Part shown: positions 1 to 64,000 of the stretch, piece after piece | Layout of the letters: each line of letters starts with the position of its first letter | Position numbering within the stretch: the stretch's first letter is position 1 | Assembly: GCA_965223325.1 (NCBI GenBank) | Contig: CBDCWI010000002.1 | Span: 4,128,001-4,192,000 of the forward strand | Length of the DNA: 64,000 nt | Source of the DNA: Candidatus Multivoradales bacterium | GTDB taxonomy: Bacteria > Acidobacteriota > Thermoanaerobaculia > Multivoradales > Multivoraceae | Reading direction: 5' to 3' | The notes under the pieces: generated by a model | Database searches by the model: none | Seen by the model: the letters and a program-made list of their open reading frames with translations, nothing else | What the model was told of the DNA's origin: nothing | Position numbers and translations under genes: made by a program

Positions 1-2
1 TC

Positions 3-122
3 CTGCCAACCGTTCTGGTGCTGGATCTCGAGGGTGAGGTTGTTTTTGAGTCGCCTGGCGTCGCGGGTGCAGATGAGATTCGTGACACGATTGATGACCT
101 GCTGGCGGCGCCAAGGCGCTGA
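3..122 (+). CDS. 3' end of a thioredoxin-fold (TlpA/redoxin-like) protein, truncated by window edge
   Basis: Frame reads LPTVLVLDLEGEVV...IDDLLAAPRR*; the PTxxxxDxxGxV motif is typical of TlpA-like C-termini. Confidence 0.55.
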   Translation: MPTVLVLDLEGEVVFESPGVAGADEIRDTIDDLLAAPRR

Positions 123-220
123 CGACAGGCCTTCGTCGCCGACGGCAAGATCCATGCTCCGGCGCCCCGCCAGGCCTGGTGTGCCCGCTCGAGAACCGTA
201 ACGACTGCCTTTCTTCGACC

Positions 221-252
221 AAAGAGAAAGGCCGGAGGGACTCCCTCCGGCC
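221..252 (-). terminator. Rho-independent terminator downstream of the OmpA gene
   Basis: Hairpin GGCCGGAGGG-act-CCCTCCGGCC followed on the minus strand by TTTCTCTTT. Confidence 0.7.
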
Positions 253-299
253 GGTTCTCCTCGTCTCGGGTCAGCGTCCGAGATGCCTTCGAGGCCTCC

Positions 300-929
300 T
301 TACTGCAGCACGACGAGGACGACGCGACGATTCTGTTCGCGGCCTTCCTTGGTGCTGTTGTCGGCGATGGGCTCGCTCTCGCCGTAGGAGATCACCGCCA
401 TGCGATGCAATGGAATGCCCTGCTTGCTGAGGTGGCGACGGACGGCTTCGGCCCGCTCGAGGCCCAACTCTTCGTTGTAGGTGTCGGTTCCTGTGGCGTC
501 GGTGTGGCCCTGGATCTCGACGTAAACGTTCTTGTTTTCGCCCTTGAGCCGGGTCACGAAGCCGTTGAGTACGCCGGCCGCCGAGTCGTCGATCTCGGCC
601 TTCTCACTGTCGAAGCGAACGTCGGCGTTGGTGAGCACGGTTTCGTACAACAGCTTGCCCTCGGCGAGCTTCCCGGCTTCGACCGCACGATCCAGGGCGT
701 CCTGGGCGGTCTTCGAGACCTCGGCGATCTCCTTCTCGTTGCTTTCGATGCGCATCTGATTGTTCTCGATCTGGCCTTCGAGATCGTCGACCTGCTGGTC
801 GACGCGCTCGGTGACCCGAGCCTCGGCGGTTGCGATCTCGGCACGGGTGTACTTCTTCGTGGCGCAGCCCTGGGCGATCAGGCCACAGACTGCGACAGCG
901 ACGAGCACCGTGTACTTGCGATTCTTCAT
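300..929 (-). CDS. OmpA/Pal-family lipoprotein
   Basis: AAGGAG RBS before ATG 929; lipobox IAQGC; coiled coil; OmpA C-domain GHTD...YNEELGLERA...NRRV. Confidence 0.9.
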   Translation of the reverse strand: MKNRKYTVLVAVAVCGLIAQGCATKKYTRAEIATAEARVTERVDQQVDDLEGQIENNQMRIESNEKEIAEVSKTAQDALDRAVEAGKLAEGKLLYETVLTNADVRFDSEKAEIDDSAAGVLNGFVTRLKGENKNVYVEIQGHTDATGTDTYNEELGLERAEAVRRHLSKQGIPLHRMAVISYGESEPIADNSTKEGREQNRRVVLVVLQ

Positions 930-1020
930 ACGAATGTTCTCCTTGGTTTCTTTCCCCGTTGTTGGGGAGTTGATTTCTTGAACTCGGAAACTGAAATCTG
1001 TTGGTGCTGCTTGCCTCGCC

Positions 1021-2043
1021 TCAGTCGGGAGCACCGGCCGGTGGTGGCCCAAAGTACCGCGGCCGGTGTCTTGGCTGGCGCTTCCTCCCACGCACTTCGA
1101 TCTCGACGCTGTGAGAGCTCGAAGCACGCGAGCTATCGGCGGCGAAACCGAGCACGTACTGGCGCCGCAGTTCACGCGCGATTTCGGCGGTGACCAGTGC
1201 CAGCTGAGTCGGCGTTCGTGGTCGGTAGTAGCGGCCACCGGTGCCCTTCGCCAAGAGCTCGAGGACGCCAAGTGGCTTATCGCTGGCCGGGGGAGGAGCG
1301 CCAGACGGGTTGAAACGGCTGAGGTCAATGACGTAGACCGGCAGCTCAGTCGAACGTACGTGACGCTCGGCATCTTCGGGGTGGATCACGCTGGCGTTGT
1401 CTTGACCGTCGGTGATGACGACCGCTGCCCGCCGGGTGCGACTGCCGTCGAGAGACACCTCGGGGAGCCAGGTCACGGCGTCGTAGAGCGCTGTGGTGCC
1501 GTGTGCTGTCCAATCGTGACTCAACGTCTGGAGGTCTTCGAGTCGGGCAGTGAAGGGTGCTGCGACGGTCACCTTTTCGCCAGTAAAGGTCACCAGGGAG
1601 ACCTCGTCTTGGGTTCCCATCGCCTTCATGAACCGGGCGAGGGTCTCCTGGCTGGCTTCGATCTTCTCTCTGAGCGCCATGCTTCCCGAGAGGTCTTGGA
1701 GATAGACCACGCTGACCGGCGCATCGAGGCGATTCTCGAAGGTCTCGATGGCGACCGGTCGGCCGTCGACCCGCAGGTTGAAGTCGCGAACATCGAGGCC
1801 ATCGGCGAGCTGGGTTCCCTGGAGAACCACGGTGGGAATCAACACCCAGCGGACCGCGATCGTGTCGTTGAAAACGTAGCGGGGATCAATTCCCGGCGCG
1901 TCTTCCTGGGCGGCGGCCGAGGCTGCGGCAAGCACCAGCAACGTGAAAACCGGGCCCAGAAGGCTCTGGTAGCCTGCCCTTCTGGCCGCTGGGCTCGGCT
2001 CTCTCAAGCAGGTCAGGCTGGCAGAGGGGTGCCGTTTTGCCAC
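1021..2043 (-). CDS. VWA domain-containing protein (acidobacterial type); start uncertain
   Basis: Signal peptide; MIDAS DLSGSM, GTTALYDA, VITDGQDN, TGGRYY, LRRQYVLGF. Confidence 0.85.
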   Translation of the reverse strand: MAKRHPSASLTCLREPSPAARRAGYQSLLGPVFTLLVLAAASAAAQEDAPGIDPRYVFNDTIAVRWVLIPTVVLQGTQLADGLDVRDFNLRVDGRPVAIETFENRLDAPVSVVYLQDLSGSMALREKIEASQETLARFMKAMGTQDEVSLVTFTGEKVTVAAPFTARLEDLQTLSHDWTAHGTTALYDAVTWLPEVSLDGSRTRRAAVVITDGQDNASVIHPEDAERHVRSTELPVYVIDLSRFNPSGAPPPASDKPLGVLELLAKGTGGRYYRPRTPTQLALVTAEIARELRRQYVLGFAADSSRASSSHSVEIEVRGRKRQPRHRPRYFGPPPAGAPD

Positions 2044-2122
2044 CTTGACCGACCGGTCGGTAGCTTTGTTTGATCCCCCCACTGGGCCCGAAGTACTGAG
2101 GCGTGAGATGCCCGAAGAGTCC

Positions 2123-2368
2123 ATGATCAACATCCGCAACCTATCGATCAAGTGCGGTCATTGCGACACGTACCAGACACTCTGCGGTTTTCGTAGATTA
2201 GAGGATTGGAACGTGTATGTGTATGAATGCGAGAATGATGCCTGCGATCCAGCCGTAACGAGGACCCTGCTCGAAGTCCCCGTCAGTATGGACGAGTTTG
2301 CCACTCGCGACCCGAACTGGAAAGGCGGCGGGCGGCACGGTGCCGAGGGTCGCTCTGAGGGCACGTGA
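2123..2368 (+). CDS. Small Cys-rich (zinc-ribbon-like) hypothetical protein
   Basis: CGHC...C-x4-C pattern; protein-like composition. Confidence 0.65.
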   Translation: MINIRNLSIKCGHCDTYQTLCGFRRLEDWNVYVYECENDACDPAVTRTLLEVPVSMDEFATRDPNWKGGGRHGAEGRSEGT

Positions 2369-2462
2369 CGGTCTCTGTCACCTGCTGGCGGGGCTACGCA
2401 TGGCGCTCGTGGTGCTCGGTTGCGTGTGTTAGCTTCGCGCCGTCCAAAGGAGCTCCATTGTT

Positions 2463-3530
2463 TTGAAGAACATCGTCCACGTAGTAGGTACCGGCACCAT
2501 CGGCGAGCCGCTCATCGGCCTATTCACCGACTTCGCTGACAAGATGAACATTGATGAGGTGACGTTTCACAAACGGACGCCGCTTCACACCGACAAGTCC
2601 CGCCTCGAGCATTTGATGGGGCGCGGCGCACGCCTGGCAGTCGGCGACGACGTCCGCAAAGACTTCGAGGACCTCGGCCACAAAGTCTCGCTGAGTTCGG
2701 AAGAGGCGCTCGAGCGTGCCACCGTAGTCATCGACTGCACGCCGGCCGGGAATCAGAACAAAGAGCGGTTCTACTCGCAGCTCGATGGCCCGCGCGGCTT
2801 TCTCGCCCAGGGTAGCGAGTTCGGCTTTGGCAAACCCTATGCGCGAGGAATCAACGACGATGTCCTCGTCCCCGGAGAAGACCGGTTCCTGCAGATCGTT
2901 TCCTGCAACACGCACAACATCACGACGCTGGTCAAGACGGTTTGCTGCAGTGGTGACGATGGCGCCTTTTCTCTCGACCGCGCGCGTTTCGTTTGCATTC
3001 GCCGGGCGAACGACATCACCCAGTCAAACTCGTTCATTCCGTCGCCTCAGGTCGGCAAGCACGGAGACCCCCGCTTCGGTACTCATCACGCGCGCGACGC
3101 GGCTGCGGTCTTTGAAACCATCGGTGCCAACCTCGACCTGTTCTCGAGTGCTCTCAAGGTGAACACGCAGTACATGCATTCGATCTGGTTCAACCTCGAG
3201 ACCAACGAGCCCGACCTCGATACCGTCGAAGTCATCCGTCGCCTGCAGGCCAATGCGCGGGTGGCGCTGACCCAGAAACTCGACGCCAACCTGATCTTCA
3301 GCTTCGGGCGCGATCATGGTTACTACGGGCGAATCCTTTCGCAAACTGTCGTTGCTGAACCAACGCTCACGGTTCGAGACGGAGAGATCTTCGGGTTCTG
3401 TTTCACGCCGCAAGACGGCAACTCCCTCCTGTCGTCGGTTGCCGCGGCGTTGTGGTTGATCGATCCCGACCGGGACAGCGTGCGCGAGCGCCTGTCACCG
3501 CTCAGACGCTGGCTCTATACCGAGATCTGA
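2463..3530 (+). CDS. Class II (archaeal-type) glyceraldehyde-3-phosphate dehydrogenase-like protein
   Basis: GTGTIG Rossmann motif, VIDCTP, catalytic VSCNT, RRAND, THHA; AAGGAG RBS before TTG. Confidence 0.75.
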   Translation: MKNIVHVVGTGTIGEPLIGLFTDFADKMNIDEVTFHKRTPLHTDKSRLEHLMGRGARLAVGDDVRKDFEDLGHKVSLSSEEALERATVVIDCTPAGNQNKERFYSQLDGPRGFLAQGSEFGFGKPYARGINDDVLVPGEDRFLQIVSCNTHNITTLVKTVCCSGDDGAFSLDRARFVCIRRANDITQSNSFIPSPQVGKHGDPRFGTHHARDAAAVFETIGANLDLFSSALKVNTQYMHSIWFNLETNEPDLDTVEVIRRLQANARVALTQKLDANLIFSFGRDHGYYGRILSQTVVAEPTLTVRDGEIFGFCFTPQDGNSLLSSVAAALWLIDPDRDSVRERLSPLRRWLYTEI

Positions 3531-3621
3531 GTCCCGACGACTCGGGTGGAGGGCGAACCGCCCGGCCGGCGAGTGACAGCGGGTGAGACGGGAGCGTAAG
3601 GAACCACCCGAGAAACCCGCC

Positions 3622-4866
3622 ATGACATCGCAACAGCCGGAAAACCCCGATCAAGCCGCAGGCGAGACCGCTCAGCAGCTTGCGTCGCTCGAAGAAGCCG
3701 AGCTGACGATTGAGAAGATCGTCGCTGGTGGAGAGGGGCTGGCGCGTTGGTTCGGTGCTGCGATCCTGGTGCGCGGCGTCGCCGCGGGTGACCGGGTACG
3801 GGTCAGAGTCAGGGAGCGTCATCCCACCTGGGCGCGCGCCGAGTTGCTCGAGGTGATCGAGAGAGGTCCCGGGCGCCGTGCTGCTCCTTGCCCGTACTAC
3901 GACCGTTGCGGCGGTTGCGACATGCAGCATCTCGATGAAGAAACGCAGGTTCAGGCCAAGGTCGACGCCGCGCGCGAGGCTATCGAACGCCTCGGCGGAA
4001 TCGAGATCAAAGACTGCCAGGTCATCAAGGGCGATCGCTGGGCATTCAGACGTCGTGCGCAGTTTCAGATCGCCCCTTCTGAGGACGGCCCGCCGCGCGT
4101 TGGTTACTACGCTCGGGGAACTCACGAAGTCGTGCCTGTAGACCGGTGCCCGATCCTGGTGCCGGAGCTCGACGAGTTACTCGAACGCCTACCAGTTCTC
4201 TTGCCCGAGAATCCACCCCGGCGCCTCGACGTCGCCGCTGCTGACGACGGTCGCGTGGCCTGTGCGCCGCTCGTCGGTGACCTTCCCGGTGGCGAACTCT
4301 CGTTGGCGGCGAGTGGCAACCTGTTGCGCTTCGATGCTCGCTGTTTTACCCAGGGTCATCGTCAACTGACGCCAGAGCTGGTGCGCGTCGCCGTCCCCGA
4401 TCGAGCCGAGGGAGAACCTCCGTACGAGGTGGCCTACGATCTCTTTGCGGGCGTGGGTCTCTTCGCTTCTGCGCTGGCTCCTCAGACCAAGCGGTTGATT
4501 GCGGTCGAGGGTGACCGGGTCGCGGCGACGTGGGCCAGGCGTAACCTCAAGCGCCATCGGCACGCGACGGTGGTTCACCAGCGTGCCGAGCGCTACGCCA
4601 AGCAACTCGAGGCCGGTGCCGACCTGGTGCTCGTCGACCCGCCGCGATCCGGCCTGCCCCGGCCGCTACGTCGTGCTTTGCGCTCGCGGTCACCCCGGCA
4701 CCTGACCTACGTGTCCTGCCATGCGGCGACCCTGGCGCGTGACCTGAAGGAATTCGGCGACCGATTCCGGGTGCTTTCGGTGACCTTCCTCGATCTCTTT
4801 CCCCAGACCTCGCACCTCGAGACCGTTGTTCACCTGGAACGGGTTCAGAGACTGGCGGTTGAATAG
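3622..4866 (+). CDS. rlmD: TRAM-domain 23S rRNA m5U methyltransferase (RlmD/TrmA family)
   Basis: TRAM N-terminus, CPYYDRCGGC Fe-S motif, DLFAGVG, DPPRSG, YVSC, DLFPQTSHLE. Confidence 0.85.
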   Translation: MTSQQPENPDQAAGETAQQLASLEEAELTIEKIVAGGEGLARWFGAAILVRGVAAGDRVRVRVRERHPTWARAELLEVIERGPGRRAAPCPYYDRCGGCDMQHLDEETQVQAKVDAAREAIERLGGIEIKDCQVIKGDRWAFRRRAQFQIAPSEDGPPRVGYYARGTHEVVPVDRCPILVPELDELLERLPVLLPENPPRRLDVAAADDGRVACAPLVGDLPGGELSLAASGNLLRFDARCFTQGHRQLTPELVRVAVPDRAEGEPPYEVAYDLFAGVGLFASALAPQTKRLIAVEGDRVAATWARRNLKRHRHATVVHQRAERYAKQLEAGADLVLVDPPRSGLPRPLRRALRSRSPRHLTYVSCHAATLARDLKEFGDRFRVLSVTFLDLFPQTSHLETVVHLERVQRLAVE

Positions 4867-4892
4867 ACTGGAACGCGGAGGAACGCCCGCTC

Positions 4893-5378
4893 ATGTCCAG
4901 TTACCACATCGTGCTTGCCAAGGAGAACTTCAAGTTCTCAGCCGGACACTTCACAGTGTTCTCGAACGAGCATGCCGAGTTGCTGCACGGTCACAACTAC
5001 AAGGTCCAGGTCGAGCTGCACAGCGAAGAGCTCGATGGACTCGGTTTCGTCGTCGACTTCGCCGGCGTCAAACAACGCGTGCGCGAAGTCTGTGCACAGC
5101 TGGACGAACGCATCCTGCTACCCGAGCAGTGCCGTCACCTCGAAACCAGTCGCGATGGATCACAGATCGAGGTGGCCTTTGGCGACCGTCGGTACCAGTT
5201 GCCGTTCGAGGACGTCGTGCTCCTTCCGCTGGTGAATACGACCGTCGAACTCTTGGCCCAATGGCTGTGGGAGCAGATCGTACCCGCCGTCGTGGGAACC
5301 TCCGTTGAGGTCATGTCGGTCGACGTCGAGGAGACCGCTGGCCAGCGCGCCGGCTTCAGGGCCGCCGTGCCTTCGTAG
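4893..5378 (+). CDS. queD: 6-carboxytetrahydropterin synthase (QueD/PTPS family)
   Basis: FSAGH, LHGHNY, VVDF, TTVE..A, VEET motifs. Confidence 0.85.
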   Translation: MSSYHIVLAKENFKFSAGHFTVFSNEHAELLHGHNYKVQVELHSEELDGLGFVVDFAGVKQRVREVCAQLDERILLPEQCRHLETSRDGSQIEVAFGDRRYQLPFEDVVLLPLVNTTVELLAQWLWEQIVPAVVGTSVEVMSVDVEETAGQRAGFRAAVPS

Positions 5379-5383
5379 CTTCT

Positions 5384-6031
5384 CTAGCGATAGGGGCGCG
5401 GGATACCGCGTTGCTGCTCGATGCGGCGGCGCGCGTCGCGGCGACGGTCGGGCTGGAAGAAGATCGTCTCGTCGCCCTCCCTGGTGAAGCGATAGTGCTT
5501 GTTCGGTTTGCGACCGGTAAGACCCGCTGAGCTTGTCTTGGGGTAACTCCACAAGGCCACGTCGCCATCGAGGACATTGCGGTTCTCCTCCCAGTCCTTT
5601 TCCTCGGGCTCACCAAAGAGAACGAAGATCGTTCCGCGGTCGCTGCGATGGCCAGTCGAGGTTCCTTCCCGGAAGAGCTTGTCGGCTTCTTCGCGACGCT
5701 CATCGTATGTCGCACGAACGTCAGAGTTTTTCTTCCAGAAATCCTCGATGAACCGTTCCGCTTCCTCGTCGGTGACCAGTTTGAGGTAGCTGTTGATGCC
5801 CTTTTCGCCCAACATCCAGGAAATCGGCCCGACCATCCAACGCGCATGTTTCGGGCTGAGGAGTGGGTTGGTCAGGTCGCCGGGCTCGATATGGCGTGGG
5901 TTCTTAGGGTTGGGAACCCAGTCATCTCCAGCTCCAGCACTGGTAGCGGCGAGCGCGACCAGAACGAGAGCAGCGAGGAGCGAGTGGGAGAGGGACATCA
6001 GGGTTCTCGGGACCTTGCGAGTGCTCTTCAT
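5384..6031 (-). CDS. GWxTD-domain-like secreted protein
   Basis: Signal peptide; FIEDFWK...R.EEADKLF...GHRSDRGTIFVLFGEP (variant of GWxTDRGxxYIxxGPP). Confidence 0.75.
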   Translation of the reverse strand: MKSTRKVPRTLMSLSHSLLAALVLVALAATSAGAGDDWVPNPKNPRHIEPGDLTNPLLSPKHARWMVGPISWMLGEKGINSYLKLVTDEEAERFIEDFWKKNSDVRATYDERREEADKLFREGTSTGHRSDRGTIFVLFGEPEEKDWEENRNVLDGDVALWSYPKTSSAGLTGRKPNKHYRFTREGDETIFFQPDRRRDARRRIEQQRGIPRPYR

Positions 6032-6072
6032 GAGGACCTTCTTGGCGGTGGTCGGTAGGGGGCATCGACTCG

Positions 6073-6100
6073 AACACCGAAAGGCTCCGAGATAGTTCCG
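6073..6100 (-). promoter_or_regulatory. Possible ECF sigma-factor promoter for the GWxTD-like gene
   Basis: Minus strand GGAACT-N16-GTGTTC about 40 bp upstream of the start. Confidence 0.35.
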
Positions 6101-6164
6101 AACGCAAGACGTTCAGCGCTCCGAAGCCAGATTCTAGTCAAGGACTCGAAAGGGTCGAACAGAA

Positions 6165-7048
6165 CGTTTCATGGAAGCACGGATCCGCGGTGCGCGAGGG
6201 CTTATCGCAGTCGAAGAAGGCAAGTGCAGTTCGGCAGTCGAAGACGGTCGGCGCAGCCAGGTGGAGTCGGGCGGACCGTCGCAGTCCAGGAACTCAACCG
6301 CAGGTGGCAGGTCGAATCCGGGATGGACTCGACCCCCTTCAAGCTGTCGCCGCAATCCCGATCCGAAGACAACCGTTTCATGGAAGCACGGATCCGCGGT
6401 GCGCGACGGGCCATCGCAGCCTAAGAAGGCAAGTGCAGTTCGGCAGTCGAAGACGGTCGGCGCAGCCAGGTGGAGTCGGGCGGACCGTCGCAGTCCAGGA
6501 ACTCAACCGCAGGTGGCAGGTCGAATCCGGGATGGACTCGACCCCCTTCAAGCTGTCGCCGCAATCCCGATCCGAAGACAACCGTTTCATGGAAGCACGG
6601 ATCCGCGGGGCGCGACGGGCCATCGCAGTCGAAGAAGGCAAGTGCAGTTCGGCAGTCGAAGACGGTCGGCGCAGCCAGGTGGAGTCGGGCGGACCGTCGC
6701 AGTCCAGGAACTCAACCGCAGGTGGCAGGTCGAATCCGGGATGGACTCGACCCCCTTCAAGCTGTCGCCGCAATCCCGATCCGAAGACAACCGTTTCATG
6801 GAAGCACGGATCCGCGGGGCGCGACGGGCCATCGCAGTCGAAGAAGGCAAGTGCAGTTCGGCAGTCGAAGACGGTCGGCGCAGTCAGGTGGAGTCGGGCG
6901 GACCCTCGCAGTCCAGGAACTCAACCGCAGGTGGCAGGTCGAATCCGGGATGGACTCGACCCCCTTCAAGGTGTCGCCGCAATCCCGATCCGAAGACAAC
7001 CGTTTCATGGAAGCACGGATCCGCGGGGCGCGACGGGCCATCGCAGTC
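6165..7048. repeat. Tandem repeat, 209-bp unit, ~4.2 near-identical copies
   Basis: ATGGAAGCACGGATCC recurs at 6171, 6380, 6589, 6798 and 7007 (period 209). Confidence 0.97.
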
Positions 7049-7230
7049 TAAGTACGCAACTGCAGGGCGGCCGCTGGTGAATCCGGCCCGCCCCCCGGAC
7101 CGCTTGCCCCGCAAGAGTGACTCTAGCGACGGTCGTGGTAACCACCCACCGCCGAAGCCAAACAGAAACCCGCTCCCACCGCCCGACCCAACGCCACGAC
7201 GACCCAAAAGCCGACAAACCACGGCCGTCG

Positions 7231-8244
7231 CTAGATCTTGGGAGCCGTCTGGTAGCGGATCTCCTCGATCAGCTTGCTGGTCATGGCCTTCCATTGACCG
7301 GGTGGAAACGCGGTGGGTGGCGCGGTCATCTCGACGATGCCGTGGGGACCGTCGTTGGTCACCTTGAGCCGTAGGTCACCCCAGATAATCGCCCAGCTCG
7401 GGGTCACCTCAATGTGTGGGCTGAACGGTAGCTGCAGTTCGTTCAGCGAATCGACCACCGCACCCAGCAAACCACCGGAGCCTGGTTCGTAGGCGACGGT
7501 GAACTGGGCCCGAGTGGCGTGTGATCCCGGCTGAGGCTTCCAGGTGTCGCTGTTGACAAGCTGTTGGTATTCGGGTCGCAGGCCGATGCCGTCGAAGTTC
7601 GAGTCGGCCTTGGCCCGCAAGCGGACGCGCTCGTCGACCGCGATGGCCTGGCCGAGATGTTCGATGGCGAGAGCGGCATAACCTGCGAGGGCGTAGTTGG
7701 TGGCGACGAGGTAGAGCGCGTCGGCCTTCTCTGGCGCGCGTTGAATATGGGTGTTGAAACGCTCCGTGGCCTCCTTGAGGTTGCCCAAGAGGAGCTCCGC
7801 GGCACCGAGGTTGAGATCGCCGTCGACCGACTGCGGGTCGAGGTCGCGCGCCTTGGCGAAGGCATCCCGCGCCTGTTGGTAGCGCTCCGCTGCCATCTCG
7901 ATTGCGCCGAGGGTCATCCAGGCTTGACGCAGAGACGGGTCGATTTCGGTCGCCTGGCGCAGATCGAGAGCGCCGCCGTCGTTGTCGCCAAGGAGAATGC
8001 GCGCCGTACTTCGTAGCAGGTAGGCGTCTGCTGAGATGTTCTTCTTGCCTTTGGCGATCACCCCGTCAAGGGTAGCGAGCGCGCCCTCGTAGTCACCCGA
8101 CTCGAGCGATTGTTGAGCCGCCGCCAGCGGACCACTCGTTTGCGCCGGCAGGTGGCCGGGCGGGAAGACCAGAGCGAGGGTCAAAAACGCAGACATTGCG
8201 AAGGTCGACGTTCTCTTGCGTTTCCCCATGGCTACGGTTCCCAT
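7231..8244 (-). CDS. Secreted tetratricopeptide-repeat protein
   Basis: Signal peptide and multiple TPR-like helices (A..IDP...AW..LG). Confidence 0.8.
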   Translation of the reverse strand: MGTVAMGKRKRTSTFAMSAFLTLALVFPPGHLPAQTSGPLAAAQQSLESGDYEGALATLDGVIAKGKKNISADAYLLRSTARILLGDNDGGALDLRQATEIDPSLRQAWMTLGAIEMAAERYQQARDAFAKARDLDPQSVDGDLNLGAAELLLGNLKEATERFNTHIQRAPEKADALYLVATNYALAGYAALAIEHLGQAIAVDERVRLRAKADSNFDGIGLRPEYQQLVNSDTWKPQPGSHATRAQFTVAYEPGSGGLLGAVVDSLNELQLPFSPHIEVTPSWAIIWGDLRLKVTNDGPHGIVEMTAPPTAFPPGQWKAMTSKLIEEIRYQTAPKI

Positions 8245-8248
8245 GAGC

Positions 8249-9343
8249 TCAGGCTCCCGCCCGGGTTCGTGCGTTGGGGTCGAGTGCGGCTTCGATTTCA
8301 GCGACATCGATCATCAATGCCTCGGACTGTATCTGGCCCTCAGGATCGAACTCATAGTCGCGAATCACGCGCCGGAAGACTTCTTTGAGCGCCCGTGCTC
8401 CGAGACGCTTCTGCACTGCGGCGTGTTCGGCGATGCGCTGGACGGCTGCCGGTGACAAGGCGAGGTCGATTCCCTGCCTGGCGAAAAACTGGCGCGCCTG
8501 AAGATACGAAGACTCCTTCGAGCGCAAGAAGATGTCGATCAGTTGGGGGATGCCGAGGGTCTCGAGCAACACGATCGAATCGAAACGTGACAAGAACTGC
8601 GGGCTCATGCCGTAGTCAAAGAGGTCCTGCGAGCGCAACCAGTCGCGTAGCTTGAACGGTAGCTCCTCGCGCACCTGGCCGTTCTCGACCACGGTGACGG
8701 GCTTGAGAGCGCCACGATCGTCTCCGACGGTCACGCGGTCGAACACCGCGTCGTACAGACCTTCGAAGGCGCCTGCACAGACGAAGAGCAGGTTGCTCGA
8801 ATCAATCGTCGCTACGCCACCGCCAGCCCATGACGGCAATTCGAAGGTGACCGCCTCGTTCTCGATCAGGGTCAGGAGCGCTTCTTGGGCGCGGATACCG
8901 GTGGTGTTGGCCTCGCCCTCAACGTGTGAGCGGATCTTGTCGACCTCGTCGACGAAAACCAGGCCCTGGCTTGCCTGCGCGATCAGCTTCTCGACCGGAG
9001 TGTCAGGGCCGAACTGATCGCGGGCGCGCTCGAGGAGGCGTTGGATCAAAACCTCGCCCGGGTGCCCCGACAGCGCCTCTTCGCCGAGGATGTTGGCGTG
9101 GATGCGCACCACGGTCGACCGGCTGGCCAGCTGCGCGTTGCTCGCCAACATGGTCTCCACGGCGCGCATCAGCGTCGTTTTGCCAGAGCCGGACGAGCCG
9201 ATCAAGAGGATGTTGCCGGTTGGCAGGCCAGCGAGCTTCTTGGCCAGCGCCACCGACATCTCGCGGACGGCCTCCTGTTGCCCCAGGACCGTCTTTTCGA
9301 GAGCCTCTGCGATGCGCCGGGGCGCCAGTGGAAGACCTGACAT
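8249..9343 (-). CDS. ClpX/HslU-like AAA+ ATPase lacking the N-terminal zinc-binding domain
   Basis: VLGQQEA, Walker A GSSGSGKT, Walker B FVDEVDKI, LFVCAGAF, PQFLSRF, LGARAL. Confidence 0.8.
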   Translation of the reverse strand: MSGLPLAPRRIAEALEKTVLGQQEAVREMSVALAKKLAGLPTGNILLIGSSGSGKTTLMRAVETMLASNAQLASRSTVVRIHANILGEEALSGHPGEVLIQRLLERARDQFGPDTPVEKLIAQASQGLVFVDEVDKIRSHVEGEANTTGIRAQEALLTLIENEAVTFELPSWAGGGVATIDSSNLLFVCAGAFEGLYDAVFDRVTVGDDRGALKPVTVVENGQVREELPFKLRDWLRSQDLFDYGMSPQFLSRFDSIVLLETLGIPQLIDIFLRSKESSYLQARQFFARQGIDLALSPAAVQRIAEHAAVQKRLGARALKEVFRRVIRDYEFDPEGQIQSEALMIDVAEIEAALDPNARTRAGA

Positions 9344-9391
9344 ACGAGGAATACTATGACATCGAACGGGCGCTCTGCTCGCCAGTGGGCT

Positions 9392-10120
9392 CTACTCTGC
9401 GGCCTCGGCCGGCGCACGGTCTCGGCGGCTGATGATCCACTGCGGCACAAAGGTCAGACACGCCATCAGGATGGCCGCGATGGCCAGATTGCGCACGATG
9501 ACGGAGCGTTCGCCCTCGCCGACGCTGACCATGGCCGAGGCGAAGTAGCTCCACACCGGTGTCACCGCCACGTAGGCGATGGCCGTGGCGGTCCAGAAGG
9601 TCCGCCAGGTGACTCCGAGAAGAGCGGCACCGTAGTTGGTCACCGCGAACGGCACGGGAACGAAGCGCAGCCGCAGGAGCGCCCAGAAGCTGCGCTTCTC
9701 GAGCAGCTTCTCGAGCTTCTCGCGGCGAGAACCGAACAGTCGCGCAACCAGATCATGACCGAAGGTGCGGCCGACCCAGTAGCTCGAGAAGGCGCCCAGG
9801 AGGGTGCCGGCATAGTTGATGAGCGACCCGTAGAGCGCGCCAAAGACGGCGCCGCCGGCGATCACCATCGGCGTCACCGGCGCGCCGGCGACGGAACAAA
9901 CCACGAAGGCGGCGACCAGAACCAGCGGGCTCGCGGGATGATCGCGAATCGCCTGCAGGGAGGCGTAGGCGCGCTCGAGCTCGAGCCAGTCGCGCAGTGG
10001 CGTTGCCATCACCAGCCAGATTCCGAAGCCGGCGATGCTCACGAGCACCAGGAAGCGCAGGATGGCGCCGCCTAGACTTCGTGGAGGCGCTTCCAGCTCG
10101 CGCAACGGTGCGTCATTCAA
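9392..10120 (-). CDS. TVP38/TMEM64 (DedA/VTT) family membrane protein
   Basis: GAVFG..G, SYWVGR, LRFVPVPF..TNY motifs; hydrophobic. Confidence 0.85.
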   Translation of the reverse strand: MNDAPLRELEAPPRSLGGAILRFLVLVSIAGFGIWLVMATPLRDWLELERAYASLQAIRDHPASPLVLVAAFVVCSVAGAPVTPMVIAGGAVFGALYGSLINYAGTLLGAFSSYWVGRTFGHDLVARLFGSRREKLEKLLEKRSFWALLRLRFVPVPFAVTNYGAALLGVTWRTFWTATAIAYVAVTPVWSYFASAMVSVGEGERSVIVRNLAIAAILMACLTFVPQWIISRRDRAPAEAAE

Positions 10121-10130
10121 CTCCCCTCCC

Positions 10131-11063
10131 TCAGACCAGGGTCTTGAAGTACTCGACCGTCAGCCGCAGGCCCTCGTCGAGTGACACCTCGGGCTGCCAA
10201 CCGAGCTTTTCCTTGGCGCGCGAGATGTCCGGACGCCTGGTCTTCGGGTCGTCGACGGGAAGGTCGCAGAAGACGATCTTGCTCTTTGAGCCAGTGAAGT
10301 CGCGAATGCGCTCGGCGAACTGCAGGATCGTCATCTCACCGGGGTTACCGATGTTGACTGGGCTGTTGAGGTTTGACAGGAGCAGGCGGTAGATCCCTTC
10401 GACAAGATCGCTGACGAAACAGAACGATCGCGTTTGGCTGCCGTCGCCGTAGACCGTCAGGTCCTCCCCGCGCAACGCCTGCAACATGAAGTTCGGAACG
10501 ACGCGACCGTCGCGTGGTCGCATGCGCGGCCCGAAGGTGTTGAAGATCCGCACAATCTTTGCGTCCACTTCGTGGACTCGGTGGTAGGCAGTCGTCATCG
10601 CTTCGGCGAAACGCTTGGCTTCGTCATAGACACCGCGCGGACCAACAGGATTGACATTGCCCCAATAGCTCTCGGGCTGCGGGTGAACCAACGGGTCGCC
10701 ATAGACCTCGGAAGTCGAAGCCAGAAGGTAACGGGCCTTGTGCTCTTTGGCGATACCCAGGCTGTTGTGAGTTCCGAGCGAGCCGACCTTCAGGGTTTGG
10801 ATTGGAAGCTCGAGGTAGTCGATCGGGCTTGCCGGCGATGCGAAGTGTAGGACGTTGTCGATCGGCGTCGCGATATGAAGTGGCTCGCTGATGTCGTGCT
10901 CGATGAAATGAAAGTCATCGCGCTCCATCAGGCCGGCGATGTTCTGCGGTCTTCCGGTGATGAAGTTGTCGACGCAAACGACACCGTGTCCCTCCGCCAG
11001 CAGGCGTTCGCAAAGGTGGCTGCCGAGAAAGCCGGCGCCGCCGGTTACGAGAGTGGTCGTCAT
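10131..11063 (-). CDS. UDP-glucuronate decarboxylase family NAD-dependent epimerase/dehydratase
   Basis: [38 protein letters not shown]. Confidence 0.92.
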
Positions 11064-11134
11064 GCGTGCACATCCTTCGCCAGTAGGGGTGGAGGCGTTA
11101 CGAGTCAAAGTACCTTCGCCAGTCAATGTACCGC

Positions 11135-12499
11135 TCACCCGGCCTCGGAGACGGCGCGCAACTTCGGCGTGGCGGAACCCTCTGCCGGTCGTCCGATCGA
11201 GGTGTAGTGAAACCCGGCGGACTGTACCTGGGACTGATCGTAGATGTTGCGCAGGTCGATGATGACCGGCTTGGCCATCAGCTTCTCGAGCCGCGGGAAC
11301 TCGAGCTTGCGGAACAGGTTCCACTCGGTGACGATCACCAGGGCATCGGCCTCTTCGGCCACGGCGTAGGCGTCGTTCGCATAGTGCAGGTTGTCCAGGT
11401 GCTGCATTCCTTCGACTTCGACCTGGAAGGTCTCCATCGCCGCGGGGTCGAACGCATGGACGGTTGCACCGCGCGAGAGCAGGTTCTCGACGATGGGAAT
11501 CGCCGGCGACTCACGCACATCGTCGGTGTCGGGCTTGAACGCCAGGCCGAGCACGCCAATGCGCTTACCCTCGAGGTCGCCGACGACTTTCTGGATCTTG
11601 TCGACCATGCGCAGTTTGGTGCGCTCGTTGACACTCAAGACCGCTTCGACGATTTCGAAGGTCATGCCCTCTTGCTTGGCGATGTGAGCGATCGACTGCG
11701 TGTCCTTGGGGAAGCACGACCCTCCAAAGCCCGGGCCGGGATGCAGGAAGCGGGGCCCGATGCGGTTGTCGAGGCCCATGCCTTTGGCGACCACCTCGAC
11801 ATCGGCGCCGACGGCTTCACAGAGCTCGGCCGTCTCGTTGATGAAGGAGATCTTGGTAGCAAGGAAGGCATTCGAGGCGTACTTGATCATCTCGGCCGAC
11901 TCGACGTTGGTGACGACGAACTGAACGTCAGCAACCCGCAGCGGCGAGTAGATGTCGAGCATAAGGTCAGCTGCGCGCGGGTCGCGCGTTCCGATGACGA
12001 CCCGATCAGGGTGCAGGAAGTCGTCGATGGCAGAGCCTTCGCGTAGGAACTCGGGGTTCGATACAACGGCGAAGTCCTTGCTTCCCGAAGCTTCGCTGAC
12101 GATGCCTTCGATCATGCGGCCGGTCCCGATGGGAACGGTGCTCTTGGTGACAATGATCTTGAAGCCGTTGAGATTCTCGCCAATGGACTGCGCTACCTGA
12201 CGCACGAACTCGAGATTGGCCGAGCCGTCTTCGGCTGGGGGCGTGCCGACCGCGATGAACACCGCAACGGCCTCCTGGATCGAAGCATTGACGTCAGTGG
12301 AGAAGTCGAGCCGCCCTTCGGCGCGGTTCTTGTCGACAATCTCTTTGAGACCGGGTTCATAGATGGGGATCTCGCCGCGGTTGAGACGCTCGATCTTGGA
12401 TGCGTCTTTATCGACGCAGACGACATGGGTACCGAAGTCGGCCAAGCAGGCTCCGGTGACGAGGCCGACGTAACCACTACCAACAACACAGATCTTCAT
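11135..12499 (-). CDS. ugd: UDP-glucose 6-dehydrogenase
   Basis: [37 protein letters not shown]. Confidence 0.95.
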
Positions 12500-12886
12500 G
12501 GGCTGGACTCACATTGGTGGAAGGAAGGGAAAAACCCCTCCAATGAACTGGAAGGTAGTCACCGGCGGCGATCGCATCGCCTTTGGTCCGGTAGACCGTG
12601 TCGAGGTGCCCGGGTGGAACTTGGGCTACCTGCGCCCCCGTGCAGGGTTCTGGGACGTTTCGCGACGCTCGAGGAGTGAGATCAGGTGGGGTGCGCTGGC
12701 CCCGGCAGCTACCCGTTCCTGGCATGCACTTCGAGGTGCGGAACCGTTGAAAGATAGCGAATCGGCGATTCCCCGACAAGGTGTCGGTTGCCGAAGTACC
12801 GCGACAGTGGGGTTCTACACACGGCGGGCGCAAGCTTTGATAAGCCTGGACGGTGCAGCCGGCAGGTCAACCAAGGCCACCGGCTC

Positions 12887-14053
12887 TTAGAGGCCGTCGG
12901 CTTCGATGTCCTTGGGAATGGGTTCGATCTCGCCTGCCTTGACGGCATCCGCGTAGCGCTTCTTGATGCCCTTCTTCTGCCGGTTGCGGATCATCCAGCG
13001 CAGCAGCCGTGACTCATTGATGCCGATGACGACGTCGTTGAGTGCCTCGAAGACGGCGGGGTCGTTGATCAGCCGGGCGGCAGTGCCGTCACCCTCAGAG
13101 ACCTTGGCAGAGAGATCATCGAGGCGTTCGAGCAGGCTCTGAATCTCGTCGGTGATCGCCTGGCCGTACTCGTCGTCATGGATCAGCTTGGGAAGCAGTC
13201 CGTCGCCAGAACGCATCTCCTCCGCCAGCACGCTCAGGTCTGCCATGGCGGAGTCGAAGTTCTCGAGGCTCTGGGCGAGGCTGGCGCTGGCGTCCTTGTC
13301 GTCGAGGAGCGTGCCGAGAATTCCTTCCCCGGTCTCAACGCGATCGGCGACGCTCTTGAGCGTCGCCACGGTGTTCGAGAGGTCGTCGGCCAGTTGCTGA
13401 TCCGAGAACAGGCGCCCCACGGTGCCTTCTCCAGACTCGATGCGGCCGACGACCGCATCGACCGACTCGAGGGTCGACACCAGGCTCTCGGTGACGCGCT
13501 CGCCTTCGCGTTCGGTGATCAATTCGCCGAGAAGCCCTTCGCCGTCCTCCATGCGAGTCAGGATGTTCGAAAGGGAGCTTGCAGCGATGACGATGTTGTC
13601 GAGAACGTCACCGCCGCTGGCGATCAGCTTGTCGACGTCGGTAGGGGCTGCCGCCGGTATTTGTTGGCCGGCCTCGACTTCGGCAAAGCCTGGACTGCCC
13701 GAAGTGATGTCGACGTATTTATCACCGAGCAAGCCGAGGCTCTTGATTCGCGCCACCGAGTCCTGGCGCACACGCGAGGCGTAGCGCCTTTCGACGCTCA
13801 CCCACACCTGCAGGAGTTCGGTGTCGATGTTCTCGGGCAAGATGATGTCGTCGATCTTGCCGACCACGACGCCGGAGAGCTGCACCGGGTTTCCTTCGGC
13901 GAGCCCGGCAACCGTGGGGAAGAGTACGAAGTACTTGTTGGTCTTGGTAAACAGAAAGTTCTGCTCGCCGACCAGGAGCACTACCGCTGCAACAACCAGT
14001 AGCGCGGTGAGTACGGTCAGTCCAATTCGTCCGAGACGTGCGTCACGCCGCAT
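12887..14053 (-). CDS. mlaD: MlaD/MCE family protein
   Basis: N-terminal TM, GL..G.PV..SGV.VG, GLLGDKYVDI, helical repeats. Confidence 0.9.
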   Translation of the reverse strand: MRRDARLGRIGLTVLTALLVVAAVVLLVGEQNFLFTKTNKYFVLFPTVAGLAEGNPVQLSGVVVGKIDDIILPENIDTELLQVWVSVERRYASRVRQDSVARIKSLGLLGDKYVDITSGSPGFAEVEAGQQIPAAAPTDVDKLIASGGDVLDNIVIAASSLSNILTRMEDGEGLLGELITEREGERVTESLVSTLESVDAVVGRIESGEGTVGRLFSDQQLADDLSNTVATLKSVADRVETGEGILGTLLDDKDASASLAQSLENFDSAMADLSVLAEEMRSGDGLLPKLIHDDEYGQAITDEIQSLLERLDDLSAKVSEGDGTAARLINDPAVFEALNDVVIGINESRLLRWMIRNRQKKGIKKRYADAVKAGEIEPIPKDIEADGL

Positions 14054-14834
14054 CGATGTCCTCCTTGCCGGTCAGGAACGCTGCCAGGGAACGGTCCTCA
14101 CTGCGATCGGCTTCTTCCCATGTTCCCAGAAAAGCAAAGCGCCCGTCCCGCAGGAAGGCGAGTCGATCGCCAACGGTGCGCGCCAGCGCCAGGTCGTGGG
14201 TGACGACGACGGCGGTGACTCCGAGATTGTTGCGAATGTCGTTGATCAGTGAGCCAATGGTTGCCGAAGTGATCGGGTCGAGCCCCGTCGTAGGTTCGTC
14301 GAACAGCACGACCTCGGGATCGAGCATCAAGGACCGCGCCAGGGCGACACGTTTCTTCATGCCGCCCGAGAGCGCTGCCGGCATGCGGTCCTCGATGCCC
14401 GGCATACGAACCATCTCGAGACGGTCCGCAATGCGATCTTCGATCTCTGCCTCTTCCATTTCGGTGTGCTCGCGGAGCGGAAAGGCGAGGTTTTCGTAGA
14501 CCGTCAGTGAGTCGAAGAGGGCACCGCCCTGGAAGAGCATCGCGACCCGTCGCCGGATCGGGTAGAGGTCCTTCTCGGTCAGTTCGCCGAGGTCGATGTC
14601 ACCGAAGAAGACCTTTCCTTCGTCGGGTGCCTCGAGGCCGTTGAGTTGCCGGAGGGTGACGCTCTTGCCGGTTCCTGAACGCCCCAGGATGATCAAACAT
14701 TCGCCGCGGTGAACGTCAAAGGACACGCCATCGAGGATGGTGCGCCGTCCGTATCGCTTGACCAGATCCCGTACACGGTAGACGACCTTGCCGTCGGTCC
14801 CGGGCACAAGCGAGAGCTCTTCAGAACCCGACAC
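14043..14834 (-). CDS. mlaF: MlaF-type ABC transporter ATP-binding protein
   Basis: GRSGTGKS, FQGGALFDSL, LSGGMKKRVALAR, DEPTTGLDP. Confidence 0.92.
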   Translation of the reverse strand: MSGSEELSLVPGTDGKVVYRVRDLVKRYGRRTILDGVSFDVHRGECLIILGRSGTGKSVTLRQLNGLEAPDEGKVFFGDIDLGELTEKDLYPIRRRVAMLFQGGALFDSLTVYENLAFPLREHTEMEEAEIEDRIADRLEMVRMPGIEDRMPAALSGGMKKRVALARSLMLDPEVVLFDEPTTGLDPITSATIGSLINDIRNNLGVTAVVVTHDLALARTVGDRLAFLRDGRFAFLGTWEEADRSEDRSLAAFLTGKEDIDAA

Positions 14835-14837
14835 GTC

Positions 14838-15659
14838 TCAGATGCTCCCGATCATGTAGAAGAGCTTGGTGAGAAAGAAGTCACTCACCAGAATCACGAT
14901 CGACGCCCAGACTACGGTGTTGGTCGTTGCGCGGCCAACGCCGTCAGCGCCGCCGGTGACCTGCAGCCCGTTGTAGCAGCCGATGATGGCGATGGCGTAT
15001 CCAAAGAAGAACGACTTGCCGACACCACTGAAGACGTCTCCCATCGTCAACGACGACAACACGTCGTTGACGTAGAGGCCGAGCTGCAGGTCGAGTTGGT
15101 AGACGGCAATCAATCCGCCTCCGAGAATGCCCAGGGCGTCGCCAATGATGGTGAGTGCCGGCAACATGATGAGCGTTGCGCCGAGGCGAGGCACGACCAA
15201 CTTGCGGGTTGGCGAGGCCGCCATCGAGCGCAGGGCGTCGATCTGTTCGGTGACCTTCATCGTGCCGAGCTCGGCGGTCATTCCGGCACCAATGCGGCCA
15301 CCGACGATGAGAGCCACCAGAACCGGCCCGAGCTCTCGACTGAGCGATTTCGAGACGACGGTGCCGATGTAGTACTTGACACCCAGTTCCGGCAGCGAAT
15401 ACGCCGTCTGGAGCGCCAGAACCATGCCGGTGAAAATGGTCGTGATGCCGGCCACGGCAAACGAGCGAACGCCGAGCTGGTCCATCTGCTGCAGCCAGAG
15501 ACTGGCCTCGAGCGGCAGTTTGAACATTCCCAAGAGCGCGCGCCAGGTGAGCACTGCGATGCCGCCAATGTGGTGCAACCCGCGCTGCGCAGGAGCGAGC
15601 ATCAGCTCGAGCGTGCTCTGCTCGAGATCGTCTCCCAGGCCCGGCTCGAGAAGGCTCAC
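14838..15659 (-). CDS. mlaE: MlaE-type ABC transporter permease
   Basis: RELGPVL, AELGTMKVTEQIDAL, GADGVGRATT. Confidence 0.93.
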   Translation of the reverse strand: MSLLEPGLGDDLEQSTLELMLAPAQRGLHHIGGIAVLTWRALLGMFKLPLEASLWLQQMDQLGVRSFAVAGITTIFTGMVLALQTAYSLPELGVKYYIGTVVSKSLSRELGPVLVALIVGGRIGAGMTAELGTMKVTEQIDALRSMAASPTRKLVVPRLGATLIMLPALTIIGDALGILGGGLIAVYQLDLQLGLYVNDVLSSLTMGDVFSGVGKSFFFGYAIAIIGCYNGLQVTGGADGVGRATTNTVVWASIVILVSDFFLTKLFYMIGSI

Positions 15660-15891
15660 GACGACAGCCCAGGCACGTTACAGCCCGTGGATTCTGAGGT
15701 GGATCGGTTGATTGGCATGCAGAGAGAAGGGCTCGGCGAGGTGCCGCGTTCTCCTGGAATCTCTTCTGAGATCTCGGCGGCGCGATCCTGGTGATGGGCG
15801 GGCGGTGCCGGGGGTACCTGAGGCCTCGAACGAGTGAGCAAACTCTAGCAGTCCCGCGTGGCTCTCCCTCGCCCGGAGCGGCGACGTGGCC

Positions 15892-17391
15892 TTAGCGGTA
15901 GCGCCTCAGGTCGTCCCAGATCGCGGCACTCGGCTGGAGCGGTTCATAGACGACGAACAGGGGCGCGCCCGCCTCATCGTTGTCGACGCCCCAGGGGTTC
16001 GAAATAACGCCGACTCGACGCCAACGCCGCCAGTAGCGCTCGACCGCTTGGCGGCTGTAGCCAACAACCAGAGCGGCGTCGAGCGCTGCGTCGCGGCTCC
16101 AGAACCAATAGCTGTTGTGGGGACTCGTCACCCTGGCGGCCTGTTTCCCGAAGAGCTCTATTGCCGCTGCGTTGCCGTAGTTTGATGCCAGCACGACCTC
16201 GATCTCTCCCTCGAGGGCCCGCAGTTGTTCGTCGACCTGCGCGGCGAGTTCCGGCCAACCCACCATCTCGGCGACGTCGTTGTTGGGCACCTTGCTCTGT
16301 CGCGCTGGCCAGTCCTCGACCGGAATGAGTGGCAAAAAGAAGCTCGCGACAGCCAGGTTGGCGACCGCCGCTGCGATGACCGCCGGCACCAGCGCTCGAC
16401 TTGTGCCCGCTGCGCGCTTCGGATCGTTTCCCCAGCGACCGACAGCCGCTCCTCCGGCCGCGAAGACCAGCGGATAGAGCGGTGCAACGTAGTAGGGCTT
16501 GCCGGCCAAAACAAGGAACAGGAAGAACGTGATGACGCCTGCGATGGCCAGGGGGCGGTGTCTGTGGTGGCGCTTCCACCAGGAGGCAGCAAAGAAAAGG
16601 AGTGGCAACCAGAAAAGGCCCAGAAAGGGCAGCTGAAGACCGAGAAACTCGGATCTCGTGGTCACCTTGTAGCTGGCGAACTCAACGAACGGAACGTCGT
16701 GCCGGATGAGCCACCAGAGATTGGGTGAGAAGACCACCATCGCCAGGAGCCCGGCCAACCAGGGCCATGGCGTCACGAGATGTTTGCGAGCGCTGGTGAG
16801 AACGAAGGCGAGGAGGATCGCCAAGCCAAAGCCCGCTACTGTGTACTTGATCAACAGCCCTACGCCGAGGACGCCGCCGAGGAGCAGCCAGGCAGAGCGG
16901 GCACTGCGGGACCCCGGTTCGGCATCGAGAACTGCGGTGAGCAGAATGATCGCCAACAGCCAGATGACCTGATCGAAGGGGTTGACCTGGAACATCCCCT
17001 GGGTGATGACGAAGATCAGGCAACTCGCGGTGGCGAGAGCTGCGATTCGATGGCCCCGTTGGGAGGCGCCCAGGCGGTTCGCCAGAATAGCCGTCAGCAC
17101 AACCAGCAGCCCGGCGACCAGTGCCGGCCAAAGCCGAAGGCCGACCACCGAGGGGCCGAAGACCTTGTGTGAGAGGCCGGCGAGCCAGGGCACCAGGGGT
17201 GGATGGTCGACGTAGCCGAAGTCGAGGCGCAGGCCGCCGGTCATGTAGTAGAGCTCGTCGCGATGGAAGCCGTAGCCCTGGTGCACAGCGATCCAGGCAA
17301 CGAGGAGCTGGCCGAGGATGGCAAGGGCACCCAGCAGGAGAACGACGGGGTCCTTTTGGGGAGTGCGCTCGAGCGTCGGGTCAGCGGGCAT
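15892..17391 (-). CDS. GT-C (family 39/ArnT-like) membrane glycosyltransferase
   Basis: HRDELYY, GYVDHPPL, KY motif, many TM helices. Confidence 0.85.
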   Translation of the reverse strand: MPADPTLERTPQKDPVVLLLGALAILGQLLVAWIAVHQGYGFHRDELYYMTGGLRLDFGYVDHPPLVPWLAGLSHKVFGPSVVGLRLWPALVAGLLVVLTAILANRLGASQRGHRIAALATASCLIFVITQGMFQVNPFDQVIWLLAIILLTAVLDAEPGSRSARSAWLLLGGVLGVGLLIKYTVAGFGLAILLAFVLTSARKHLVTPWPWLAGLLAMVVFSPNLWWLIRHDVPFVEFASYKVTTRSEFLGLQLPFLGLFWLPLLFFAASWWKRHHRHRPLAIAGVITFFLFLVLAGKPYYVAPLYPLVFAAGGAAVGRWGNDPKRAAGTSRALVPAVIAAAVANLAVASFFLPLIPVEDWPARQSKVPNNDVAEMVGWPELAAQVDEQLRALEGEIEVVLASNYGNAAAIELFGKQAARVTSPHNSYWFWSRDAALDAALVVGYSRQAVERYWRRWRRVGVISNPWGVDNDEAGAPLFVVYEPLQPSAAIWDDLRRYR

Positions 17392-17575
17392 GGTGGTGAG
17401 ACCTACGGGTGGCCGACGCTGCTGTTTCAGCCGCGGGTTGTGCGCACGACACCAAAGGCAGTCCTAGACCTGCCGAGGCGGGGCGCCGCTTCTTCTTTGA
17501 CATCTGAAAGACTGCCCTCATACCGGCCTACCCCTTGTCGGAACGTTTCCCGGTCATCTCGTCCGAGCAGAACCC

Positions 17576-18373
17576 TTGAGCAGCACAAGCGCATCCCACA
17601 ACCCGAGTGACAGGCAGAGCACGAGCGCTCCCGCCGAGCATCCCAGTTGGTTCGCTGTGACTCGGGCGACGGTAGGCTTTCTCTTGTTCATCGTTTTCGG
17701 TAGCTTCGTCTTCTCGATTCTCTCGGGGCTGGCCGGTTGGATCCCCCCGCGCGGCAATCACATGTTCCGTTTCGCGCGCTGGTGGGGTCGTGGCCTGCTG
17801 TGGGCGAGCGCCTGCGAATTGCGCGTTGAAGGTGCCTCTTTAGAGGACACTCCGGCCGTTTTCGTAGCCAACCATCAGAGCATCTTCGACGTGCCGGCAC
17901 TGCTCGCCTCAGTCCCCGGGCAGGCGCGCTTCATGGCCAAGCGAGAGTTGTTTCGGATCCCCCTCTTTGGTTGGGCCCTGTGGATCGCCGGTTTCGTGCC
18001 GGTCGATCGTCGTGACCGGAGTCGCGCCGCTGAGACCTTCAACCAGGCCTCACAGCGCCTGCGCGCAGGAGCTTCGGTGGTGGTCTATCCGGAAGAGACT
18101 CGCTCCCACGACGGGCGGCTCAGGCCCTTCAAGCGGGGGGGAATCCTGCTGGCGCTCAAGACCGGTGCTCCCATCGTGCCGGTGGGTGTTGCGGGCAGCT
18201 TCTATGCCAAGCCCCGGCACCGCTTCACCGTGTGGCCGGGACCGATTACGGTGCGTTACGGCGAGGCGGTCGACCCGCGCGGCGCTGGTCTGCGCAAGAA
18301 GGGGGCGCTGGTCGAGCATCTCGAGGCGACGGTAGCGGAGCTTGCAGATGTCGAACGCGGTGGTCTGGAATAA
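17576..18373 (+). CDS. plsC: 1-acyl-sn-glycerol-3-phosphate acyltransferase
   Basis: NHQSIFD, FMAKRELF, YPEETRS, PIVPV. Confidence 0.88.
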   Translation: MSSTSASHNPSDRQSTSAPAEHPSWFAVTRATVGFLLFIVFGSFVFSILSGLAGWIPPRGNHMFRFARWWGRGLLWASACELRVEGASLEDTPAVFVANHQSIFDVPALLASVPGQARFMAKRELFRIPLFGWALWIAGFVPVDRRDRSRAAETFNQASQRLRAGASVVVYPEETRSHDGRLRPFKRGGILLALKTGAPIVPVGVAGSFYAKPRHRFTVWPGPITVRYGEAVDPRGAGLRKKGALVEHLEATVAELADVERGGLE

Positions 18374-18568
18374 GGCGTGAGACCGCCCCAGCGGACGCGA
18401 TCGGAGCGAGGCCGAGTGAAGACCAGCGACCGTTCGTCCACGCGTCAGCGTTGCTAGACTCGCCGCTCTCTTTGGGCACAAGCGATTGACCCGCCGGCCT
18501 GGCCGCACCGGCGGCAGTCAGGCGCCCACTCCCACTACAACTCTCACTCCAGAAGGCAATCTCTTCCC

Positions 18569-19729
18569 GTGACTGAATCGGACCACGGCTCACAGCCGCC
18601 CAGTAGCGCTAACGGAAAGGAAGGCGCCAACGGAAAAGAACGGAGCGACTTCGAGAAAGGCCTCTGGGGGGCGCTGGCTACGGTGACCTTTCCAGGTATG
18701 AGTCGCGACGTGGTGTCGTTCGGCTTCGTCAAGAAGGTGACCGCCGAGCCCGACGGATCGGTAGCGGTGGAGCTCGAGGTGCCGACCCACAATCCCGGTT
18801 CAGGTGAGGCGATCCGTACCGAAGTCGAGAGAGTCTTGACCGAGCTCGAAGGCGTTCGTGAGGCCAAAGTCGGCCTGCGGGTCGTGACACCCCGCACCCA
18901 GGCACCGCCGGCGCAGCGAGGCGTGATGAACGACCCGTCGTTGCTCGAGGGGGTGCGCTCGGTGGTAGCGGTCGCCAGCGGGAAGGGTGGTGTCGGCAAG
19001 TCGACGGTCTCGGTCAACCTCGCGGTGCAGCTCGCCCAGGCGGGTCATCGGGTCGGTCTGCTCGACTGCGACATCTATGGGCCTTCCATTCCCACCATGC
19101 TGGGAATCACCGACCGCCCGGCGGTCGCGCGCAAGAAGCTGGTGCCGTTCGAGAAGTACGGTGTGCGCTCGATGTCGCTCGGGTTCGTCGTCGAGCAAGA
19201 CACACCAGTCATCTGGCGCGGGCCAATGGTGCAGAAAGCCATCGAGCAGTTGCTCGGTGACGTCCTCTGGGGCGAGCTCGACCAGCTCATTATCGACCTG
19301 CCACCGGGCACAGGCGATGCCCAGCTCACGCTGGCGCAGAAGGTGCCGCTCTCGGGCGCCGTCATCGTTTCGACCCCGCAGGACGTGGCCTTGATCGACG
19401 CCAGGAAGGGCCTTGCGATGTTCGAGAAGGTCAAGGTGCCGGTGCTCGGCTTCGTCGAGAACATGTCGTACTTCGAATGCCCGTCGTGTGGTGATCGCAC
19501 TGACGTCTTCAAGCACGGTGGCGCCGAGCGCGCCGCCAGAGAACTAGGCGTTCGCTTCCTTGGCGCGATACCGCTCGACTCCGCCGTAGTGCACGGTGGC
19601 GATGACGGTGTGCCTGTGGTTGCTGCTGACCCCGAAGGGTCCTTCGCCCAGGCCTTCTCTGAGATCGCTGGGGGCGTCGTGGAGGCTCTCAAAGAAGAAC
19701 GCCGCGCCCGACCGCTGACGATTCTCTGA
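18569..19729 (+). CDS. mrp: Mrp/NBP35 Fe-S cluster carrier ATPase
   Basis: SGKGGVGKST, WRGPM, DLPPGTGD, ENMSYFECPSC. Confidence 0.93.
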   Translation: MTESDHGSQPPSSANGKEGANGKERSDFEKGLWGALATVTFPGMSRDVVSFGFVKKVTAEPDGSVAVELEVPTHNPGSGEAIRTEVERVLTELEGVREAKVGLRVVTPRTQAPPAQRGVMNDPSLLEGVRSVVAVASGKGGVGKSTVSVNLAVQLAQAGHRVGLLDCDIYGPSIPTMLGITDRPAVARKKLVPFEKYGVRSMSLGFVVEQDTPVIWRGPMVQKAIEQLLGDVLWGELDQLIIDLPPGTGDAQLTLAQKVPLSGAVIVSTPQDVALIDARKGLAMFEKVKVPVLGFVENMSYFECPSCGDRTDVFKHGGAERAARELGVRFLGAIPLDSAVVHGGDDGVPVVAADPEGSFAQAFSEIAGGVVEALKEERRARPLTIL

Positions 19730-19739
19730 GCGCGGTGGC

Positions 19740-20447
19740 GTGAAGACAGCGTTTCTGGCCGACGCACACCTGGGCGGGCCCGGTGGCCCGGCCGAGCCGC
19801 TGATCGCTCAGCTCGATGAGCTTCAGTCTCGAGGTTGCGAGCATCTCGTCTTGATGGGCGATCTCTTTCACGTTTGGGTCGGACACCGCCAGTTCGAAAC
19901 ACCTGAAATTGCCGCGGTCATGGTGGCGCTCGACCGCTTGCGCGCTGCCGGCGTGCGGGTGAGCTACATCGAGGGCAACCGCGACTTCTTCCTGCGCGAT
20001 GGTCCCTACAGAGATCACTTCGACGAGGTAGCAGTCGAGCTACCGATCGAGATTGGGAACGAGCGCGTGTTGTGTGTTCATGGTGACGGGCTCAACGATC
20101 GCGACTGGCAGTACCGTGGGTGGCGTTGGTTGTCGAAGTCGCCCCCGGCGCGCTTCTTCGTTCGCCATCTCCCAGGCGGTCTCGCGCGGCGGATCGTGCA
20201 CGGTACCGAGGAGCGGCTAGCGCGCACCAACTTCAAGCACAAGAACCGCATTCCCGAAGAGCCCATTGCGACCTGGGGGGCCAGGCGCCTGATACAGGGT
20301 GAGTTCGATCGCATCGTCCTTGGTCACTTCCATGAACCGCGCTTGATCGCCACCCAACACGGCAAGATTCATATTCTCGACGCATGGTTTCGCAGCCATC
20401 GAATCGAAAGCCTCGACGGGCTCGACGTGGAACAGGCGTCGTCATGA
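19740..20447 (+). CDS. lpxH: UDP-2,3-diacylglucosamine diphosphatase-like metallophosphoesterase
   Basis: DAHL, GDLF, GNRDF, HGD, GHFH. Confidence 0.8.
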   Translation: MKTAFLADAHLGGPGGPAEPLIAQLDELQSRGCEHLVLMGDLFHVWVGHRQFETPEIAAVMVALDRLRAAGVRVSYIEGNRDFFLRDGPYRDHFDEVAVELPIEIGNERVLCVHGDGLNDRDWQYRGWRWLSKSPPARFFVRHLPGGLARRIVHGTEERLARTNFKHKNRIPEEPIATWGARRLIQGEFDRIVLGHFHEPRLIATQHGKIHILDAWFRSHRIESLDGLDVEQASS

Positions 20448-21259
20448 AAGCGCAGGGCATCATGCTCGGAAGTGGTACCTCGACCGGTGTTCCGGTGATC
20501 GGATGCGATTGTGAAACCTGCACCTCTGATGACCCCCGCAACCGTCGTTCACGCACCAGCATGTGGTTTCGAATCCAAGACCGCCCGGCCGATCCCGAAA
20601 GGCCCTTTTTCGGCCTATTGATCGATACCTCGACAGACTTTCGCGAGCAGGCTCTGCGCGAGAAGATTCCGCGCATCGACGCCGTTTTGTACACGCACGC
20701 CCACGCCGATCACATCTTCGGCCTCGACGATCTGCGCATCTACAACTTCCGACAGCGGCAGTCCATCCCGACCTACGGCAGCGCTCTGACGCTGAGGCGG
20801 ATCCGCCACGCCTTTTCGTACATCTTCGAGGATGGGCAGGAAGGCGGTGGCAAACCGAACGTTACTCTCGAGACAGTTGAAGGGTCATTCAAACTGTCGA
20901 ACTTCGAGGTCACTCCGATTCCGGTCATGCACGGCGAGCTGGCGATCTTCGGCTATCGGCTCGGCGACTTCGCCTATATCACCGACTGCAGCCACATTCC
21001 TGAAGACAGCATGAGGCAGCTCGAAGGCGTCGATCAGTTGGTGCTTGGCGCGTTGCGCTATCGAGAGCACCCGACCCACTTCAACATCGACCAGGCAACC
21101 GCAGTGGCCGAGCGCGTTGGCGCCAGGCGCACGGTGCTCACCCACCTGGCCTGTGACATCGAGCACGTGCGTGACGATGCGAAACTTCCGAAGGGCGTCG
21201 AACTCGGCTACGACGGAATGCTGTTCGACTTCGAGATGACGAGTGGAGCGGGGCAGTGA
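20444..21259 (+). CDS. MBL-fold metallohydrolase (PhnP-like)
   Basis: GSGTSTGVPVIGC.C, THAHADHIFG, HPTHF. Confidence 0.9.
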   Translation: MKAQGIMLGSGTSTGVPVIGCDCETCTSDDPRNRRSRTSMWFRIQDRPADPERPFFGLLIDTSTDFREQALREKIPRIDAVLYTHAHADHIFGLDDLRIYNFRQRQSIPTYGSALTLRRIRHAFSYIFEDGQEGGGKPNVTLETVEGSFKLSNFEVTPIPVMHGELAIFGYRLGDFAYITDCSHIPEDSMRQLEGVDQLVLGALRYREHPTHFNIDQATAVAERVGARRTVLTHLACDIEHVRDDAKLPKGVELGYDGMLFDFEMTSGAGQ

Positions 21260-21271
21260 GAAGGTCGAAAA

Positions 21272-22645
21272 ATGTCTAGTGCACCTACTCCTGGCGCAGG
21301 GCGGGCCCCTGACGCGGCGCGGCCCGTGCCGAGCGGCAGAGTGGTACGCGGCGCGGTTGTGCTGCCGCCGTCGAAGAGTGTTTCTCACCGCTACCTGAAC
21401 CTTGCGCTGCTCGCAGGCGAGAGAGCCCGGGTGGGTCGAGTGCTCGAGGCAGAAGACACAGGGCTCTTCCTCGCCGGGCTTTCTGAGATGGGGTGGGGGG
21501 TATCAAAGAGCGCCGCCGGCGATGGTGCGTGGGACGTCGAGCTCGAGCCCCCCGGTTCGTCGGGTTGGAGTAAAGAACCCGAAGTCTTCTGTGGCAACGC
21601 CGGCACCTTCTTTCGCTTTCTGGTCGCCACTGCTTCGGTGTTGCCGACCGAGAAAATGCGCATCGATGGAACACCGCGCCTCTGTGAGCGCCCGATCGGC
21701 GCCTTGACCAGCACCCTCGGGGCGCTTGGTGCGCGCGTGGCCTTCGACGACCGCGACGGGTACGCGCCGCTCTTCGTTGAGGGCGCCACACTGGCCGGTG
21801 GTGCGGCGACGCTCGATGCTTCTGAATCGAGCCAATACCTTTCGGCGATTCTGATGGCCGGTCTTCGCGCTCCGCGGGCCATTGACCTCGAGGTCGAGGC
21901 GTTGGCCTCAGCCCCCTACATCGGCATTACCTTGCAGGCCATCGAGCGCTTCGGGGGCAGAGGCGCGGTGACCCACAACGACGCAACCGACCGCTACCGC
22001 ATCGAGCCCGTCGGTGCTCTTGGAGCAGCTGACCCGGTGGTCGAGGGCGATTGGTCAGCCGCCGGTTATCCGGCTGCGGCAGCGCTTCTCACCGGCGGCG
22101 AGGTCACCCTCCATGGTCTACGTCGCGATTCGGCACAGGGAGATCGTCGCATCCTGGAGCTTCTCGCTGCCGCTGGCGCGAGAGTCGAATGGCAGGAAGA
22201 CGTCTGCCATGTCGGGGCAGGGCCGTTACGGCCGCTCGGTGAAGTCGACCTCGGTGACGTGCCCGATCAGGTGCCGACAGTGGCTGCGGTTGCGGCGTTT
22301 CTGCCGGGCACCACGCGCATCGTCGGAGTGCCGCACCTGCGCATCAAGGAAAGCGACCGCTTAGCGGCGATGGCCAAAGAGCTCGCCCGAGGCGGTGCAT
22401 CGATCGAAGAACTACCCGCCGGGTTGGTGATCACGGGCGACCCTCAGTTCGGTGACGAGAATCGCGGCCAGGAGAAGAGCACCGTCGTCTGTGACAGTTG
22501 GGACGACCACCGGATTGCCATGGCCATGGCGCTCGTCGGACTGCGCCGTGGCGGCGTGTCGGTGGCGCATCCGGAGGTGGTCGGCAAGTCCTACCCGCAC
22601 TTCTGGGACCATCTCGACGAGCTGACGGGCGGGCGCAGCGTGTAA
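21272..22645 (+). CDS. aroA: 3-phosphoshikimate 1-carboxyvinyltransferase
   Basis: SKSVSHR, GNAGT, SSQYLSA, LRIKESDRL, DDHRIAM, KSYP.F. Confidence 0.93.
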   Translation: MSSAPTPGAGRAPDAARPVPSGRVVRGAVVLPPSKSVSHRYLNLALLAGERARVGRVLEAEDTGLFLAGLSEMGWGVSKSAAGDGAWDVELEPPGSSGWSKEPEVFCGNAGTFFRFLVATASVLPTEKMRIDGTPRLCERPIGALTSTLGALGARVAFDDRDGYAPLFVEGATLAGGAATLDASESSQYLSAILMAGLRAPRAIDLEVEALASAPYIGITLQAIERFGGRGAVTHNDATDRYRIEPVGALGAADPVVEGDWSAAGYPAAAALLTGGEVTLHGLRRDSAQGDRRILELLAAAGARVEWQEDVCHVGAGPLRPLGEVDLGDVPDQVPTVAAVAAFLPGTTRIVGVPHLRIKESDRLAAMAKELARGGASIEELPAGLVITGDPQFGDENRGQEKSTVVCDSWDDHRIAMAMALVGLRRGGVSVAHPEVVGKSYPHFWDHLDELTGGRSV

Positions 22646-22648
22646 CGC

Positions 22649-25600
22649 TTGCCACGCGAGTCGGAAGAAGAGTGGGTCATGCCCCCTCCTCTGGCTCATC
22701 TAGCGCTGCGGGATCAGGTATCGGTCCTGCGGGCGCGGGCAGGTCCACGATCTGCCGGAAGACTGCCCGAACGCTCGCGGGCCAGCGATCGTATGCGCGT
22801 CGCCGGGCTTCTCGAAGTCGCGGCGGCCCTCGCGCATGCAGAACGCGCCAGTTTCAGTCTCACCGGGTTCGATGAGCTCCTGCTCGATGACGAGGGGCGT
22901 CCGCTGGGGCTTTCGATCGCTGTTCAGCCAACGAGAGTGCCAACTCAAGAGCTGCTGACGCAGGCTGCCTACCGTCTGTTCGGTTCGAACAGCGACGCGG
23001 GTTCCGCTCTAGCGTTCGGTGGCGGTGAGGCCAAAGCCGCCGTCGCCTCGCTCCTCGAACGCTGGCGTCAATGCCTCACGCCGCTCTCTCCAGTCGACGC
23101 GGTCGACGGTATCTTGCGTGCCGCGCCGTTTCTCTGGTGGATGAAGAAAAGGGACCACCTCGCTGCGCTTGCGCTGGCGGTCGAAGATGACGTGTGGTTC
23201 GCCGCACCGACAGGCGCCCGCCGCCGGTTGTTTGACCGCGGGAGGGTGCCAGAGGACCTCGAGAAGACCTTCACCGTTCTGAAAGGGCCGACTGCCCAGG
23301 CTGCCTGGCTCGGTATTGCCGCGAGTACCCTCGAGCCAGGGCCACCCGAGCAGGCTCTGGCCAAGGCACGTGAGCTGGAGCGCGCCGGGCACCTTTTCCT
23401 TGCCCGTCGGGTGCTCGCCTCCCAGCAGAATCCCGATGCACTTCTCCTACGCGCGCGGATCGAGCTCGCGCTTGGTGAGGTCGGAACGGCCGCGCACGGG
23501 CTGCGGGCGCTTCGCCGCCGTGAACCGCCTCTTGCGACCCAGATCGATTCGATCGAGCTTGCCCTCCGGCTGTCGAAGCGTTGCCTCGACTCGGGGGCTC
23601 TCGCCGCCGAAGCGGTCTTTGCCGAACATCTGCTGGAAGCGGCTGCCCAGGCAGGCGACGAGGTGGTGCTGGGGCGCGCACAGCTTGCGGGGGCATGGGC
23701 AGCCCTAGACAACGGCGATCTGACGCTTGCGGCGGAACTGCTCGATCAAGCGGAGGAGGCTCGAGAGCCGGATCGTGAGCGCCTTGCACGACGGCATCAG
23801 GCGGCTGCTCAGCTCGCTTTCGTCCGGGGTCAGTGGCAAGACGCGGAGTCCCATCTCGGGCGGGCCCTGGGCGCGGTCACTCTGCGCCCGCGTCCCCGTG
23901 CATTGGTGGGCGGGCTGTGGAATGAGATGGCCCTCGCGAGAGCCGCCGGGGGTGACCTCCGCGGCGCGGAGCGTGCACTTCGCCATGCTCTCCGTCACCT
24001 GCGTGCCTGCGACGGTCCGAGTCACCTGGCTCTCGCCACGAGCAATCTCGCAGAGATCGCAGTCCGGCGCGGTCGAGTCTCGGGCGTCGAAGCGGTGCTC
24101 GATGCCTGCCTCGAGTTTCCGGAGACGTCGCGCAACCGGGCGGCGCGGGCGGCGGAAGAGGCACTCGCGGTGCGCCTTCTGATGGTCCGCGGCGCGCTCG
24201 AAGATGCGCTTCGTCTTTGTCGGCCTGCGTTGGAGGACGCCACCGGTTCTATGGACAAAGAGCGCCTGGCCCTTGCCGCACGCTGCCTCGCCTGGTCGGG
24301 GCGCGTGGCCGAGGCGGCCGAACTTCTCGAGCAGCTGGCAGACCATGATCTGGACCATCTCGAACCGGAGGAGCGTCTGGCAGTCCTCCTTCAAGCCGGT
24401 CAGAAGGAGCGGGCGCAGCAGCTCAATGCGCGACTGCCTGCACCGCTTCGTAGGTTCTGGAGTCCAATCGTGGCGCACCAGCCGGCTCTAGAGGTCAGTC
24501 TGCCAGCCATCGATGCCCTGAGGCTCGAGCCCTACCGCGCCGCGCGCCTGGTGCTCGACCTCCTACAGCTCGGTGTACCGGTTGCGCCTCCACTCGCAAC
24601 GCGAAGTGCCCGGGTCATGAGGGACCTCGGGGCTCGGGCCTTCGCCGGTCGAATCGAGGACGCCTCTGACCCGTGGAGTGCGCTCGCCGAGCTCCTGGTG
24701 CCGGAAGAGAACACGAAGAGGCTTGGCCTGACGGAGCGGATCGAGAGGTTATTCGCATCGCTTTCGTGCGCGCGTGGCGGTGTCTCGATCGGCGACGAAA
24801 CGGCTCCTCTTCGGAAGCTGGTCTTGCGGCCCGCCCCGACCGACGCGGTGACTGTCTCGCTGGTCGCGTTGAACCGGCGGGTTGAGTTGGCGCTGGTGGC
24901 GCAGGATTTCGAGCGGCTCGGGCGTAGCCGGGTGCGGGTTCTCGCCTGGGCGATTGCCTGCGCGGCATGGGAGTCGACCCTGGCCGAGGAGCGACCGGGA
25001 CGGGGGCACGAGCCGCTCTTTGTTGCGGAAGATGTTGCCGAAGATGTAGCCGACAATGTTGCTGAAGATGATGTGGGAGCGAAGGCGTGCGACGGGCTAC
25101 GCCGGTCAGAAACGGCAGAGCCGAACGATGGCATCGTTGGCCGTTCTGCGCCCCTTCTCGAGGCGCTCGAGAATGTCTCCCGGCTGGCGCCCGCTGCGAT
25201 CCCGGTGCTGGTGCTTGGCGAAACCGGAACCGGTAAGGAGCTCATCGCCAGGCGCCTACACGCCTTGAGCCGTCGCGCCGAGAAGCGTTTTCTGGCCGTC
25301 AACTGTGCGACCCTGCAGAACGAGAATCTGGTCTTGGCCGAGCTCTTTGGGCACGCCAAGGGCGCCTTCACCGGGGCGCACGCGGCGCGCCCGGGTGTCT
25401 TCGAGTCGGCGCACGAGGGGACAGTCTTTCTCGACGAGATTGGCGACCTGCCCGAGAACGCGCAAGGCATGTTGCTGCGAGTGCTGCAAGAGGGTGAAGT
25501 GCGCCGCCTGGGTGAACTGCGCGACCGATCGGTCGACGTACGCATCGTCGCGGCGACTCACAACGACCTCGCTCTGTTGGTGCGCGAGGGGCGTTTCAGG

Positions 25601-26068
25601 CAGGACTTGTATTTTCGCCTGGCGGGGGCGTTGGTGGAGCTGCCGCCGCTTAGAGAGCGCGGCTCGGATGCTGAACTACTGGCCGCGTTTTTCCTCGAGC
25701 GCCTGGACCCGTGGGCGCGGTTGGCCGACTGCGCCTTGCGTGCGATTCGCGAGCACACCTGGCCCGGAAACGTTCGCCAACTGCAGAACGCGCTGGCCGT
25801 GGCAGTGACCTTTGGAGCCGTCCAGCAGCAAGAGCCCTGGGTCCTCACGGCAGAACATCTCGGCCTGGGCTCTAGCCCGCAAGAGAGCCCGGAGCACGCC
25901 GCGCCATCAGAAACCGCCACCTACAGGGAGTGCGTCTTCAACTATCGTCGCCAGCTGATTGCCGATGCCCTCGAGCGCTCCGGCGGCAACCAGGCAGCGG
26001 CTGCCCGCCAGCTCGGCCTCAAGCGGCAGTCGCTGCGCTACAACATGAAAGCGCTCGGTCTCTTGTGA
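22649..26068 (+). CDS. Large sigma-54-dependent transcriptional activator (TPR-like N-terminus, AAA+, Fis HTH)
   Basis: GETGTGKE, ELFGH.KGAFTGA, FLDEIG, FRQDLYFRL, WPGNVRQL, C-terminal NQAAAARQLG. Confidence 0.88.
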   Translation: MPRESEEEWVMPPPLAHLALRDQVSVLRARAGPRSAGRLPERSRASDRMRVAGLLEVAAALAHAERASFSLTGFDELLLDDEGRPLGLSIAVQPTRVPTQELLTQAAYRLFGSNSDAGSALAFGGGEAKAAVASLLERWRQCLTPLSPVDAVDGILRAAPFLWWMKKRDHLAALALAVEDDVWFAAPTGARRRLFDRGRVPEDLEKTFTVLKGPTAQAAWLGIAASTLEPGPPEQALAKARELERAGHLFLARRVLASQQNPDALLLRARIELALGEVGTAAHGLRALRRREPPLATQIDSIELALRLSKRCLDSGALAAEAVFAEHLLEAAAQAGDEVVLGRAQLAGAWAALDNGDLTLAAELLDQAEEAREPDRERLARRHQAAAQLAFVRGQWQDAESHLGRALGAVTLRPRPRALVGGLWNEMALARAAGGDLRGAERALRHALRHLRACDGPSHLALATSNLAEIAVRRGRVSGVEAVLDACLEFPETSRNRAARAAEEALAVRLLMVRGALEDALRLCRPALEDATGSMDKERLALAARCLAWSGRVAEAAELLEQLADHDLDHLEPEERLAVLLQAGQKERAQQLNARLPAPLRRFWSPIVAHQPALEVSLPAIDALRLEPYRAARLVLDLLQLGVPVAPPLATRSARVMRDLGARAFAGRIEDASDPWSALAELLVPEENTKRLGLTERIERLFASLSCARGGVSIGDETAPLRKLVLRPAPTDAVTVSLVALNRRVELALVAQDFERLGRSRVRVLAWAIACAAWESTLAEERPGRGHEPLFVAEDVAEDVADNVAEDDVGAKACDGLRRSETAEPNDGIVGRSAPLLEALENVSRLAPAAIPVLVLGETGTGKELIARRLHALSRRAEKRFLAVNCATLQNENLVLAELFGHAKGAFTGAHAARPGVFESAHEGTVFLDEIGDLPENAQGMLLRVLQEGEVRRLGELRDRSVDVRIVAATHNDLALLVREGRFRQDLYFRLAGALVELPPLRERGSDAELLAAFFLERLDPWARLADCALRAIREHTWPGNVRQLQNALAVAVTFGAVQQQEPWVLTAEHLGLGSSPQESPEHAAPSETATYRECVFNYRRQLIADALERSGGNQAAAARQLGLKRQSLRYNMKALGLL

Positions 26069-26071
26069 CGT

Positions 26072-28675
26072 TCAGAGCATCTCTGCGAGCTTCTCGAGCG
26101 CTGCCAACAGGTCGGGCTCATCTTCGAGCACCCCGGCGAGCGGATCACTCTTCTGGCGTTTGAGGCGCTTGGGGACGCTCCTGATGTTCCACTGCTCGAT
26201 GGTGAGCTTGTTGGTGACTTCGCGCCAACGAAGCGGCGTGGAAACGGGCGCCTGCAGTTTAGGGCGCACGCTGAACGGCGCGACCAGCAAGCGGCCGCGA
26301 CCGTTCTGTACGTAGTCGACGTAGACCCGGCCATCGCGCTTGGCCGGGTTGCGAATCACGGTGGCGATGTCGTCGTGTTGCTGCGCAATCACCGTTGCCA
26401 AAAGCTGCGCCAGAGTGCGCGACTGTTGGTAGTCGAACGCGCCTCCCAGCGGCAAGAGAACGTGGATGCCACTCGAGCCGCTGGTCTTGGCGTAGGACGG
26501 CAGGCCGATCTCGTCGCAGACCTTTTTGATGGCCTTGGCCAGCTTGACGACATCGGTGAACGGTGCTTCCTTCGGGTCGAGGTCGAGGATGCACCAGTCG
26601 GGTCGGTCGAGGGTCGTCAGCCGACTCGACCAGACGTGCAGGACAATCGCGCCCAGGTTGGCGAGGTAGAGGAGCGTTTCTTCGTCGTTGACGACGAAGT
26701 ATTCGATGTCTCGTTCGCCGCCCCCGGAGGAAATGGTCTCGGTGTGCACCCAGTCGGGTGCGAAGTCGGGGGCGTTCTTCTGGAAGAAGGACTTGCCGTG
26801 GATGCCGTCGGGGTAGCGAGTGAGTACGACGGGGCGATCCTCGAGGTAGCGCAGCATGGTTGGCGCCGCCTGGCGATAGAACTCGATCATGTCGCCCTTG
26901 GTGTAGCCGTCTTCGGGCCAGAAGATCTTGTCGAGGTTCGAGAAGGTGGGCTTCGGGCGCTCCGGGGCTTCGACCTGCGGGGCGGGCGGCTCATCGTCGC
27001 CGGCCGCGTGCGCTCGGCTGCGGCCGCGCCCCGTTGCTTCGAACGGTGGCTTGTCCGGTCGCAGGTGGAGATAGACCGGGTGTCGCAGCATGTGGAGATG
27101 CGTCCACTCCTTGTAGCGCACCTCACACACCAGCTCGGGTTCTGCCCACAGGTGTTTCCCGGTCGCGGGCAGTTCGGTGTCCGGCGCGGCACGGCAAGGC
27201 GGGTCGGGTCGTTCGAGGGCGCGCAGCTGCTCCGACAATGTGCGCAGCTTGTGCTCGTCAAAGCCTGTACCCACCCGCCCGGCATAGATCAGGTCGAGTT
27301 CTTCCTCGCCGGCGTTTTCGGGTGCTTGAATCGCAAGATGAAGTGCACCGAAGCCTGTCCGGTTCTTGCCCTTCTCCGGCAGGGTCATGCCGACGATCAC
27401 GAAGTCGCCGGTTTGCTCGTAACGGTACTTGAGCCAGTCCGTTGAGCGCCGCCCGACGTAGGCCGCGGCGCCGTCTTTAGCCACCATGCCTTCGAGTCCC
27501 ATGCCGCCGATGTGTGCGAAGAGCTCCTTGCCGCGTTCTTCGATGTGATCGCAAAAGCGCAGCGGACCGGCAGGCGGTACGACTTCCTGCAGGAGGCCCT
27601 TGCGCTCCACCGTCTTAAGGGCGCGCAGATCGTAGCCGCAGAACGAAAGCATGTCGAAAGCGAACAGGGTCGCGGGGTGCTCGAGAGTGGCACGCTCGAT
27701 GTCGACCGTCTTGGTGAGCATGGCGCGCCTCTGCAGGCGATTGAACGACGGGTGGCCTTCCGCGTCGAGAACCACGACCTCGCCGTCGAGCACCAGGTCG
27801 TCGACCGGCCAGCGCTCGAGCGCGCGCGCGATCTCGGGGAAGAGCGCCGTGGCGTCGTGCCCGTTGCGATAGCGCAGATACGGCTTGCCGTCGACCTTGG
27901 CGGCGATCAGCCGGTAGCCGTCGTACTTGAGCTCGTAGATCCACCCTTTCCGAGAGCGTGGCTCGTCATCGAGGGTCGCCAGCATGGGTTTCACCTTCTG
28001 CGGCGAGACTTTCTTTTTCGGTGCTCCGAGTTCCTTCGCCGACTCGAGCACTGCTTCCATGCGCGTACTGCCGCTCGCCAGTTCTTCGACCGTCAGCCCC
28101 GAGATCACCGAGGTCTCTGGAAAGTACTCTCCTCCTTTGCGGGCCGCTCCGTCGGGCTTCTTCATCAGCAGCCAGGACTTGTCTTCGTCGCGGCTCTTGC
28201 CGCGCTGAGCGACGGGCGGCTTGATGCGAAAGATCGTCCAGACCCCGTGTAGCTTGTAGCCCCGCAGCTCGAAGAGCAGCTTGCCCTTCTCCCATCCCTC
28301 GAACGGGTCTTCGAGTGGAATCCATCGCCCGCGATCCCAGACGATCATGGCGCCGGCGCCGTAGTTCCCTTCGGGGATCACCCCCTCGAAGTCGCCGTAC
28401 TCGAAGGGATGGTCTTCGGTTTCGGCGGCGAAACGCTTCTCTTCCGGGTCGAGTGAGAAGCCCTTCGGTACTGCCCACGACTTGAGCACTCCGCAGTGTT
28501 CGAGCCGCAGGTCGTAGTGCAGGCGGGTGGCGGCATGCTTCTGCACCACGAAGAGGCCGCCAACCTTACGCGATTCTGCGTCGCCGACCTCGCCGCCGAA
28601 GGGCTCCGGCGTCGCGTCGCCGGAGCGCATTTCGCGGTACTTGCGAAGCGAGTCAAGATCGTACTTTCGGGGCAT
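26072..28675 (-). CDS. ligD: NHEJ DNA ligase D (phosphoesterase-ligase-polymerase)
   Basis: QKHAATRLHYDLRLE, ELKYDGYR, EGMVAK, RYPDG..FFQK, KTSGSSGIH. Confidence 0.96.
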   Translation of the reverse strand: MPRKYDLDSLRKYREMRSGDATPEPFGGEVGDAESRKVGGLFVVQKHAATRLHYDLRLEHCGVLKSWAVPKGFSLDPEEKRFAAETEDHPFEYGDFEGVIPEGNYGAGAMIVWDRGRWIPLEDPFEGWEKGKLLFELRGYKLHGVWTIFRIKPPVAQRGKSRDEDKSWLLMKKPDGAARKGGEYFPETSVISGLTVEELASGSTRMEAVLESAKELGAPKKKVSPQKVKPMLATLDDEPRSRKGWIYELKYDGYRLIAAKVDGKPYLRYRNGHDATALFPEIARALERWPVDDLVLDGEVVVLDAEGHPSFNRLQRRAMLTKTVDIERATLEHPATLFAFDMLSFCGYDLRALKTVERKGLLQEVVPPAGPLRFCDHIEERGKELFAHIGGMGLEGMVAKDGAAAYVGRRSTDWLKYRYEQTGDFVIVGMTLPEKGKNRTGFGALHLAIQAPENAGEEELDLIYAGRVGTGFDEHKLRTLSEQLRALERPDPPCRAAPDTELPATGKHLWAEPELVCEVRYKEWTHLHMLRHPVYLHLRPDKPPFEATGRGRSRAHAAGDDEPPAPQVEAPERPKPTFSNLDKIFWPEDGYTKGDMIEFYRQAAPTMLRYLEDRPVVLTRYPDGIHGKSFFQKNAPDFAPDWVHTETISSGGGERDIEYFVVNDEETLLYLANLGAIVLHVWSSRLTTLDRPDWCILDLDPKEAPFTDVVKLAKAIKKVCDEIGLPSYAKTSGSSGIHVLLPLGGAFDYQQSRTLAQLLATVIAQQHDDIATVIRNPAKRDGRVYVDYVQNGRGRLLVAPFSVRPKLQAPVSTPLRWREVTNKLTIEQWNIRSVPKRLKRQKSDPLAGVLEDEPDLLAALEKLAEML

Positions 28676-28761
28676 TGAAGGACCATCTTAGCCAGTGGTT
28701 ACTGGCGCTACGTCAGGCCGCGGATCGTAGCCTGGGCGTCGCCCCGTGGTAATCTCGCAAG

Positions 28762-29634
28762 ATGCCTGCTCGTCCAATCAGCTCGGGAAACATCTCGTTC
28801 GGGCTCGTCTCGATTCCGGTCAAGATGTACCCCACGACCGACCACAGCGCCTCCATTCGCTTCAACATGCTCGACCCCAGCGACGGTACGCGGGTCAAGC
28901 AGCAGTACATCAACCCCGGAACCGGCGAGATCGTCAAGCGCAACCAGATGGTGAAGGGCTACGAGTTCTCGAAGGGGCAGTACGTCACCTTCACCAATGA
29001 AGAGATCGCCGACCTCGCACAGAAAGCGTCTCCGTCGATCGCCATCACCGAGTTCGTGCCCATGGAAGAAGTCGAGCCGATCTTCTACGACAACGCCTAC
29101 TTCCTCGGCCCGGAGACCGGCGGTGAGCGCGCCTACAAACTGCTCTCCGTTGCCATGCGCGAGACCGAACGCTGCGCATTGGCCCGCTATGCGGCGCGGG
29201 GCAAGCAGTACCTGGTGATGATTCGCCCCTTCGAAGACGGCGTCATCATGCAGCAAATGCACTACGCCGACGAGGTGCGTTCTTTTTCCGAAGTCCCACT
29301 TGGTGAAGACGAGATCGAGATTGAGGAGGCTGAGCTCAACCTGGCCAAGCAGCTCATCGAGCAGATCGCCAGTGACGCCTTCGAGCCCGGGAAGTACGAA
29401 GACGAAGTGCGCAAGCGTCTGTGGGAAGCCATTCAGGCCAAGGTGGCGGGTAAAGAAGTCACCATCGAAGAAGAGGCACCCAAGGCCAAGATCATCGACC
29501 TCATGGAGGCTCTCAAGAAGAGCCTTGCAGACGACGACGCCGGTTCCGACGCCAAGCCAGCCAAGAAGAGGGCCAAGGCCAAGAAAAAGTCCAGCAAGAA
29601 GGCGTCTCGCAAGAAGAAGACTGCAACCGGGTGA
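28762..29634 (+). CDS. ku: NHEJ Ku protein
   Basis: ISFGLVSIPVK, KGYE, IDLMEALKKS, Lys-rich tail; divergent from ligD. Confidence 0.96.
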   Translation: MPARPISSGNISFGLVSIPVKMYPTTDHSASIRFNMLDPSDGTRVKQQYINPGTGEIVKRNQMVKGYEFSKGQYVTFTNEEIADLAQKASPSIAITEFVPMEEVEPIFYDNAYFLGPETGGERAYKLLSVAMRETERCALARYAARGKQYLVMIRPFEDGVIMQQMHYADEVRSFSEVPLGEDEIEIEEAELNLAKQLIEQIASDAFEPGKYEDEVRKRLWEAIQAKVAGKEVTIEEEAPKAKIIDLMEALKKSLADDDAGSDAKPAKKRAKAKKKSSKKASRKKKTATG

Positions 29635-29671
29635 CCAGTTTCCTGCGACGCTGCTTGCGGCCCGAGCCTCG

Positions 29672-30286
29672 ATGACCGACGACAAGTCCAAGGGCTCCGG
29701 GAGTCATGACCGTTCGCGGCGTCGAGCGGCCCGTATCGAACCGGTAGGCGGCCAGTTGCCACTTCCGCTGTGGGAGCCCAGTGAGGAGGGTTACCAGGGT
29801 GCTCGCGTTCTCTCGTGGCGTCCCGCCGAGCCGAAAGAAGATGAGCTGCCCGTTGTGTCAGAAGCGTCGCTCAAGGGGTACGACGATCGAGAGGCCGCTG
29901 CAGGTTCGGTTGACGAAGAGGACTCCAGCGAACCCGAAGCCCTCGAGCAAGAGGCATTCGAAGGCGCGGCCGCAGCCTATGAAGCAGGTGACCTCGCGTT
30001 GGCCATACGTCTTTACCGGTTGGTCGTAAGGAGCACTCCCGGGGATGCGACCGCCTGGTTCAACCTCGGCGTTGCACTCGAAGAACAGGGTTCTGACGAG
30101 CATGCTCAGGCCGCCTACGCCAAGGTAACCGAAGTCGACCCCGGGTTTGCCGACGCCTGGTGGAACGCCGCCCGGCTGCATGAGAAGCACGGCCGCAAGT
30201 CGCTCGCCATCCAGTGCTTCAAGGAGTACAAGGCCTGCGGGTCAACGCTTTTAGAACACCCCGAAGATCCCGAGACCGCGACATGA
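29672..30286 (+). CDS. TPR-containing protein
   Basis: AWFNLGVAL, DPGFADAWWN TPR pairs. Confidence 0.7.
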   Translation: MTDDKSKGSGSHDRSRRRAARIEPVGGQLPLPLWEPSEEGYQGARVLSWRPAEPKEDELPVVSEASLKGYDDREAAAGSVDEEDSSEPEALEQEAFEGAAAAYEAGDLALAIRLYRLVVRSTPGDATAWFNLGVALEEQGSDEHAQAAYAKVTEVDPGFADAWWNAARLHEKHGRKSLAIQCFKEYKACGSTLLEHPEDPETAT

Positions 30287-30550
30287 CGGCCAGGCGCTCG
30301 AGCATCGAGTGCGCCACGGGACGGGCCAGTTCACCGCTCGGACCCCCTGGAAAGTGCGTAGGGCGGGAATTTTCTGGGCTTACTAGCCTGTTTTTCTGGT
30401 GCGATCGATGGATCGCGGCGGGCTTCGGCCTGCTACAGTTCCGGTCCCGAAAGCCGACCTTGGCCGAGGAGCGTGATCGCCATCACGCAGTTCCGCCAGG
30501 GCGCTAGCGCGAGATCGGGCGCACCGCAAATCAACATAAGGAGAGAACTG

Positions 30551-31072
30551 ATCGCAAAGTACGACCGGGGACCACGAACCAACAACCGCATTCGAAAGAG
30601 TCCCGTAAGGCTGATCGACGCCGATGGAACCAACTACCCCTCCATCTCGCTCGATGAAGCCAAAGAAAAGGCCCAGGCACAGTCCCTCGATCTCGTCGAG
30701 GTTGGCCCTGAGGCCGATCCACCAGTCGTCAAAATCATGGACTGGGGGAAAGTCAAGTTCGAGCGTGACAAAAAAGCCCGTGAGTCACGCAAGAAGACCA
30801 CCACCGTCGAGGTCAAAGAGGTCAAGTACCGTCCGACGATCGAGTCGCACGACTTTGACATCAAGACCAAGCGCGCCCGCCGCTTCCTCACCGAAGGCAA
30901 ACGCGTCAAGGTAACGATCTTCTTCCGCTACCGGCAGCTCCGCCGTCCGGAGCTCGGTATCCAGATTCTCGACAAGGTCCAGGAAGAGCTGGCAGACGTC
31001 GCCGAGATCGAGACCCGCACAGGACTCGAAGGCCGGCAGATGCTCATGCTGCTCAACCCCAAGCCGAACTAA
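30551..31072 (+). CDS. infC: Translation initiation factor IF-3, probable non-canonical ATC start
   Basis: N.RI..VRLI, LDLVEV, PPVVKIMD, VKEVK, GKRVKV; TAAGGAG 7 nt before in-frame ATC. Confidence 0.95.
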   Translation: MAKYDRGPRTNNRIRKSPVRLIDADGTNYPSISLDEAKEKAQAQSLDLVEVGPEADPPVVKIMDWGKVKFERDKKARESRKKTTTVEVKEVKYRPTIESHDFDIKTKRARRFLTEGKRVKVTIFFRYRQLRRPELGIQILDKVQEELADVAEIETRTGLEGRQMLMLLNPKPN

Positions 31073-31519
31073 GCCAAGGCCTCGGCCAGCAGCGCAACGC
31101 CTGCGAGGATCGTTGACGAACCGCGCGGCTCTCCTGAGCCGCGTGGACGTTCACGTGGGTGCCAGTCCATGAGAAGCAGGCCCTACGAGGCCGCAAGCCC
31201 TCAGTCGCAGCGGCCCTCCCAAAGAAGTCGGAGCCCGATCCCCTTCGCGAGCCGGGTTGGGTTATATGGAACTCGTGTTCCACATTGACCCAGCCACCCG
31301 ATCAACAAACGCCCAGGATTCCGCGGCCCGCGCCAGGGCGCGCGCGAACTACACCGCGCCAGCGCGCCGCCTTTCAGACCTCCGTCCAGCAAAGACGGAC
31401 GAGATGGTCCGCCTTTCCAACCGCCGGAATGTCGAACCCAGGACCCGAAGTGCAATGTCACCGGGTGCCCAAGGGATCATCGCCAGACGCCAGCGGTACA
31501 ATTATGTGGACGCGAGCGG

Positions 31520-31561
31520 CGGTGTTCGCTGTTTTCGTTCCATTGAATAACACTGTTCGGC
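31520..31561 (+). other. Putative integron attI site
   Basis: TTGAATAACACT-GTTCGGC: first GTT core, not preceded by an attC hairpin; TTCGGCGGC is complementary to the R'' end of cassette 1. Confidence 0.6.
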
Positions 31562-31590
31562 GGCTTTGGGGAACGTAAGCCGGGAGGCGA

Positions 31591-32178
31591 TTGGCTTTGG
31601 CCACGCTGTTCGACATCGTCACTGAGAGGGTCAATGGGGCTCCTTTCGGCCACCCGCCTGAGCCCTGGTCTCGACCTTCGACCATTGCAGTAGGAGGCCT
31701 GTTGTCGATTGGATTTGCTCCGTCCACAGAACTCCTCCTGGTCACATCGCACGATGGCCGAGGACTCATCGATTGCGGGAGCGGTCGCCTAGTTGAGCGG
31801 AACCGAAACGTGACCGAGGCGTTCGAGGATCCATACTTGCTCGAGGCCGAGGGTATTGGCCCTCTAGCTGGGACGTCCGTCCGCATGGCCGGCTTCTACG
31901 GAGGAGGGCTGCCTCGGACTACTCGAGACGGCTGGTCTGTCGAGGTACTGCCCATCGACTGGCCAAGCGACACCCTCGTGCTCGTCCATCCCGGTTCTTG
32001 GATCTTCGAATCGAGGCCGGGCAGATCCACAGAGTTTGTGAAGATCGACACACACTCTGCTGAGCTACGCGCCGTCGGGTTCTCGTCGACGGGACGGTCC
32101 CTAGTCGTTGGAACCAACTCCGATGTGACCATATACAGCCGTGTGACGCCGCCGAACAACCGGATGGAGCCGACATGA
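31591..32178 (+). CDS. Cassette hypothetical protein (beta-propeller-like fragments)
   Basis: GGAGG RBS; GFAPS.ELLLV and AVGFSSTGRSLVVG repeats; stop lies inside attC. Confidence 0.75.
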   Translation: MALATLFDIVTERVNGAPFGHPPEPWSRPSTIAVGGLLSIGFAPSTELLLVTSHDGRGLIDCGSGRLVERNRNVTEAFEDPYLLEAEGIGPLAGTSVRMAGFYGGGLPRTTRDGWSVEVLPIDWPSDTLVLVHPGSWIFESRPGRSTEFVKIDTHSAELRAVGFSSTGRSLVVGTNSDVTIYSRVTPPNNRMEPT

Positions 32179-32230
32179 ACAGCTCGGCTTCGCCTTCGCT
32201 GCTCAAGCGGCTCATCCTTGTCCGTTCGGC
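32151..32230 (+). repeat. attC site
   Basis: GCCGAAC-aacc-GGATGGAGCCG...CGGCTCATCC-ttgtcc-GTTCGGC. Confidence 0.9.
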
Positions 32231-32608
32231 GGCGAAGTCGCTATCCTGGCGCCTCAGCTGGGTCGCTCGATCCATCAGAGCGTAGCTCCGGCTTCCTTGT
32301 TTAGGGGGCGCGCGTTTCCGCGGAAACGTCGTCCGTGCCTGGCGCCTGGCGATGGCTCCTCCGAATGCGAAGGTCGTCAGGCAAGTCAGCTCCGGGTCCG
32401 GTTCTCCGCTCGGTTGTCGTAGAGCGACCCACAAGCTATATGTGTCGCTCCTGTCTACTCCGGTGTGCTGTCACCTTCATGGCAGAATGCCAGTGGGCAC
32501 CGGTTCGAAACCGGCAAGGCTCTTGAGCACCAGGCCAGCGCTCTTCAGAAAGGAAACGTCTCAGTGATCGAAACGAGGGGCGTCGTAGATATCGGAGCGC
32601 CGCCGAAC
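32225..32608. other. ORF-less cassette (384-bp body), possible structured RNA/DNA
   Basis: Bounded by attC sites, no credible ORF; palindrome CGTTTCCGCGGAAACG and several hairpins. Confidence 0.65.
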
Positions 32609-32688
32609 AATGTGAATGCAGGGGGCATCGACCCTTCGTTCGCTTCGCTCCGTCGGGCCGCTGCCCCTGATCCACAGGGCCGTTCGGC
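32602..32688 (+). repeat. attC site
   Basis: GCCGAAC...CAGGGGGCA...CGCTTCGCTC...TGCCCCTG...GTTCGGC. Confidence 0.85.
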
Positions 32689-32718
32689 GGCCAACGAACC
32701 TCATCAAAACGGGAGGCA

Positions 32719-32964
32719 ATGATGCGTTCTGGATGGATTGGATTTCTGGCACTCTCAGGTTTTGTCATTCTCCTCGCAGTTGTAAACGTTGGCGCTACGC
32801 AGCTCTCCGAGACACCGGAGAACTCCTGCTCTATTCAATGCCCGCAAAACACGGCCTATCCGGGTCTGGGAGGCAGTGTCACGTGCCGGGTCGGCTCAGC
32901 ACCCGTCTGTCAATGCGTCAACCCTGAGGAGATGATGGCCTATTGCGAGAAGCTCGAAGAGTGA
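32719..32964 (+). CDS. Small secreted Cys-rich cassette protein
   Basis: GGAGG RBS, signal peptide, six Cys in the mature part. Confidence 0.7.
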   Translation: MMRSGWIGFLALSGFVILLAVVNVGATQLSETPENSCSIQCPQNTAYPGLGGSVTCRVGSAPVCQCVNPEEMMAYCEKLEE

Positions 32965-32989
32965 GCTGCGCCGAGGGCGTTAGTCACTG

Positions 32990-33337
32990 ATGGCGTCGAA
33001 ATGGATCATGATCGCGGGCCCTTACTCAAGCGGAGGCGCTTCAGCCTCGCGGCGCCGTGCGAATCTTCGCGCTATGAACGAGGTTGCGTTCGCGATCTAT
33101 CGCAAGGGTCACATACCGATAGTGGGGGTGAACCTTGCCCTTCCGCTCATCGAAATTGCGGGCGACGATTCGTACGAAGAGATCACGATGCCCTTGTCGC
33201 TCGCCGCAGCATCACGGTGCGATGCGGTTCTTCGAATCGGTGGCCCGAGTTCTGGCGCTGATGAAGAAGTCGAACGAATTCGCAAAGCAGGTGGGGCCGT
33301 TTACAGCTCCCTTTCCGAAGTACCGGAGGTCGCATGA
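32990..33337 (+). CDS. DUF4406/nucleoside-deoxyribosyltransferase-like protein
   Basis: IMIAGPYS, GHIP, CDAVLRIGGPSSGADEE. Confidence 0.7.
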   Translation: MASKWIMIAGPYSSGGASASRRRANLRAMNEVAFAIYRKGHIPIVGVNLALPLIEIAGDDSYEEITMPLSLAAASRCDAVLRIGGPSSGADEEVERIRKAGGAVYSSLSEVPEVA

Positions 33338-33344
33338 ACGGGCC

Positions 33345-33431
33345 GCCGAACAATCGAAATGCACGAGGACTCGTACCCGTGCTCGCTTCGCTCGCTCGGG
33401 TACTCGCCTGTGATTTCGGGGGCGGTTGTGC
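33345..33431 (+). repeat. attC site
   Basis: GCCGAAC...GTACCCG..CTCGCTTCGCTCGCTCGGGTAC...GTTGTGC. Confidence 0.88.
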
Positions 33432-33768
33432 GGCGGGGGAACCGTAGAGCTAGCGGCTCAAGGCGACCGCCGCGAATGATGCTCGGTGGGCCCGGGTGGA
33501 TGTGCGAGACGTCCTGGTGTGAAGGCAAGGGCCCTGCGCTGGGCCCGCCTGGTGCCGGCTGCCTATCAGCTCTATGGCCACTCGCTGAAGCGACTGCGTC
33601 TTCGAGGTTTCTTCACCACTACCGCGAGCGCCGCCCCGGCACGGCGCGGTGGTCTAGGTGATGCCTCGCGAGCCACGGCGCTCCCCAAGTACCCGTCCGG
33701 AACCCCGGACTTGCTGGCCTCCGCGAGTTGGAGTTATACTAGTTTGTCAATAATATGGAGTATCGGCC

Positions 33769-34266
33769 ATGGCTAGCATCTTCACACCTCTACTCGGCTC
33801 AGCTCTGCTCGGCCGGAGCCAGCCGATTCTCTTGGCCTTCGCCCTGGGAGTCTCCTCGCCCTTGGTGGCACGCGCCCAGGACTCCAAGCCGACGACAGCG
33901 CCAGTATTCGTCGCGAGCCAGTGCTCCGACGACTCCGTCGGGGAACGGGTTGCCTACTACGTTCGCGAAGGCATCAACAGATCCACCACCATGCGTACCG
34001 TGGATCGGTACGTCGATTCGGTTATTCGACTTAGCTTGGTTTGCAGTCCGCCGGTCCCTAGAGAGCGAGGCGGTCGGAGTGCGTATAGCTACCAGATCAC
34101 GCTCTACAACTTCGATGGGTACTACGACTTCGCTCTTACGCACGGAGTAGGGGTTTGCGGCAGTGACCGCGTTAAGAGTTGCGCAGACGGGCTTGTTGCA
34201 ACCACGTCTACCGAGTTGTCAGCGTTGCGTGCTCGCCTGGCGGATGAGAAATTCGAGTGGCCATGA
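33769..34266 (+). CDS. Secreted cassette hypothetical protein
   Basis: GGAG RBS, signal-like N-terminus, four Cys; AT-rich promoter-like stretch at 33728-33757. Confidence 0.7.
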   Translation: MASIFTPLLGSALLGRSQPILLAFALGVSSPLVARAQDSKPTTAPVFVASQCSDDSVGERVAYYVREGINRSTTMRTVDRYVDSVIRLSLVCSPPVPRERGGRSAYSYQITLYNFDGYYDFALTHGVGVCGSDRVKSCADGLVATTSTELSALRARLADEKFEWP

Positions 34267-34381
34267 TCAGAACAAGTACATCGAGCCTAGGCGGGGGTAC
34301 CTCGATTGCGCTTGCGGTGTGCAAGACATGAGAACCGCCCAGCGGCCAGACTCGTCACCGGCAACGGACCAGAGGGCCGCC

Positions 34382-34465
34382 GCACAACAACCGCATTCAG
34401 CGCGACTCGTACCCGCGCTCGCTGCGCTCGCTCGGGCACGAGCGGCTGATGCTCGTCCGTTGGAC
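34382..34465 (+). repeat. attC site
   Basis: GCACAAC (complementary to cassette start GTTGTGC)...CGCTCGCTGCGCTCGC...GTTGGAC. Confidence 0.9.
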
Positions 34466-34531
34466 AGCCTTGAGGCAACCACCTTGAATAGGTCAAGAGA
34501 TCGTGTGCTTGTGACATGTTGGAGCGTGGCT

Positions 34532-35170
34532 ATGTCGCTCACTCTCGTGTCCTGTGCCGAGGAGTCAGAAGCTATGAAGCTCTTCAGAAGGTCCGTTTCC
34601 GTAGAGACTCAGTTGGCGGAACTCCGATCCTGCGGCATTGAGCTGAACGAGGGAGTCGAGATCGGCGATCTGACGACTTTCGACGACCGCGCTGCGCTGG
34701 AGAAGCGGCCCTACCAGGGCCTCGTTGAGGTTTTGGGTATCGACGTCGAGCGTGAACCGTTCACCCCTATCTGCGACTCGCTGTGGATGTGCGACTACGA
34801 GAGGGTCGAAGATCACGGGGCGTACGCTGAGGTCCTCGAGCGCCTTGAGCTCATGACAGGCTCAGCCTTGGGGTTATCCGACATAGAAGATCACGTTGAC
34901 GTCTTCGACGAAGGCGTTGCTTGGGTCTCGTTTACGTTCGGCGGCCAGCCGCACAGGTGGGATTTCGAGGTGCAAGATGACTGGCTCGATCCCACCGTTT
35001 TCGTGAAATACGATCAGATGCTGAAGGCCGCTGAGTCTGAAGTGAGGATCTACTCGAACCATACCGACTACGGACAAGTGGCATTTCTCGCGGCCTTCAG
35101 CGCGTCACAGCACCGGTGCTTTGAGAAGCTGTCCCCGGTGAAGTTGATGCAGATCGAGTACCAGGCATGA
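34532..35170 (+). CDS. Cassette hypothetical (possibly lipo)protein, copy 1
   Basis: GGAG RBS; LVSC lipobox-like; acidic; D.E...D.G.Y and DDWLDP motifs; identical copy at 37361. Confidence 0.8.
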   Translation: MSLTLVSCAEESEAMKLFRRSVSVETQLAELRSCGIELNEGVEIGDLTTFDDRAALEKRPYQGLVEVLGIDVEREPFTPICDSLWMCDYERVEDHGAYAEVLERLELMTGSALGLSDIEDHVDVFDEGVAWVSFTFGGQPHRWDFEVQDDWLDPTVFVKYDQMLKAAESEVRIYSNHTDYGQVAFLAAFSASQHRCFEKLSPVKLMQIEYQA

Positions 35171-35188
35171 GAGTTCCCCAGTGCGGCT

Positions 35189-35273
35189 GTCCAACAACCA
35201 CGTGCACTGGACGCGTACCCCGCACTCGCTTCGCTCGCGCGGGCTCCGCGCCAGTGACGTTCGTCCGTTGGAC
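35189..35273 (+). repeat. attC site
   Basis: GTCCAAC...CACTGGACGCG...CGCGCCAGTG...GTTGGAC. Confidence 0.9.
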
Positions 35274-35287
35274 GGCTGAACGGGGAA

Positions 35288-35902
35288 TTGACCGTGGGTA
35301 GGGCGACCATCGCCAAGAAGACGTTCGACGTGAACATCGAGCGAGCCAGCTACTTCCTCGACATTCACGAGCAGACACAACCCGGCGTCGGCGCGCCAAC
35401 ACTTGCCCGCCGAGAGCTCCCGAGAGGTGCGATTGTGTTCGGTGTCGGAGCGCTCGATGCCTACCTGTCCGAAATCTCGGCGGAGGTCATCGTTACTCGC
35501 CTCAGGGAAAGTGAAGCTTCTTCGCGCGAACGAGAAATCTTGAGGAAGGTCCAGAACGAGCTACCCACGCTAAGTCTCGAAGTGGCGCTCCTGGGATCTC
35601 AGGCCGCGAGGATCCAGCACATCCGAGATGCAGTGACGGACCACTTCTTCAACCATGTAAGCCATCATGGATCCAAGGCGGTGGGAGCAGTTCTGCAGCG
35701 AATGGACCTCCGGTCCGCCGACTTTTGGAACCATCTCTCCTCTAAAGGCCACAACGACGCAGCAGAGCGCTTGGATCACTGGACCAACGTTCGTCATGAG
35801 ATCGTCCATCATGGAAAGAAACCTCAGGTCCGCCGGCCACAGGCCCGGAAGTTCATCGAACTGGCCAAGGCTCTCGCCAGCCGATTGGACCATCATGCGT
35901 AG
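35288..35902 (+). CDS. HEPN-domain protein (putative RNase)
   Basis: Helical protein with N-terminal ALDAY..E and C-terminal R-x4-H (RHEIVH) motif. Confidence 0.72.
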   Translation: MTVGRATIAKKTFDVNIERASYFLDIHEQTQPGVGAPTLARRELPRGAIVFGVGALDAYLSEISAEVIVTRLRESEASSREREILRKVQNELPTLSLEVALLGSQAARIQHIRDAVTDHFFNHVSHHGSKAVGAVLQRMDLRSADFWNHLSSKGHNDAAERLDHWTNVRHEIVHHGKKPQVRRPQARKFIELAKALASRLDHHA

Positions 35903-35909
35903 CCACGCC

Positions 35910-35995
35910 GTCCAACAACCGCATGCACGTGGACGCAGACCCCGGGCTCGCTGCGCTCGCTCGGGGTTCACGCCAGTGATGCTCGTCCGTTCGGC
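35910..35995 (+). repeat. attC site
   Basis: GTCCAAC...CTCGCTGCGCTCGC...GTTCGGC. Confidence 0.9.
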
Positions 35996-36024
35996 GGCTG
36001 GCGCGCCGCGATACAATCAGGACC

Positions 36025-36267
36025 ATGACTGACGACGCCGCTGCCGTTCTCGAGCAAGCCCTGGTCCTGGACGAGTCATCCCGGGCTGACGTGGCTGCCG
36101 CCCTCATTCGAAGTCTTGAGCCTCCTGAGGAGGCAGACGTCGAAGAGGCCTGGCGCGAAGAGGTTCGCCGGCGCCTCGACGACTACAAGGCAGGCGAGAC
36201 CTCGACGGTCCCTTGGTCAGAAGTGCGCGATCAGCTCTTCTCGAGGTTGCGTGCCGCTAGAGGTTGA
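36025..36267 (+). CDS. Addiction-module antitoxin (TIGR02574-like)
   Basis: AL.L...RA..A..LI.SL, EAWREEVRRR, VPWSEV. Confidence 0.85.
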   Translation: MTDDAAAVLEQALVLDESSRADVAAALIRSLEPPEEADVEEAWREEVRRRLDDYKAGETSTVPWSEVRDQLFSRLRAARG

Positions 36268-36541
36268 ACTTACACGCCGCGCCCGCCTCGACATCGACGC
36301 CGGGTTCGAGTGGTACCTCGAGCGAAGCCCCAACGCTGCCGAGTCGTTCCTGCGCGAAGTCGATCGCGGAGTCGCCCTGGTCGTCGAGGCACCCGGCGTG
36401 TGGCCCACATTCGAGGGCGCCCAACGCTACGTACTCAACCGTTTTCCCTATTCGCTCATCTACACCGTCGAGGGTCATGTCGTGGTCGTACACGCCGTCG
36501 CGCATCAGAGCCGGCGCCCCGGGTACTGGAAGGACACGTGA
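36251..36541 (+). CDS. RelE/ParE-family toxin
   Basis: A..DI...FEWY, RFPYSLIY, VAHQSRRPGYW; overlaps the antitoxin stop. Confidence 0.88.
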   Translation: MPLEVELTRRARLDIDAGFEWYLERSPNAAESFLREVDRGVALVVEAPGVWPTFEGAQRYVLNRFPYSLIYTVEGHVVVVHAVAHQSRRPGYWKDT

Positions 36542-36549
36542 GCGGCGCC

Positions 36550-36632
36550 GCCGAACACACAGGTCGAGCTGACGTGAACCCGCGCTCGCTTCGCTCGCTC
36601 GGGCCCACGCAGCTCACCTTCGTCCGTTGGGC
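36550..36632 (+). repeat. attC site
   Basis: GCCGAAC...AGGTCGAGCTG...CAGCTCACCT...GTTGGGC. Confidence 0.9.
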
Positions 36633-36673
36633 TGCTCGGGAACCGCATGCGGTGAGCGCAGGTCGAACGATTC

Positions 36674-37204
36674 ATGGCTTCGAGGCGAATCCTCCGCACC
36701 CGGCCGGCCCTGCTGCTGTTGTTGCTGGTCGCCGCCTCCGCTCCACTCGGGTGCGTCGGCCGGCATCATCGCGAACTTCCTCCGCTCGTCAGCACGGAAC
36801 TCACACTCACTGGCGCGTCTTCGGCCCTTCTCGAGGGCCGTTGGCGGGATGTCGATTGGGTCGTGCTCGCAGAAGTCCAGCCGCGTCGACTCTCCGTTCG
36901 GGTACCAGACGGATTCTGGATCAGTGATGCGCGCGTGGTCGACCGCGAGGTTCGCTTCTTGCTTCACGGAGGCGGCGGAGAAGGCGAGATGGCGCTTCGT
37001 TTGCTGGATGCGGAGACAGTCGTGCTTCTTCCCGCCGGAAGCGAGCCGTCCTTCTGCGGAACCTGTACCCCCTACATGTCTCGTCTATCGACGCTCATCC
37101 GTCACCGTGCGCCGCGAGCTGTTCCTGACGGTCTCGCGTGGTTCTCAGACAGGGTCGAGGAACGGTACGAGGCCGGGATGGACTGGCTCGCATCCGTTCT
37201 TTGA
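36674..37204 (+). CDS. Cassette lipoprotein, hypothetical
   Basis: Basic N-terminus, hydrophobic stretch, PLGC lipobox, CGTC motif. Confidence 0.65.
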   Translation: MASRRILRTRPALLLLLLVAASAPLGCVGRHHRELPPLVSTELTLTGASSALLEGRWRDVDWVVLAEVQPRRLSVRVPDGFWISDARVVDREVRFLLHGGGGEGEMALRLLDAETVVLLPAGSEPSFCGTCTPYMSRLSTLIRHRAPRAVPDGLAWFSDRVEERYEAGMDWLASVL

Positions 37205-37211
37205 GCGCGCA

Positions 37212-37294
37212 GCCCAACAACTCACTCCACGCGACGCAAACCCGCTTCCGCTTCGCTCCAGCGGGCCTGCGCGCGTGAGCCTTGTCCGTTGGAC
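37212..37294 (+). repeat. attC site
   Basis: GCCCAAC...CACGCG..CGCTTCGC..CGCGTGAG...GTTGGAC. Confidence 0.88.
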
Positions 37295-37360
37295 AGCCTT
37301 GAGGCAACCACCTTGAATAGGTCAAGAGATCGTGTGCTTGTGACATGTTGGAGCGTGGCT

Positions 37361-37999
37361 ATGTCGCTCACTCTCGTGTCCTGTGCCGAGGAGTCAGAAG
37401 CTATGAAGCTCTTCAGAAGGTCCGTTTCCGTAGAGACTCAGTTGGCGGAACTCCGATCCTGCGGCATTGAGCTGAACGAGGGAGTCGAGATCGGCGATCT
37501 GACGACTTTCGACGACCGCGCTGCGCTGGAGAAGCGGCCCTACCAGGGCCTCGTTGAGGTTTTGGGTATCGACGTCGAGCGTGAACCGTTCACCCCTATC
37601 TGCGACTCGCTGTGGATGTGCGACTACGAGAGGGTCGAAGATCACGGGGCGTACGCTGAGGTCCTCGAGCGCCTTGAGCTCATGACAGGCTCAGCCTTGG
37701 GGTTATCCGACATAGAAGATCACGTTGACGTCTTCGACGAAGGCGTTGCTTGGGTCTCGTTTACGTTCGGCGGCCAGCCGCACAGGTGGGATTTCGAGGT
37801 GCAAGATGACTGGCTCGATCCCACCGTTTTCGTGAAATACGATCAGATGCTGAAGGCCGCTGAGTCTGAAGTGAGGATCTACTCGAACCATACCGACTAC
37901 GGACAAGTGGCATTTCTCGCGGCCTTCAGCGCGTCACAGCACCGGTGCTTTGAGAAGCTGTCCCCGGTGAAGTTGATGCAGATCGAGTACCAGGCATGA
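37361..37999 (+). CDS. Cassette hypothetical protein, copy 2 of 34532..35170
   Basis: Translation identical to copy 1; offset 2829 bp. Confidence 0.8.
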   Translation: MSLTLVSCAEESEAMKLFRRSVSVETQLAELRSCGIELNEGVEIGDLTTFDDRAALEKRPYQGLVEVLGIDVEREPFTPICDSLWMCDYERVEDHGAYAEVLERLELMTGSALGLSDIEDHVDVFDEGVAWVSFTFGGQPHRWDFEVQDDWLDPTVFVKYDQMLKAAESEVRIYSNHTDYGQVAFLAAFSASQHRCFEKLSPVKLMQIEYQA

Positions 38000-38017
38000 G
38001 AGTTCCCCAGTGCGGCT

Positions 38018-38102
38018 GTCCAACAACCACGTGCACTGGACGCGTACCCCGCACTCGCTTCGCTCGCGCGGGCTCCGCGCCAGTGACGTTCGTCCGCCGT
38101 AC
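38018..38102 (+). repeat. attC site with altered R' core (GCCGTAC instead of GTTGTAC)
   Basis: Identical to attC 35189 up to the crossover G at 38096. Confidence 0.85.
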
Positions 38103-38484
38103 TGCGCAGGGCACAGTCTAGGTAGCGGCCGGGGCATCGCGAGCTCAGCACGTTGCGCTATCGTCGCGGCCGATTCCGCCGAGCCGTTCGCGGGTGCCGA
38201 CCGTCACGTTCCCGCGGAAACGTTCCGGCGCCACCGCCGGCCCGCGGTGCCGCTCGGCCGGCAAGCTGTACCAGTCGGCCAAGGCCGGGCGGGCACTGGT
38301 TCCTTCTCGTAGCTGTTCAGCGGTGCAAGAATGTGCCTGTACCTGCGCCGTGCAGCCCTCGTCTCTCACCCGGCCGGCGCTACGGAGACCGGGCCGGTTC
38401 GTGGCTCGTGCCTTCTCGTCGAAGAACGCTGCGAGGATCTGAAGCGAACGTCAGCCATGGCAGCCGAAGAGAGCGCAGTACAAC
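38097..38484. other. ORF-less cassette A (388-bp body)
   Basis: Bounded by attC sites; colinear homolog at 41380..41767; no shared ORF. Confidence 0.75.
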
Positions 38485-38560
38485 AACCCGGTCAACTCGA
38501 CATGAACACGCGTCCGCTTCGCTCCCGCGCGTTCATGCGAGTTACCGTCGTCCGTTGGGA
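38478..38560 (+). repeat. attC site
   Basis: GTACAAC...AACTCGACATGAAC...GTTCATGCGAGTT...GTTGGGA. Confidence 0.9.
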
Positions 38561-38580
38561 GGCCTTGGTAGAATCTCGTC

Positions 38581-38802
38581 ATGGCTGACGTTTCTATGTC
38601 CGAAGTTCTTGAGCTGCCGGTGGAAGAACGCCTCCGCCTAGCCGAAGCGATCTGGGACAGCATCGCTGAATTCCCCGAGTCTGTTCCTCTTGCGGACGAG
38701 CACAGAGAAGAGCTCGACCGCCGCCTTGACGCCTACTACCGTGATCCAGCGTCCTCGAGCCCCTGGCCCGATGTGAAGAAGAGGCTGCTGAGCGGGAAGT
38801 GA
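38581..38802 (+). CDS. Addiction-module antitoxin (TIGR02574-like)
   Basis: LPVEERLRLAEAIWDSI, ELDRRL, PWPDVK. Confidence 0.9.
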   Translation: MADVSMSEVLELPVEERLRLAEAIWDSIAEFPESVPLADEHREELDRRLDAYYRDPASSSPWPDVKKRLLSGK

Positions 38803-39098
38803 CACTTGCATCGATCGTCACGCCCGAAGCCGAAGCCGACCTGTCCAACGCGTACTCTTGGTACGAACGCAGGGTCGATGGTCTCGGGCTCGACTTCATC
38901 GAGGAGTTTGAGGCGTTGCTGCAGAGGATCGGTGAACGCCCGGATTTGTACCAAGTCGTGCACCGCGATATCCGTCGAGCACTACTCCGCCGGTTTCCGT
39001 ACGCCGCGTTCTACGTTCAAGAGCTCGGGGCCGCCGTCATCATCGCTGTCTTACACCAAGCACAACACCCGCGGCGCGCCCTGTCCCGTCGGCGCTAG
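38799..39098 (+). CDS. RelE/ParE-family toxin
   Basis: AEADL..AY.WYE, GLG.DF, RRFPY, IAVLH. Confidence 0.9.
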   Translation: MTLASIVTPEAEADLSNAYSWYERRVDGLGLDFIEEFEALLQRIGERPDLYQVVHRDIRRALLRRFPYAAFYVQELGAAVIIAVLHQAQHPRRALSRRR

Positions 39099-39109
39099 TG
39101 AGCACGGCC

Positions 39110-39194
39110 TCCCAACAACGCGTTCCAGCAGACGCGAACCCCGGGCTCGTTGCGCTCGCTCGAGCTTCGCGCTGCTGAACTCAGTCCGTTGTGC
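39110..39194 (+). repeat. attC site
   Basis: TCCCAAC...GTTCCAGCAG...CTGCTGAAC...GTTGTGC. Confidence 0.9.
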
Positions 39195-39661
39195 GGCCTA
39201 AACTCGAGATTGCTGGCGCGCTGCTAGCCGGCGCGTTTCTCATAGCCTCGCCTCTCTCGGCGGGCGTAGGTCTGTGTGCGACCGTGGACGACGTTCAGGT
39301 TCTTGAGGAAGCGAACGGCTCGGCCACGGCAGTGAGAGTCTCCGGAGTGCATGACATCGGCGGACCTATCGACGTCATCGTGGTGTCGCTCGAAGTGCCC
39401 GGTCGGATTGCTGCCGAAGTGCACGTCTGCGGCGGCCCCAACATCCCGACCTCGTTCGACGAGACGCTTCCTCTGCCTGTTCTGCCGAAGGGCAGCTACC
39501 AACTGGAGACCATAGTCGTAGCTTGCAACTCGGAAGACAACCGCGAGTTGTGTAGCGTTACGCCCTTCGAGATCACCGTGAGTCCTATCCCGACCATGGG
39601 TAGGGCCGGGCTTGCGGCCTTGGCGATCCTCCTTCTCTGGTCAGCCAGGAGACGGCTGTGA
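39191..39661 (+). CDS. Secreted protein with IPTL-CTERM-like sorting tail
   Basis: Signal peptide; C-terminal PIPTM-GRAGLAALAILLLW-SARRRL; GTG start inside the attC R' box. Confidence 0.72.
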   Translation: MRPKLEIAGALLAGAFLIASPLSAGVGLCATVDDVQVLEEANGSATAVRVSGVHDIGGPIDVIVVSLEVPGRIAAEVHVCGGPNIPTSFDETLPLPVLPKGSYQLETIVVACNSEDNRELCSVTPFEITVSPIPTMGRAGLAALAILLLWSARRRL

Positions 39662-39759
39662 CGGTCAGGGCAGGCACGAGAGAACACGCCAAGCGGCCGC
39701 CCAACACCTATGAGGTCCCCTGACGTCAAGCGGCAAACGTCTCCTAGCGGACGCGGTCC

Positions 39760-40181
39760 GTAACGGTTTTCGGTCAGGTTTCGAATTCTGACTTTGGTTT
39801 CAGAGTGGGTGCGAGGCGAAGCCTCTGCACCAAACACCTATTGGGCCTCTGCCCTCGCCGAAGCGACGACTGCTGGCAGAGCCAGCGGACCAGAAACACA
39901 TCGGTGCCCTCGTACCGTCCGATTCAAACCGTGCTGGTCACGCCGGTGGCGTGCCGGAGTTGGTTGCCTGGTTCGGGTGAGGGGCAGAGGTCGAGATCGA
40001 CCGAATGCTGGCAGGTGAGTGGGAAGCCTCGTCCATTCAACCGGTCTGGCTGCCGGCTCTTGTGTCTCAGGCGCGTTGGGTGTCGATGCACCTGGAGCGG
40101 GTACTCCAATGAAGCGCCAAGGATGAGATCGGGCCGTGTGGCTCCAGTTAGGCGGAGGGCTCGAGGCTTCCAACTCGGAGA
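39760..40181 (-). ncRNA. Putative bridge/seekRNA of the IS1111 element (boundaries approximate)
   Basis: Long stems 40022-31/40162-71 and 39846-62/39972-90, flanked by segments matching the attC target halves and the IS ends. Confidence 0.7.
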
Positions 40182-41225
40182 TCAAGCGTTCATGAAGGTC
40201 GGGGGGTGGAAGGCTTCGTTGTTCTTGAGCATGAAGTAGACGGCGCGGCCCAGCTTGTGGCGGAGCACGGCGTAGGCCTTGGTCTTGCCGTGCTTGCGCT
40301 TGAGGCGCTCGAGCATCTTCTTGCCGTGAGCCTGGCGCTGAGCGAAGAGCACGGCGGCCTCAGAGAAAGCCCACTTGAGGTGGTGGTTGCCGATCTTGTG
40401 GCGACCGCTGCCGGTTCGCTTGCCTGCAGACTCATGCTGCGGTCGGATCAGCCTGGCGTAGGAGGCAAACTGCTGCACGGTGGGAAACCTCGAGATGTCT
40501 TCGATCTCGTAGAGCATCGTCATGCCGAGGATAGGACCGACGCCGGGAATCGAAGTGAGGCGCGACAGTACGCTTGGATCGTGATCCTTGGCCAGAGCGA
40601 AGAGATGCCTCTCGACATCGGAGATCACCTCGTCGAAGGCCGCGATGAGTCGCTAGTTGGCGTCGATACTTTTCTTCGCTGACGGATCATCGAAGTGATG
40701 GAGGAGATCCGTGCGGTCCGACGGCCTGGCGATCCTGCCGAGCGACGTGTCGCAGTTGTACTGAGTGTTCGAGGTGCGGATGTGGACGAAGAGCTCGGCG
40801 CGCTTGCGTGTGAAGTACTGGCGCCTGCGCAGGAGATCTCTCGCGGCTCTCATCTTCTTGGGATAGGTGTAGGCCATTGGAAAGGTCCCGCCTCGTAGGA
40901 GGGCGGCGAGCTTGTAGGAATCGACCTTGTCGTTCTTGGCCTTGGCGCCGTGGATCGCGCTCATATAGAGGGCGTGGCCAAGCACGAATTCGATTCCCTC
41001 CTCGGCGCAGAGGTCGGCGAGCCAGTACCAGGAGAACATGCACTCGACACCCACGACCAGATCGTCTCGGAAGGGTTCGATGGCCTCGAGGAAGGCATCA
41101 GGCCGAGCGGGGATGTTTCGGTGGTAGATCTTCTCGCCGTCCTCGTCGAGGACGCAGAGGTACATCTTGCGAGCATGCAGATCGACACCGCAGGTGTGGC
41201 GATGACGGCGGTTGTAGAATCGCAT
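40182..41225 (-). pseudogene. IS110-family recombinase with one in-frame TAG (40653-40655)
   Basis: DEDD motifs GVDLH, GVEC, KNDKVD; SIPGVG, ESAGK, GNHHLKWAF; both ORF halves are in the same frame; AAGGAG RBS. Confidence 0.9.
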
Positions 41226-41309
41226 CGAGGTCTCCTTGAAAAGAGTTTCTGTTTTACCGCTCGCAAGCTACCGCGTGGGTAGCTCGCCAGGGGACCTCAA
41301 TGATCTTCA

Positions 41310-41385
41310 ATCGGATGGAGCCGACGAGAACCTGCGCTCGCTTCGCTCGCGGCAGTTCCCGCGGCTCTTCCTCGTTCCGTTGTAC
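41310..41385 (+). repeat. Distal part of the attC split by the IS (R'' GCCCAAC at 39699-39705)
   Basis: GGATGGAGCCG...CGCTCGCTTCGCTCGC...CGGCTCTTCC...GTTGTAC. Confidence 0.88.
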
Positions 41386-41767
41386 TGCGCAGGCACCGCC
41401 TGGGTAGCGGGCAGGGCGTCGCGAGCTCAGAACGTCGCGAGATCGTGGCGGCCGGTTCTGCCGGGCCGTTCGCTTGTGCCGGTCGCGACGTTCCCGCGGG
41501 AACGTCGCAGCGTCGCCCACCGCCCTGCGGTGCAGCTCGGCCGCTTCGGTGTGCTCGTCGGTCAGGGCCAGGCGGGCGCCGTGTTCTTCTCGCAGTCGCT
41601 CGGCGGTGCAAGAATGGGCCGGTACCTGCGCCGTGCAGCTCTCGTCTCTCACCCGGTCGGCGCTACGAAGGCCGGGTCGTTTCGTGGCTCGAGCTTTCTC
41701 GTTGAAGAACGCCGCGAGGATCGGAAGCGAACGTCAGCCAGGGCATCCGAAGAGAGCGCAGTACAAC
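41380..41767. other. ORF-less cassette B (388-bp body), diverged homolog of A
   Basis: TTGTACTGCGC...GCGCAGTACAAC ends; 24-bp perfect palindrome GCGACGTTCCCGCGGGAACGTCGC. Confidence 0.75.
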
Positions 41768-41770
41768 GAC

Positions 41771-42274
41771 GTGGCTGAGATCCGCTGCACGAAGAAGCTG
41801 CTCGGTCGGTTCCAGCAGGAGCGTGGAGTGCAAGTCAGCGGCGGCGCCGCTCTAGGCAACTGGGTCGCGAACATCGTTCCCGTCTTCGGGGGTGAGGTTG
41901 TACTTGCGCTGAACGAGCTTTACTTGCTCACGCTCGTCCTGCCCTCCGATCGGCTCGAGAGACTTCCGGAGACGGTCGGTGCCGAGGCGTCCAAGGTGCT
42001 TCTTACGGCCGGCGCTCCACCGGCCTTTGCCGGCGCGGTCCAAGCTGAGGCTGCCAGCGCCTTGATCGCGCAGAACAGAAGTCGGCACTTCGTTGGTTTG
42101 CTGAACCAGGTCTCGGCGGCCGTGCAAGAGTGGGCAGAGCTTCCGTCACCCTTCCTTATTCGCAACCAGGCTGAGATGGAGAACCGGCTCCTGGGTTGGC
42201 TCTACGGGCCACATCCGAACTACCGCCACCCCAAGGACGAGATCGCCAGAGCAATCGAGCGCTTCCGTGAGTAG
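41771..42274 (+). CDS. DUF6933-like cassette protein
   Basis: IRCTKKLL...LGNWVAN...NE..LLTLV...RHFVGLLN. Confidence 0.6.
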   Translation: MAEIRCTKKLLGRFQQERGVQVSGGAALGNWVANIVPVFGGEVVLALNELYLLTLVLPSDRLERLPETVGAEASKVLLTAGAPPAFAGAVQAEAASALIAQNRSRHFVGLLNQVSAAVQEWAELPSPFLIRNQAEMENRLLGWLYGPHPNYRHPKDEIARAIERFRE

Positions 42275-42277
42275 GCA

Positions 42278-42360
42278 GGACAACCACCCGGTCAACTCGA
42301 CATGAACCCGCGTCCGCTTCGCTCCCGCGTGTCCATGCGAGTTACAATTGCCCGTTAGCC
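42278..42360 (+). repeat. attC site, closely related to attC 38478
   Basis: GGACAAC-cacc-CGGTCAACTCGACATGAAC...CATGCGAGTTAC...GTTAGCC. Confidence 0.85.
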
Positions 42361-42365
42361 AGTGC

Positions 42366-42443
42366 AGGCGACGCGATACAGCCACGAACCCCGGCTCGCT
42401 GCGCTCGCTCGGGCTTCGTGCTGCTGAGCCTTGTCCGCTGGGC
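42366..42443 (+). repeat. Degenerate attC directly after another attC
   Basis: Retains CACGAACCCCGG-CTCGCTGCGCTCGC-TCGGGCTTCGTG; R'' lost, R' reads GCTGGGC. Confidence 0.7.
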
Positions 42444-42454
42444 CGCACCTGGTG

Positions 42455-42475
42455 GTAGCATGGTATCCGTGCTAT
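42455..42475 (+). promoter_or_regulatory. Likely HigA operator/promoter inverted repeat
   Basis: TAGCATGG-tat-CCGTGCTA immediately upstream of higB. Confidence 0.5.
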
Positions 42476-42484
42476 CATGTTTGC

Positions 42485-42781
42485 GTGATTCGGTCGTTCG
42501 CAGACGCCGGTACTGAGGACATCTTCAACGGTCGGAACACTCGGGCCGCAAGGAAGTCGTGCCCGCGCAACCTTTGGAACGTGGCCGCGCGCAAGCTGGA
42601 ACAGATCGACGCCGCTGAGGAGTTCGACGATCTGCGAGTCCCACCGGGAAACAGGCTAGAGGCGCTGTCAAGAGACCGAAAGGGACAGTTCAGTATCCGA
42701 GTCAACTCTCAGTACCGCATCTGTTTCGTCTGGACTCCGTCCGGCCCGGACGAAGTGGAGATCGTCGACTACCACCGCTAG
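42485..42781 (+). CDS. higB: HigB toxin (RelE superfamily)
   Basis: IRSF.D..TE, DLRVPPGNRLEAL, QFSIRVNSQYRICF, EIVDYH. Confidence 0.92.
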   Translation: MIRSFADAGTEDIFNGRNTRAARKSCPRNLWNVAARKLEQIDAAEEFDDLRVPPGNRLEALSRDRKGQFSIRVNSQYRICFVWTPSGPDEVEIVDYHR

Positions 42782-42789
42782 AGGTCGCC

Positions 42790-43104
42790 ATGGTTCGCAT
42801 TCCCACTCACCGCACCCCAACTCATCCCGGCGTTATGCTGCTCGAGGACTTCCTCGAACCGATGGGCATCTCGCAGCGCGAACTGGCCGATGGGATTCGC
42901 GTTCCGTACCAGCGGGTCAACGAGCTGGTGAACGGGAAGCGTGGCGTCACGCCTGCCACCGCCCTGCGCCTGGGGAAGTTCTTCGGCATGAGTGCGGGGT
43001 TCTGGATGAACCTTCAACTTCGGTGGGACCTCTTTCACGCCCAGCGATCCGAGGGTGAGGCTCTCAGGAAGATCCGCCAGGTAAAGGTAACCGTGGAGGC
43101 CTGA
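42790..43104 (+). CDS. higA: HigA antitoxin (HTH-XRE)
   Basis: PTHPG.ML.EDFL.P, NGKRGVT..TALRL, FWMNLQ. Confidence 0.93.
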   Translation: MVRIPTHRTPTHPGVMLLEDFLEPMGISQRELADGIRVPYQRVNELVNGKRGVTPATALRLGKFFGMSAGFWMNLQLRWDLFHAQRSEGEALRKIRQVKVTVEA

Positions 43105-43122
43105 GGTGGGCACGGCCCAACA

Positions 43123-43598
43123 CCGATGAGGTCCCCTGACGTCAAGCGGCAAACGTTTCCTAGCGGACGAGGTCCGTAACGGTTTTCGATCAGATTTCGA
43201 TATCTGGCTTTGGTTTCAGAGCGGGTGCGAGGCGAAGCCTCTGCACCAAACACCTATTGGGCCTCTGCCCTCGCTTTCGCGACGACTGCTGGCCTGGGCC
43301 AGCGGACCAGAAACACATCGGTGCCCTCGTACCGTCCGATTCAAACCGTGCTGGTCACGCCGGTGGCGTGCCGGAGTTGGTTGCCTGGTTCGGGTGAGGG
43401 GCAGATGTCGAGATCGACCGAATGCTGGCAGGTGAGTGGGAAGCCTCGTCCATTCAACCGGTCTGGCTGCCGGCTCAGATGTCTCAGGGCGCGTTGGGTG
43501 TCGATGCACCAGGAGCGGGTACTCCGATGAAGCGCGATGGATGAGGTCGGGCCGTGTGGCTCCAATTAGGCGGAGGGCTCGAGGCTTCCGACTCGGAG
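43123..43598 (-). mobile_element. Transposase-less IS1111 right end (bridge-RNA module) inserted in an attC
   Basis: Colinear, highly similar copy of 39707-40180, again right after GCCCAA-CA; similarity stops where the tnp stop codon would be. Confidence 0.88.
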
Positions 43599-43692
43599 TT
43601 CCACCCATCGCGGTGCTTGCTACGATGAAATCCGTGCGCTTCACGGCTTCTGACAAGACGCTTCACACGACCCGGCCGAGGCGTTAGGCCCC

Positions 43693-44124
43693 GTGCAGGA
43701 CCATGGCATCCGGCTGGCCGTTAAGAAGGACCTGGCGGCGCTAGTCGATGTCGACCCCATGGCTCGCGACGATGGTGGCCGAGGAGAGCTGGTCCGTGGC
43801 GCGATCGAAGCGCAACGGGCCTGGATTCTCGAGGTCTCGCTCTGCCCCGTTGGGTACGGAATCATCTCCCACGACTTCTTTGGCCGATCGTTCCTGGACC
43901 TGATCTTGATTGCGGAATCTCAACGCTCAAAGGGATACGGGCCGCGCTTGATTGCTTTCCTCGAAGGCCTCTCCCGATCCAACGACCTGTTCACCTCGAC
44001 CAACCAGTCCAATTCACACATGCGGCACGTTCTCGAGAAACTCGGCTACGAGCGATCGGGGATCATTCACAATCTTGACCCTGACGACCCGGAGATCGTG
44101 TACGTCAAACGTGTTGAGTGTTGA
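43693..44124 (+). CDS. GNAT-family N-acetyltransferase (cassette-like; follows GTTAGGC at 43683)
   Basis: QRSKGYG motif A, STNQSN..M, EKLGY, LDPDDPE. Confidence 0.85.
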   Translation: MQDHGIRLAVKKDLAALVDVDPMARDDGGRGELVRGAIEAQRAWILEVSLCPVGYGIISHDFFGRSFLDLILIAESQRSKGYGPRLIAFLEGLSRSNDLFTSTNQSNSHMRHVLEKLGYERSGIIHNLDPDDPEIVYVKRVEC

Positions 44125-44279
44125 GCATGCCCGGTAAGGCGGCCCGCGTGCGCCCTGTGACGCCGTAGGGCCCCGGACGTCTGTGTGACCTCCGGTGCCG
44201 CGGCGCCCTCCTGCTACGCGGAGTAGCATGACGAACACGGCGTGACTCGTTCGACCACGCCCAAACGAAGGACCTCGAG

Positions 44280-46085
44280 ATGAACCGACGATGCTGCGTT
44301 GTAGCGGCGGCGCTCTGCACCGCGGTCGCCATGGCGGCCTCCGGCCAGGAGGCGAGTGAGCGACAGGCGTTCTTTGGCGACCTGCACATCCACACCAACT
44401 ACTCGTTCGACGCCTTCACCGGCAATGTGCGTACGACCCCGGACGATGCCTACCTGTACGCCAAGGGGCAGCCCATTGCACACCCTTCGGGCGACGCGAT
44501 TCGCATCACCGGCCGACCGCTCGACTTCTTGATGGTTGCTGACCACGCGGAGTACCTTGGCATTCACGCCGCCCTGCTTGACCCGACCAGCCCGACCTAC
44601 GGTCATCCGGAGACCGACTCGGTGCTTCCCAGGCCGGGAACGACATTCATGGCAACTGCTCGCCGGCTGAACGAACTGATCACCTCCGGTCACGAGATCG
44701 TCAGAGATGAGGTGATCGCTGACGCCTGGACCAAGACCATCGAAGCCGCTGAGCGGCACAACGACCCCGGAACGTTCACCACCTTTGTCGGCTTCGAGTA
44801 CACGCCAACCCCCGACGCGCGTCATTTGCACCGCAATGTCGTCTTTCGCAGCTCGGATGTGCCTGAGATGCCGTTCTCGGCGCGCGACTCAGGCAATCCA
44901 GAAGATCTTTGGACGTGGCTCGACGCGCGCCGCGCCGAAGGTATCGAAGCCTTGGCCATTCCGCACAATATGAACCAGAGCGACGGGCTCGCTTTCCAGC
45001 AACAGACCTTCGGCGGCAAGCCGATCGATCGCGACTGGGCGGAGAAGCGGATGCGCAATGAGCCCGTCGCCGAGATCAGTCAGCAGAAGGGCACTTCGGA
45101 AACGCACCCGTCGCTATCGCCGAACGACGAGTGGGCTGACTTCCAGATCGTCCAGTACTATCGGAATCGCGCCGAGAACAAGGATCCGATCTCGGTCTTC
45201 AAGGGTGGCTACTACCGCGACGCGCTCCGTGTGGGTCTCGAGTTCGAGGAGAAGCTCGGTGCCAACCCGTACCAACTCGGCGTCGTTGCCGCCAGCGACA
45301 GCCACACGTCGGCTGCCGCCTACGAGGAAGACAACTACTTCAGCAATCCCAACTCGCCCGCGGCGCGCGGTTCCTCCTACCGGGGAGAGGACGGAAGCTG
45401 GGACGGCTTCTTCACGCCTCGCCAGGCGACGCATGGCACAGGCGGTCTCACTGGGGTCTGGGCCGAAGAGAACAGCCGCGCCGCGATTTACGACGCCATG
45501 CGCCGGAAGGAGTCCTTCGGCACTTCGGGGCCGCGTATCCGCGTGCGGATGTTCGGCGGCTTCGGTCTGGACCGGGCGCTCCGCGGCTCAGCCGATCCGG
45601 TCGCCGAGGCCTACCAGGGCGGTGTTCCCATGGGCGGCGTGCTGCCGGCGAATGGGTCTGGCGCGCCGAGCTTCCTAGTCTGGGCCATGCGCGATCCCGA
45701 GACCGGCTGGTTACAGCGCGCGCAAGTGATCAAGGGGTGGGTGGACGAGGGCGAATCGCACGAGCGGGTCTATGACGTCGCGTGCAGCGACGGCCTCGAG
45801 CCGGACCCCAGGACGCACCGCTGCCCTGACAATGGCGCCCGCGTGAATCTGGCGGACTGCTCGGTGAGCCGTGACAAGGGCGCCGTGGAGTTGCGGACGG
45901 TGTGGACCGACCCCGACTTCGATGCTTCGGAGCGCGCCTTCTATTACGTTCGTGTGCTCGAGAACCCGAGTTGCCGCTGGTCGATGTGGGACGCTCTGCG
46001 CTCCGGCATCGAGCCCAACCCCGATCTCCCCACCACGCATCAGGAACGTGCCTGGAGCTCGCCGATCTGGTACCAGCCCGAGTAG
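44280..46085 (+). CDS. DUF3604 (PHP-like) secreted protein
   Basis: FGDLHIHT.YSFDA, DFLMVADH, LHRNV, IPHN, QERAWSSPIWY. Confidence 0.88.
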   Translation: MNRRCCVVAAALCTAVAMAASGQEASERQAFFGDLHIHTNYSFDAFTGNVRTTPDDAYLYAKGQPIAHPSGDAIRITGRPLDFLMVADHAEYLGIHAALLDPTSPTYGHPETDSVLPRPGTTFMATARRLNELITSGHEIVRDEVIADAWTKTIEAAERHNDPGTFTTFVGFEYTPTPDARHLHRNVVFRSSDVPEMPFSARDSGNPEDLWTWLDARRAEGIEALAIPHNMNQSDGLAFQQQTFGGKPIDRDWAEKRMRNEPVAEISQQKGTSETHPSLSPNDEWADFQIVQYYRNRAENKDPISVFKGGYYRDALRVGLEFEEKLGANPYQLGVVAASDSHTSAAAYEEDNYFSNPNSPAARGSSYRGEDGSWDGFFTPRQATHGTGGLTGVWAEENSRAAIYDAMRRKESFGTSGPRIRVRMFGGFGLDRALRGSADPVAEAYQGGVPMGGVLPANGSGAPSFLVWAMRDPETGWLQRAQVIKGWVDEGESHERVYDVACSDGLEPDPRTHRCPDNGARVNLADCSVSRDKGAVELRTVWTDPDFDASERAFYYVRVLENPSCRWSMWDALRSGIEPNPDLPTTHQERAWSSPIWYQPE

Positions 46086-46212
46086 TTAGTGTGAGGAGCG
46101 CCGCACTACGAAGCGCGTCAACACGGACGGGCCATCGATCAACCGCCCGCTTGGCTTGGGCGTCGTGACCTCCGGCAAGAGCATCAGCGCCGCTCTCGAG
46201 GCGCTCAAGGCC

Positions 46213-46400
46213 ATGGCCGTGCCGATAGGAGGCGAGTGTTCGTGTGGGCAAGCCCGCTACGTCTCTTCGCGTCCCGTCTGGAGCTGCAATCGCCATTGCC
46301 GAGCCTGCCAGCTCGCCAGCGGCGCCCCGTTCGTGAGCGCGTTCAGCGTGTCGTCATCTTCCTTCAAACTCGTCTCCGGAACCTTGGGCGTGCATCGGCG
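46213..46400 (+). pseudogene. Truncated GFA/CENP-V (Mss4-like) protein fragment
   Basis: GECSCG..RY...HCRACQ..SG N-terminus; second CxxC half missing. Confidence 0.55.
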
Positions 46401-46541
46401 CCGTTGGTCCGGTTGGATCCCGCCCTACTCGTTTTCAGCAAGATGCCAGAGCTTTCCCAGACTGAGACGAGGCCCACACAATGAGAAGGCAGCCCAACAG
46501 GCAAGAGCTCAGCCCGGTCGCTCGAGCGAGGTGCGGACGCT

Positions 46542-47108
46542 GTGACGACTGAAAAAGCCTGCGAGCTCATGCGATCTGCATGGGCGATGCGGCGCGCGTC
46601 ATTCGACGTCTCGCCGGCAAAGAGAAGGGCAGCGTTGACGAAGGCGAGGGAGGAGTTGACAACTGCCGTTTCGCTATGTCGTGACTACGGCTCACAGGTC
46701 TCCTACGCGCAAGCCGTGCACCTACTCGCCAACGTCGAGCTCGACTTAGGACGCGAGTGCGAGGCCCTATTGCTATGGAAGGAAGCGGTCAGCGTCCTTC
46801 GAAGGAGCGACGATGTTCTTCAGCTCGCGCACAAAGTGCGGCATCTCGGAGACTTGCACCGGCAGTGCGGTCGCCTCGACGAGGCCGAGTCTTGTTACTC
46901 CGAAGTGCTGGCACTTTACCGTGAGCACGACAGTCCTGGAAGTTTGGACTTCGCAAATGCGGTCCGCCGCATGGCAGACCTGAAAGAGCGAGGCGGAGAC
47001 AGTTCAGAGGCGCTCGCCCTGTGGCGAGAGACTCGCGAGCTCTATGCCGCCGTCGGCGTGGTGCCCGGGGTTGAAGAGGCTGAACGCCACATAGAGCGCT
47101 TGACTTGA
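46542..47108 (+). CDS. TPR-containing protein
   Basis: Repeated LG.L....G..EA...Y.E.L helices. Confidence 0.7.
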   Translation: MTTEKACELMRSAWAMRRASFDVSPAKRRAALTKAREELTTAVSLCRDYGSQVSYAQAVHLLANVELDLGRECEALLLWKEAVSVLRRSDDVLQLAHKVRHLGDLHRQCGRLDEAESCYSEVLALYREHDSPGSLDFANAVRRMADLKERGGDSSEALALWRETRELYAAVGVVPGVEEAERHIERLT

Positions 47109-47112
47109 TGAA

Positions 47113-48087
47113 CTACCTCTTGCGGGCCAGCAGTCGGAAGACGTTTCGATCGATCCATCGCTCGGCGCGTTCATGATCGGGGAAGCGTCGTTCGAGGGCG
47201 CGGAAGGCTGGTGGGTGCACGCAGCGGCGACCTCCCTGTTTCTGGGTAGGTATGACGACATGGAGAAGCTCGTGCCATACCACCGCCGCGACGACGTATT
47301 CAGGAACCGCTGGTTGATCGAGAATGGGATGAATACGGATAACGCCGTCACTCGGAATGAAGGCTCCGAGTTGCACGCTGCGGATGCGGCGCGAGCGGCG
47401 CGTTCTCCCACGTCCCCAGCCGATGGGGATTTCGGCTAGCCGTTCCCGGAGCTCTCTGTCAGCGTTGGTCTGGGAGTCCTCGGAACCGGCACCGGGCCGA
47501 GACCGATCGCGGGAGACCTCGTGCGACAGAAGGTCGAGCAGGTTGGCGCGAATCTCGTCGAGGTGGTGGGTCCGGCCTCGTGCCTCCAGCACAACGGTGC
47601 GGGCCCTGCTCACCAGGCCTTCTGCGGCGATGCGCTCTTCGTCCGTTACTGCCTTTTCGAAGAACTGCTGCACAGAGATGTGGTCCCGCTTGCTGGCTCC
47701 TCCCGTCACGATCGCAACCAGCGCCGCCAGGGTGTCGTCTTCGCATTCGGCAAAGAGTCGTTGGGCGCGCACGTCGATCGTGCGGCGCAGTCTCCGAATC
47801 CTGGACTGCCCGGGCGTGTAGCGGGCCGAAATCAGAGTCGACCGGTTGCGGGTCAGGGTCAGCCTGCCGAGACGTCCACCGAGGGCCTGACGGAGGCGTG
47901 CCTCGAAGTCGCGCTCGATCTGGCGCCGGTTGCGTGCCCGTTCGATGCGCGCTACTGGATCGTCCTCAGATCGTATGGCGGGCACCTCCACCCACAGATC
48001 GAGTTCGAGCTGCTCTCCGGCCGCAGAACTCCCGGTCTCGCGCCAGCGATCGGTGTCTTCTGCCGTTCCTTCCTGCGAATTCGGCAT
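47113..48087 (-). CDS. SprT/YgjP-like zinc metallopeptidase-domain protein
   Basis: IRIHP.LD...VP.YV..VVWHELLH...H...F. Confidence 0.78.
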   Translation of the reverse strand: MPNSQEGTAEDTDRWRETGSSAAGEQLELDLWVEVPAIRSEDDPVARIERARNRRQIERDFEARLRQALGGRLGRLTLTRNRSTLISARYTPGQSRIRRLRRTIDVRAQRLFAECEDDTLAALVAIVTGGASKRDHISVQQFFEKAVTDEERIAAEGLVSRARTVVLEARGRTHHLDEIRANLLDLLSHEVSRDRSRPGAGSEDSQTNADRELRERLAEIPIGWGRGRTRRSRRIRSVQLGAFIPSDGVIRIHPILDQPAVPEYVVAAVVWHELLHVVIPTQKQGGRRCVHPPAFRALERRFPDHERAERWIDRNVFRLLARKR

Positions 48088-48229
48088 TCGTCGAGCGATC
48101 TCCAGCGGAAGTAGAGGGTGGACGGTCTTTGGAGGCGCCTCCGATCCTACAGGGCCGTTGGCTTCGAGAACACGAGGGATAGAAGGCGCTTCGGCAGCCG
48201 AAACAGGGGTGCTAACCTTCGCTCCGATC

Positions 48230-48793
48230 TTGCGACTAACACACTTTCTCTTTGCAATCCTGCTGGTGCTTTGCGCAGTGGTGATCTGGATGTCCGCCGT
48301 GCCGGTGCCCGATGGTCCGACCGGTTGGGAACATCCCGACTATCCGGGCATGCGCCTCGGCGGAGAGGGCGAGGCGCGCTTTGAAACGATTGCGGCGCCG
48401 GCCTTTGCCTACGGCGTCTTGACGATCGTCTTCTTCGTCAGTCTGCTCGGCCTGGCGCTTCGTCCCAACCGTCGTCGTGCAGCCTTCCCTTGGTTGGCCG
48501 GGGGCGGGGCGCTTTGTGTGGCGGTGTTCATCGCTTTGATGACCTCCTACCGCAACTTTGCCGCCGACCGGGGAATGGGTGACTTTGTGCTGGGCTTTCC
48601 ACAGCCCAGCGCCATCATGCTCTATCTGCTGTGGCCGGTACCGCTGGTCTTCATGGCGCTCTACCTCTACTACTTCGACCGCTGGATCTGGTCGGCGGAG
48701 GACGAAGAGAAGTTCGCTGAACTCGCGGTGCGCGGGCGCGAACTCCGGATGGCCAGCCTGACCGGAACCCGAAACCCTGAGGACGACGCGTAG
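48230..48793 (+). CDS. Small membrane protein upstream of the symporter; start uncertain
   Basis: Four TM segments; abuts the symporter start. Confidence 0.7.
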   Translation: MRLTHFLFAILLVLCAVVIWMSAVPVPDGPTGWEHPDYPGMRLGGEGEARFETIAAPAFAYGVLTIVFFVSLLGLALRPNRRRAAFPWLAGGGALCVAVFIALMTSYRNFAADRGMGDFVLGFPQPSAIMLYLLWPVPLVFMALYLYYFDRWIWSAEDEEKFAELAVRGRELRMASLTGTRNPEDDA

Positions 48794-50275
48794 ATGGATC
48801 TCTTCGCGTTGCGCTCTGAAGTGGTGCTGTTTTGTGTCGGCGTCTACTTTGCGGTTTGCATCGGGGTGGGCATCTGGGCGCTGCGCCGCACCAAGTCGAC
48901 GCACGACTTCTTCATGGCCGGCCGAGACCTCGGCATCATGGTCACGGCGCTGGCGATCTTCTCGAGCACGCTGTCGGGCTTTGGCTTCGTCGGTGGACCG
49001 GGGTTGGTCTACTCGTTGGGCATGAGCTCGCTGTGGATGGTCGTGTGTGCGAGCTTTGGATACGTCATCGCCTTCTACCTGTTGGCCAAGCGCTTGCGCG
49101 TGTTTGCCGAGGTGCGCGAGTCGATTTCTCTTCCCGATGCGGTCGCGGCGCGCTACTCGAGTGAAGGTGCGCGGTTCTTCACTGCGCTTGCCATTCTGCT
49201 CGGGGTCATGGGCTATCTGGCGACGCAGATTCTCGCCATGGCGACGGTCCTGCAAGACATCCTGCAGCGCATCATCGGGCCGTTGTCGATTGAACTCTGC
49301 GTGGCGGCTTCGGTTGCAGTCCTGGTGTTCTACTGTGTTACTGGTGGCATCATCGCCTCGGTCTACACCGATCTGATTCAAGGCATCGTGATGATGTTCG
49401 CCGCGGTTCTGGTGCTGTTCGCGGCTGTCGCTGCCGTCGAGGGCGGCTTCGGTGGGATGAGTGAAGTCATTCGCTCTGATGATCCGGAAGCCATTGGGCC
49501 GTGGGGTACGGCGGGGGTCGTGGGCGCACTGTCGTGGTACTTCGTCTTCGGTCTCGGACTCGCCGGCCAGCCGCACATCGTCACCAAGATGATGATGAGC
49601 CGGCGAGTGAGTGACGCGCGCTACGTACTGCCGATTTCGATCGCCGCCTACAGTGTCTCGGCGCTCTTGTGGATCAGTGTTGGCCTGGCAATGCGCAGCC
49701 TCGTGCTCGGTGGCCAGCACGCGGCTCTCGACAAGGCCGATGCCGCCGCGCCGGCTTTCCTCCAGGCCTATGCCCATCCGATTCTCGCCGGCGTAGTGTT
49801 CGCGGGCCTTCTGGCAGCGATCATGTCGACGGCCGACGGTTTCCTCAATATCGGTGCCGCGGCAGTGGTGCACGACATTCCAATGGCATTCGGGCGCTCG
49901 ATTCGTAACGAGCTGCTGGCTGCCCGTTCGGCAACGGTGGTGATTGCTGTGGTGGCGGCGCTGTTCGCGCTCTATGCCGATGACATGGTGGCGCTGCTCG
50001 GTGCTTTCGGGTGGGGCACCTTTGCGGCGGCGCTGGTGCCGGTGGTGGCGATTGGTTTCAACTGGAAACGGGCAACAGCTAATGCGGCGATCGCCGCCAT
50101 CGTCGCCAGCCTGGTGGTCAACTTCGCCATTCGGCAGTACTCGATCCCGGTGCCGTTCGGTATTGACGGCGGGGCGGTAGCGCTCTTGATCTCGTTGACG
50201 CTGTTCTTCGGGATCTCACTGCTCTCGAAACCGCCGGAGTTGCCGGCGGACGTCGAGGCGGTGCTGGACCTCTAG
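48794..50275 (+). CDS. Sodium:solute symporter (PutP/PanF family)
   Basis: DFFMAGR, SGFGFVGGPG, YTDLIQG, GQPHI, AAIMSTAD. Confidence 0.92.
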   Translation: MDLFALRSEVVLFCVGVYFAVCIGVGIWALRRTKSTHDFFMAGRDLGIMVTALAIFSSTLSGFGFVGGPGLVYSLGMSSLWMVVCASFGYVIAFYLLAKRLRVFAEVRESISLPDAVAARYSSEGARFFTALAILLGVMGYLATQILAMATVLQDILQRIIGPLSIELCVAASVAVLVFYCVTGGIIASVYTDLIQGIVMMFAAVLVLFAAVAAVEGGFGGMSEVIRSDDPEAIGPWGTAGVVGALSWYFVFGLGLAGQPHIVTKMMMSRRVSDARYVLPISIAAYSVSALLWISVGLAMRSLVLGGQHAALDKADAAAPAFLQAYAHPILAGVVFAGLLAAIMSTADGFLNIGAAAVVHDIPMAFGRSIRNELLAARSATVVIAVVAALFALYADDMVALLGAFGWGTFAAALVPVVAIGFNWKRATANAAIAAIVASLVVNFAIRQYSIPVPFGIDGGAVALLISLTLFFGISLLSKPPELPADVEAVLDL

Positions 50276-50311
50276 GTCCGCGTTCTTACAATCGACAGAT
50301 AGGAGATCAGG

Positions 50312-51163
50312 ATGGGCCTACTCGACGGCAAGGTGGCGATCATCACGGGTGGCGGAAACGGAATCGGCCGGGAGCACTGCCTTCTCATGGCAGCGCAAGG
50401 GGCCCACATCGTGGTCAATGACCCGGGTGGCGCGCGTGACGGCACGGGCAGTGACGACGTCGCCGACGCGGTGGTCAAAGAGATCGAAGCGCTCGGTCAG
50501 AAGGCGGTTGCCAACAAAGATGCGGTGGGCACCTTCGAGAGCGCCGAGGCGATCATCAAAACAGCGGTCGATGCGTTCGGGCGCGTTGACATTCTGGTCA
50601 ACAACGCAGGGATTCTGCGCGATCGCACCATTCTCAAGATGAGTCCCGACGAGTGGAACGCCGTCGTCGACGTCCACCTTTTGGGCACCTTCTCCTGCCT
50701 GCAGGCAGCTGCCCGCCAGATGGTCGAGCAGGGTGGCGGTGGTCGCATCATCAACACCAGCTCGAGCTCGGGCCTGCTCGGCAACTTCGGCCAGTCGAAC
50801 TATGGTGCGGCGAAGGCCGGGATTCACGCCTTGACCCGCATTGCCGCCTGGGAGTTCGCCAAGCATCGAATCACCGTCAATGCTCTTGCGCCCAACGCCT
50901 TGACCCGCATGACCGAGGACCTGCCGGGAATCCAGGCGGGTGGCTATACCGAGGAGAACATGGGGCCGCAGTACATGGCGCCGATCGTTTGCTGGCTGGC
51001 CTCCGACGAGGCTGCCGCGGTAACCGGGCAGACCTTCGGCGCCGACGGCAACCATCTCTTCACCTACAAGATGATGACCAGCCACGGCGTCACCAAGCGT
51101 TCCGGAGGGCCTTGGGATCCGACGACCCTCGGGCCAATGATGGACCGCATCGTTTCCTGGTAG
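50312..51163 (+). CDS. SDR oxidoreductase (3-hydroxyacyl-CoA dehydrogenase-like)
   Basis: TGGGNGIG, NNAGILRD, YGAAK. Confidence 0.92.
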   Translation: MGLLDGKVAIITGGGNGIGREHCLLMAAQGAHIVVNDPGGARDGTGSDDVADAVVKEIEALGQKAVANKDAVGTFESAEAIIKTAVDAFGRVDILVNNAGILRDRTILKMSPDEWNAVVDVHLLGTFSCLQAAARQMVEQGGGGRIINTSSSSGLLGNFGQSNYGAAKAGIHALTRIAAWEFAKHRITVNALAPNALTRMTEDLPGIQAGGYTEENMGPQYMAPIVCWLASDEAAAVTGQTFGADGNHLFTYKMMTSHGVTKRSGGPWDPTTLGPMMDRIVSW

Positions 51164-51229
51164 CCCCCCGGTGAAACGCGGGAGTTGAGCGACCCGGCCA
51201 CCGACGGCTCGGAGGCCGGCTCTCAATGC

Positions 51230-51577
51230 CTACTTGATGAGCCGCATCGTGTAGGGGTAGCGGTAGGTGACACCTTCGTTGGCCTTTACTCCGCCGATGA
51301 TAGTGAAGATCAGGGCACCGATCGCCAGGATCGGGAGCAGAATGAAGCCAACCAGAACGATCATCAACAGGGCTGCGACGAGAATCGCCAGGCTGGCGGT
51401 GATCTGAAAGTTCAGCGACTCGCGCCCCTGGTCGTCTACGAACGGCATCTCGTCCTTCTTGAGCAGCCAGATCACCAACGGGCCAATGATGTTTCCGAAC
51501 GGAATAACGAATCCAGAGAGCGCCGCGAGATGGGCGAACATCGCCCATTGGCGTTGGTCGGCAGCGACTTCATTCAT
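51230..51577 (-). CDS. DUF4870 membrane protein
   Basis: WAMFAHL, GPLVIWL, ESLNFQI, YRYP; AGGAG RBS. Confidence 0.88.
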   Translation of the reverse strand: MNEVAADQRQWAMFAHLAALSGFVIPFGNIIGPLVIWLLKKDEMPFVDDQGRESLNFQITASLAILVAALLMIVLVGFILLPILAIGALIFTIIGGVKANEGVTYRYPYTMRLIK

Positions 51578-51810
51578 GTCGACTCCTTTTGACTTCGAGG
51601 TGTAGGCGCTCGGTGGCGGTCTGGTGCCCGAAAGAGCAGCGCTACCGCGCATGGGCCCCGGCCGGCTGATCCTATCCTGCTGCCTCTCTGCTACCCTGAC
51701 TTTTCGCCACTTCCGACCGAACACCCACCGAGACACCCACCCTTCTCGCCCGCCGGCCTCTCCTGGCTGAGCTTCGGATTCGGCAGGCCTGAAGGAGGAG
51801 GAACAGCACC

Positions 51811-54108
51811 ATGGCACCCTCATTCCTGGTCACACGAACACAGAGACCCGCGCGGCGAACCCTCACGGCTCTAGGGGCTATCTGCGGCGCGCTGTTGCTT
51901 GCCGGTTGCGACCAAGAGGCCTTGCATGTTGCAGGCAAGGCACCCGCACCTGCCGTTGACTCGGCCGAGGAGCTGGCAGCCGCGGTCACGATCTATCGCG
52001 ACGAGTGGGGTGTCCCGCACGTCTACGGCCCGACCGACGCGAGTGTCGTTTTCGGGTTCGTCTACGCACAGGCGGAAGACAACTACTGGCAGATCGAAGA
52101 CTCGATGATCCAGGCCCTCGGTCGGTCGGCCGAGGTCTACGGCGAAGCCACCCTTGGCGCCGATCTGCTCAACCGGTCGCTCGAGATCGTGGCACTTTCG
52201 AAAGCGGAGTGGGAGCGCTCCCCGGCCCACATGCAGGACCTGGCTCGCGCCGGTGCAACCGCGCTCAACCACTACCTGGCGACCAGCGGCACGGATTCGC
52301 GCCTGATCGAAACCTGGGAACCGTGGCACTTTGCCGCCTGGTCCCGCTTTGCGGTCTACCAGTTGTTCGTCTTCAACCGTGCTCGCCTGAAGCAGGAAGA
52401 GATGCAAGCGGCGGTTCATCCGCTCGAGAAGGTCGCGCAGGCAATGCCCGAAGAGGCGCCGGTCGGTTGGAGCGCCCACCGCGGCCCCCTGCTGGCCGAA
52501 GCAGCGGCGGTCACCGGCTCGAACATGTGGGCGGTGACTCCAGAGCGCAGCGAGACAGGCAACGCCCTCTTGTTCATCAACCCGCACCAGCCCTACTTTG
52601 GCCCCGGCCAGTGGACCGAGGGCCATGTGCACTCCGACGAAGGCCTGCACTTTTCGGGTGCTGGGTTCTTTGGAAGTCTCCTGCCGACCATCGGCCACAA
52701 CGAGCACCTGGGCTGGTCGCACACGGTGAACGCACCCGACATCGTCGACGTCTTTGAACTCGTCTTCGACGATCCAGAGCGTCCCGACCACTACCGCTTC
52801 GGCGACGAGTACCGCCCGGTCACCACCTGGACCGATACGGTCTCGGTCCTCACGGACAACGGTCTCGAAGCGCGCGAGTTCGAATTCCGCAGAACCCACC
52901 ACGGTCCGATCGTTGGCGTTCGCGACGGCAAGCCGCTGGCGGTGCGGATGGCGAAGTTCGAAGACGGTGGGCGCACCGAGCAGTACTACCGAATGGCCAG
53001 GGCGCGCAACCTCGACGAGTGGAAGAGCGCGATGTCGATGACTTCGCAGCCAATGTTCAACACCGTCTATGCCGATACCGGCGGCAACATTTTCTACGTC
53101 TACAACGGCGCCGTGCCGGTGCGTGATCCGTCGCATGACTGGTCGAAGCCGGTCGATGGTAGCGACCCTACGACGGATTGGCAGGGCTACCACTCCTTCG
53201 ATGAGCTGCCGCAGATCACGAACCCGTCGTCGGGCTACCTACAGAACTGTAATGCGACTCCGTTCCTGGCGTCAGCCGAGGGTGACAATCCAGACCCAGA
53301 TGACTTCCCTGCGTACATGGTCTCGGAAGACGACAACAACCGTTCGCGCATGTCGCGGCGCATTCTCGAGAGCGAGGAACAGTTTTCCTGGGAGGAATGG
53401 CAGCGCTACACCTTCGACACCCATGTGATCGAGGCCGAGACGACGATCCCTGAGCTGCGCGCAGCGATCGACAGCCGCCCGATCGAGGCCGGCAAACGCA
53501 AGCGGCTGGTCGAAGCGCTCGAACATCTCGAGGCGTGGGATCGGGTGAGCACGATCGACTCAACCGAGATGACGCTCTACTACGTCTGGCGCAACAACCA
53601 GCAGCGTGGCGGGATCAAAGACCCGGTCGATGCGCTTGCCGCCGCACTCCCCATGCTCGAAGCCGGCGGTTCCGGTTGGAAGGTCCCCTGGGGCGAGCTC
53701 AACCGCCTGCAGCGTCGCCATACCAGTGGTACCGAGCCGTTCGACGACGCAGTCGAAAGCCTGCCGGTTGCCGGTGGGCCGGGCAACCCGTTCGGCATCA
53801 TCTTCAACTTCTATTCACGCCCCGAAGAGGGGCAGAAGCGCCAGTACGGAGTCGCCGGGCACTCCTACGTTTCCGTCGTTGACATGTCGAAAGACGACCT
53901 GCGTGCCAAGTCGATCCTGGTTTTTGGCCAGAACTCCGACCCCGGTTCGCCCAATTGGTTCGATCAGAGCCGCCTGTTCGCCGAGCAGCAGTACAAGCCT
54001 GCCTGGTTCAATCGCGACGAGGTCGAGGCCAACACCGTGCGCTCGTACCACCCTGGTGAGGCACCCGAGGCGCATGGAATCGGCGACCCCGCGACCGGCG
54101 GTCCATGA
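51811..54108 (+). CDS. Penicillin acylase family Ntn-hydrolase (lipoprotein)
   Basis: IYRDEWGVPHV, YAQAED, nucleophile GSNMWAV, NPH, NCN. Confidence 0.92.
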   Translation: MAPSFLVTRTQRPARRTLTALGAICGALLLAGCDQEALHVAGKAPAPAVDSAEELAAAVTIYRDEWGVPHVYGPTDASVVFGFVYAQAEDNYWQIEDSMIQALGRSAEVYGEATLGADLLNRSLEIVALSKAEWERSPAHMQDLARAGATALNHYLATSGTDSRLIETWEPWHFAAWSRFAVYQLFVFNRARLKQEEMQAAVHPLEKVAQAMPEEAPVGWSAHRGPLLAEAAAVTGSNMWAVTPERSETGNALLFINPHQPYFGPGQWTEGHVHSDEGLHFSGAGFFGSLLPTIGHNEHLGWSHTVNAPDIVDVFELVFDDPERPDHYRFGDEYRPVTTWTDTVSVLTDNGLEAREFEFRRTHHGPIVGVRDGKPLAVRMAKFEDGGRTEQYYRMARARNLDEWKSAMSMTSQPMFNTVYADTGGNIFYVYNGAVPVRDPSHDWSKPVDGSDPTTDWQGYHSFDELPQITNPSSGYLQNCNATPFLASAEGDNPDPDDFPAYMVSEDDNNRSRMSRRILESEEQFSWEEWQRYTFDTHVIEAETTIPELRAAIDSRPIEAGKRKRLVEALEHLEAWDRVSTIDSTEMTLYYVWRNNQQRGGIKDPVDALAAALPMLEAGGSGWKVPWGELNRLQRRHTSGTEPFDDAVESLPVAGGPGNPFGIIFNFYSRPEEGQKRQYGVAGHSYVSVVDMSKDDLRAKSILVFGQNSDPGSPNWFDQSRLFAEQQYKPAWFNRDEVEANTVRSYHPGEAPEAHGIGDPATGGP

Positions 54109-55535
54109 CTCGTTGCCTGCTGGCGGCACTCGTTCCAGGCGTGCTGCTTGCGGTGAGTGTCGGATCGTCTGGTTGTCAGTCACCGGAGCATGAACCCACC
54201 ACCGCTCCGACAGCGGCAACCACTGCCGCATCGAACACCTCAGAGTTCATGCTCGGCGGCATTCAGATCAACGAGCCAGATGTCGAGGTCTGGCTCGATG
54301 GTCTCGAACGGGCAGGGCTGAACACCGTGTCGATGACGGTCTACGCGCGGCACGGCAAATGGAACTCTGCAGAACTCGAATGGGACCGCGACCCGAGTTG
54401 GTTGATTCCCGAGATCCGTGCGGCCAAAGCGCGCGGCATGTACGTTGTCCTCATCCCGCGCGTAGCCCTCGAGCACGCCCTGACCGAGAACCAGTTTCTC
54501 TGGCACGGGATGATCATGCCGGAGACTGACCGGGAGCTGGGGGAGTGGTTCGAGAGCTACGGCCAGTTCGTCGGCCTGTGGGCCGAAGTGGCGGAGCGTG
54601 AGGGAGTCGATCTCTTTGGCGTCGGCAGTGAGCTCAATGCCCTCGCCTCGAGCGTTCAGGTCGACGAGTTGCCGGCACTCGAGCAGTACTACCTCGATTC
54701 CGAGAAGCAGGCACGCGAGCGTGCACGCGCCGAAGCCGCTGCGAGTGAACTCGGTGCCGATTCGCTGGCCGGCAGGCTCAAGTCTGGCTGGGGGTCGACC
54801 TACGATGACCTGGGCGAGTTTCTCGACGGCCAGGGCGAGGCGCAGTTTCGCTGGGCAGAGGAGGTGACGTACGGCGGGGACCTCGGACGTTACAACCAGC
54901 GACGCTTGCTGCTCGACCGCTCCTGGCGGGAGCTGATAGCCGAGCTCCGCGAGGTCTACTCGGGCGATCTCACCTATGCCGCCAACTTTGACCAGTACTT
55001 TGCGGTCTCGTTCTGGGGTGAGCTCGATGTCATGGGGGTGAACGCCTACTTCCCGCTACGGCGTTCACTTTCGGTGCGCGACTCCGACGCCCTCTACGAA
55101 GTGTTTGTCGGCGCCTGGCGGAATGTCTTCGATGAGCTGGAGCGCTTCCGTACCGGTCTAGGTGCAGCTGAGATGCCGGTGGTGTTTACCGAACTCGGCT
55201 ATACGAGGCGGCGTGGCATGAGCATCGCGCCCTGGGCGGGAGCGGGATTCAATCTCGCCAATCTCGACGAGGGGTCTGATGGCTGGGAGAAACCCGCGGA
55301 GATGGTCGTGTGGCACAACGAACCCGAAGATGGTGCGGAACGGGTGCTTGCGGTTCGTGCGCTGTCGCATGCCGTTCGTGATCGCCCGGGTCTCCTGACG
55401 GGGCTCTTGTGGTGGAAGCTCTCGACCCTACCGGAGCAACAGGCAATCGAGGAGTTCTCACTCATTCTCGGAACCAAAGACCCACTCGAAGCCGAACTGC
55501 GCAGCTTCCGTTCGCCGGTGCCGCAGGCGCCATGA
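54105..55535 (+). CDS. GH113-like TIM-barrel glycoside hydrolase (lipoprotein)
   Basis: GSEL, TYAANFD, GVNAYFPL, FTELGY. Confidence 0.72.
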   Translation: MTRCLLAALVPGVLLAVSVGSSGCQSPEHEPTTAPTAATTAASNTSEFMLGGIQINEPDVEVWLDGLERAGLNTVSMTVYARHGKWNSAELEWDRDPSWLIPEIRAAKARGMYVVLIPRVALEHALTENQFLWHGMIMPETDRELGEWFESYGQFVGLWAEVAEREGVDLFGVGSELNALASSVQVDELPALEQYYLDSEKQARERARAEAAASELGADSLAGRLKSGWGSTYDDLGEFLDGQGEAQFRWAEEVTYGGDLGRYNQRRLLLDRSWRELIAELREVYSGDLTYAANFDQYFAVSFWGELDVMGVNAYFPLRRSLSVRDSDALYEVFVGAWRNVFDELERFRTGLGAAEMPVVFTELGYTRRRGMSIAPWAGAGFNLANLDEGSDGWEKPAEMVVWHNEPEDGAERVLAVRALSHAVRDRPGLLTGLLWWKLSTLPEQQAIEEFSLILGTKDPLEAELRSFRSPVPQAP

Positions 55536-56182
55536 ACGACTCCGAAGCAGCCACTGCACAGCGTGAGCTCCACGATGCGTACTGGGACCATGGTCCTCTG
55601 GTGCGTCTGGAACGGCACCTCCTCCTCGCCGGCCACCTCGCAGAGGACGTGCGCGCCGTTGGGCTGCGACTGAGCGCCCGCCTGGGGTTGCCGTTCTCGG
55701 ACACGGTCCGGTTCTCAGAGCACAAAAGTGGAATGTCGTTTGCGCGCCTTCTCAATCGCGTCGGAGAAGGGGAGCGCCGGGACGTTGAGGCACGCGCCCT
55801 GCGTTTTGCACTCACCGGTCGACCATTTGGAATCGTCGCCGTTTCGCCGCAGGCGCTTCTTGGGCGCAGCGATCGGGAGCTGGTTCGGCGGCGCGCCCAG
55901 CTGGTCGTTCTCGACCTCGACTTCGAGAGCTACCGCCGGCGGCTGGCTGTTCTCAAAGATCGTCGGCAGGTTGCCGAAGACGCGGCGCGCGCCGCGCACC
56001 TGGGTGGTGAAGTCGATCGCACGCCGCCCGCCGTGCAGGCCATCGAAACGCTCCACCGAGCGTTCCGTGAGCGCGTGCAGGCTTTCGACCAGGCGAGCTT
56101 ACGGTTCGAAGTGCGCGGTCTCGCTCCCGAGATCGTCGCCAGACGGTTGATGGAGGAGCTGCCGGCCCTTCGGTCGGCCTAG
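55532..56182 (+). CDS. Degenerate shikimate-kinase-like protein
   Basis: LS.RLGLPF.D, SGMS...GE..RR.VE pattern; P-loop not intact. Confidence 0.5.
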   Translation: MNDSEAATAQRELHDAYWDHGPLVRLERHLLLAGHLAEDVRAVGLRLSARLGLPFSDTVRFSEHKSGMSFARLLNRVGEGERRDVEARALRFALTGRPFGIVAVSPQALLGRSDRELVRRRAQLVVLDLDFESYRRRLAVLKDRRQVAEDAARAAHLGGEVDRTPPAVQAIETLHRAFRERVQAFDQASLRFEVRGLAPEIVARRLMEELPALRSA

Positions 56183-56195
56183 TTGTTGCCGTCCG

Positions 56196-57842
56196 TCAGT
56201 TCGCCGGCCTCCACTCACCGCGCGAGCAGAGCGCGGTTTCGAAGCGACCGAGGCCGTAGAACCAGACGCTTTGACAGCTTGCGCCGTCCGGGTTGCATTG
56301 ATTGGTGACGTATTCGAGGTGCTCGTTGTACATGTGGCCATCGTCGAAGACGCCGTTGGGGCAGGCCGTTGGTGCGGGTGGAGGCGGTGGTGGTGGCGGC
56401 TCGGTCGAACCGAGAAGGTGGTCGGCTTCCCAGAAGCCATCGCGACACAGTGCGGTGTCAAAACCCTCGAAGGAGGTGAACCATGTGTTGTTGCACGCTT
56501 GTTCGGCGACGGTGCAAGACACCAGGCCATCGACTGAGTCTGGGCAGGGCGCCGGCCGTGGAGTGGTTCCGGCCGGGTCACCACAGCTTTCGTCGATGAG
56601 ACCGCGGATCTCCTGAAGGTTGAGAAAACTCAGGTGACTGTCCGCGAGCTGTTCGGCTTGCCAGAGGTAGTCAGGTGCAACATCGCCAAGCGAACTGCCG
56701 TAGAGCTCGCCACCAACGACCAGGCCGTCGGCGTTGAGCTCGAGAATGTAGGTCAGCCGGTCAATGCGCTCAAACGAAGAAGCGGGCGTTGGGCTGACCG
56801 ACGGCTGCGATTCAGTCATCCAGATCAGATCCATCTCGACGTCCAGAAACGAGACCGCGTCGCCGTTGAAGATGTAGGCGCCGTTGGTCACGCCGAGCCG
56901 CGCCGCGGCTTGGGCAGCCGATACGGAGTCTTGACGGTTGATGCGGTAGCCCACCAGGGGTTGGTTCCAGATTTCTTCGCTTCGGATACGGTCGTAGATC
57001 AACGGACGGTCCTTGAGACCGAGAAAAGTCGTTACGACGACGTGAAAGGCACCGATGTTGGTGTCGAAACACTCCGAGTCGACGGGGCGGCCGAAGTCGT
57101 CGCGTTCGATGCCGCCGGCGCTGGCGCGACACGCGGCGCCTAGCCACATGCCACGGCGCCACGCTTCGTCGTAGGCCTGGATGAGGAGCGCTTCGAGGTC
57201 GCCGGTAAAGAATGTCACGCCGTTGCGTTCCACCGAGCCGCAGGGAGCACGTTCGAACAGTGCCGCCGGTGCCCAGGCGTGGCACAGGCCCCACCACGAC
57301 TCCATCGGCCATCCGGTCCATTCGGTTCCGTTGTCGATGAAGTCGCGAATACGATCGCGGTCGAGCTTGTTGCCGCGCAGGTTCGTCACCCAGTTGCCGA
57401 GAGGTCCGAGCACTTCGTGATAGCGCGTATCCCAGTCGGCCCAGTTCGAGCGCGTAAACGGCCGCAGGGAGGCGAAGTCTGTTGGCGGCGTCCAGCCGTT
57501 GAAGATCAGGTCATACTTCTCGGCCGGGGAGTACTCGGCGGTGCTGAGGCCCGGCTGACCGTCTGAGAACCAGCGCACATTGATCGTGTCCTGATAGAGC
57601 GGAAAGTACGAAGACGTCCACACCTCTTGCGACACGTGGGCGGTCCGCGGCACCCGGGTGGGGTCGCGCTCGAGACTGTGATTGAACCAATAGGGATTGC
57701 TGGTGCCATCCCAGGCGATGGCCTCGTGCTGGCGCTCGAGGGCGACGTCTTCACCGAAGGTCGAGCCAGCCGTCAGCAGGGCGAGGCAGACAATGGTGAT
57801 GGACGTTCGGCGGACGACGGCGGTCGCGGAGTTGTTCTTCAC
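56196..57842 (-). CDS. Transglutaminase-elicitor-family secreted protein; start uncertain
   Basis: SPAEKYD, WWGLCHAWAPAA, N.GAFHV, EIWNQP, YILELN..G..VGGE, PDYLW. Confidence 0.8.
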   Translation of the reverse strand: MKNNSATAVVRRTSITIVCLALLTAGSTFGEDVALERQHEAIAWDGTSNPYWFNHSLERDPTRVPRTAHVSQEVWTSSYFPLYQDTINVRWFSDGQPGLSTAEYSPAEKYDLIFNGWTPPTDFASLRPFTRSNWADWDTRYHEVLGPLGNWVTNLRGNKLDRDRIRDFIDNGTEWTGWPMESWWGLCHAWAPAALFERAPCGSVERNGVTFFTGDLEALLIQAYDEAWRRGMWLGAACRASAGGIERDDFGRPVDSECFDTNIGAFHVVVTTFLGLKDRPLIYDRIRSEEIWNQPLVGYRINRQDSVSAAQAAARLGVTNGAYIFNGDAVSFLDVEMDLIWMTESQPSVSPTPASSFERIDRLTYILELNADGLVVGGELYGSSLGDVAPDYLWQAEQLADSHLSFLNLQEIRGLIDESCGDPAGTTPRPAPCPDSVDGLVSCTVAEQACNNTWFTSFEGFDTALCRDGFWEADHLLGSTEPPPPPPPPAPTACPNGVFDDGHMYNEHLEYVTNQCNPDGASCQSVWFYGLGRFETALCSRGEWRPAN

Positions 57843-58166
57843 AGGTGGGGCTCTCCTAAGCACCTCGCGGCCTATCTCATCGTGAGTCGGATCGCCCGGA
57901 AGGGCGAAACCGTCGTCGAGGCGGCTGGTTGGCCCTAAGTCGACGCCGACTGGATTACGCGAGGAGAAGCAATGGGGACTGGAAGCTCCGATTGTAGACC
58001 TTCGGTCGAGGACTCGCGCGTCGATGAGCAAGAATGACAACTGAGCGACAGGGTCGCCCTCCGGAAAGCGGTGCTGGAGGTAGAATGATCTCCTGACCAG
58101 ATTGGCCGAAGAGTTTCGTCGTCTGCTGTCTCTTGTGATGTTCGTTGTCGTTCCGAGGGTTCCTCC

Positions 58167-60065
58167 ATGTCTCGCTCGCTCCCCCGCCTCATCGGACAGA
58201 ACGCGGGTGGTCGCGTCGCGATTGCGGCCAGCACCATCGCCCTTCTGATTCTCATCGGAGCGGCGCAGCTGCTCGACTCGGCTCCCGCTCGCGCAACGGA
58301 GGGCGAGACCGACGCCAGGAGCCTGACGGATCACGGGTCCGCGCTCCTAGACATCCTTTCACTTCAGCGCGGGGCTTTTACCCCAGGCGGTACGCAGCCG
58401 GGGCTTTCGCACGCCATGGCGAACCCGGGAAGCTGCGCCAGCTGCCATCAAGATGCGAGCCATCAGCCCTATCCGTCCTGGGCAGGAACGATGATGGCGA
58501 ACGCGACGCGCGACCCGATCTTCTGGGCGGCTCTCGACGTGGCCAACAACGACGTTCCAGGTGTGGGCGAGTTCTGCCTGCGTTGTCACACACCATCGGC
58601 CTGGTTGGCGGGGCGTGCCGACGCCGGAGGCGGTGGAGATCCGGTCGGTGACGCCGATGGTTGTGGCCTTCTGGGAACGCTCGACGGCGTAGACAACGAC
58701 TTCGAAGGTGTGAGCTGCCCTCTTTGCCATCGCATGATCGTGAACGACAACCCGCCGATGGGGGAGCCCAGTGCCTACACCGAGAACGCCCAGTTCTGGA
58801 TCGACGACGAGGTCTGTGCCGGTGCCGGCGAGCCCTGTCGACAGGGTCCCTACGACTATCCGATGGGCGGATCCGACGTGCCGCCGCCCCATGCTTGGGA
58901 GCACTCGGGCTACCTGACGGATTCGGCCCTCTGTGCGACATGCCACAACGTCAGCAATCCGTTCCAGATGCTGCGCGATACTGACGGCACGAACACGATG
59001 ATTCCGTTTCCGGCGGAACGCACCCACATGGAGTGGGAGCAAAGCGACTTCGCGGCCGGCCCGAACCCGACGCACTGCCAGGACTGCCACATGCCGCAGG
59101 CGACGGCCGACCCCGCCTATGCCTGCCTCCAGGCCCAGAACGATCGCGCCGGCGATCTCGCACAGCACCTGATGGTCGGCGGAAACACTTTCGTGCCGGC
59201 CATCCTCGCCGGGGAGTACCCGGGTCTCGGGCGCGGAGCCGCGTTTCAAGCCACGATCGACGCTGCTGAAAACTTGCTTGCCTCGGCAGCAACCGTGTCG
59301 GTGACCTCGTCCAATACCTCGCACGCTGGCGGTGTGCAGCGGGTCGATCTGCGAGTGAGCAACCTGTCGGGCCACAAGCTGCCGACCGGCTACGCCGAAG
59401 GCCGGCGCATGTGGCTGCATGTTGTGGCGCGCGACGCCTCAGATCAGGTGATCTGGGAAAGTGGGGCCTGGAACGCGACGAATGGTGCACTCGCCACGGA
59501 TCCTCAGCTGCAGGTCTGGGAACGTCGTCAGGGCATATGGGATAGCGGCACGAGTTCTTGCAAGATCACCGATGACTTCGGCGACGCCGTGTTTCACTTC
59601 GCGCTCGACAATTGCATTGCCCTCGACAACCGCATTCCGCCTCAAGGCTTTACGGGAGGATCAGATCTCGAGACCAGGCCGGTCGGTGCGACCTTCCCGG
59701 AGACCTCGCCCGGTTCTGGCGAGTTGGTGCACTGGGATGACGTGCACTACGACATTACGATCCCAGCTGGAACCACCGGCCCGGTCGAAATCGAGGCGAC
59801 GCTCCTCTTTCAAGCGGTGAGTCGTGAGTACATCGAGTTCCTCCGCGACGAGGCGGTGGATGAGGGCTTTGCCGATGACTGCACGCCGCGCTCGGATGGA
59901 CTGCCAGGAATGACGCGCGGCGAGCTCCTCTATGGTTTGTGGGAGGAGTATGGTCGGTCGGCACCGGTCTCGATGGCGGTGACTTCGATTGCCAAGCCGT
60001 TGGCCCTGTTTGCCGACGATTTCGAGTCTGGCGATGAGTCGGCATGGAGCAACAGCAAGCCCTGA
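58167..60065 (+). CDS. Multiheme c-type cytochrome (5 CxxCH), secreted
   Basis: CASCH, CLRCH, CPLCH, CATCH, CQDCH; GHKLPTG; C-terminal LFADDFESGD..AWS. Confidence 0.88.
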   Translation: MSRSLPRLIGQNAGGRVAIAASTIALLILIGAAQLLDSAPARATEGETDARSLTDHGSALLDILSLQRGAFTPGGTQPGLSHAMANPGSCASCHQDASHQPYPSWAGTMMANATRDPIFWAALDVANNDVPGVGEFCLRCHTPSAWLAGRADAGGGGDPVGDADGCGLLGTLDGVDNDFEGVSCPLCHRMIVNDNPPMGEPSAYTENAQFWIDDEVCAGAGEPCRQGPYDYPMGGSDVPPPHAWEHSGYLTDSALCATCHNVSNPFQMLRDTDGTNTMIPFPAERTHMEWEQSDFAAGPNPTHCQDCHMPQATADPAYACLQAQNDRAGDLAQHLMVGGNTFVPAILAGEYPGLGRGAAFQATIDAAENLLASAATVSVTSSNTSHAGGVQRVDLRVSNLSGHKLPTGYAEGRRMWLHVVARDASDQVIWESGAWNATNGALATDPQLQVWERRQGIWDSGTSSCKITDDFGDAVFHFALDNCIALDNRIPPQGFTGGSDLETRPVGATFPETSPGSGELVHWDDVHYDITIPAGTTGPVEIEATLLFQAVSREYIEFLRDEAVDEGFADDCTPRSDGLPGMTRGELLYGLWEEYGRSAPVSMAVTSIAKPLALFADDFESGDESAWSNSKP

Positions 60066-60083
60066 CGGTGGTGGGCCGGCGCG

Positions 60084-60785
60084 TTAGTTGGTCGTCGCGG
60101 CGCGATCAGGTGCCGGCCGCGCCAGCCATGTGCCCTCGCCACTAGCCGCGGCCCAGCAGCCGCCCGCCTCGCGACGCTCGGACTTGTAGTTCCAGGTGCC
60201 TTCGAGCTGGTCGAAGGCGGTGAAGCGACCCTCGAGAATCAGCTGCGCGCGTTGACCGATGGCCGAGTCTTCGAGGCCGGTCACAGCGAGCGAGCCGTTG
60301 ACGTCGGCGGGGCGTTCGTCTTCGGTCTTGCCCGCCGGCCCGGGGGGAACGTAGCGCCAACTGCCGGTGGTCGTAGGGTCCTGCGGCCAGAACATGACCC
60401 AGGAAGATTGCTCTTCGAGGGCGCGCAGTTGCGCACGGTCGATGTTGCCGAGCAGCTGCACGGAGCTCGCCTCTTCACCCGGTGCTCTCGACTCGCCCTC
60501 GAAGGCGAGCACAAAATGCAGTCGACCGTCTCCCTCGAGCTCGAGCCAGGTCGGCGGCTTGGGATCAGCGAAGAGAGGCATCGGTTGACGTTCGGTATGG
60601 CCCCTGGTGCAGATGACCGGCGTCGAGCCGCCCGAGCGCGAGGTGATGGCTCCAGTGATCTGTTCGAACTGCCAGCGTCCCAGCGGAGGCTCGGGCGGCG
60701 GGCCTGGTAGAGGCTCGCTTTGCGGAGTGCAGCCCGCCGCGGCCAGGAATACGACGCCCGCCAGGCGCAGCTCACTCCAGTTCAC
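60084..60785 (-). CDS. Hypothetical lipoprotein
   Basis: LAAAGC lipobox; start overlaps the nudC stop. Confidence 0.65.
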   Translation of the reverse strand: MNWSELRLAGVVFLAAAGCTPQSEPLPGPPPEPPLGRWQFEQITGAITSRSGGSTPVICTRGHTERQPMPLFADPKPPTWLELEGDGRLHFVLAFEGESRAPGEEASSVQLLGNIDRAQLRALEEQSSWVMFWPQDPTTTGSWRYVPPGPAGKTEDERPADVNGSLAVTGLEDSAIGQRAQLILEGRFTAFDQLEGTWNYKSERREAGGCWAAASGEGTWLARPAPDRAATTN

Positions 60786-61723
60786 TCGCTATCCAACCAG
60801 GCATCGACCAGTCGACGGGCGATCGACAGTGGCGGTGGCAAACGGATCTCACGCATTCTGAGTGCAGTGCGCAGCTCACGGCGATCGAACCAGCGGGCGT
60901 CCTCGAGCTCATCTTCGCCGACGTCCGGCTCGCCGCCCGGAGAGCGGGCCATGAACCCCAGCATCAGAGACTGTGGAAAGGGCCATGGCTGCGAAGAGTG
61001 GTACGTCGCGTCGGTGACGACGATGCGCGTTTCCTCGTAGACCTCACGCGCGACCGAAGACTCGAGGCTCTCACCAGCCTCACAGAAGCCGGCGAGCGCC
61101 GAGTAGAAGCCCGGTGGCCAACTGGGCTGGCGACCGAGCAGGGCGCGCTGGTTGTCGATCGTGGTCACCAGCATGATCACTGCCGGGTCGGTGCGCGGAA
61201 AGACCTGGGTGTCGCAGTCGGAGTCTGTGCAGACCCGCTGATGGCCGGCGAGTTCGATCCTGGTTGGCTCGCCGCAGCGCCCGCAATGCCTGGCCTGTGC
61301 GTGCCAGTGGCAGAGAGCGCGCGAATAGGCGAGGAGCGACCCGTCGCGAGCGGAGAGCATCGCCCCGACCTGACGAAGGTCGTTGATCACCGCGTTGCGA
61401 TCGAGTCCGGCGACTGTTTCTTCTTCCAGATGAGAGAGATCCATACAGAAGAAGGACTGTTCGCCGTGGCGACCAAGAAAGAGGGGCGGCGAATCGCTCT
61501 GCCATGCCGAGACCGCGGAGAGCGGTAGGAGAACAGCGAACGGCGGATCGTCAGGCACAACCAAGCATCGCGAACTCCAAACCGGAACGATCAACGTCGA
61601 GGCCTCTTCGAGGCGCCGTGCGATCCAACCCGAGTCTTCGCGACGGTAAGAAACACGATCCAATGTGCGATCGTCAAAGAAGTTGCTGCGCGGCAAAACG
61701 GTCCGGTTCTCCCCTTGGCCCAT
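60782..61723 (-). CDS. nudC: NAD(+) diphosphatase / NADH pyrophosphatase
   Basis: CGRCG..C..C, FPRTDPAVI, Nudix AGF.E.GE....V.REV.EE, SQPWPFPQS. Confidence 0.93.
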   Translation of the reverse strand: MGQGENRTVLPRSNFFDDRTLDRVSYRREDSGWIARRLEEASTLIVPVWSSRCLVVPDDPPFAVLLPLSAVSAWQSDSPPLFLGRHGEQSFFCMDLSHLEEETVAGLDRNAVINDLRQVGAMLSARDGSLLAYSRALCHWHAQARHCGRCGEPTRIELAGHQRVCTDSDCDTQVFPRTDPAVIMLVTTIDNQRALLGRQPSWPPGFYSALAGFCEAGESLESSVAREVYEETRIVVTDATYHSSQPWPFPQSLMLGFMARSPGGEPDVGEDELEDARWFDRRELRTALRMREIRLPPPLSIARRLVDAWLDSE

Positions 61724-61806
61724 AGGCTTGGCTACGAGGTCGCAACGTTACCAAGAACGAAGAAGCGCTCTGGCGCTCGGATACCCAGGAGTGGAATGCT
61801 TGGCTC

Positions 61807-63099
61807 ATGAACCACCAAGAGAGCAAACGCGACGTCGACCGCGCGATCGAGGATCACAGCAAGGCACTCTGGGATCTACTCTCGCCGGTCGCGAGACGAG
61901 CAGAGTATCCACGCGACGTGCCGTTTCAGGCGGCCGAGGCCCGTGGCACGCGTTACAACGCCACCATCGGGCAGCTCACCGACGGTCACGGCAGGGTGTT
62001 GGGTCTGCCGACGGTTGAGGAGACGCTCTCGTCGCTGTCATCAAATGAGCGCAACCGCGCGCTCTTGTACTCCCCGATTGGCGGGTTTCCAGCTTTGCGC
62101 GAAGCGTGGCGAGCGCGCGAGCTCGGTGGGCGAGACCTCGAGTCGAGCCTGCCGATCGTGACGGTCGGTCTCACGCACGCGTTGGCGCTCGCCGCCGACC
62201 TCTTCGGTGGCCCGGGGCGACCGGTTCTGGTTCCCGACCCGTGCTGGGGAAACTACGAGCAGGTCTTCGGACTGCGAACGGGCGCCGAGTTGATCTCCGT
62301 GCCGGCCTTTGCCGAGCGCCGGTTCCAGCCGGAGTCGTTTGCCATAGCGCTCGACGCCTTGCCGGACAGACAGCCGGCGGTGGTCATTCTCAACTTTCCT
62401 GCCAATCCGGTGGGTTATATGCCAACGCGAGAAGAGCGTGGCCAGCTCGCCAGCGCGCTGGCCGACGCAGCGACCAGGCGTCCGGTGGTGGTTGTTTGTG
62501 ATGACGCGTATCAGGGGCTGGTGTTCGACGCCGACGTACCGCGCGAGTCTCTTTACCTGGAGCTGCTCGGCCGCCACCCGAGCCTCTTTCCGGTGCGCGT
62601 ATCGGGTGCGACCAAGGAGCTGGTGTTCTTCGGCGGCCGCGTAGGGTTCTTGAGTCTTCCGTTCTCTCCCACCTCGGAGGTCTGGAGGGCCCTCGAGAAC
62701 AAGTTGCTCTGTCTCCTGCGAGCCGGTGTTGGGTCGCCGTCGGCGCTTTCACAGGTGGTGATGCTGCGGGCACTCGGAGCAGAGTCGCTGGACCGAGAGA
62801 TCGAGTCCGTGCGCAGCACCCTCGAAGCTCGACACAAGAAACTCGTTCTGGCACTCGCAGAGGTCGACGACGACGTCTTGCGCCTGATGCCGTCGAACGC
62901 CGGAGCCTTCGCTCTCATCGAGGTGCCGCCGGGGATCGATCCCGATCGCCTCCGCCACCATCTCATCGAGCACCAAGACACCGGTGTTGTGTCGGTTGCG
63001 CCGTGCTACCTTCGCCTGGCGTTCTGTTCCGTCGACCTGGACGACATCGGTGCCCTCGTTGCACGGCTCGAGGTCGGAGTGCGCGCCGTCGCTCCGTAG
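61807..63099 (+). CDS. Class I/II PLP-dependent aminotransferase
   Basis: NATIG, WGNY, NFPANPVGY, DDAY, GATKE...GGRVGF. Confidence 0.88.
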   Translation: MNHQESKRDVDRAIEDHSKALWDLLSPVARRAEYPRDVPFQAAEARGTRYNATIGQLTDGHGRVLGLPTVEETLSSLSSNERNRALLYSPIGGFPALREAWRARELGGRDLESSLPIVTVGLTHALALAADLFGGPGRPVLVPDPCWGNYEQVFGLRTGAELISVPAFAERRFQPESFAIALDALPDRQPAVVILNFPANPVGYMPTREERGQLASALADAATRRPVVVVCDDAYQGLVFDADVPRESLYLELLGRHPSLFPVRVSGATKELVFFGGRVGFLSLPFSPTSEVWRALENKLLCLLRAGVGSPSALSQVVMLRALGAESLDREIESVRSTLEARHKKLVLALAEVDDDVLRLMPSNAGAFALIEVPPGIDPDRLRHHLIEHQDTGVVSVAPCYLRLAFCSVDLDDIGALVARLEVGVRAVAP

Positions 63100-63110
63100 C
63101 AACGCGCGGT

Positions 63111-63932
63111 TTACAGCACCGCCAACGACAGCGATGCGCCCTGGGGGATTCCTCGGAGCCATTCCGGGTAGGGGGTCAGGGCGTGCTGAAGCAAGAGGTG
63201 ACAGCGCCCGCGCTCTGCGATCTGGTCTGGGCAGGTGAGCTCTTCGTGGTGTTTGAGGTAGTAGGCGCGATAGCCGACCTGGTTGCACCACGCCAGGACC
63301 CGGCTCGCGTTCTCCGCCATGGAGAGCTCGGGGGAGGAATGCATCTCGACCAGGAAGCGAGGTCGGTGCTCTGTGGCCAGTTGCCTCGCTCCAGAGAGCA
63401 CCAGCGCTTCGGCGCCTTCGACGTCGATCTTGATCAGGTCGGGTACCCTGGCGCCCGAGGAAACGATGGCATCCAGAGTCACCGTTTGGACGCGGCGCGG
63501 CGGGAGTTTTCCACCCGAGACGGCGTGCGAGGCGAACATGCTGCCAGCTGCACCAGCCCCTTCGGTGAAGAAGTCGATCTCGTCGTCGTTGCGGTCAGCG
63601 GCGAAGGACGACAGCACGTCGATCCTGGAGTCGAGGCCGTTGGCTTCGAGGTTCTCGATCGCCAGAGCCAAGGCCTCGCGGTTGGGTTCGAAGAGAGTGG
63701 CGTGCTCGATCGAGCCGTACAGAAGTGCCAGGAGAGAGTCGTAGCCAACGTTCGCTCCGACATCGAAGAGCACCGTGGCATGTCGACAGCAGGCCAGGAA
63801 CCAGGCGTCATCGTAGTCGGCCTCCTTGCGAAAGGTTCCGAGCCTCGTCTTCACCCGCTGGCCGAGAACATCATGGTGCTGCCAGTGGACCCCAAGAGCC
63901 ACTTTCGTTCGATGGATGATGCTCGAGATCAC
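63111..63932 (-). CDS. FkbM-family methyltransferase
   Basis: DVGANVG, FEPN, TLD, IKIDVEGAE. Confidence 0.9.
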   Translation of the reverse strand: MISSIIHRTKVALGVHWQHHDVLGQRVKTRLGTFRKEADYDDAWFLACCRHATVLFDVGANVGYDSLLALLYGSIEHATLFEPNREALALAIENLEANGLDSRIDVLSSFAADRNDDEIDFFTEGAGAAGSMFASHAVSGGKLPPRRVQTVTLDAIVSSGARVPDLIKIDVEGAEALVLSGARQLATEHRPRFLVEMHSSPELSMAENASRVLAWCNQVGYRAYYLKHHEELTCPDQIAERGRCHLLLQHALTPYPEWLRGIPQGASLSLAVL

Positions 63933-64000
63933 GGTTCCGCCTTTCGGTGAATAGAGGCAACGGTGCCGGCGCCGGGAAGAATAGAATAACTTGAAATACT

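What the first reader, a model, noticed from the sequence alone, without database searches (positions are those of the whole stretch)
39699..41385. IS1111 element in an attC whose non-coding end spells out guides for the attC target and its own ends (bridge/seekRNA)
Seen: the element splits an attC at GCCGCCCAA|CA|ATCGG. On the transposase strand, the 40022-31/40162-71 stem encloses CCGCCUAAC (plus strand GTTAGGCGG, 40147-55), which matches the left target CCGCCCAAC and the attC R'' box. It also encloses CCGGUUG (plus CAACCGG, 40038-44), complementary to the right target CAAYCGG. A second stem (39846-62/39972-90) is flanked by AUAGGUG (plus CACCTAT, 39835-41), which matches the IS end CA-CCTAT, and by a weaker GAUCUC (39993-98) resembling the other end, GATCTT-CA. 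Known: IS110/IS1111 recombinases use an RNA with target- and donor-binding loops, and an IS1111-attC group exists. Inferred: this is a natural RNA-guided recombinase programmed against the attC family of this array, with a U wobble tolerating CCYAAC variants.
Basis: partly seen in the sequence, partly recalled or inferred. Interest (0 to 1): 0.85.

Follow-up and report, generated by a model that had tools for sequence, protein, structure and literature searches.

The report
Dead attC-targeting IS with guide RNA
This is a decayed copy of an IS1111-type insertion sequence sitting in an integron attC site, and its non-coding end carries conserved guide segments that match its target and one of its own ends, a mechanism already demonstrated for related elements.

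Summary
The core observation holds. A 1,603-bp IS (39707-41307 plus one CA) splits an attC at CCCAA|CA|ATCGG, and removing it restores an attC like its neighbours.

The two enclosed segments track the insertion-site flanks across homologs, so this is a target-binding loop. AUAGGUG (39835-41) tracks the IS right end.

Three points fail:
- The second stem (39846-62/39972-90) is not conserved.
- GAUCUC lies in a variable linker hairpin.
- The "U wobble" does not explain tolerance, because the 7 copies sit at CCNAAC with all four bases at N.

The real second domain is a multiloop closed by 39984-92/39820-28. It holds a second, unexplained loop of the same build as the target loop.

The element is dead: it has an in-frame TAG, and the other three copies in the genome are also broken. 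RNA-guided attC targeting by IS1111 elements (ISKpn4, ISPst6, ISPa25) was shown in 2024 (PMC11187229), so this is a new member of a known kind. It appears to use a different insertion point, according to a review table.

The parts
39695..39706 (+). Left part of the split attC: GGCCGCCCAACA, with R'' box GCCCAAC at 39699-39705 and crossover dinucleotide CA at 39705-39706.
   Evidence: Seven copies in this genome all abut ..NAA|CA. Intact attCs of the same array begin CCGCCGAACA.
39707..39729 (-). IS right end (IS sense). The tip is TAGG (39707-10), the subterminal inverted repeat is GGGGACCTCA (39711-20), and TTGACG (39724-29) is a possible -35 of a circle-junction promoter.
   Evidence: TTGAC is invariant in the 29 aligned homologs. 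The promoter role is inferred from what is reported for ISEc11 (cited in PMC11187229).
39820..39828 (-). 3' arm of the long-range stem that closes the second RNA domain. It pairs with 39984-39992.
   Evidence: 9 pairs, 75.5% paired against 67.4% shuffled (0/500) and 29-41% slid. Covariation score 0.292 against 0.156.
39829..39845 (-). Right-end guide, RNA CCCAAUAGGUGUUUGGU. AUAGG (39837-41) copies the IS right tip, UG (39835-36) is the core, and UU (39833-34) matches the first two target bases (handshake-like).
   Evidence: Against the right end it scores 4.96/6 versus 3.91 shuffled (0 of 4000 shuffles). The two bases before the core are identical to the right end in 25 of 26 homologs.
39846..39889 (-). 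Variable hairpin region.
Evidence: One search shows length and sequence are not conserved.
39890..39906 (-). Conserved single-stranded motif CACCGAUGUGUUUCUGG. It is the best, but weak, candidate for a guide against the IS left end.
   Evidence: Searches show sequence conservation. One search shows it is the best anti-left-end anchor in the whole non-coding end, 4.32/8 against 4.28 shuffled (p 0.44), so there is no covariation.
39907..39984 (-). Loop 2, a second internal-loop module. Stem arms are 39970-84 and 39907-21, the 5' strand is AGGCAACCAAC (39959-69), the inner hairpin is 39936-58, and the 3' strand is AGCACGGUUUGAAU (39922-35). Its role is unknown.
   Evidence: 11 pairs, 91.2% paired against 75.0% shuffled (0/500) and 27-57% slid; its strands do not track the flanks or the IS ends.
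39984..39992 (-). 5' arm of the long-range stem of domain 2 (RNA GACCUCUGC).
39989..40002 (-).
   Evidence: The linker between the two domains varies in length and sequence among homologs.
40022..40171 (-). Target-binding loop. The outer stem is 40162-71/40022-31. The 5' strand is CUCCGCCUAAC (40147-57). The 3' strand is GACCGGUUG (40038-46, with core UG at 40038-39), followed by AA (40036-37), which matches the first two bases of the IS left end.
   Evidence: for stem covariation. for guides tracking RT and LT; the second base after the core equals left-end position 2 in 27 of 29 homologs.
40182..41225 (-). Transposase gene, 347 codons, with an in-frame TAG at 40653-40655.
   Evidence: Copies L002 and L003 read Q (glutamine) at that residue. 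S266, D15, E61, D99 and D102 are invariant in an alignment of 8 sequences.
41290..41309 (-). IS left end. The subterminal inverted repeat is 41290-99, the tip AAGATCAT is 41300-07, and the core CA is 41308-09.
41310..41385 (+). Right part of the split attC, from ATCGGATGGAGCCG to R' GTTGTAC at 41379-85.
   Evidence: Positions 41318-75 align in register with attCs at 36566, 37228, 38494 and 42294.
43115..43601 (-). A second, solo copy of the whole non-coding end (93-98% identical in three pieces), without transposase gene or left end, also abutting an attC R'' box.

Best explanation
The stretch is a dead copy of an IS1111-type insertion sequence. It belongs to a large, mostly environmental clade that inserts into integron attC sites at the CA that ends the R'' box (..YAA|CA|A..), with the transposase gene antisense to the cassettes.

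The proposed working of an active copy is as follows. It would excise as a circle, and the joined ends may create a promoter. The 475-nt region downstream of the transposase gene would be transcribed into a seekRNA/bridge RNA with two domains.

- Domain 1 is a target-binding internal loop. Its 5' strand (CUCCGCCUAAC) pairs with the IS-sense top strand to the right of the core, which is the complement of the R'' box and the bases before it. Its 3' strand (GACCGGUUG) pairs with the bottom strand to the left of the core. The next two bases (AA) match the start of the IS left end, like the handshake guides of IS621.
- Domain 2 is a multiloop closed by a long-range stem. It exposes AAUAGGUG, a copy of the IS right tip plus core, followed by UU, which matches the first target bases. 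It also carries a second, sequence-conserved internal loop of unknown role.

The DEDD/Ser recombinase would then exchange strands at the CA/TG dinucleotide.

Shown here: the anatomy, the conservation, the stem covariation, and the tracking between guides and flanks or ends.

Inferred: that the RNA is made, that it binds the protein, and that it directs recombination. This rests on analogy with ISKpn4, ISPst6, ISEc11 and IS621.
For: - Transposase family: Pfam; IS621 transposase, E 2.7e-8, with the catalytic serine aligned; invariant D15, E61, D99, D102, S266 in 8 sequences.
- Ends and target. In one search, 21 of the 22 elements with both ends found had a readable right flank, and 20 of those 21 begin with TT, that is GTT after the core G.
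- Relatives: one search found 103 relatives among 192 candidate stretches and kept 80, at 46-74% identity across many phyla. One search found 8000 of 8000 scored candidates at E<=1e-20.
- Target-loop stem: 81.1% paired against 44.5% shuffled (0/500) and 37-42% slid. All 9 pairs show changes on both sides.
- Guides against flanks. The 5' strand against the right target scores 4.10/9 versus 3.33 (n=31, 0 of 4000 shuffles), and 2.0-2.6 when the register is shifted. The 3' strand against the left target scores 3.74/9 versus 2.93 (n=34, 0 of 4000). The same strands against the IS ends give no signal (p 0.92 and 0.70).
- Blind register scan: one search recovers the same three anchors.
- Right-end guide.
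- Handshake-like base: (27 of 29).
- Domain 2 stems.
- Literature: PMC11187229 (seekRNAs of the attC-targeting ISKpn4, ISPst6 and ISPa25, purified with the transposase). PMC11208160 (bridge RNA predicted in 93% of IS1111 elements, with donor-binding bases often in a multiloop). PMC13626964 (handshake guides).
Against: - No RNA data exist. No listed public run is on record as RNA, and Rfam has no match at E<=10.
- The excess of guide-to-flank matches is modest, about 0.8 of 9 positions. The shuffles ignore relatedness and shared base composition of elements and hosts. Only the register-shift control addresses this.
- No segment tracking the IS left end was found.
- Loop 2 is unexplained.
- Among the 7 copies in this genome, guide differences do not follow their own sites.
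- This copy, L002, L003 and L004 are all broken, so function cannot be tested on them as they stand.
Confidence: 0.82

Rival explanations
1. One reading: two simple internal loops, with the donor loop formed by stem 39846-62/39972-90 and flanked by GAUCUC (left-end guide) and AUAGGUG (right-end guide).
For: The stem can form in this copy (-25 kcal/mol with an artificial linker). It also appears in the single-sequence minimum-energy fold. AUAGGUG does match and track the right end.
Against:: the stem is 45.6% paired in 29 homologs against 43.6% shuffled, and slid controls reach 45.5%. The 5' arm instead takes part in two covarying stems. GAUCUC lies in a non-conserved linker hairpin and lacks one U relative to the left end. 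The register scan found no anti-left-end anchor there.
Confidence: 0.07
2. The internal AUAGG-UG-UU motif acts as DNA, as an internal pseudo right end used by the recombinase, rather than as an RNA guide. The stretch from there to the true end would be a separable module, as in ISPpu9 with its ssr9 MITE.
For: In L013, L036 and L039 the right end is followed by a second copy of exactly the stretch from just after the motif to the right end. This would result from recombination between the right junction and the motif. Modular circles are described for ISPpu9 (PMC12288879, abstract and first part of the discussion read).
Against: The motif sits in a conserved multiloop closed by a covarying stem. 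It carries UU in the handshake position, parallel to the target loop's UG+AA/AU. No left-end-like box follows it, unlike the A' box of ISPpu9. Both roles could coexist.
Confidence: 0.12
3. Loop 2 is the donor-binding loop proper, or a second target loop, and the true pairing register was missed.
For: It has the same build as the target loop and a covarying stem. Its 5' strand against the left end gives p 0.045. One column pairs with left-end position 3 in 22 of 25 homologs.
Against: One search gives no signal against the right target, left target or right end (p 0.13, 0.20, 0.89). The single covarying column rests on about two independent changes. The loop strands are conserved in sequence and not variable like guides.
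Confidence: 0.15
4. The matches are chance, or a captured attC fragment inside the IS, and no RNA is involved.
For: The matched words are short (7-9 nt) in a GC-rich genome. A 17-mer built from the guides is not enriched genome-wide.
Against: The same loop architecture, with covarying stems, is kept across 33 homologs at 46-74% protein identity in many phyla. In-register matches exceed shifted and shuffled ones. The mechanism has been demonstrated experimentally in related elements (PMC11187229).
Confidence: 0.02

Closest known systems
ISKpn4 / ISPst6 / ISPa25 (IS1111 family elements that target attC, with experimentally shown seekRNAs; PMC11187229)
   Same: - DEDD transposase of about 340 aa.
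- Long non-coding region downstream of the gene.
- Subterminal inverted repeats.
- Insertion at one end of attC, in the same orientation relative to the R'' box. The published targets end in GTTAG in IS orientation, as here.
- An RNA loop with the top-strand match 5' of the bottom-strand match.
   Different: - Insertion point. A review table (PMC13604230) gives CTTGAA*CGAATTGTTAG, which is CTAACAATTCG|TTCAAG in attC orientation. Here it is CTAA|CA|A, inside the R'' box, about 6-8 bp away counted from the printed sequences. The published point was not checked on sequence here.
- Non-coding end. Here it is 475 nt with a 150-nt target loop and a second domain. The reported seekRNAs are 82-86 nt (short form) and 148-151 nt (long form).
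IS621 bridge RNA (IS110 group; PMC11208160, PMC13626964)
   Same: - Each loop strand reads a different DNA strand on either side of a 2-nt core.
- The dinucleotide after the core in a loop's 3' strand matches the other substrate (handshake guides).
- The recombinase is related.
   Different: - The RNA lies downstream of the gene, not upstream.
- The strand order is reversed.
- The IS ends carry 10-nt subterminal repeats.
- Donor-matching bases sit in a multiloop, not a simple internal loop.
- No guide for the left end was found.
ISPpu9 with its ssr9 MITE (PMC12288879)
   Same: An IS110-family element with an end-like box repeated inside or beside the element, and solo or tandem copies of the RNA-bearing part in genomes.
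   Different: Here the solo piece (43115-43601) lacks a left end and looks like a deletion remnant. The internal motif has no left-end-like partner.

Membership tests
IS110-family DEDD/Ser recombinase (bridge recombinase) | N-terminal RuvC-like DEDD domain and C-terminal Tnp domain | tested here: met
   PF01548 at 54.9 bits (cut-off 29) and PF02371 at 74.5 bits (cut-off 21.3). IS621 transposase at E 2.7e-8.
IS110-family DEDD/Ser recombinase (bridge recombinase) | Conserved acidic residues and catalytic serine | tested here: met
   D15, E61, D99, D102 and S266 are invariant in 8 sequences. S266 aligns with the serine of the ES-G motif of IS621. Which acidic residues form the DEDD tetrad was not assigned by structure.
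IS110-family DEDD/Ser recombinase (bridge recombinase) | Intact reading frame | tested here: not met
   TAG at 40653-55. L002 and L003 lose the frame and L004 is truncated.
IS1111 group | Longer non-coding region downstream of the transposase gene | tested here: met
   475 nt downstream against 82 nt upstream.
IS1111 group | Subterminal inverted repeats of 7-17 bp set back from the tips | tested here: met
   A 10-bp repeat lies 4 nt from the right tip and 8 nt from the left tip.
IS1111 group | Transposase falls in the IS1111 clade of ISfinder entries | not testable with these tools
   No ISfinder sequences were at hand. Enterobacterial plasmid IS110-family genes, including one named ISEc11 family, are only 21-23% identical.
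IS1111-attC group (ISPst6, ISKpn4, ISPa21, ISPa25) | Inserted in attC in one fixed orientation | tested here: met
IS1111-attC group (ISPst6, ISKpn4, ISPa21, ISPa25) | Same insertion point within attC as the named members | tested here: not met
   Here the point is CTAA|CA|A. The named members use ..AATTCG|TTCAAG.. according to Table 1 of PMC13604230. That is a secondary source, and the founding papers are not held.
IS1111-attC group (ISPst6, ISKpn4, ISPa21, ISPa25) | Transposase related to the named members (46-86% among them) | not tested
No Klebsiella or Pseudomonas plasmid hit reached 40% identity.
seekRNA / bridge RNA | Loop with two segments pairing with opposite strands on either side of the insertion point | tested here: met
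seekRNA / bridge RNA | Conserved secondary structure with covariation | tested here: met
seekRNA / bridge RNA | RNA is made and binds the transposase | not testable with these tools
   No RNA holder is listed. Rfam gives no match.
seekRNA / bridge RNA | Donor-binding segments for both IS ends | tested here: inconclusive
   The right end is matched. For the left end, the best candidate scores 4.32/8 with no covariation.

The most novel reading that the evidence does not exclude
This clade is an attC-targeting lineage separate from the ISKpn4 type. It cuts at the CA that ends the R'' box itself. Its RNA carries two tandem loops of the target-loop build. The second loop, conserved in sequence (..CUAAC / UUUUGAAU), would recognise the invariant core of attC sites, or hold a second recombinase dimer, so that one element can roam a whole diverse attC array with only loose matches in the first loop.
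Probability: 0.15. Interest if true: 0.6.

Novelty: new member of a known kind. Interest (0 to 1): 0.35.

Why it matters
RNA-guided recombinases of the IS110/IS1111 families are being developed as genome-editing tools, and natural variety in their RNAs is useful raw material.

This clade is very large in metagenomes: 8000 of 8000 scored candidates reached E<=1e-20. It gives a comparative picture of an IS1111-type RNA that includes:
- a target loop with handshake-like bases;
- a right-end guide inside a multiloop;
- an extra conserved loop of unknown role.

For integron biology, it shows that chromosomal attC arrays in environmental bacteria are colonised, and littered with dead copies, by elements aimed at the R'' box. 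That should block cassette excision at those sites.

The principle itself is already established, so the finding is confirmatory rather than surprising.

Tried and rejected
- Rfam scan of 39500-41500 at E<=10: 0 matches.
- Per-column covariation between RNA alignment columns and flank or end positions. Many spurious low-p pairs arose from relatedness. I kept only the handshake column, the base before UAAC, and the right-end motif, and otherwise relied on in-register tests.
- Search for a left-end guide.
- Loop 2 as donor or target loop: no clear signal.
- Genome-wide count of 17-mers implied by loop 1 and loop 2: at chance level for both. One loop 1 hit is the attC at window 32149.
- My first crude attC finder returned nothing because the thresholds were too strict. 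It was replaced by a pattern (5 on the + strand, 0 on the - strand) and by the repeat finder.
- Public runs: no RNA holder is listed. Contigs of 4 runs laid on 39300-41800 are short and break at the repeat. No joint across 39706/41310 (empty site) and no circle junction was listed. Loose ends at 39695-97 and 41310 carry the flanks of the other copies. Several contigs end at 40654.
- Hunt for a named ISKpn4 or ISPa21 copy in plasmids. The hits inspected were not in integrons, so I gave up.
- Tetu & Holmes 2008 is not held. It and Post & Hall 2009, which I did not look up, are cited only from reference lists and recall.
- Supplementary figures of PMC11187229 (Suppl. Fig. 7) and tables of PMC11208160 (Suppl. 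Table 5) could show whether this clade or its RNA is already catalogued. Supplements were closed and I did not see them.
- Rows dropped before counts:
  - Alignment A2 used 32 of 34 anchored loci plus the window. L015 was dropped as a near-duplicate of L016, and L025 as mis-anchored.
  - Alignment A3 used 28 of 33 loci plus the window. L018 was dropped as the same IS as L016. L040, L042, L054 and L055 were dropped for large insertions or doubtful anchoring.
  - The right-target tests left out L013, L036 and L039, whose right end is followed by a duplicated tail and not by a target.
Full report
**What is there**

On the minus strand, 41225-40182 encodes a 347-codon protein with one in-frame TAG at 40653-55. 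Its two halves match Pfam DEDD_Tnp_IS110 (54.9 bits) and Transposase_20 (74.5 bits). Read through with X at the stop, the protein finds the IS621 transposase among solved structures (E 2.7e-8), with its serine aligned to that of the IS621 ES-G motif. In an alignment with 7 relatives, D15, E61, D99, D102 and S266 are invariant.

The element runs from 39707 to 41307. A CA dinucleotide sits on each side (39705-06 and 41308-09). A 10-bp subterminal inverted repeat lies 4 nt from one tip and 8 nt from the other (39711-20 and 41290-99). The long non-coding part (475 nt) lies downstream of the gene. These are the marks of the IS1111 type as described in PMC11187229 (section 6 read).

**The target is an attC**

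The left flank ends GCCGCCCAA|CA. The right flank starts ATCGGATGGAGCCG and ends in GTTGTAC at 41379-85. The right half aligns in register with four other 58-nt attC cores of the array. A pattern for R''...R' finds 5 intact sites on the + strand of the window and none on the - strand.

The flanks joined in a script align without a gap across the junction to the intact site at 32149 (27 nt, 92.6%). The genome has an integron integrase (TIGR02249, 422.7 bits against a cut-off of 265), but it lies 320 kb away. The window's array is therefore a cluster of attC sites with no integrase nearby.

**Copies in the genome**

The genome holds three further copies with a transposase gene: L002 at 94%, L003 at 93%, and L004, which is truncated. 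It also holds three pieces of the non-coding end alone: L005 (window 43115-43601, the whole 485 nt), L006 and L007.

All seven right-end junctions abut ..NAA|CA. The base N in CCNAAC is C, G, T, A, C, A, G. L002 and L003 read glutamine where the window has TAG, but both lose the frame further on. No copy is intact.

**Relatives elsewhere**

A scan of one genome per species gave 103 relatives among 192 candidate stretches, of which 80 were kept. They are 46-74% identical and come from Acidobacteriota, Desulfobacterota, Planctomycetota, Gammaproteobacteria and others. The protein database gave 8000 of 8000 scored candidates at E<=1e-20, almost all unnamed.

Both ends were found through the inverted repeat in 22 elements. 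Of the 21 with a readable right flank, 20 are followed by TT, that is GTT after the core G, which is the complement of the R'' box. The clade as a whole therefore aims at attC.

**The target loop**

Downstream of the stop codon, all relatives share one design:
- an outer stem;
- AGCC, then a variable stretch ending in UAAC, then UGG;
- variable hairpins;
- AGCC, then a variable stretch ending in UUG, then A(U/A)U(G/A)G;
- the return arm of the stem.

In 33 sequences the 9-bp stem is 81.1% paired, against 44.5% after shuffling (0 of 500 shuffles as high) and 37-42% when slid. All 9 pairs show changes on both sides.

Beyond the invariant bases, the 5' strand pairs in register with the top strand right of the core. 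The score is 4.10 of 9 against 3.33 for shuffled partners (n=31, 0 of 4000 shuffles) and 2.0-2.6 in shifted registers. The 3' strand matches the left flank at 3.74 against 2.93 (n=34, 0 of 4000). The same strands show nothing against the IS ends. A blind scan of every alignment column as anchor recovers the same two places.

The order of the matches, with the top-strand match 5', is the one reported for IS1111 seekRNAs (PMC11187229).

The second base after the core in the 3' strand equals position 2 of the IS left end in 27 of 29 homologs. Where the left end begins AA the RNA has AA (3 of 3), but two elements whose left end begins AT also carry AA; elsewhere both read AU/AT. This parallels the handshake guides of IS621 (PMC13626964, passages read).

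**The second domain**

In 29 homologs it is 45.6% paired against 43.6% shuffled, and slid versions reach 45.5%. The alignment is poor in that variable part.

The conserved CUGCCCCUCACCCGA takes part in two other helices instead:
- A long-range stem, 39984-92 with 39820-28: 75.5% paired against 67.4% shuffled (0/500), slid 29-41%.
- The stem of a second internal loop, 39970-84 with 39907-21: 91.2% against 75.0% (0/500), slid 27-57%.

Inside the multiloop lies CCCAAUAGGUGUUUGG. The bases before its UG copy the right tip of the same element. TAGG, TAAG, TATG, CATG and TAGA each recur in both places. The score is 4.96 of 6 against 3.91 (0 of 4000 shuffles), and the two bases before the core agree in 25 of 26 homologs. 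The UU after the UG matches the first two target bases. This fits the remark that IS1111 donor-binding bases often sit in a multiloop (PMC11208160).

No segment tracks the left end. The best candidate is GUGUUUC within 39890-39906, which scores 4.32 of 8 with no covariation.

**The unexplained loop**

Loop 2 repeats the build of the target loop..CUAAC UGG, then a hairpin, then AGCC..UUUUGAAU. Its strands are conserved in sequence rather than variable, and they do not track the flanks or ends (p 0.13, 0.20, 0.045, 0.89). It could be a scaffold for a second recombinase dimer, a binder of the invariant attC core, or a duplicated target loop. I cannot tell which.

**Comparison with what is known**

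RNA-guided attC targeting by IS1111 elements is published. ISKpn4 and ISPst6 seekRNAs co-purify with their transposases, and ISPa25 has the same matches (PMC11187229).

A review table (PMC13604230) gives their target as CGGCTTGAA*CGAATTGTTAG. That is the same end of attC and the same orientation, but the insertion point lies about 6-8 bp, counted from the printed sequences, from the CA used here. I could not check this on their sequences, nor measure protein relatedness. Enterobacterial plasmid IS110-family genes are only 21-23% identical.

**Verdict**

The donor-loop anatomy is wrong in detail. The element is a fossil, and the principle is known. Interest is moderate. The value lies in the comparative anatomy of the RNA of a very large environmental clade and in the unexplained second loop.

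Noticed in passing
window 43115-43601: A solo copy of the whole non-coding end (three pieces at 93-98% identity), with no transposase gene and no left end. It abuts GGCCCAA|CA of another attC. Homology stops 2-3 nt from where the stop codon would be.
   Followed up: partly
L013, L036, L039 (relatives in other genomes), downstream of the IS right end: The right end is followed by a second copy of the stretch from just after the internal right-end-like motif to the right end, with the second right end 142-206 nt further on. This looks as if the right junction and the internal motif had recombined.
   Followed up: partly
G000:C2:3807261-3808190 (L094), against the window at C2:4128001-4192000: The only integron integrase above the family cut-off lies 320 kb from the window. 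L002, L004 and L007 lie 12-22 kb from it. The window, L003 (C2:4.40 Mb) and L006 (contig C1) lie in attC clusters far from it.
   Followed up: partly
window 38110-38487 and 41392-41770: A stretch of about 380 bp is duplicated (78-84% identity) on either side of the IS-bearing cassette. Contigs of public runs also join 41767 back to 41318.
   Followed up: no
window 38581-39098 and 42431-42781: Small paired reading frames on the + strand look like toxin-antitoxin cassettes, typical cargo of chromosomal attC arrays. This is judged by eye from the translations and was not searched.
   Followed up: no
window 40654: In all four public runs laid, a contig ends exactly at 40654, inside the TAG codon. 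This is as expected if copies that differ there (TAG against CAG) break the assembly graph.
   Followed up: no
L048 (relative): This copy lacks the internal right-end-matching motif and the hairpins before it (a deletion in alignment A3), although its ends are intact.
   Followed up: no

Follow-up and report, generated by a model that had tools for sequence, protein, structure and literature searches.

The window analysed here, a stretch of 64,000 nucleotides, carries a cassette array with repeated attC sites of the repeat families D2, D4 and D8. These sites were taken from the repeat families, a strict attC regular expression having returned just two. Within the array lies a higBA toxin-antitoxin cassette whose attC is interrupted by a fragment of a transposable element, here called the orphan, and a full-length relative of that fragment, copy A, occupies an attC of the same array (Table 1). 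Beyond the orphan, a GNAT acetyltransferase ORF is the last gene ahead of the chromosomal DUF3604 gene (44280-46085), with no attC-like sequence seen behind it; a paralogue with 79 % identity lies at C2:4396011-4396426, near IS copy C. No integron integrase was found in the window, where the ORF at 28708-29691 on the minus strand has no NCBIfam match, and the sole TIGR02249 match above cut-off in the genome lies 320 kb off, at C2:3807261-3808190.

Table 1. Features of the orphan locus, its reference element and the remnants elsewhere in the genome (window positions, or contig and position where a contig is named)
Feature	Position	Strand	Basis or remark
higB-like toxin ORF	42431-42781	+	Pfam PF05015 HigB-like_toxin, E 2e-17
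HTH antitoxin ORF	42790-43104	+	Pfam PF01381 HTH_3, E 5.8e-9
higBA cassette, owner of the orphan-bearing attC	42431-43104	+	Pfam and ORFs
5' attC residue of the higBA cassette: R''-like box GGCCCAAC and core CA (43121-43122), IS joining point	43114-43122	+	sequence
Orphan	43123-43601	-	right-end remnant, IS1111-attC type, from IS terminus to former transposase stop; 94 % to 39699-40183
Subterminal inverted repeat of the orphan's right end, GAGGTCCCCTG	43128-43138	-	sequence
Outward-facing TTGAC of the orphan (GTCAAG on + strand)	43141-43146	-	sequence; directly after the subterminal repeat
Orphan right-end region, repeat and TTGAC	43128-43146	-	sequence
18-nt block AAUAGGUGUUUGGUGCAG	43241-43258	-	invariant in 16/16
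Second stem set, UGCCCCUC..CCG..CC with GG..CGG..GAGGGCA	43322-43403	-	12 pairs, 100 % paired
Target-binding loop of the orphan (predicted)	43439-43589	-	closing stem GGAAGCCUCG (43580-43589) with CGAGGCUUCC (43439-43448)
Guide strands in the orphan target loop	CCGCCUAAU 43565-43573 (5' strand); CCGGUUG 43455-43461 (3' strand)	-	sequence
82 nt between breakpoint and GTTAGGC	43602-43683		neither IS sequence nor attC body
GNAT acetyltransferase ORF	43693-44124	+	Pfam PF00583 and PF12228
Copy A, full-length reference, core CA on either side	39705-41308	-	in attC of the array
Copy A non-coding RNA end	39707-40181	-	about 475 nt, stop (40182) to IS terminus (39707)
Copy A transposase gene	40182-41225	-	in-frame TAG at 40653-40655
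Remnant F	C1:2124992-2125287		295 nt kept; adjoins terminus of another IS with >20 copies
Remnant G	C2:3829797-3829986		190 nt kept; adjoins unique chromosomal DNA, far end of integrase-linked array
Internal piece, 60 nt	C2:3824959-3825018

Copy A shows what the parent of the orphan may have looked like. The two halves of its transposase gene match PF01548 (DEDD_Tnp_IS110, E 1.1e-14, on 40653-41225, minus strand) and PF02371 (Transposase_20, E 9e-21, on 40182-40652, minus strand), and its 11-nt subterminal inverted repeats read GAGGTCCCCTG at the right and CAGGGGACCTC at the left. A DEDD domain with Transposase_20, a downstream non-coding region and subterminal repeats are the anatomy by which the element can be assigned to the IS1111 group. 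The trinucleotide AAC stands directly before the IS terminus, within an RYYYAAC box and with the same junction, in all 7 copies of this genome and at all 15 loci of relatives, and a remainder of attC follows the other IS end in copies A-D. The element thus behaves like the IS1111-attC group, which enters attC at its R'' (RYYYAAC) end, always at the same point and in one orientation; insertion just past this box is described as the habit of that group (PMC11187229). The original prediction had taken the orphan as independent confirmation of the target site, and the recurrence of box and junction in every copy supports it.

The orphan, some 480 nt long, copies nothing of the IS1111-type element at 39707-41306 except its non-coding, guide-RNA end. 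The full element spans 39699-41320, and its first 485 positions align with window positions 43115-43601 (94 % identity, E 9e-214); the family profile in nhmmer scores the orphan at 381.8 bits and the full copy at 383.8 bits. Both begin identically, with GCCCAA (43115-43120 in the orphan) and the core CA, followed by CC(T/G)ATGAGGTCCCCTGACG; in the orphan, this junction lies ten bases past the stop of the antitoxin ORF. At the other side, homology ends at 43598-43601, which aligns with 40180-40183. The transposase stop codon of copy A occupies 40182-40184 on the minus strand, and the breakpoint is therefore at most about 3 nt from where the stop codon would be. Neither the left IS end CAGGGGACCTCAATGATCTTCA nor a partner of the subterminal repeat was found in 43602-43700, and the ORF list and the alignment to the full element revealed no transposase ORF in the orphan. 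The original prediction had described exactly such an arrangement, a diverged copy of the non-coding end alone, inserted at the same point of the higBA attC, ending about where the transposase stop would be and lacking both the other IS end and the attC body, and each part of that description was reproduced. On this anatomy, the orphan is a fragment of an IS1111-group member of the IS110 family, not as a member itself.

The outward-facing TTGAC next to the orphan's subterminal repeat belongs to a CTTGAC motif that is invariant in 16/16 aligned homologues. By analogy with other IS110/IS1111 elements, in which such a TTGAC is given a promoter role (PMC12288879), it may be the -35 half of a circle-junction promoter.

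Contigs of three public sequencing runs bridge both orphan junctions with no mismatch, spanning 42302 to 43144 or 43155 on the left and 43487 or 43569 to 44274 or 44400 on the right; they include at least 22 nt of the orphan at the left and 32-114 nt at the right. Contigs of the runs X1, X2, X3 and X5 were compared, and the runs do not count as independent support for the orphan because they may be the genome's own source sample. Short-read contigs break inside the repeat, and some of its stretches are represented by contigs that belong to sister copies.

Past the breakpoint, 82 nt precede the heptamer GTTAGGC (43684-43690), which is possibly an R' box. These 82 nt share at most chance words with the rest of the genome (blastn-short), and the 57 family genomes searched contain nothing like them. 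Folded as DNA, they give a z score of +0.88 and an MFE of -12.8 kcal/mol, with 164 of 200 shuffles folding as well, whereas three attC controls from the same array form long hairpins with z scores of -0.97, -2.97 and -2.90. In this comparison, an imperfect bottom-strand hairpin with paired R and L boxes was absent from 43602-43691. Had the 82 nt been the remainder of the attC, the transposase gene and left end would have been lost precisely; with no attC-like hairpin present, this idea was rejected.

The orphan thus disables the attC of the higBA cassette, of which just the R'' box remains. A cassette without a foldable attC is not excisable at that site by an integron integrase. As no foldable attC is left, an integrase would no longer be able to excise the higBA cassette at the orphan site, and the cassette would be fixed in an array that itself lacks an integrase; the locking of the cassette put forward in the original prediction is a sound deduction. 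In a sister species (genome G001, same genus), no counterpart of the orphan was found beside the higBA homologue.

The non-coding ends of sixteen elements, five complete copies from this genome and eleven relatives with transposases 47-76 % identical to that of copy A, were aligned in RNA sense. Their RNAalifold consensus contains 60 pairs (120 paired columns of 546). Consensus cells are paired in 96.6 % of cases against 35-46 % with slid partners, 23 of the 60 pairs are changed on both sides against 4-6 with slid partners, and none of 500 shuffles reached the consensus score; these figures come from a structure derived from the same alignment, in which most changes represent one deep split between two clades. 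The original prediction had proposed scoring covariation on homologues, and the compensatory changes in these 23 pairs are the answer. The RNA region is real at the family level and has a conserved fold supported by covariation. G-U pairs that arise in the minus sense support minus as the RNA strand. A scan of 36000-46000 against Rfam 15, with E values up to 1, found no relevant family and one chance match elsewhere.

The target-binding loop is closed by the best helix of the consensus, with compensatory changes in 8 of its 11 pairs. It takes the form of an internal loop with CCGCCUAAC within the 5' strand and CCGGUUG within the 3' strand. In copy A, CCGCCUAAC can form a 9-nt pairing with the right flank that includes one G-U pair, and CCGGUUG agrees with CCGAUUG of the left flank in six positions out of seven, the remaining one giving a G-U pair (hand counts). 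The first guide of the orphan retains 7 contiguous pairs, two of them G-U (hand count), while the flank of its second guide is gone. In most relatives, the first guide pairs with 7-10 nt of the flank (hand count). The second guide finds its match in the opposite flank, on the opposite strand. Among relatives with CAUAAC guides, three of four have GTTATG or GTTGTG flanks (hand count). The two loop segments therefore appear complementary to opposite target strands on either side of the core. The guide segments named in the original prediction, ATTAGGCGG and CAACCGG in plus-strand letters, sit at the coordinates of the guide strands (Table 1), and both fall within the loop closed by the covarying helix.

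Two further elements of the RNA, both downstream of the target loop, are conserved. The second stem set is invariant almost throughout, and hence there is no covariation evidence for its 12 pairs; the loop that it closes is similar to the target loop and is a candidate donor-binding loop. The 18-nt block is probably a donor or handshake guide, as it has the same sense as the junction of IS end, core and target flank (AUAGG-UG-UU).

Within this framework, the orphan RNA is well preserved. All 60 of its consensus pairs are standard, compared with 57-59 of 60 in the four transposase-bearing copies, and the original prediction's observation that one long stem was weakened could not be reproduced. 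Its other observation on structure, that the GCTGGC-loop-GCCAGC hairpin differs in the loop only, proved accurate: the loop reads cctgg/ctgg in the orphan where the full copy has aga. The orphan has 11 private substitutions, of which paired columns contain none, against 2.4 expected (P about 0.065, own arithmetic on a small sample). Over the whole target-loop covariance model R1, the orphan scores 148.7 bits against 151.0 for copy A. Two private changes occupy positions that are invariant in the other 15 homologues: 43565, the core-proximal base of the first guide, and 43125, a base of the IS terminus. The predicted fold of the orphan is intact, on a sample too small to separate conservation from youth.

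Promoter and terminator scans found no consensus promoter in 42900-43900 or 39500-41500, which is weak evidence in a GC-rich organism. In full copies, transposase gene and RNA share a strand, the RNA being the downstream one. This gene and the left end are missing from the orphan, and for >2 kb upstream no gene runs on the minus strand. An obvious source of transcription appears to be absent, and the orphan is presumably not expressed.

The rest of the genome (98.2 % complete, 2 contigs) offers the orphan no working partner. A whole-genome nhmmer search with the family profile counted 7 copies of the RNA end and no more, of which 5 are complete and 2 truncated. Every transposase-bearing copy (4/4) is broken: an in-frame stop interrupts copy A, frameshifts together with a stop disrupt copy B, copy C is frameshifted, and a deletion between two GATCTTC repeats has taken the 5' end of the gene from copy D. 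Beyond these four copies, tblastn with both transposase halves recovered just a short degenerate piece at C2:980959-981179, and whole-genome searches with PF01548 and PF02371 matched the four broken copies only, with no other IS110-family recombinase. The IS family is dead in this genome.

The orphan itself is 5.1-9.3 % diverged from every other copy. Because its flanks differ and its junction is identical, this divergence marks it as what appears to be an independent insertion, not a local duplication. Among the copies, the non-coding end diverges by 4.5-9.3 % and the gene by a similar 5.2-11.5 %; the divergence forms a mosaic over the length of the element, a pattern suggestive of exchange among copies or of multiple founding lineages. 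The original prediction had proposed a search for further transposase-less copies with the same breakpoint. Searches with blastn and nhmmer found no second copy in the genome with the orphan's boundary, and remnants F and G break elsewhere; a unique breakpoint is one of the three marks of simple decay that the original prediction had named.

Comparable remnants exist in relatives. In another family of the order, four loci keep 281-383 nt of the right end and no transposase. An exact scan for the 18-nt block in public genomes (596 Gb) gave 72 occurrences at 71 loci in many phyla, 65 of them with family homology beyond the motif; the other 7 of the 72 were counted as chance, with about 17 chance matches expected (own arithmetic). 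At 39 loci the upstream sequence reaches 1500 nt or more; both transposase domains occur at 27 of them, a fragment at 3 and no transposase at 9. Eight of these nine were searched with the model, and the target loop is kept in one, the Terriglobia locus L082. Its module is complete and 99.6 % identical to full copies, one of them in the same genome, and because it is nearly identical to its parents it is recent, not conserved. Across 14 transposase-less remnants examined, the target loop is absent in 11 and partial in 1, as judged by the covariance model, breakpoints from blastn to relatives of 70-88 % identity being approximate.

Right-end remnants tend to be short, in 3/3 cases in this genome, 4/4 in the other family and by 9 without transposase versus 3 with a fragment in the census; this is commoner than uniform breakpoints predict, in searches that beyond the own genome were able to find only remnants keeping the right end. 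The excess may have a sufficient neutral cause in progressive erosion of the exposed end, while the antitoxin gene, ten bases off, would shield the opposite one. Complete-module orphans do occur, as the long tail of the breakpoint spread.

Tetu & Holmes 2008 and Post & Hall 2009 are reportedly earlier papers on the IS1111-attC group, and the seekRNAs of these elements are the subject of Siddiquee et al. 2024 (PMC11187229). As described there, the members ISKpn4, ISPst6 and ISPa25 have, like copy A, a DEDD transposase, a long downstream non-coding region and subterminal inverted repeats, and they share one fixed insertion point at one end of attC; the likeness is one of anatomy and description. 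Their seekRNA likewise lies just past the transposase stop and contains two short segments that match opposite target strands (PMC11187229). The differences lie in the target loop, which with its inner extension is about 150 nt here against a peak seekRNA of 82-86 nt in ISKpn4, ISPst6 and ISPa25 (PMC11187229), in the environmental, GC-rich host, and in the orphan's lack of a transposase gene and left end.

The bridge RNA of IS621, in the account of Durrant et al. 2024 (PMC11208160), also has two loop domains, and its target loop is likewise an internal loop whose strands pair with both DNA strands around a core dinucleotide; the inserted element has the same core on both sides there as here. 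Unlike in IS621, the RNA lies at the right end instead of the left, and the donor-binding part is not a simple internal loop, a feature noted for many IS1111 elements in the same source (PMC11208160).

MITEPpu9/ssr9 of ISPpu9 resembles the orphan as a small-RNA module without a transposase gene in a genome that holds full copies (PMC12288879). However, MITEPpu9 carries the end boxes of both sides, circularises and exists in multiple copies, whereas the orphan has one end and a unique boundary, and Ssr9 is not the guide RNA and is dispensable for transposition (PMC12288879). Ordinary partial IS remnants are similar in having one end and private substitutions, and the sister copies show comparable decay by nonsense, frameshift and deletion, one being cut by an IS. 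The orphan differs from such remnants in that its RNA gene happens to be whole while the protein gene is entirely gone. A phrase search of the literature found no description of an orphan or stand-alone bridge RNA or seekRNA.

The orphan is very probably a one-ended deletion remnant of an independent IS1111-attC type insertion into the higBA attC. The proposed order of events is as follows. The parent element would have inserted in the usual way, its bridge or seek RNA pairing with both strands of the attC R'' region and the recombinase joining the element at the core CA; a later illegitimate deletion or replacement would then have removed the left IS end together with the transposase gene and the hairpin of the attC, leaving the right-end RNA gene joined to 82 nt of unrelated DNA. 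This reading is favoured because the genome has no intact recombinase, remnant breakpoints vary, private changes sit at invariant positions and an obvious source of transcription is lacking, and also because the sister species has a higBA homologue with no orphan next to it. With no recombinase to work with and no evident promoter, the orphan is most likely inert in this genome. Three observations sit less easily with a random deletion: the break at the stop codon is neat, leaving a complete RNA gene and nothing else; the pairs are all intact, with private changes outside the stems and a target-loop score near that of the full copy; and right-end remnants are short more often than uniform breakpoints would give. 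The first two of these features are also what a selected stand-alone bridge or seek RNA gene, transcribed on its own and either guiding a recombinase supplied in trans or acting as its decoy to protect the array, would display, and a second orphan with a complete module exists at L082. The seek RNAs of ISKpn4 and ISPa25, moreover, share target matches and a very similar predicted fold although their transposases are 46 % identical (PMC11187229). Such a gene is nevertheless very unlikely here: there is no intact IS110-family recombinase for it to guide; the upstream transposase gene and left end are lost, with no minus-strand gene in their place; the scan found no consensus promoter, for what that weak evidence is worth; two invariant positions have changed; most transposase-less remnants have no target loop; the sister species lacks the orphan; and L082 is recent. 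The corresponding prospect that the orphan lives on as a guide-RNA gene acting in trans on incoming IS1111-attC recombinases, by re-arming them, soaking them up or marking an occupied site, is given an equally small chance. The original prediction had left the choice between a deletion scar and a stand-alone guide; its anatomy was correct, and of its two readings the evidence favours the scar.

Deletion by the IS recombinase itself is a further way in which the scar could have been made. Aberrant excision, with the left end paired to a pseudo-site in the RNA gene where guide DNA mimics half-sites, would explain why right-end remnants are usually short and why breakpoints lie in or at the edge of the RNA region, about 30 % of the element, in 3/3 cases in this genome, 4/4 in the other family and 9/12 in the census; half-match recombination by bridge recombinases is described in a 2026 preprint (10.64898/2026.08.31.748434). 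It is not supported, and we consider it very improbable, because the right side of the orphan's break is not an attC remainder, as excision of this kind would leave, and does not fold like one. Remnant G adjoins chromosomal DNA and F another IS, the breakpoints share no core dinucleotide or half-site by eye, and the shortness seen beyond this genome comes from searches to which only remnants keeping the right end were visible. A MITE-like non-autonomous unit with its own pair of ends, mobilised in trans, has a precedent in the ssr9 modules of ISPpu9, which lie between both IS ends, circularise and occur away from the transposase gene (PMC12288879), and the orphan does sit at the canonical target point. 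The second IS end and the subterminal-repeat partner are missing past the breakpoint, which already contradicts this reading; with right-hand sequence that is not the other half of attC and a boundary that has no second copy alike in the genome, it is extremely unlikely. Finally, the orphan could be a mis-join in the assembly, as a repeat that occurs 5 to 7 times in the genome and inside which short-read contigs break. Yet contigs of three runs, possibly from the source sample itself, span either junction free of mismatches, and the orphan carries 11 substitutions of its own; the probability of an artefact is close to negligible.

Most likely, then, the parent is a new member of the known IS1111-attC group and the orphan an ordinary remnant of it. 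The group and its guide RNA are already known, one-ended remnants are commonplace where an IS family has died out, and the locus is minor as a discovery. For annotation, it means that these 480 bases are not an unknown RNA gene and that the higBA cassette has a destroyed attC. For this IS group, which extends over several phyla, the gain is a target-binding loop supported by covariation, together with an 18-nt invariant block. The census adds that about a quarter of assessable relatives have no recombinase gene and keep the right end, usually without the target loop. Should the orphan be a living guide-RNA gene after all, it could, by soaking up recombinases or marking the occupied site, provide the cassette array with a form of insertion immunity, and the remnant bias across several phyla would be due to selection, not erosion. 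If its RNA were expressed and active, it would be the first natural bridge RNA uncoupled from its recombinase.

All four transposase-bearing copies of the IS1111-attC type element in this genome (copies A to D) carry a broken transposase gene, and the lesions differ from copy to copy. The IS family to which they belong is extinct in this genome.

Locations and state of the features discussed (C1 and C2, the two contigs of the genome)
Feature	Location	State
Copy A	window 39705-41308	transposase with in-frame stop, window 40653-40655
Copy B	C2:3820234-3821846	transposase with frameshifts and stop
Copy C	C2:4398887-4400500	transposase with single frameshift
Copy D	C2:3825920-3827357	deletion of ~165 bp between two GATCTTC repeats; 5' end of gene gone
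Orphan	window 43123-43601(-)	RNA end of the same IS, no transposase, in the attC behind the higBA cassette
18-nt RNA block	window 39825-39842 (copy A), 43241-43258 (orphan)	
Target-loop 3' strand	window 40038-40049	
Cassette array	window about 35189-43122	no adjoining integrase gene
Paralogous cassettes	window 38110-38560 and 41392-41770	78-84 % identity; repeat families D1 and D6
GNAT paralogue	C2:4396011-4396426	79 % identity to the gene beside the orphan
IS that truncates remnant F (L006)	from C1:2125288 onward	different IS, its terminus cutting the remnant

The 3' strand of the predicted target-binding loop has the same sequence in copies A and B and in the orphan. Copies C and D are changed there at 5-6 of 12 positions, with the neighbouring sequence conserved. 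This change may reflect an earlier re-programming of the guide, or the strand may have decayed locally. The guides of copies C and D match their own flanks no better.

Remnants that keep the RNA end without a transposase are common in other genomes, accounting for 9 of 39 assessable loci in the 18-mer census of public genomes. Transposase-less loci include L031, L034, L035, L036, L047, L082, L083, L087, L095, L103 and L115. Most such remnants are short and lack the target loop, and short right-end remnants are more frequent than a uniform expectation predicts. On an Acidobacteriota contig (L102), two tandem RNA modules lie 715 nt apart, at RNA-sense positions of about 5475 and 6190, separated only by the final third of a transposase gene; the right end of the IS appears to have been partly duplicated in tandem. 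The IS that cuts remnant F, another one-ended remnant in the present genome, is represented on the two contigs by more than 20 copies or ends, many of them grouped at C2:4.44-4.49 Mb and C1:2.12-2.14 Mb. Its first 37 nt are found again in inverted orientation.

Upstream of the window's cassette array lie infC and ligD, and the only integron integrase found in the genome is 320 kb away. IS copies and remnants occupy one site on C1 and no fewer than three attC clusters on C2. Within the array, one member of the paralogous cassette pair is a DUF6933 ORF immediately behind copy A. Copy C is followed 2.4 kb downstream by the paralogue of the orphan's GNAT neighbour, which sits behind a two-ORF element of the IS3 type. 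Such GNAT genes may be carried as cargo of cassettes in this genome.

The 18-nt RNA block is unchanged in relatives (loci L046-L116) from Gemmatimonadota, Acidobacteriota, Chloroflexota, Desulfobacterota-type, Bacteroidota, Planctomycetota and gammaproteobacterial genomes. Its sequence also resembles that of an IS end joined to core and target flank. The block may be useful as a tag in searches for IS1111 elements that target attC sites.
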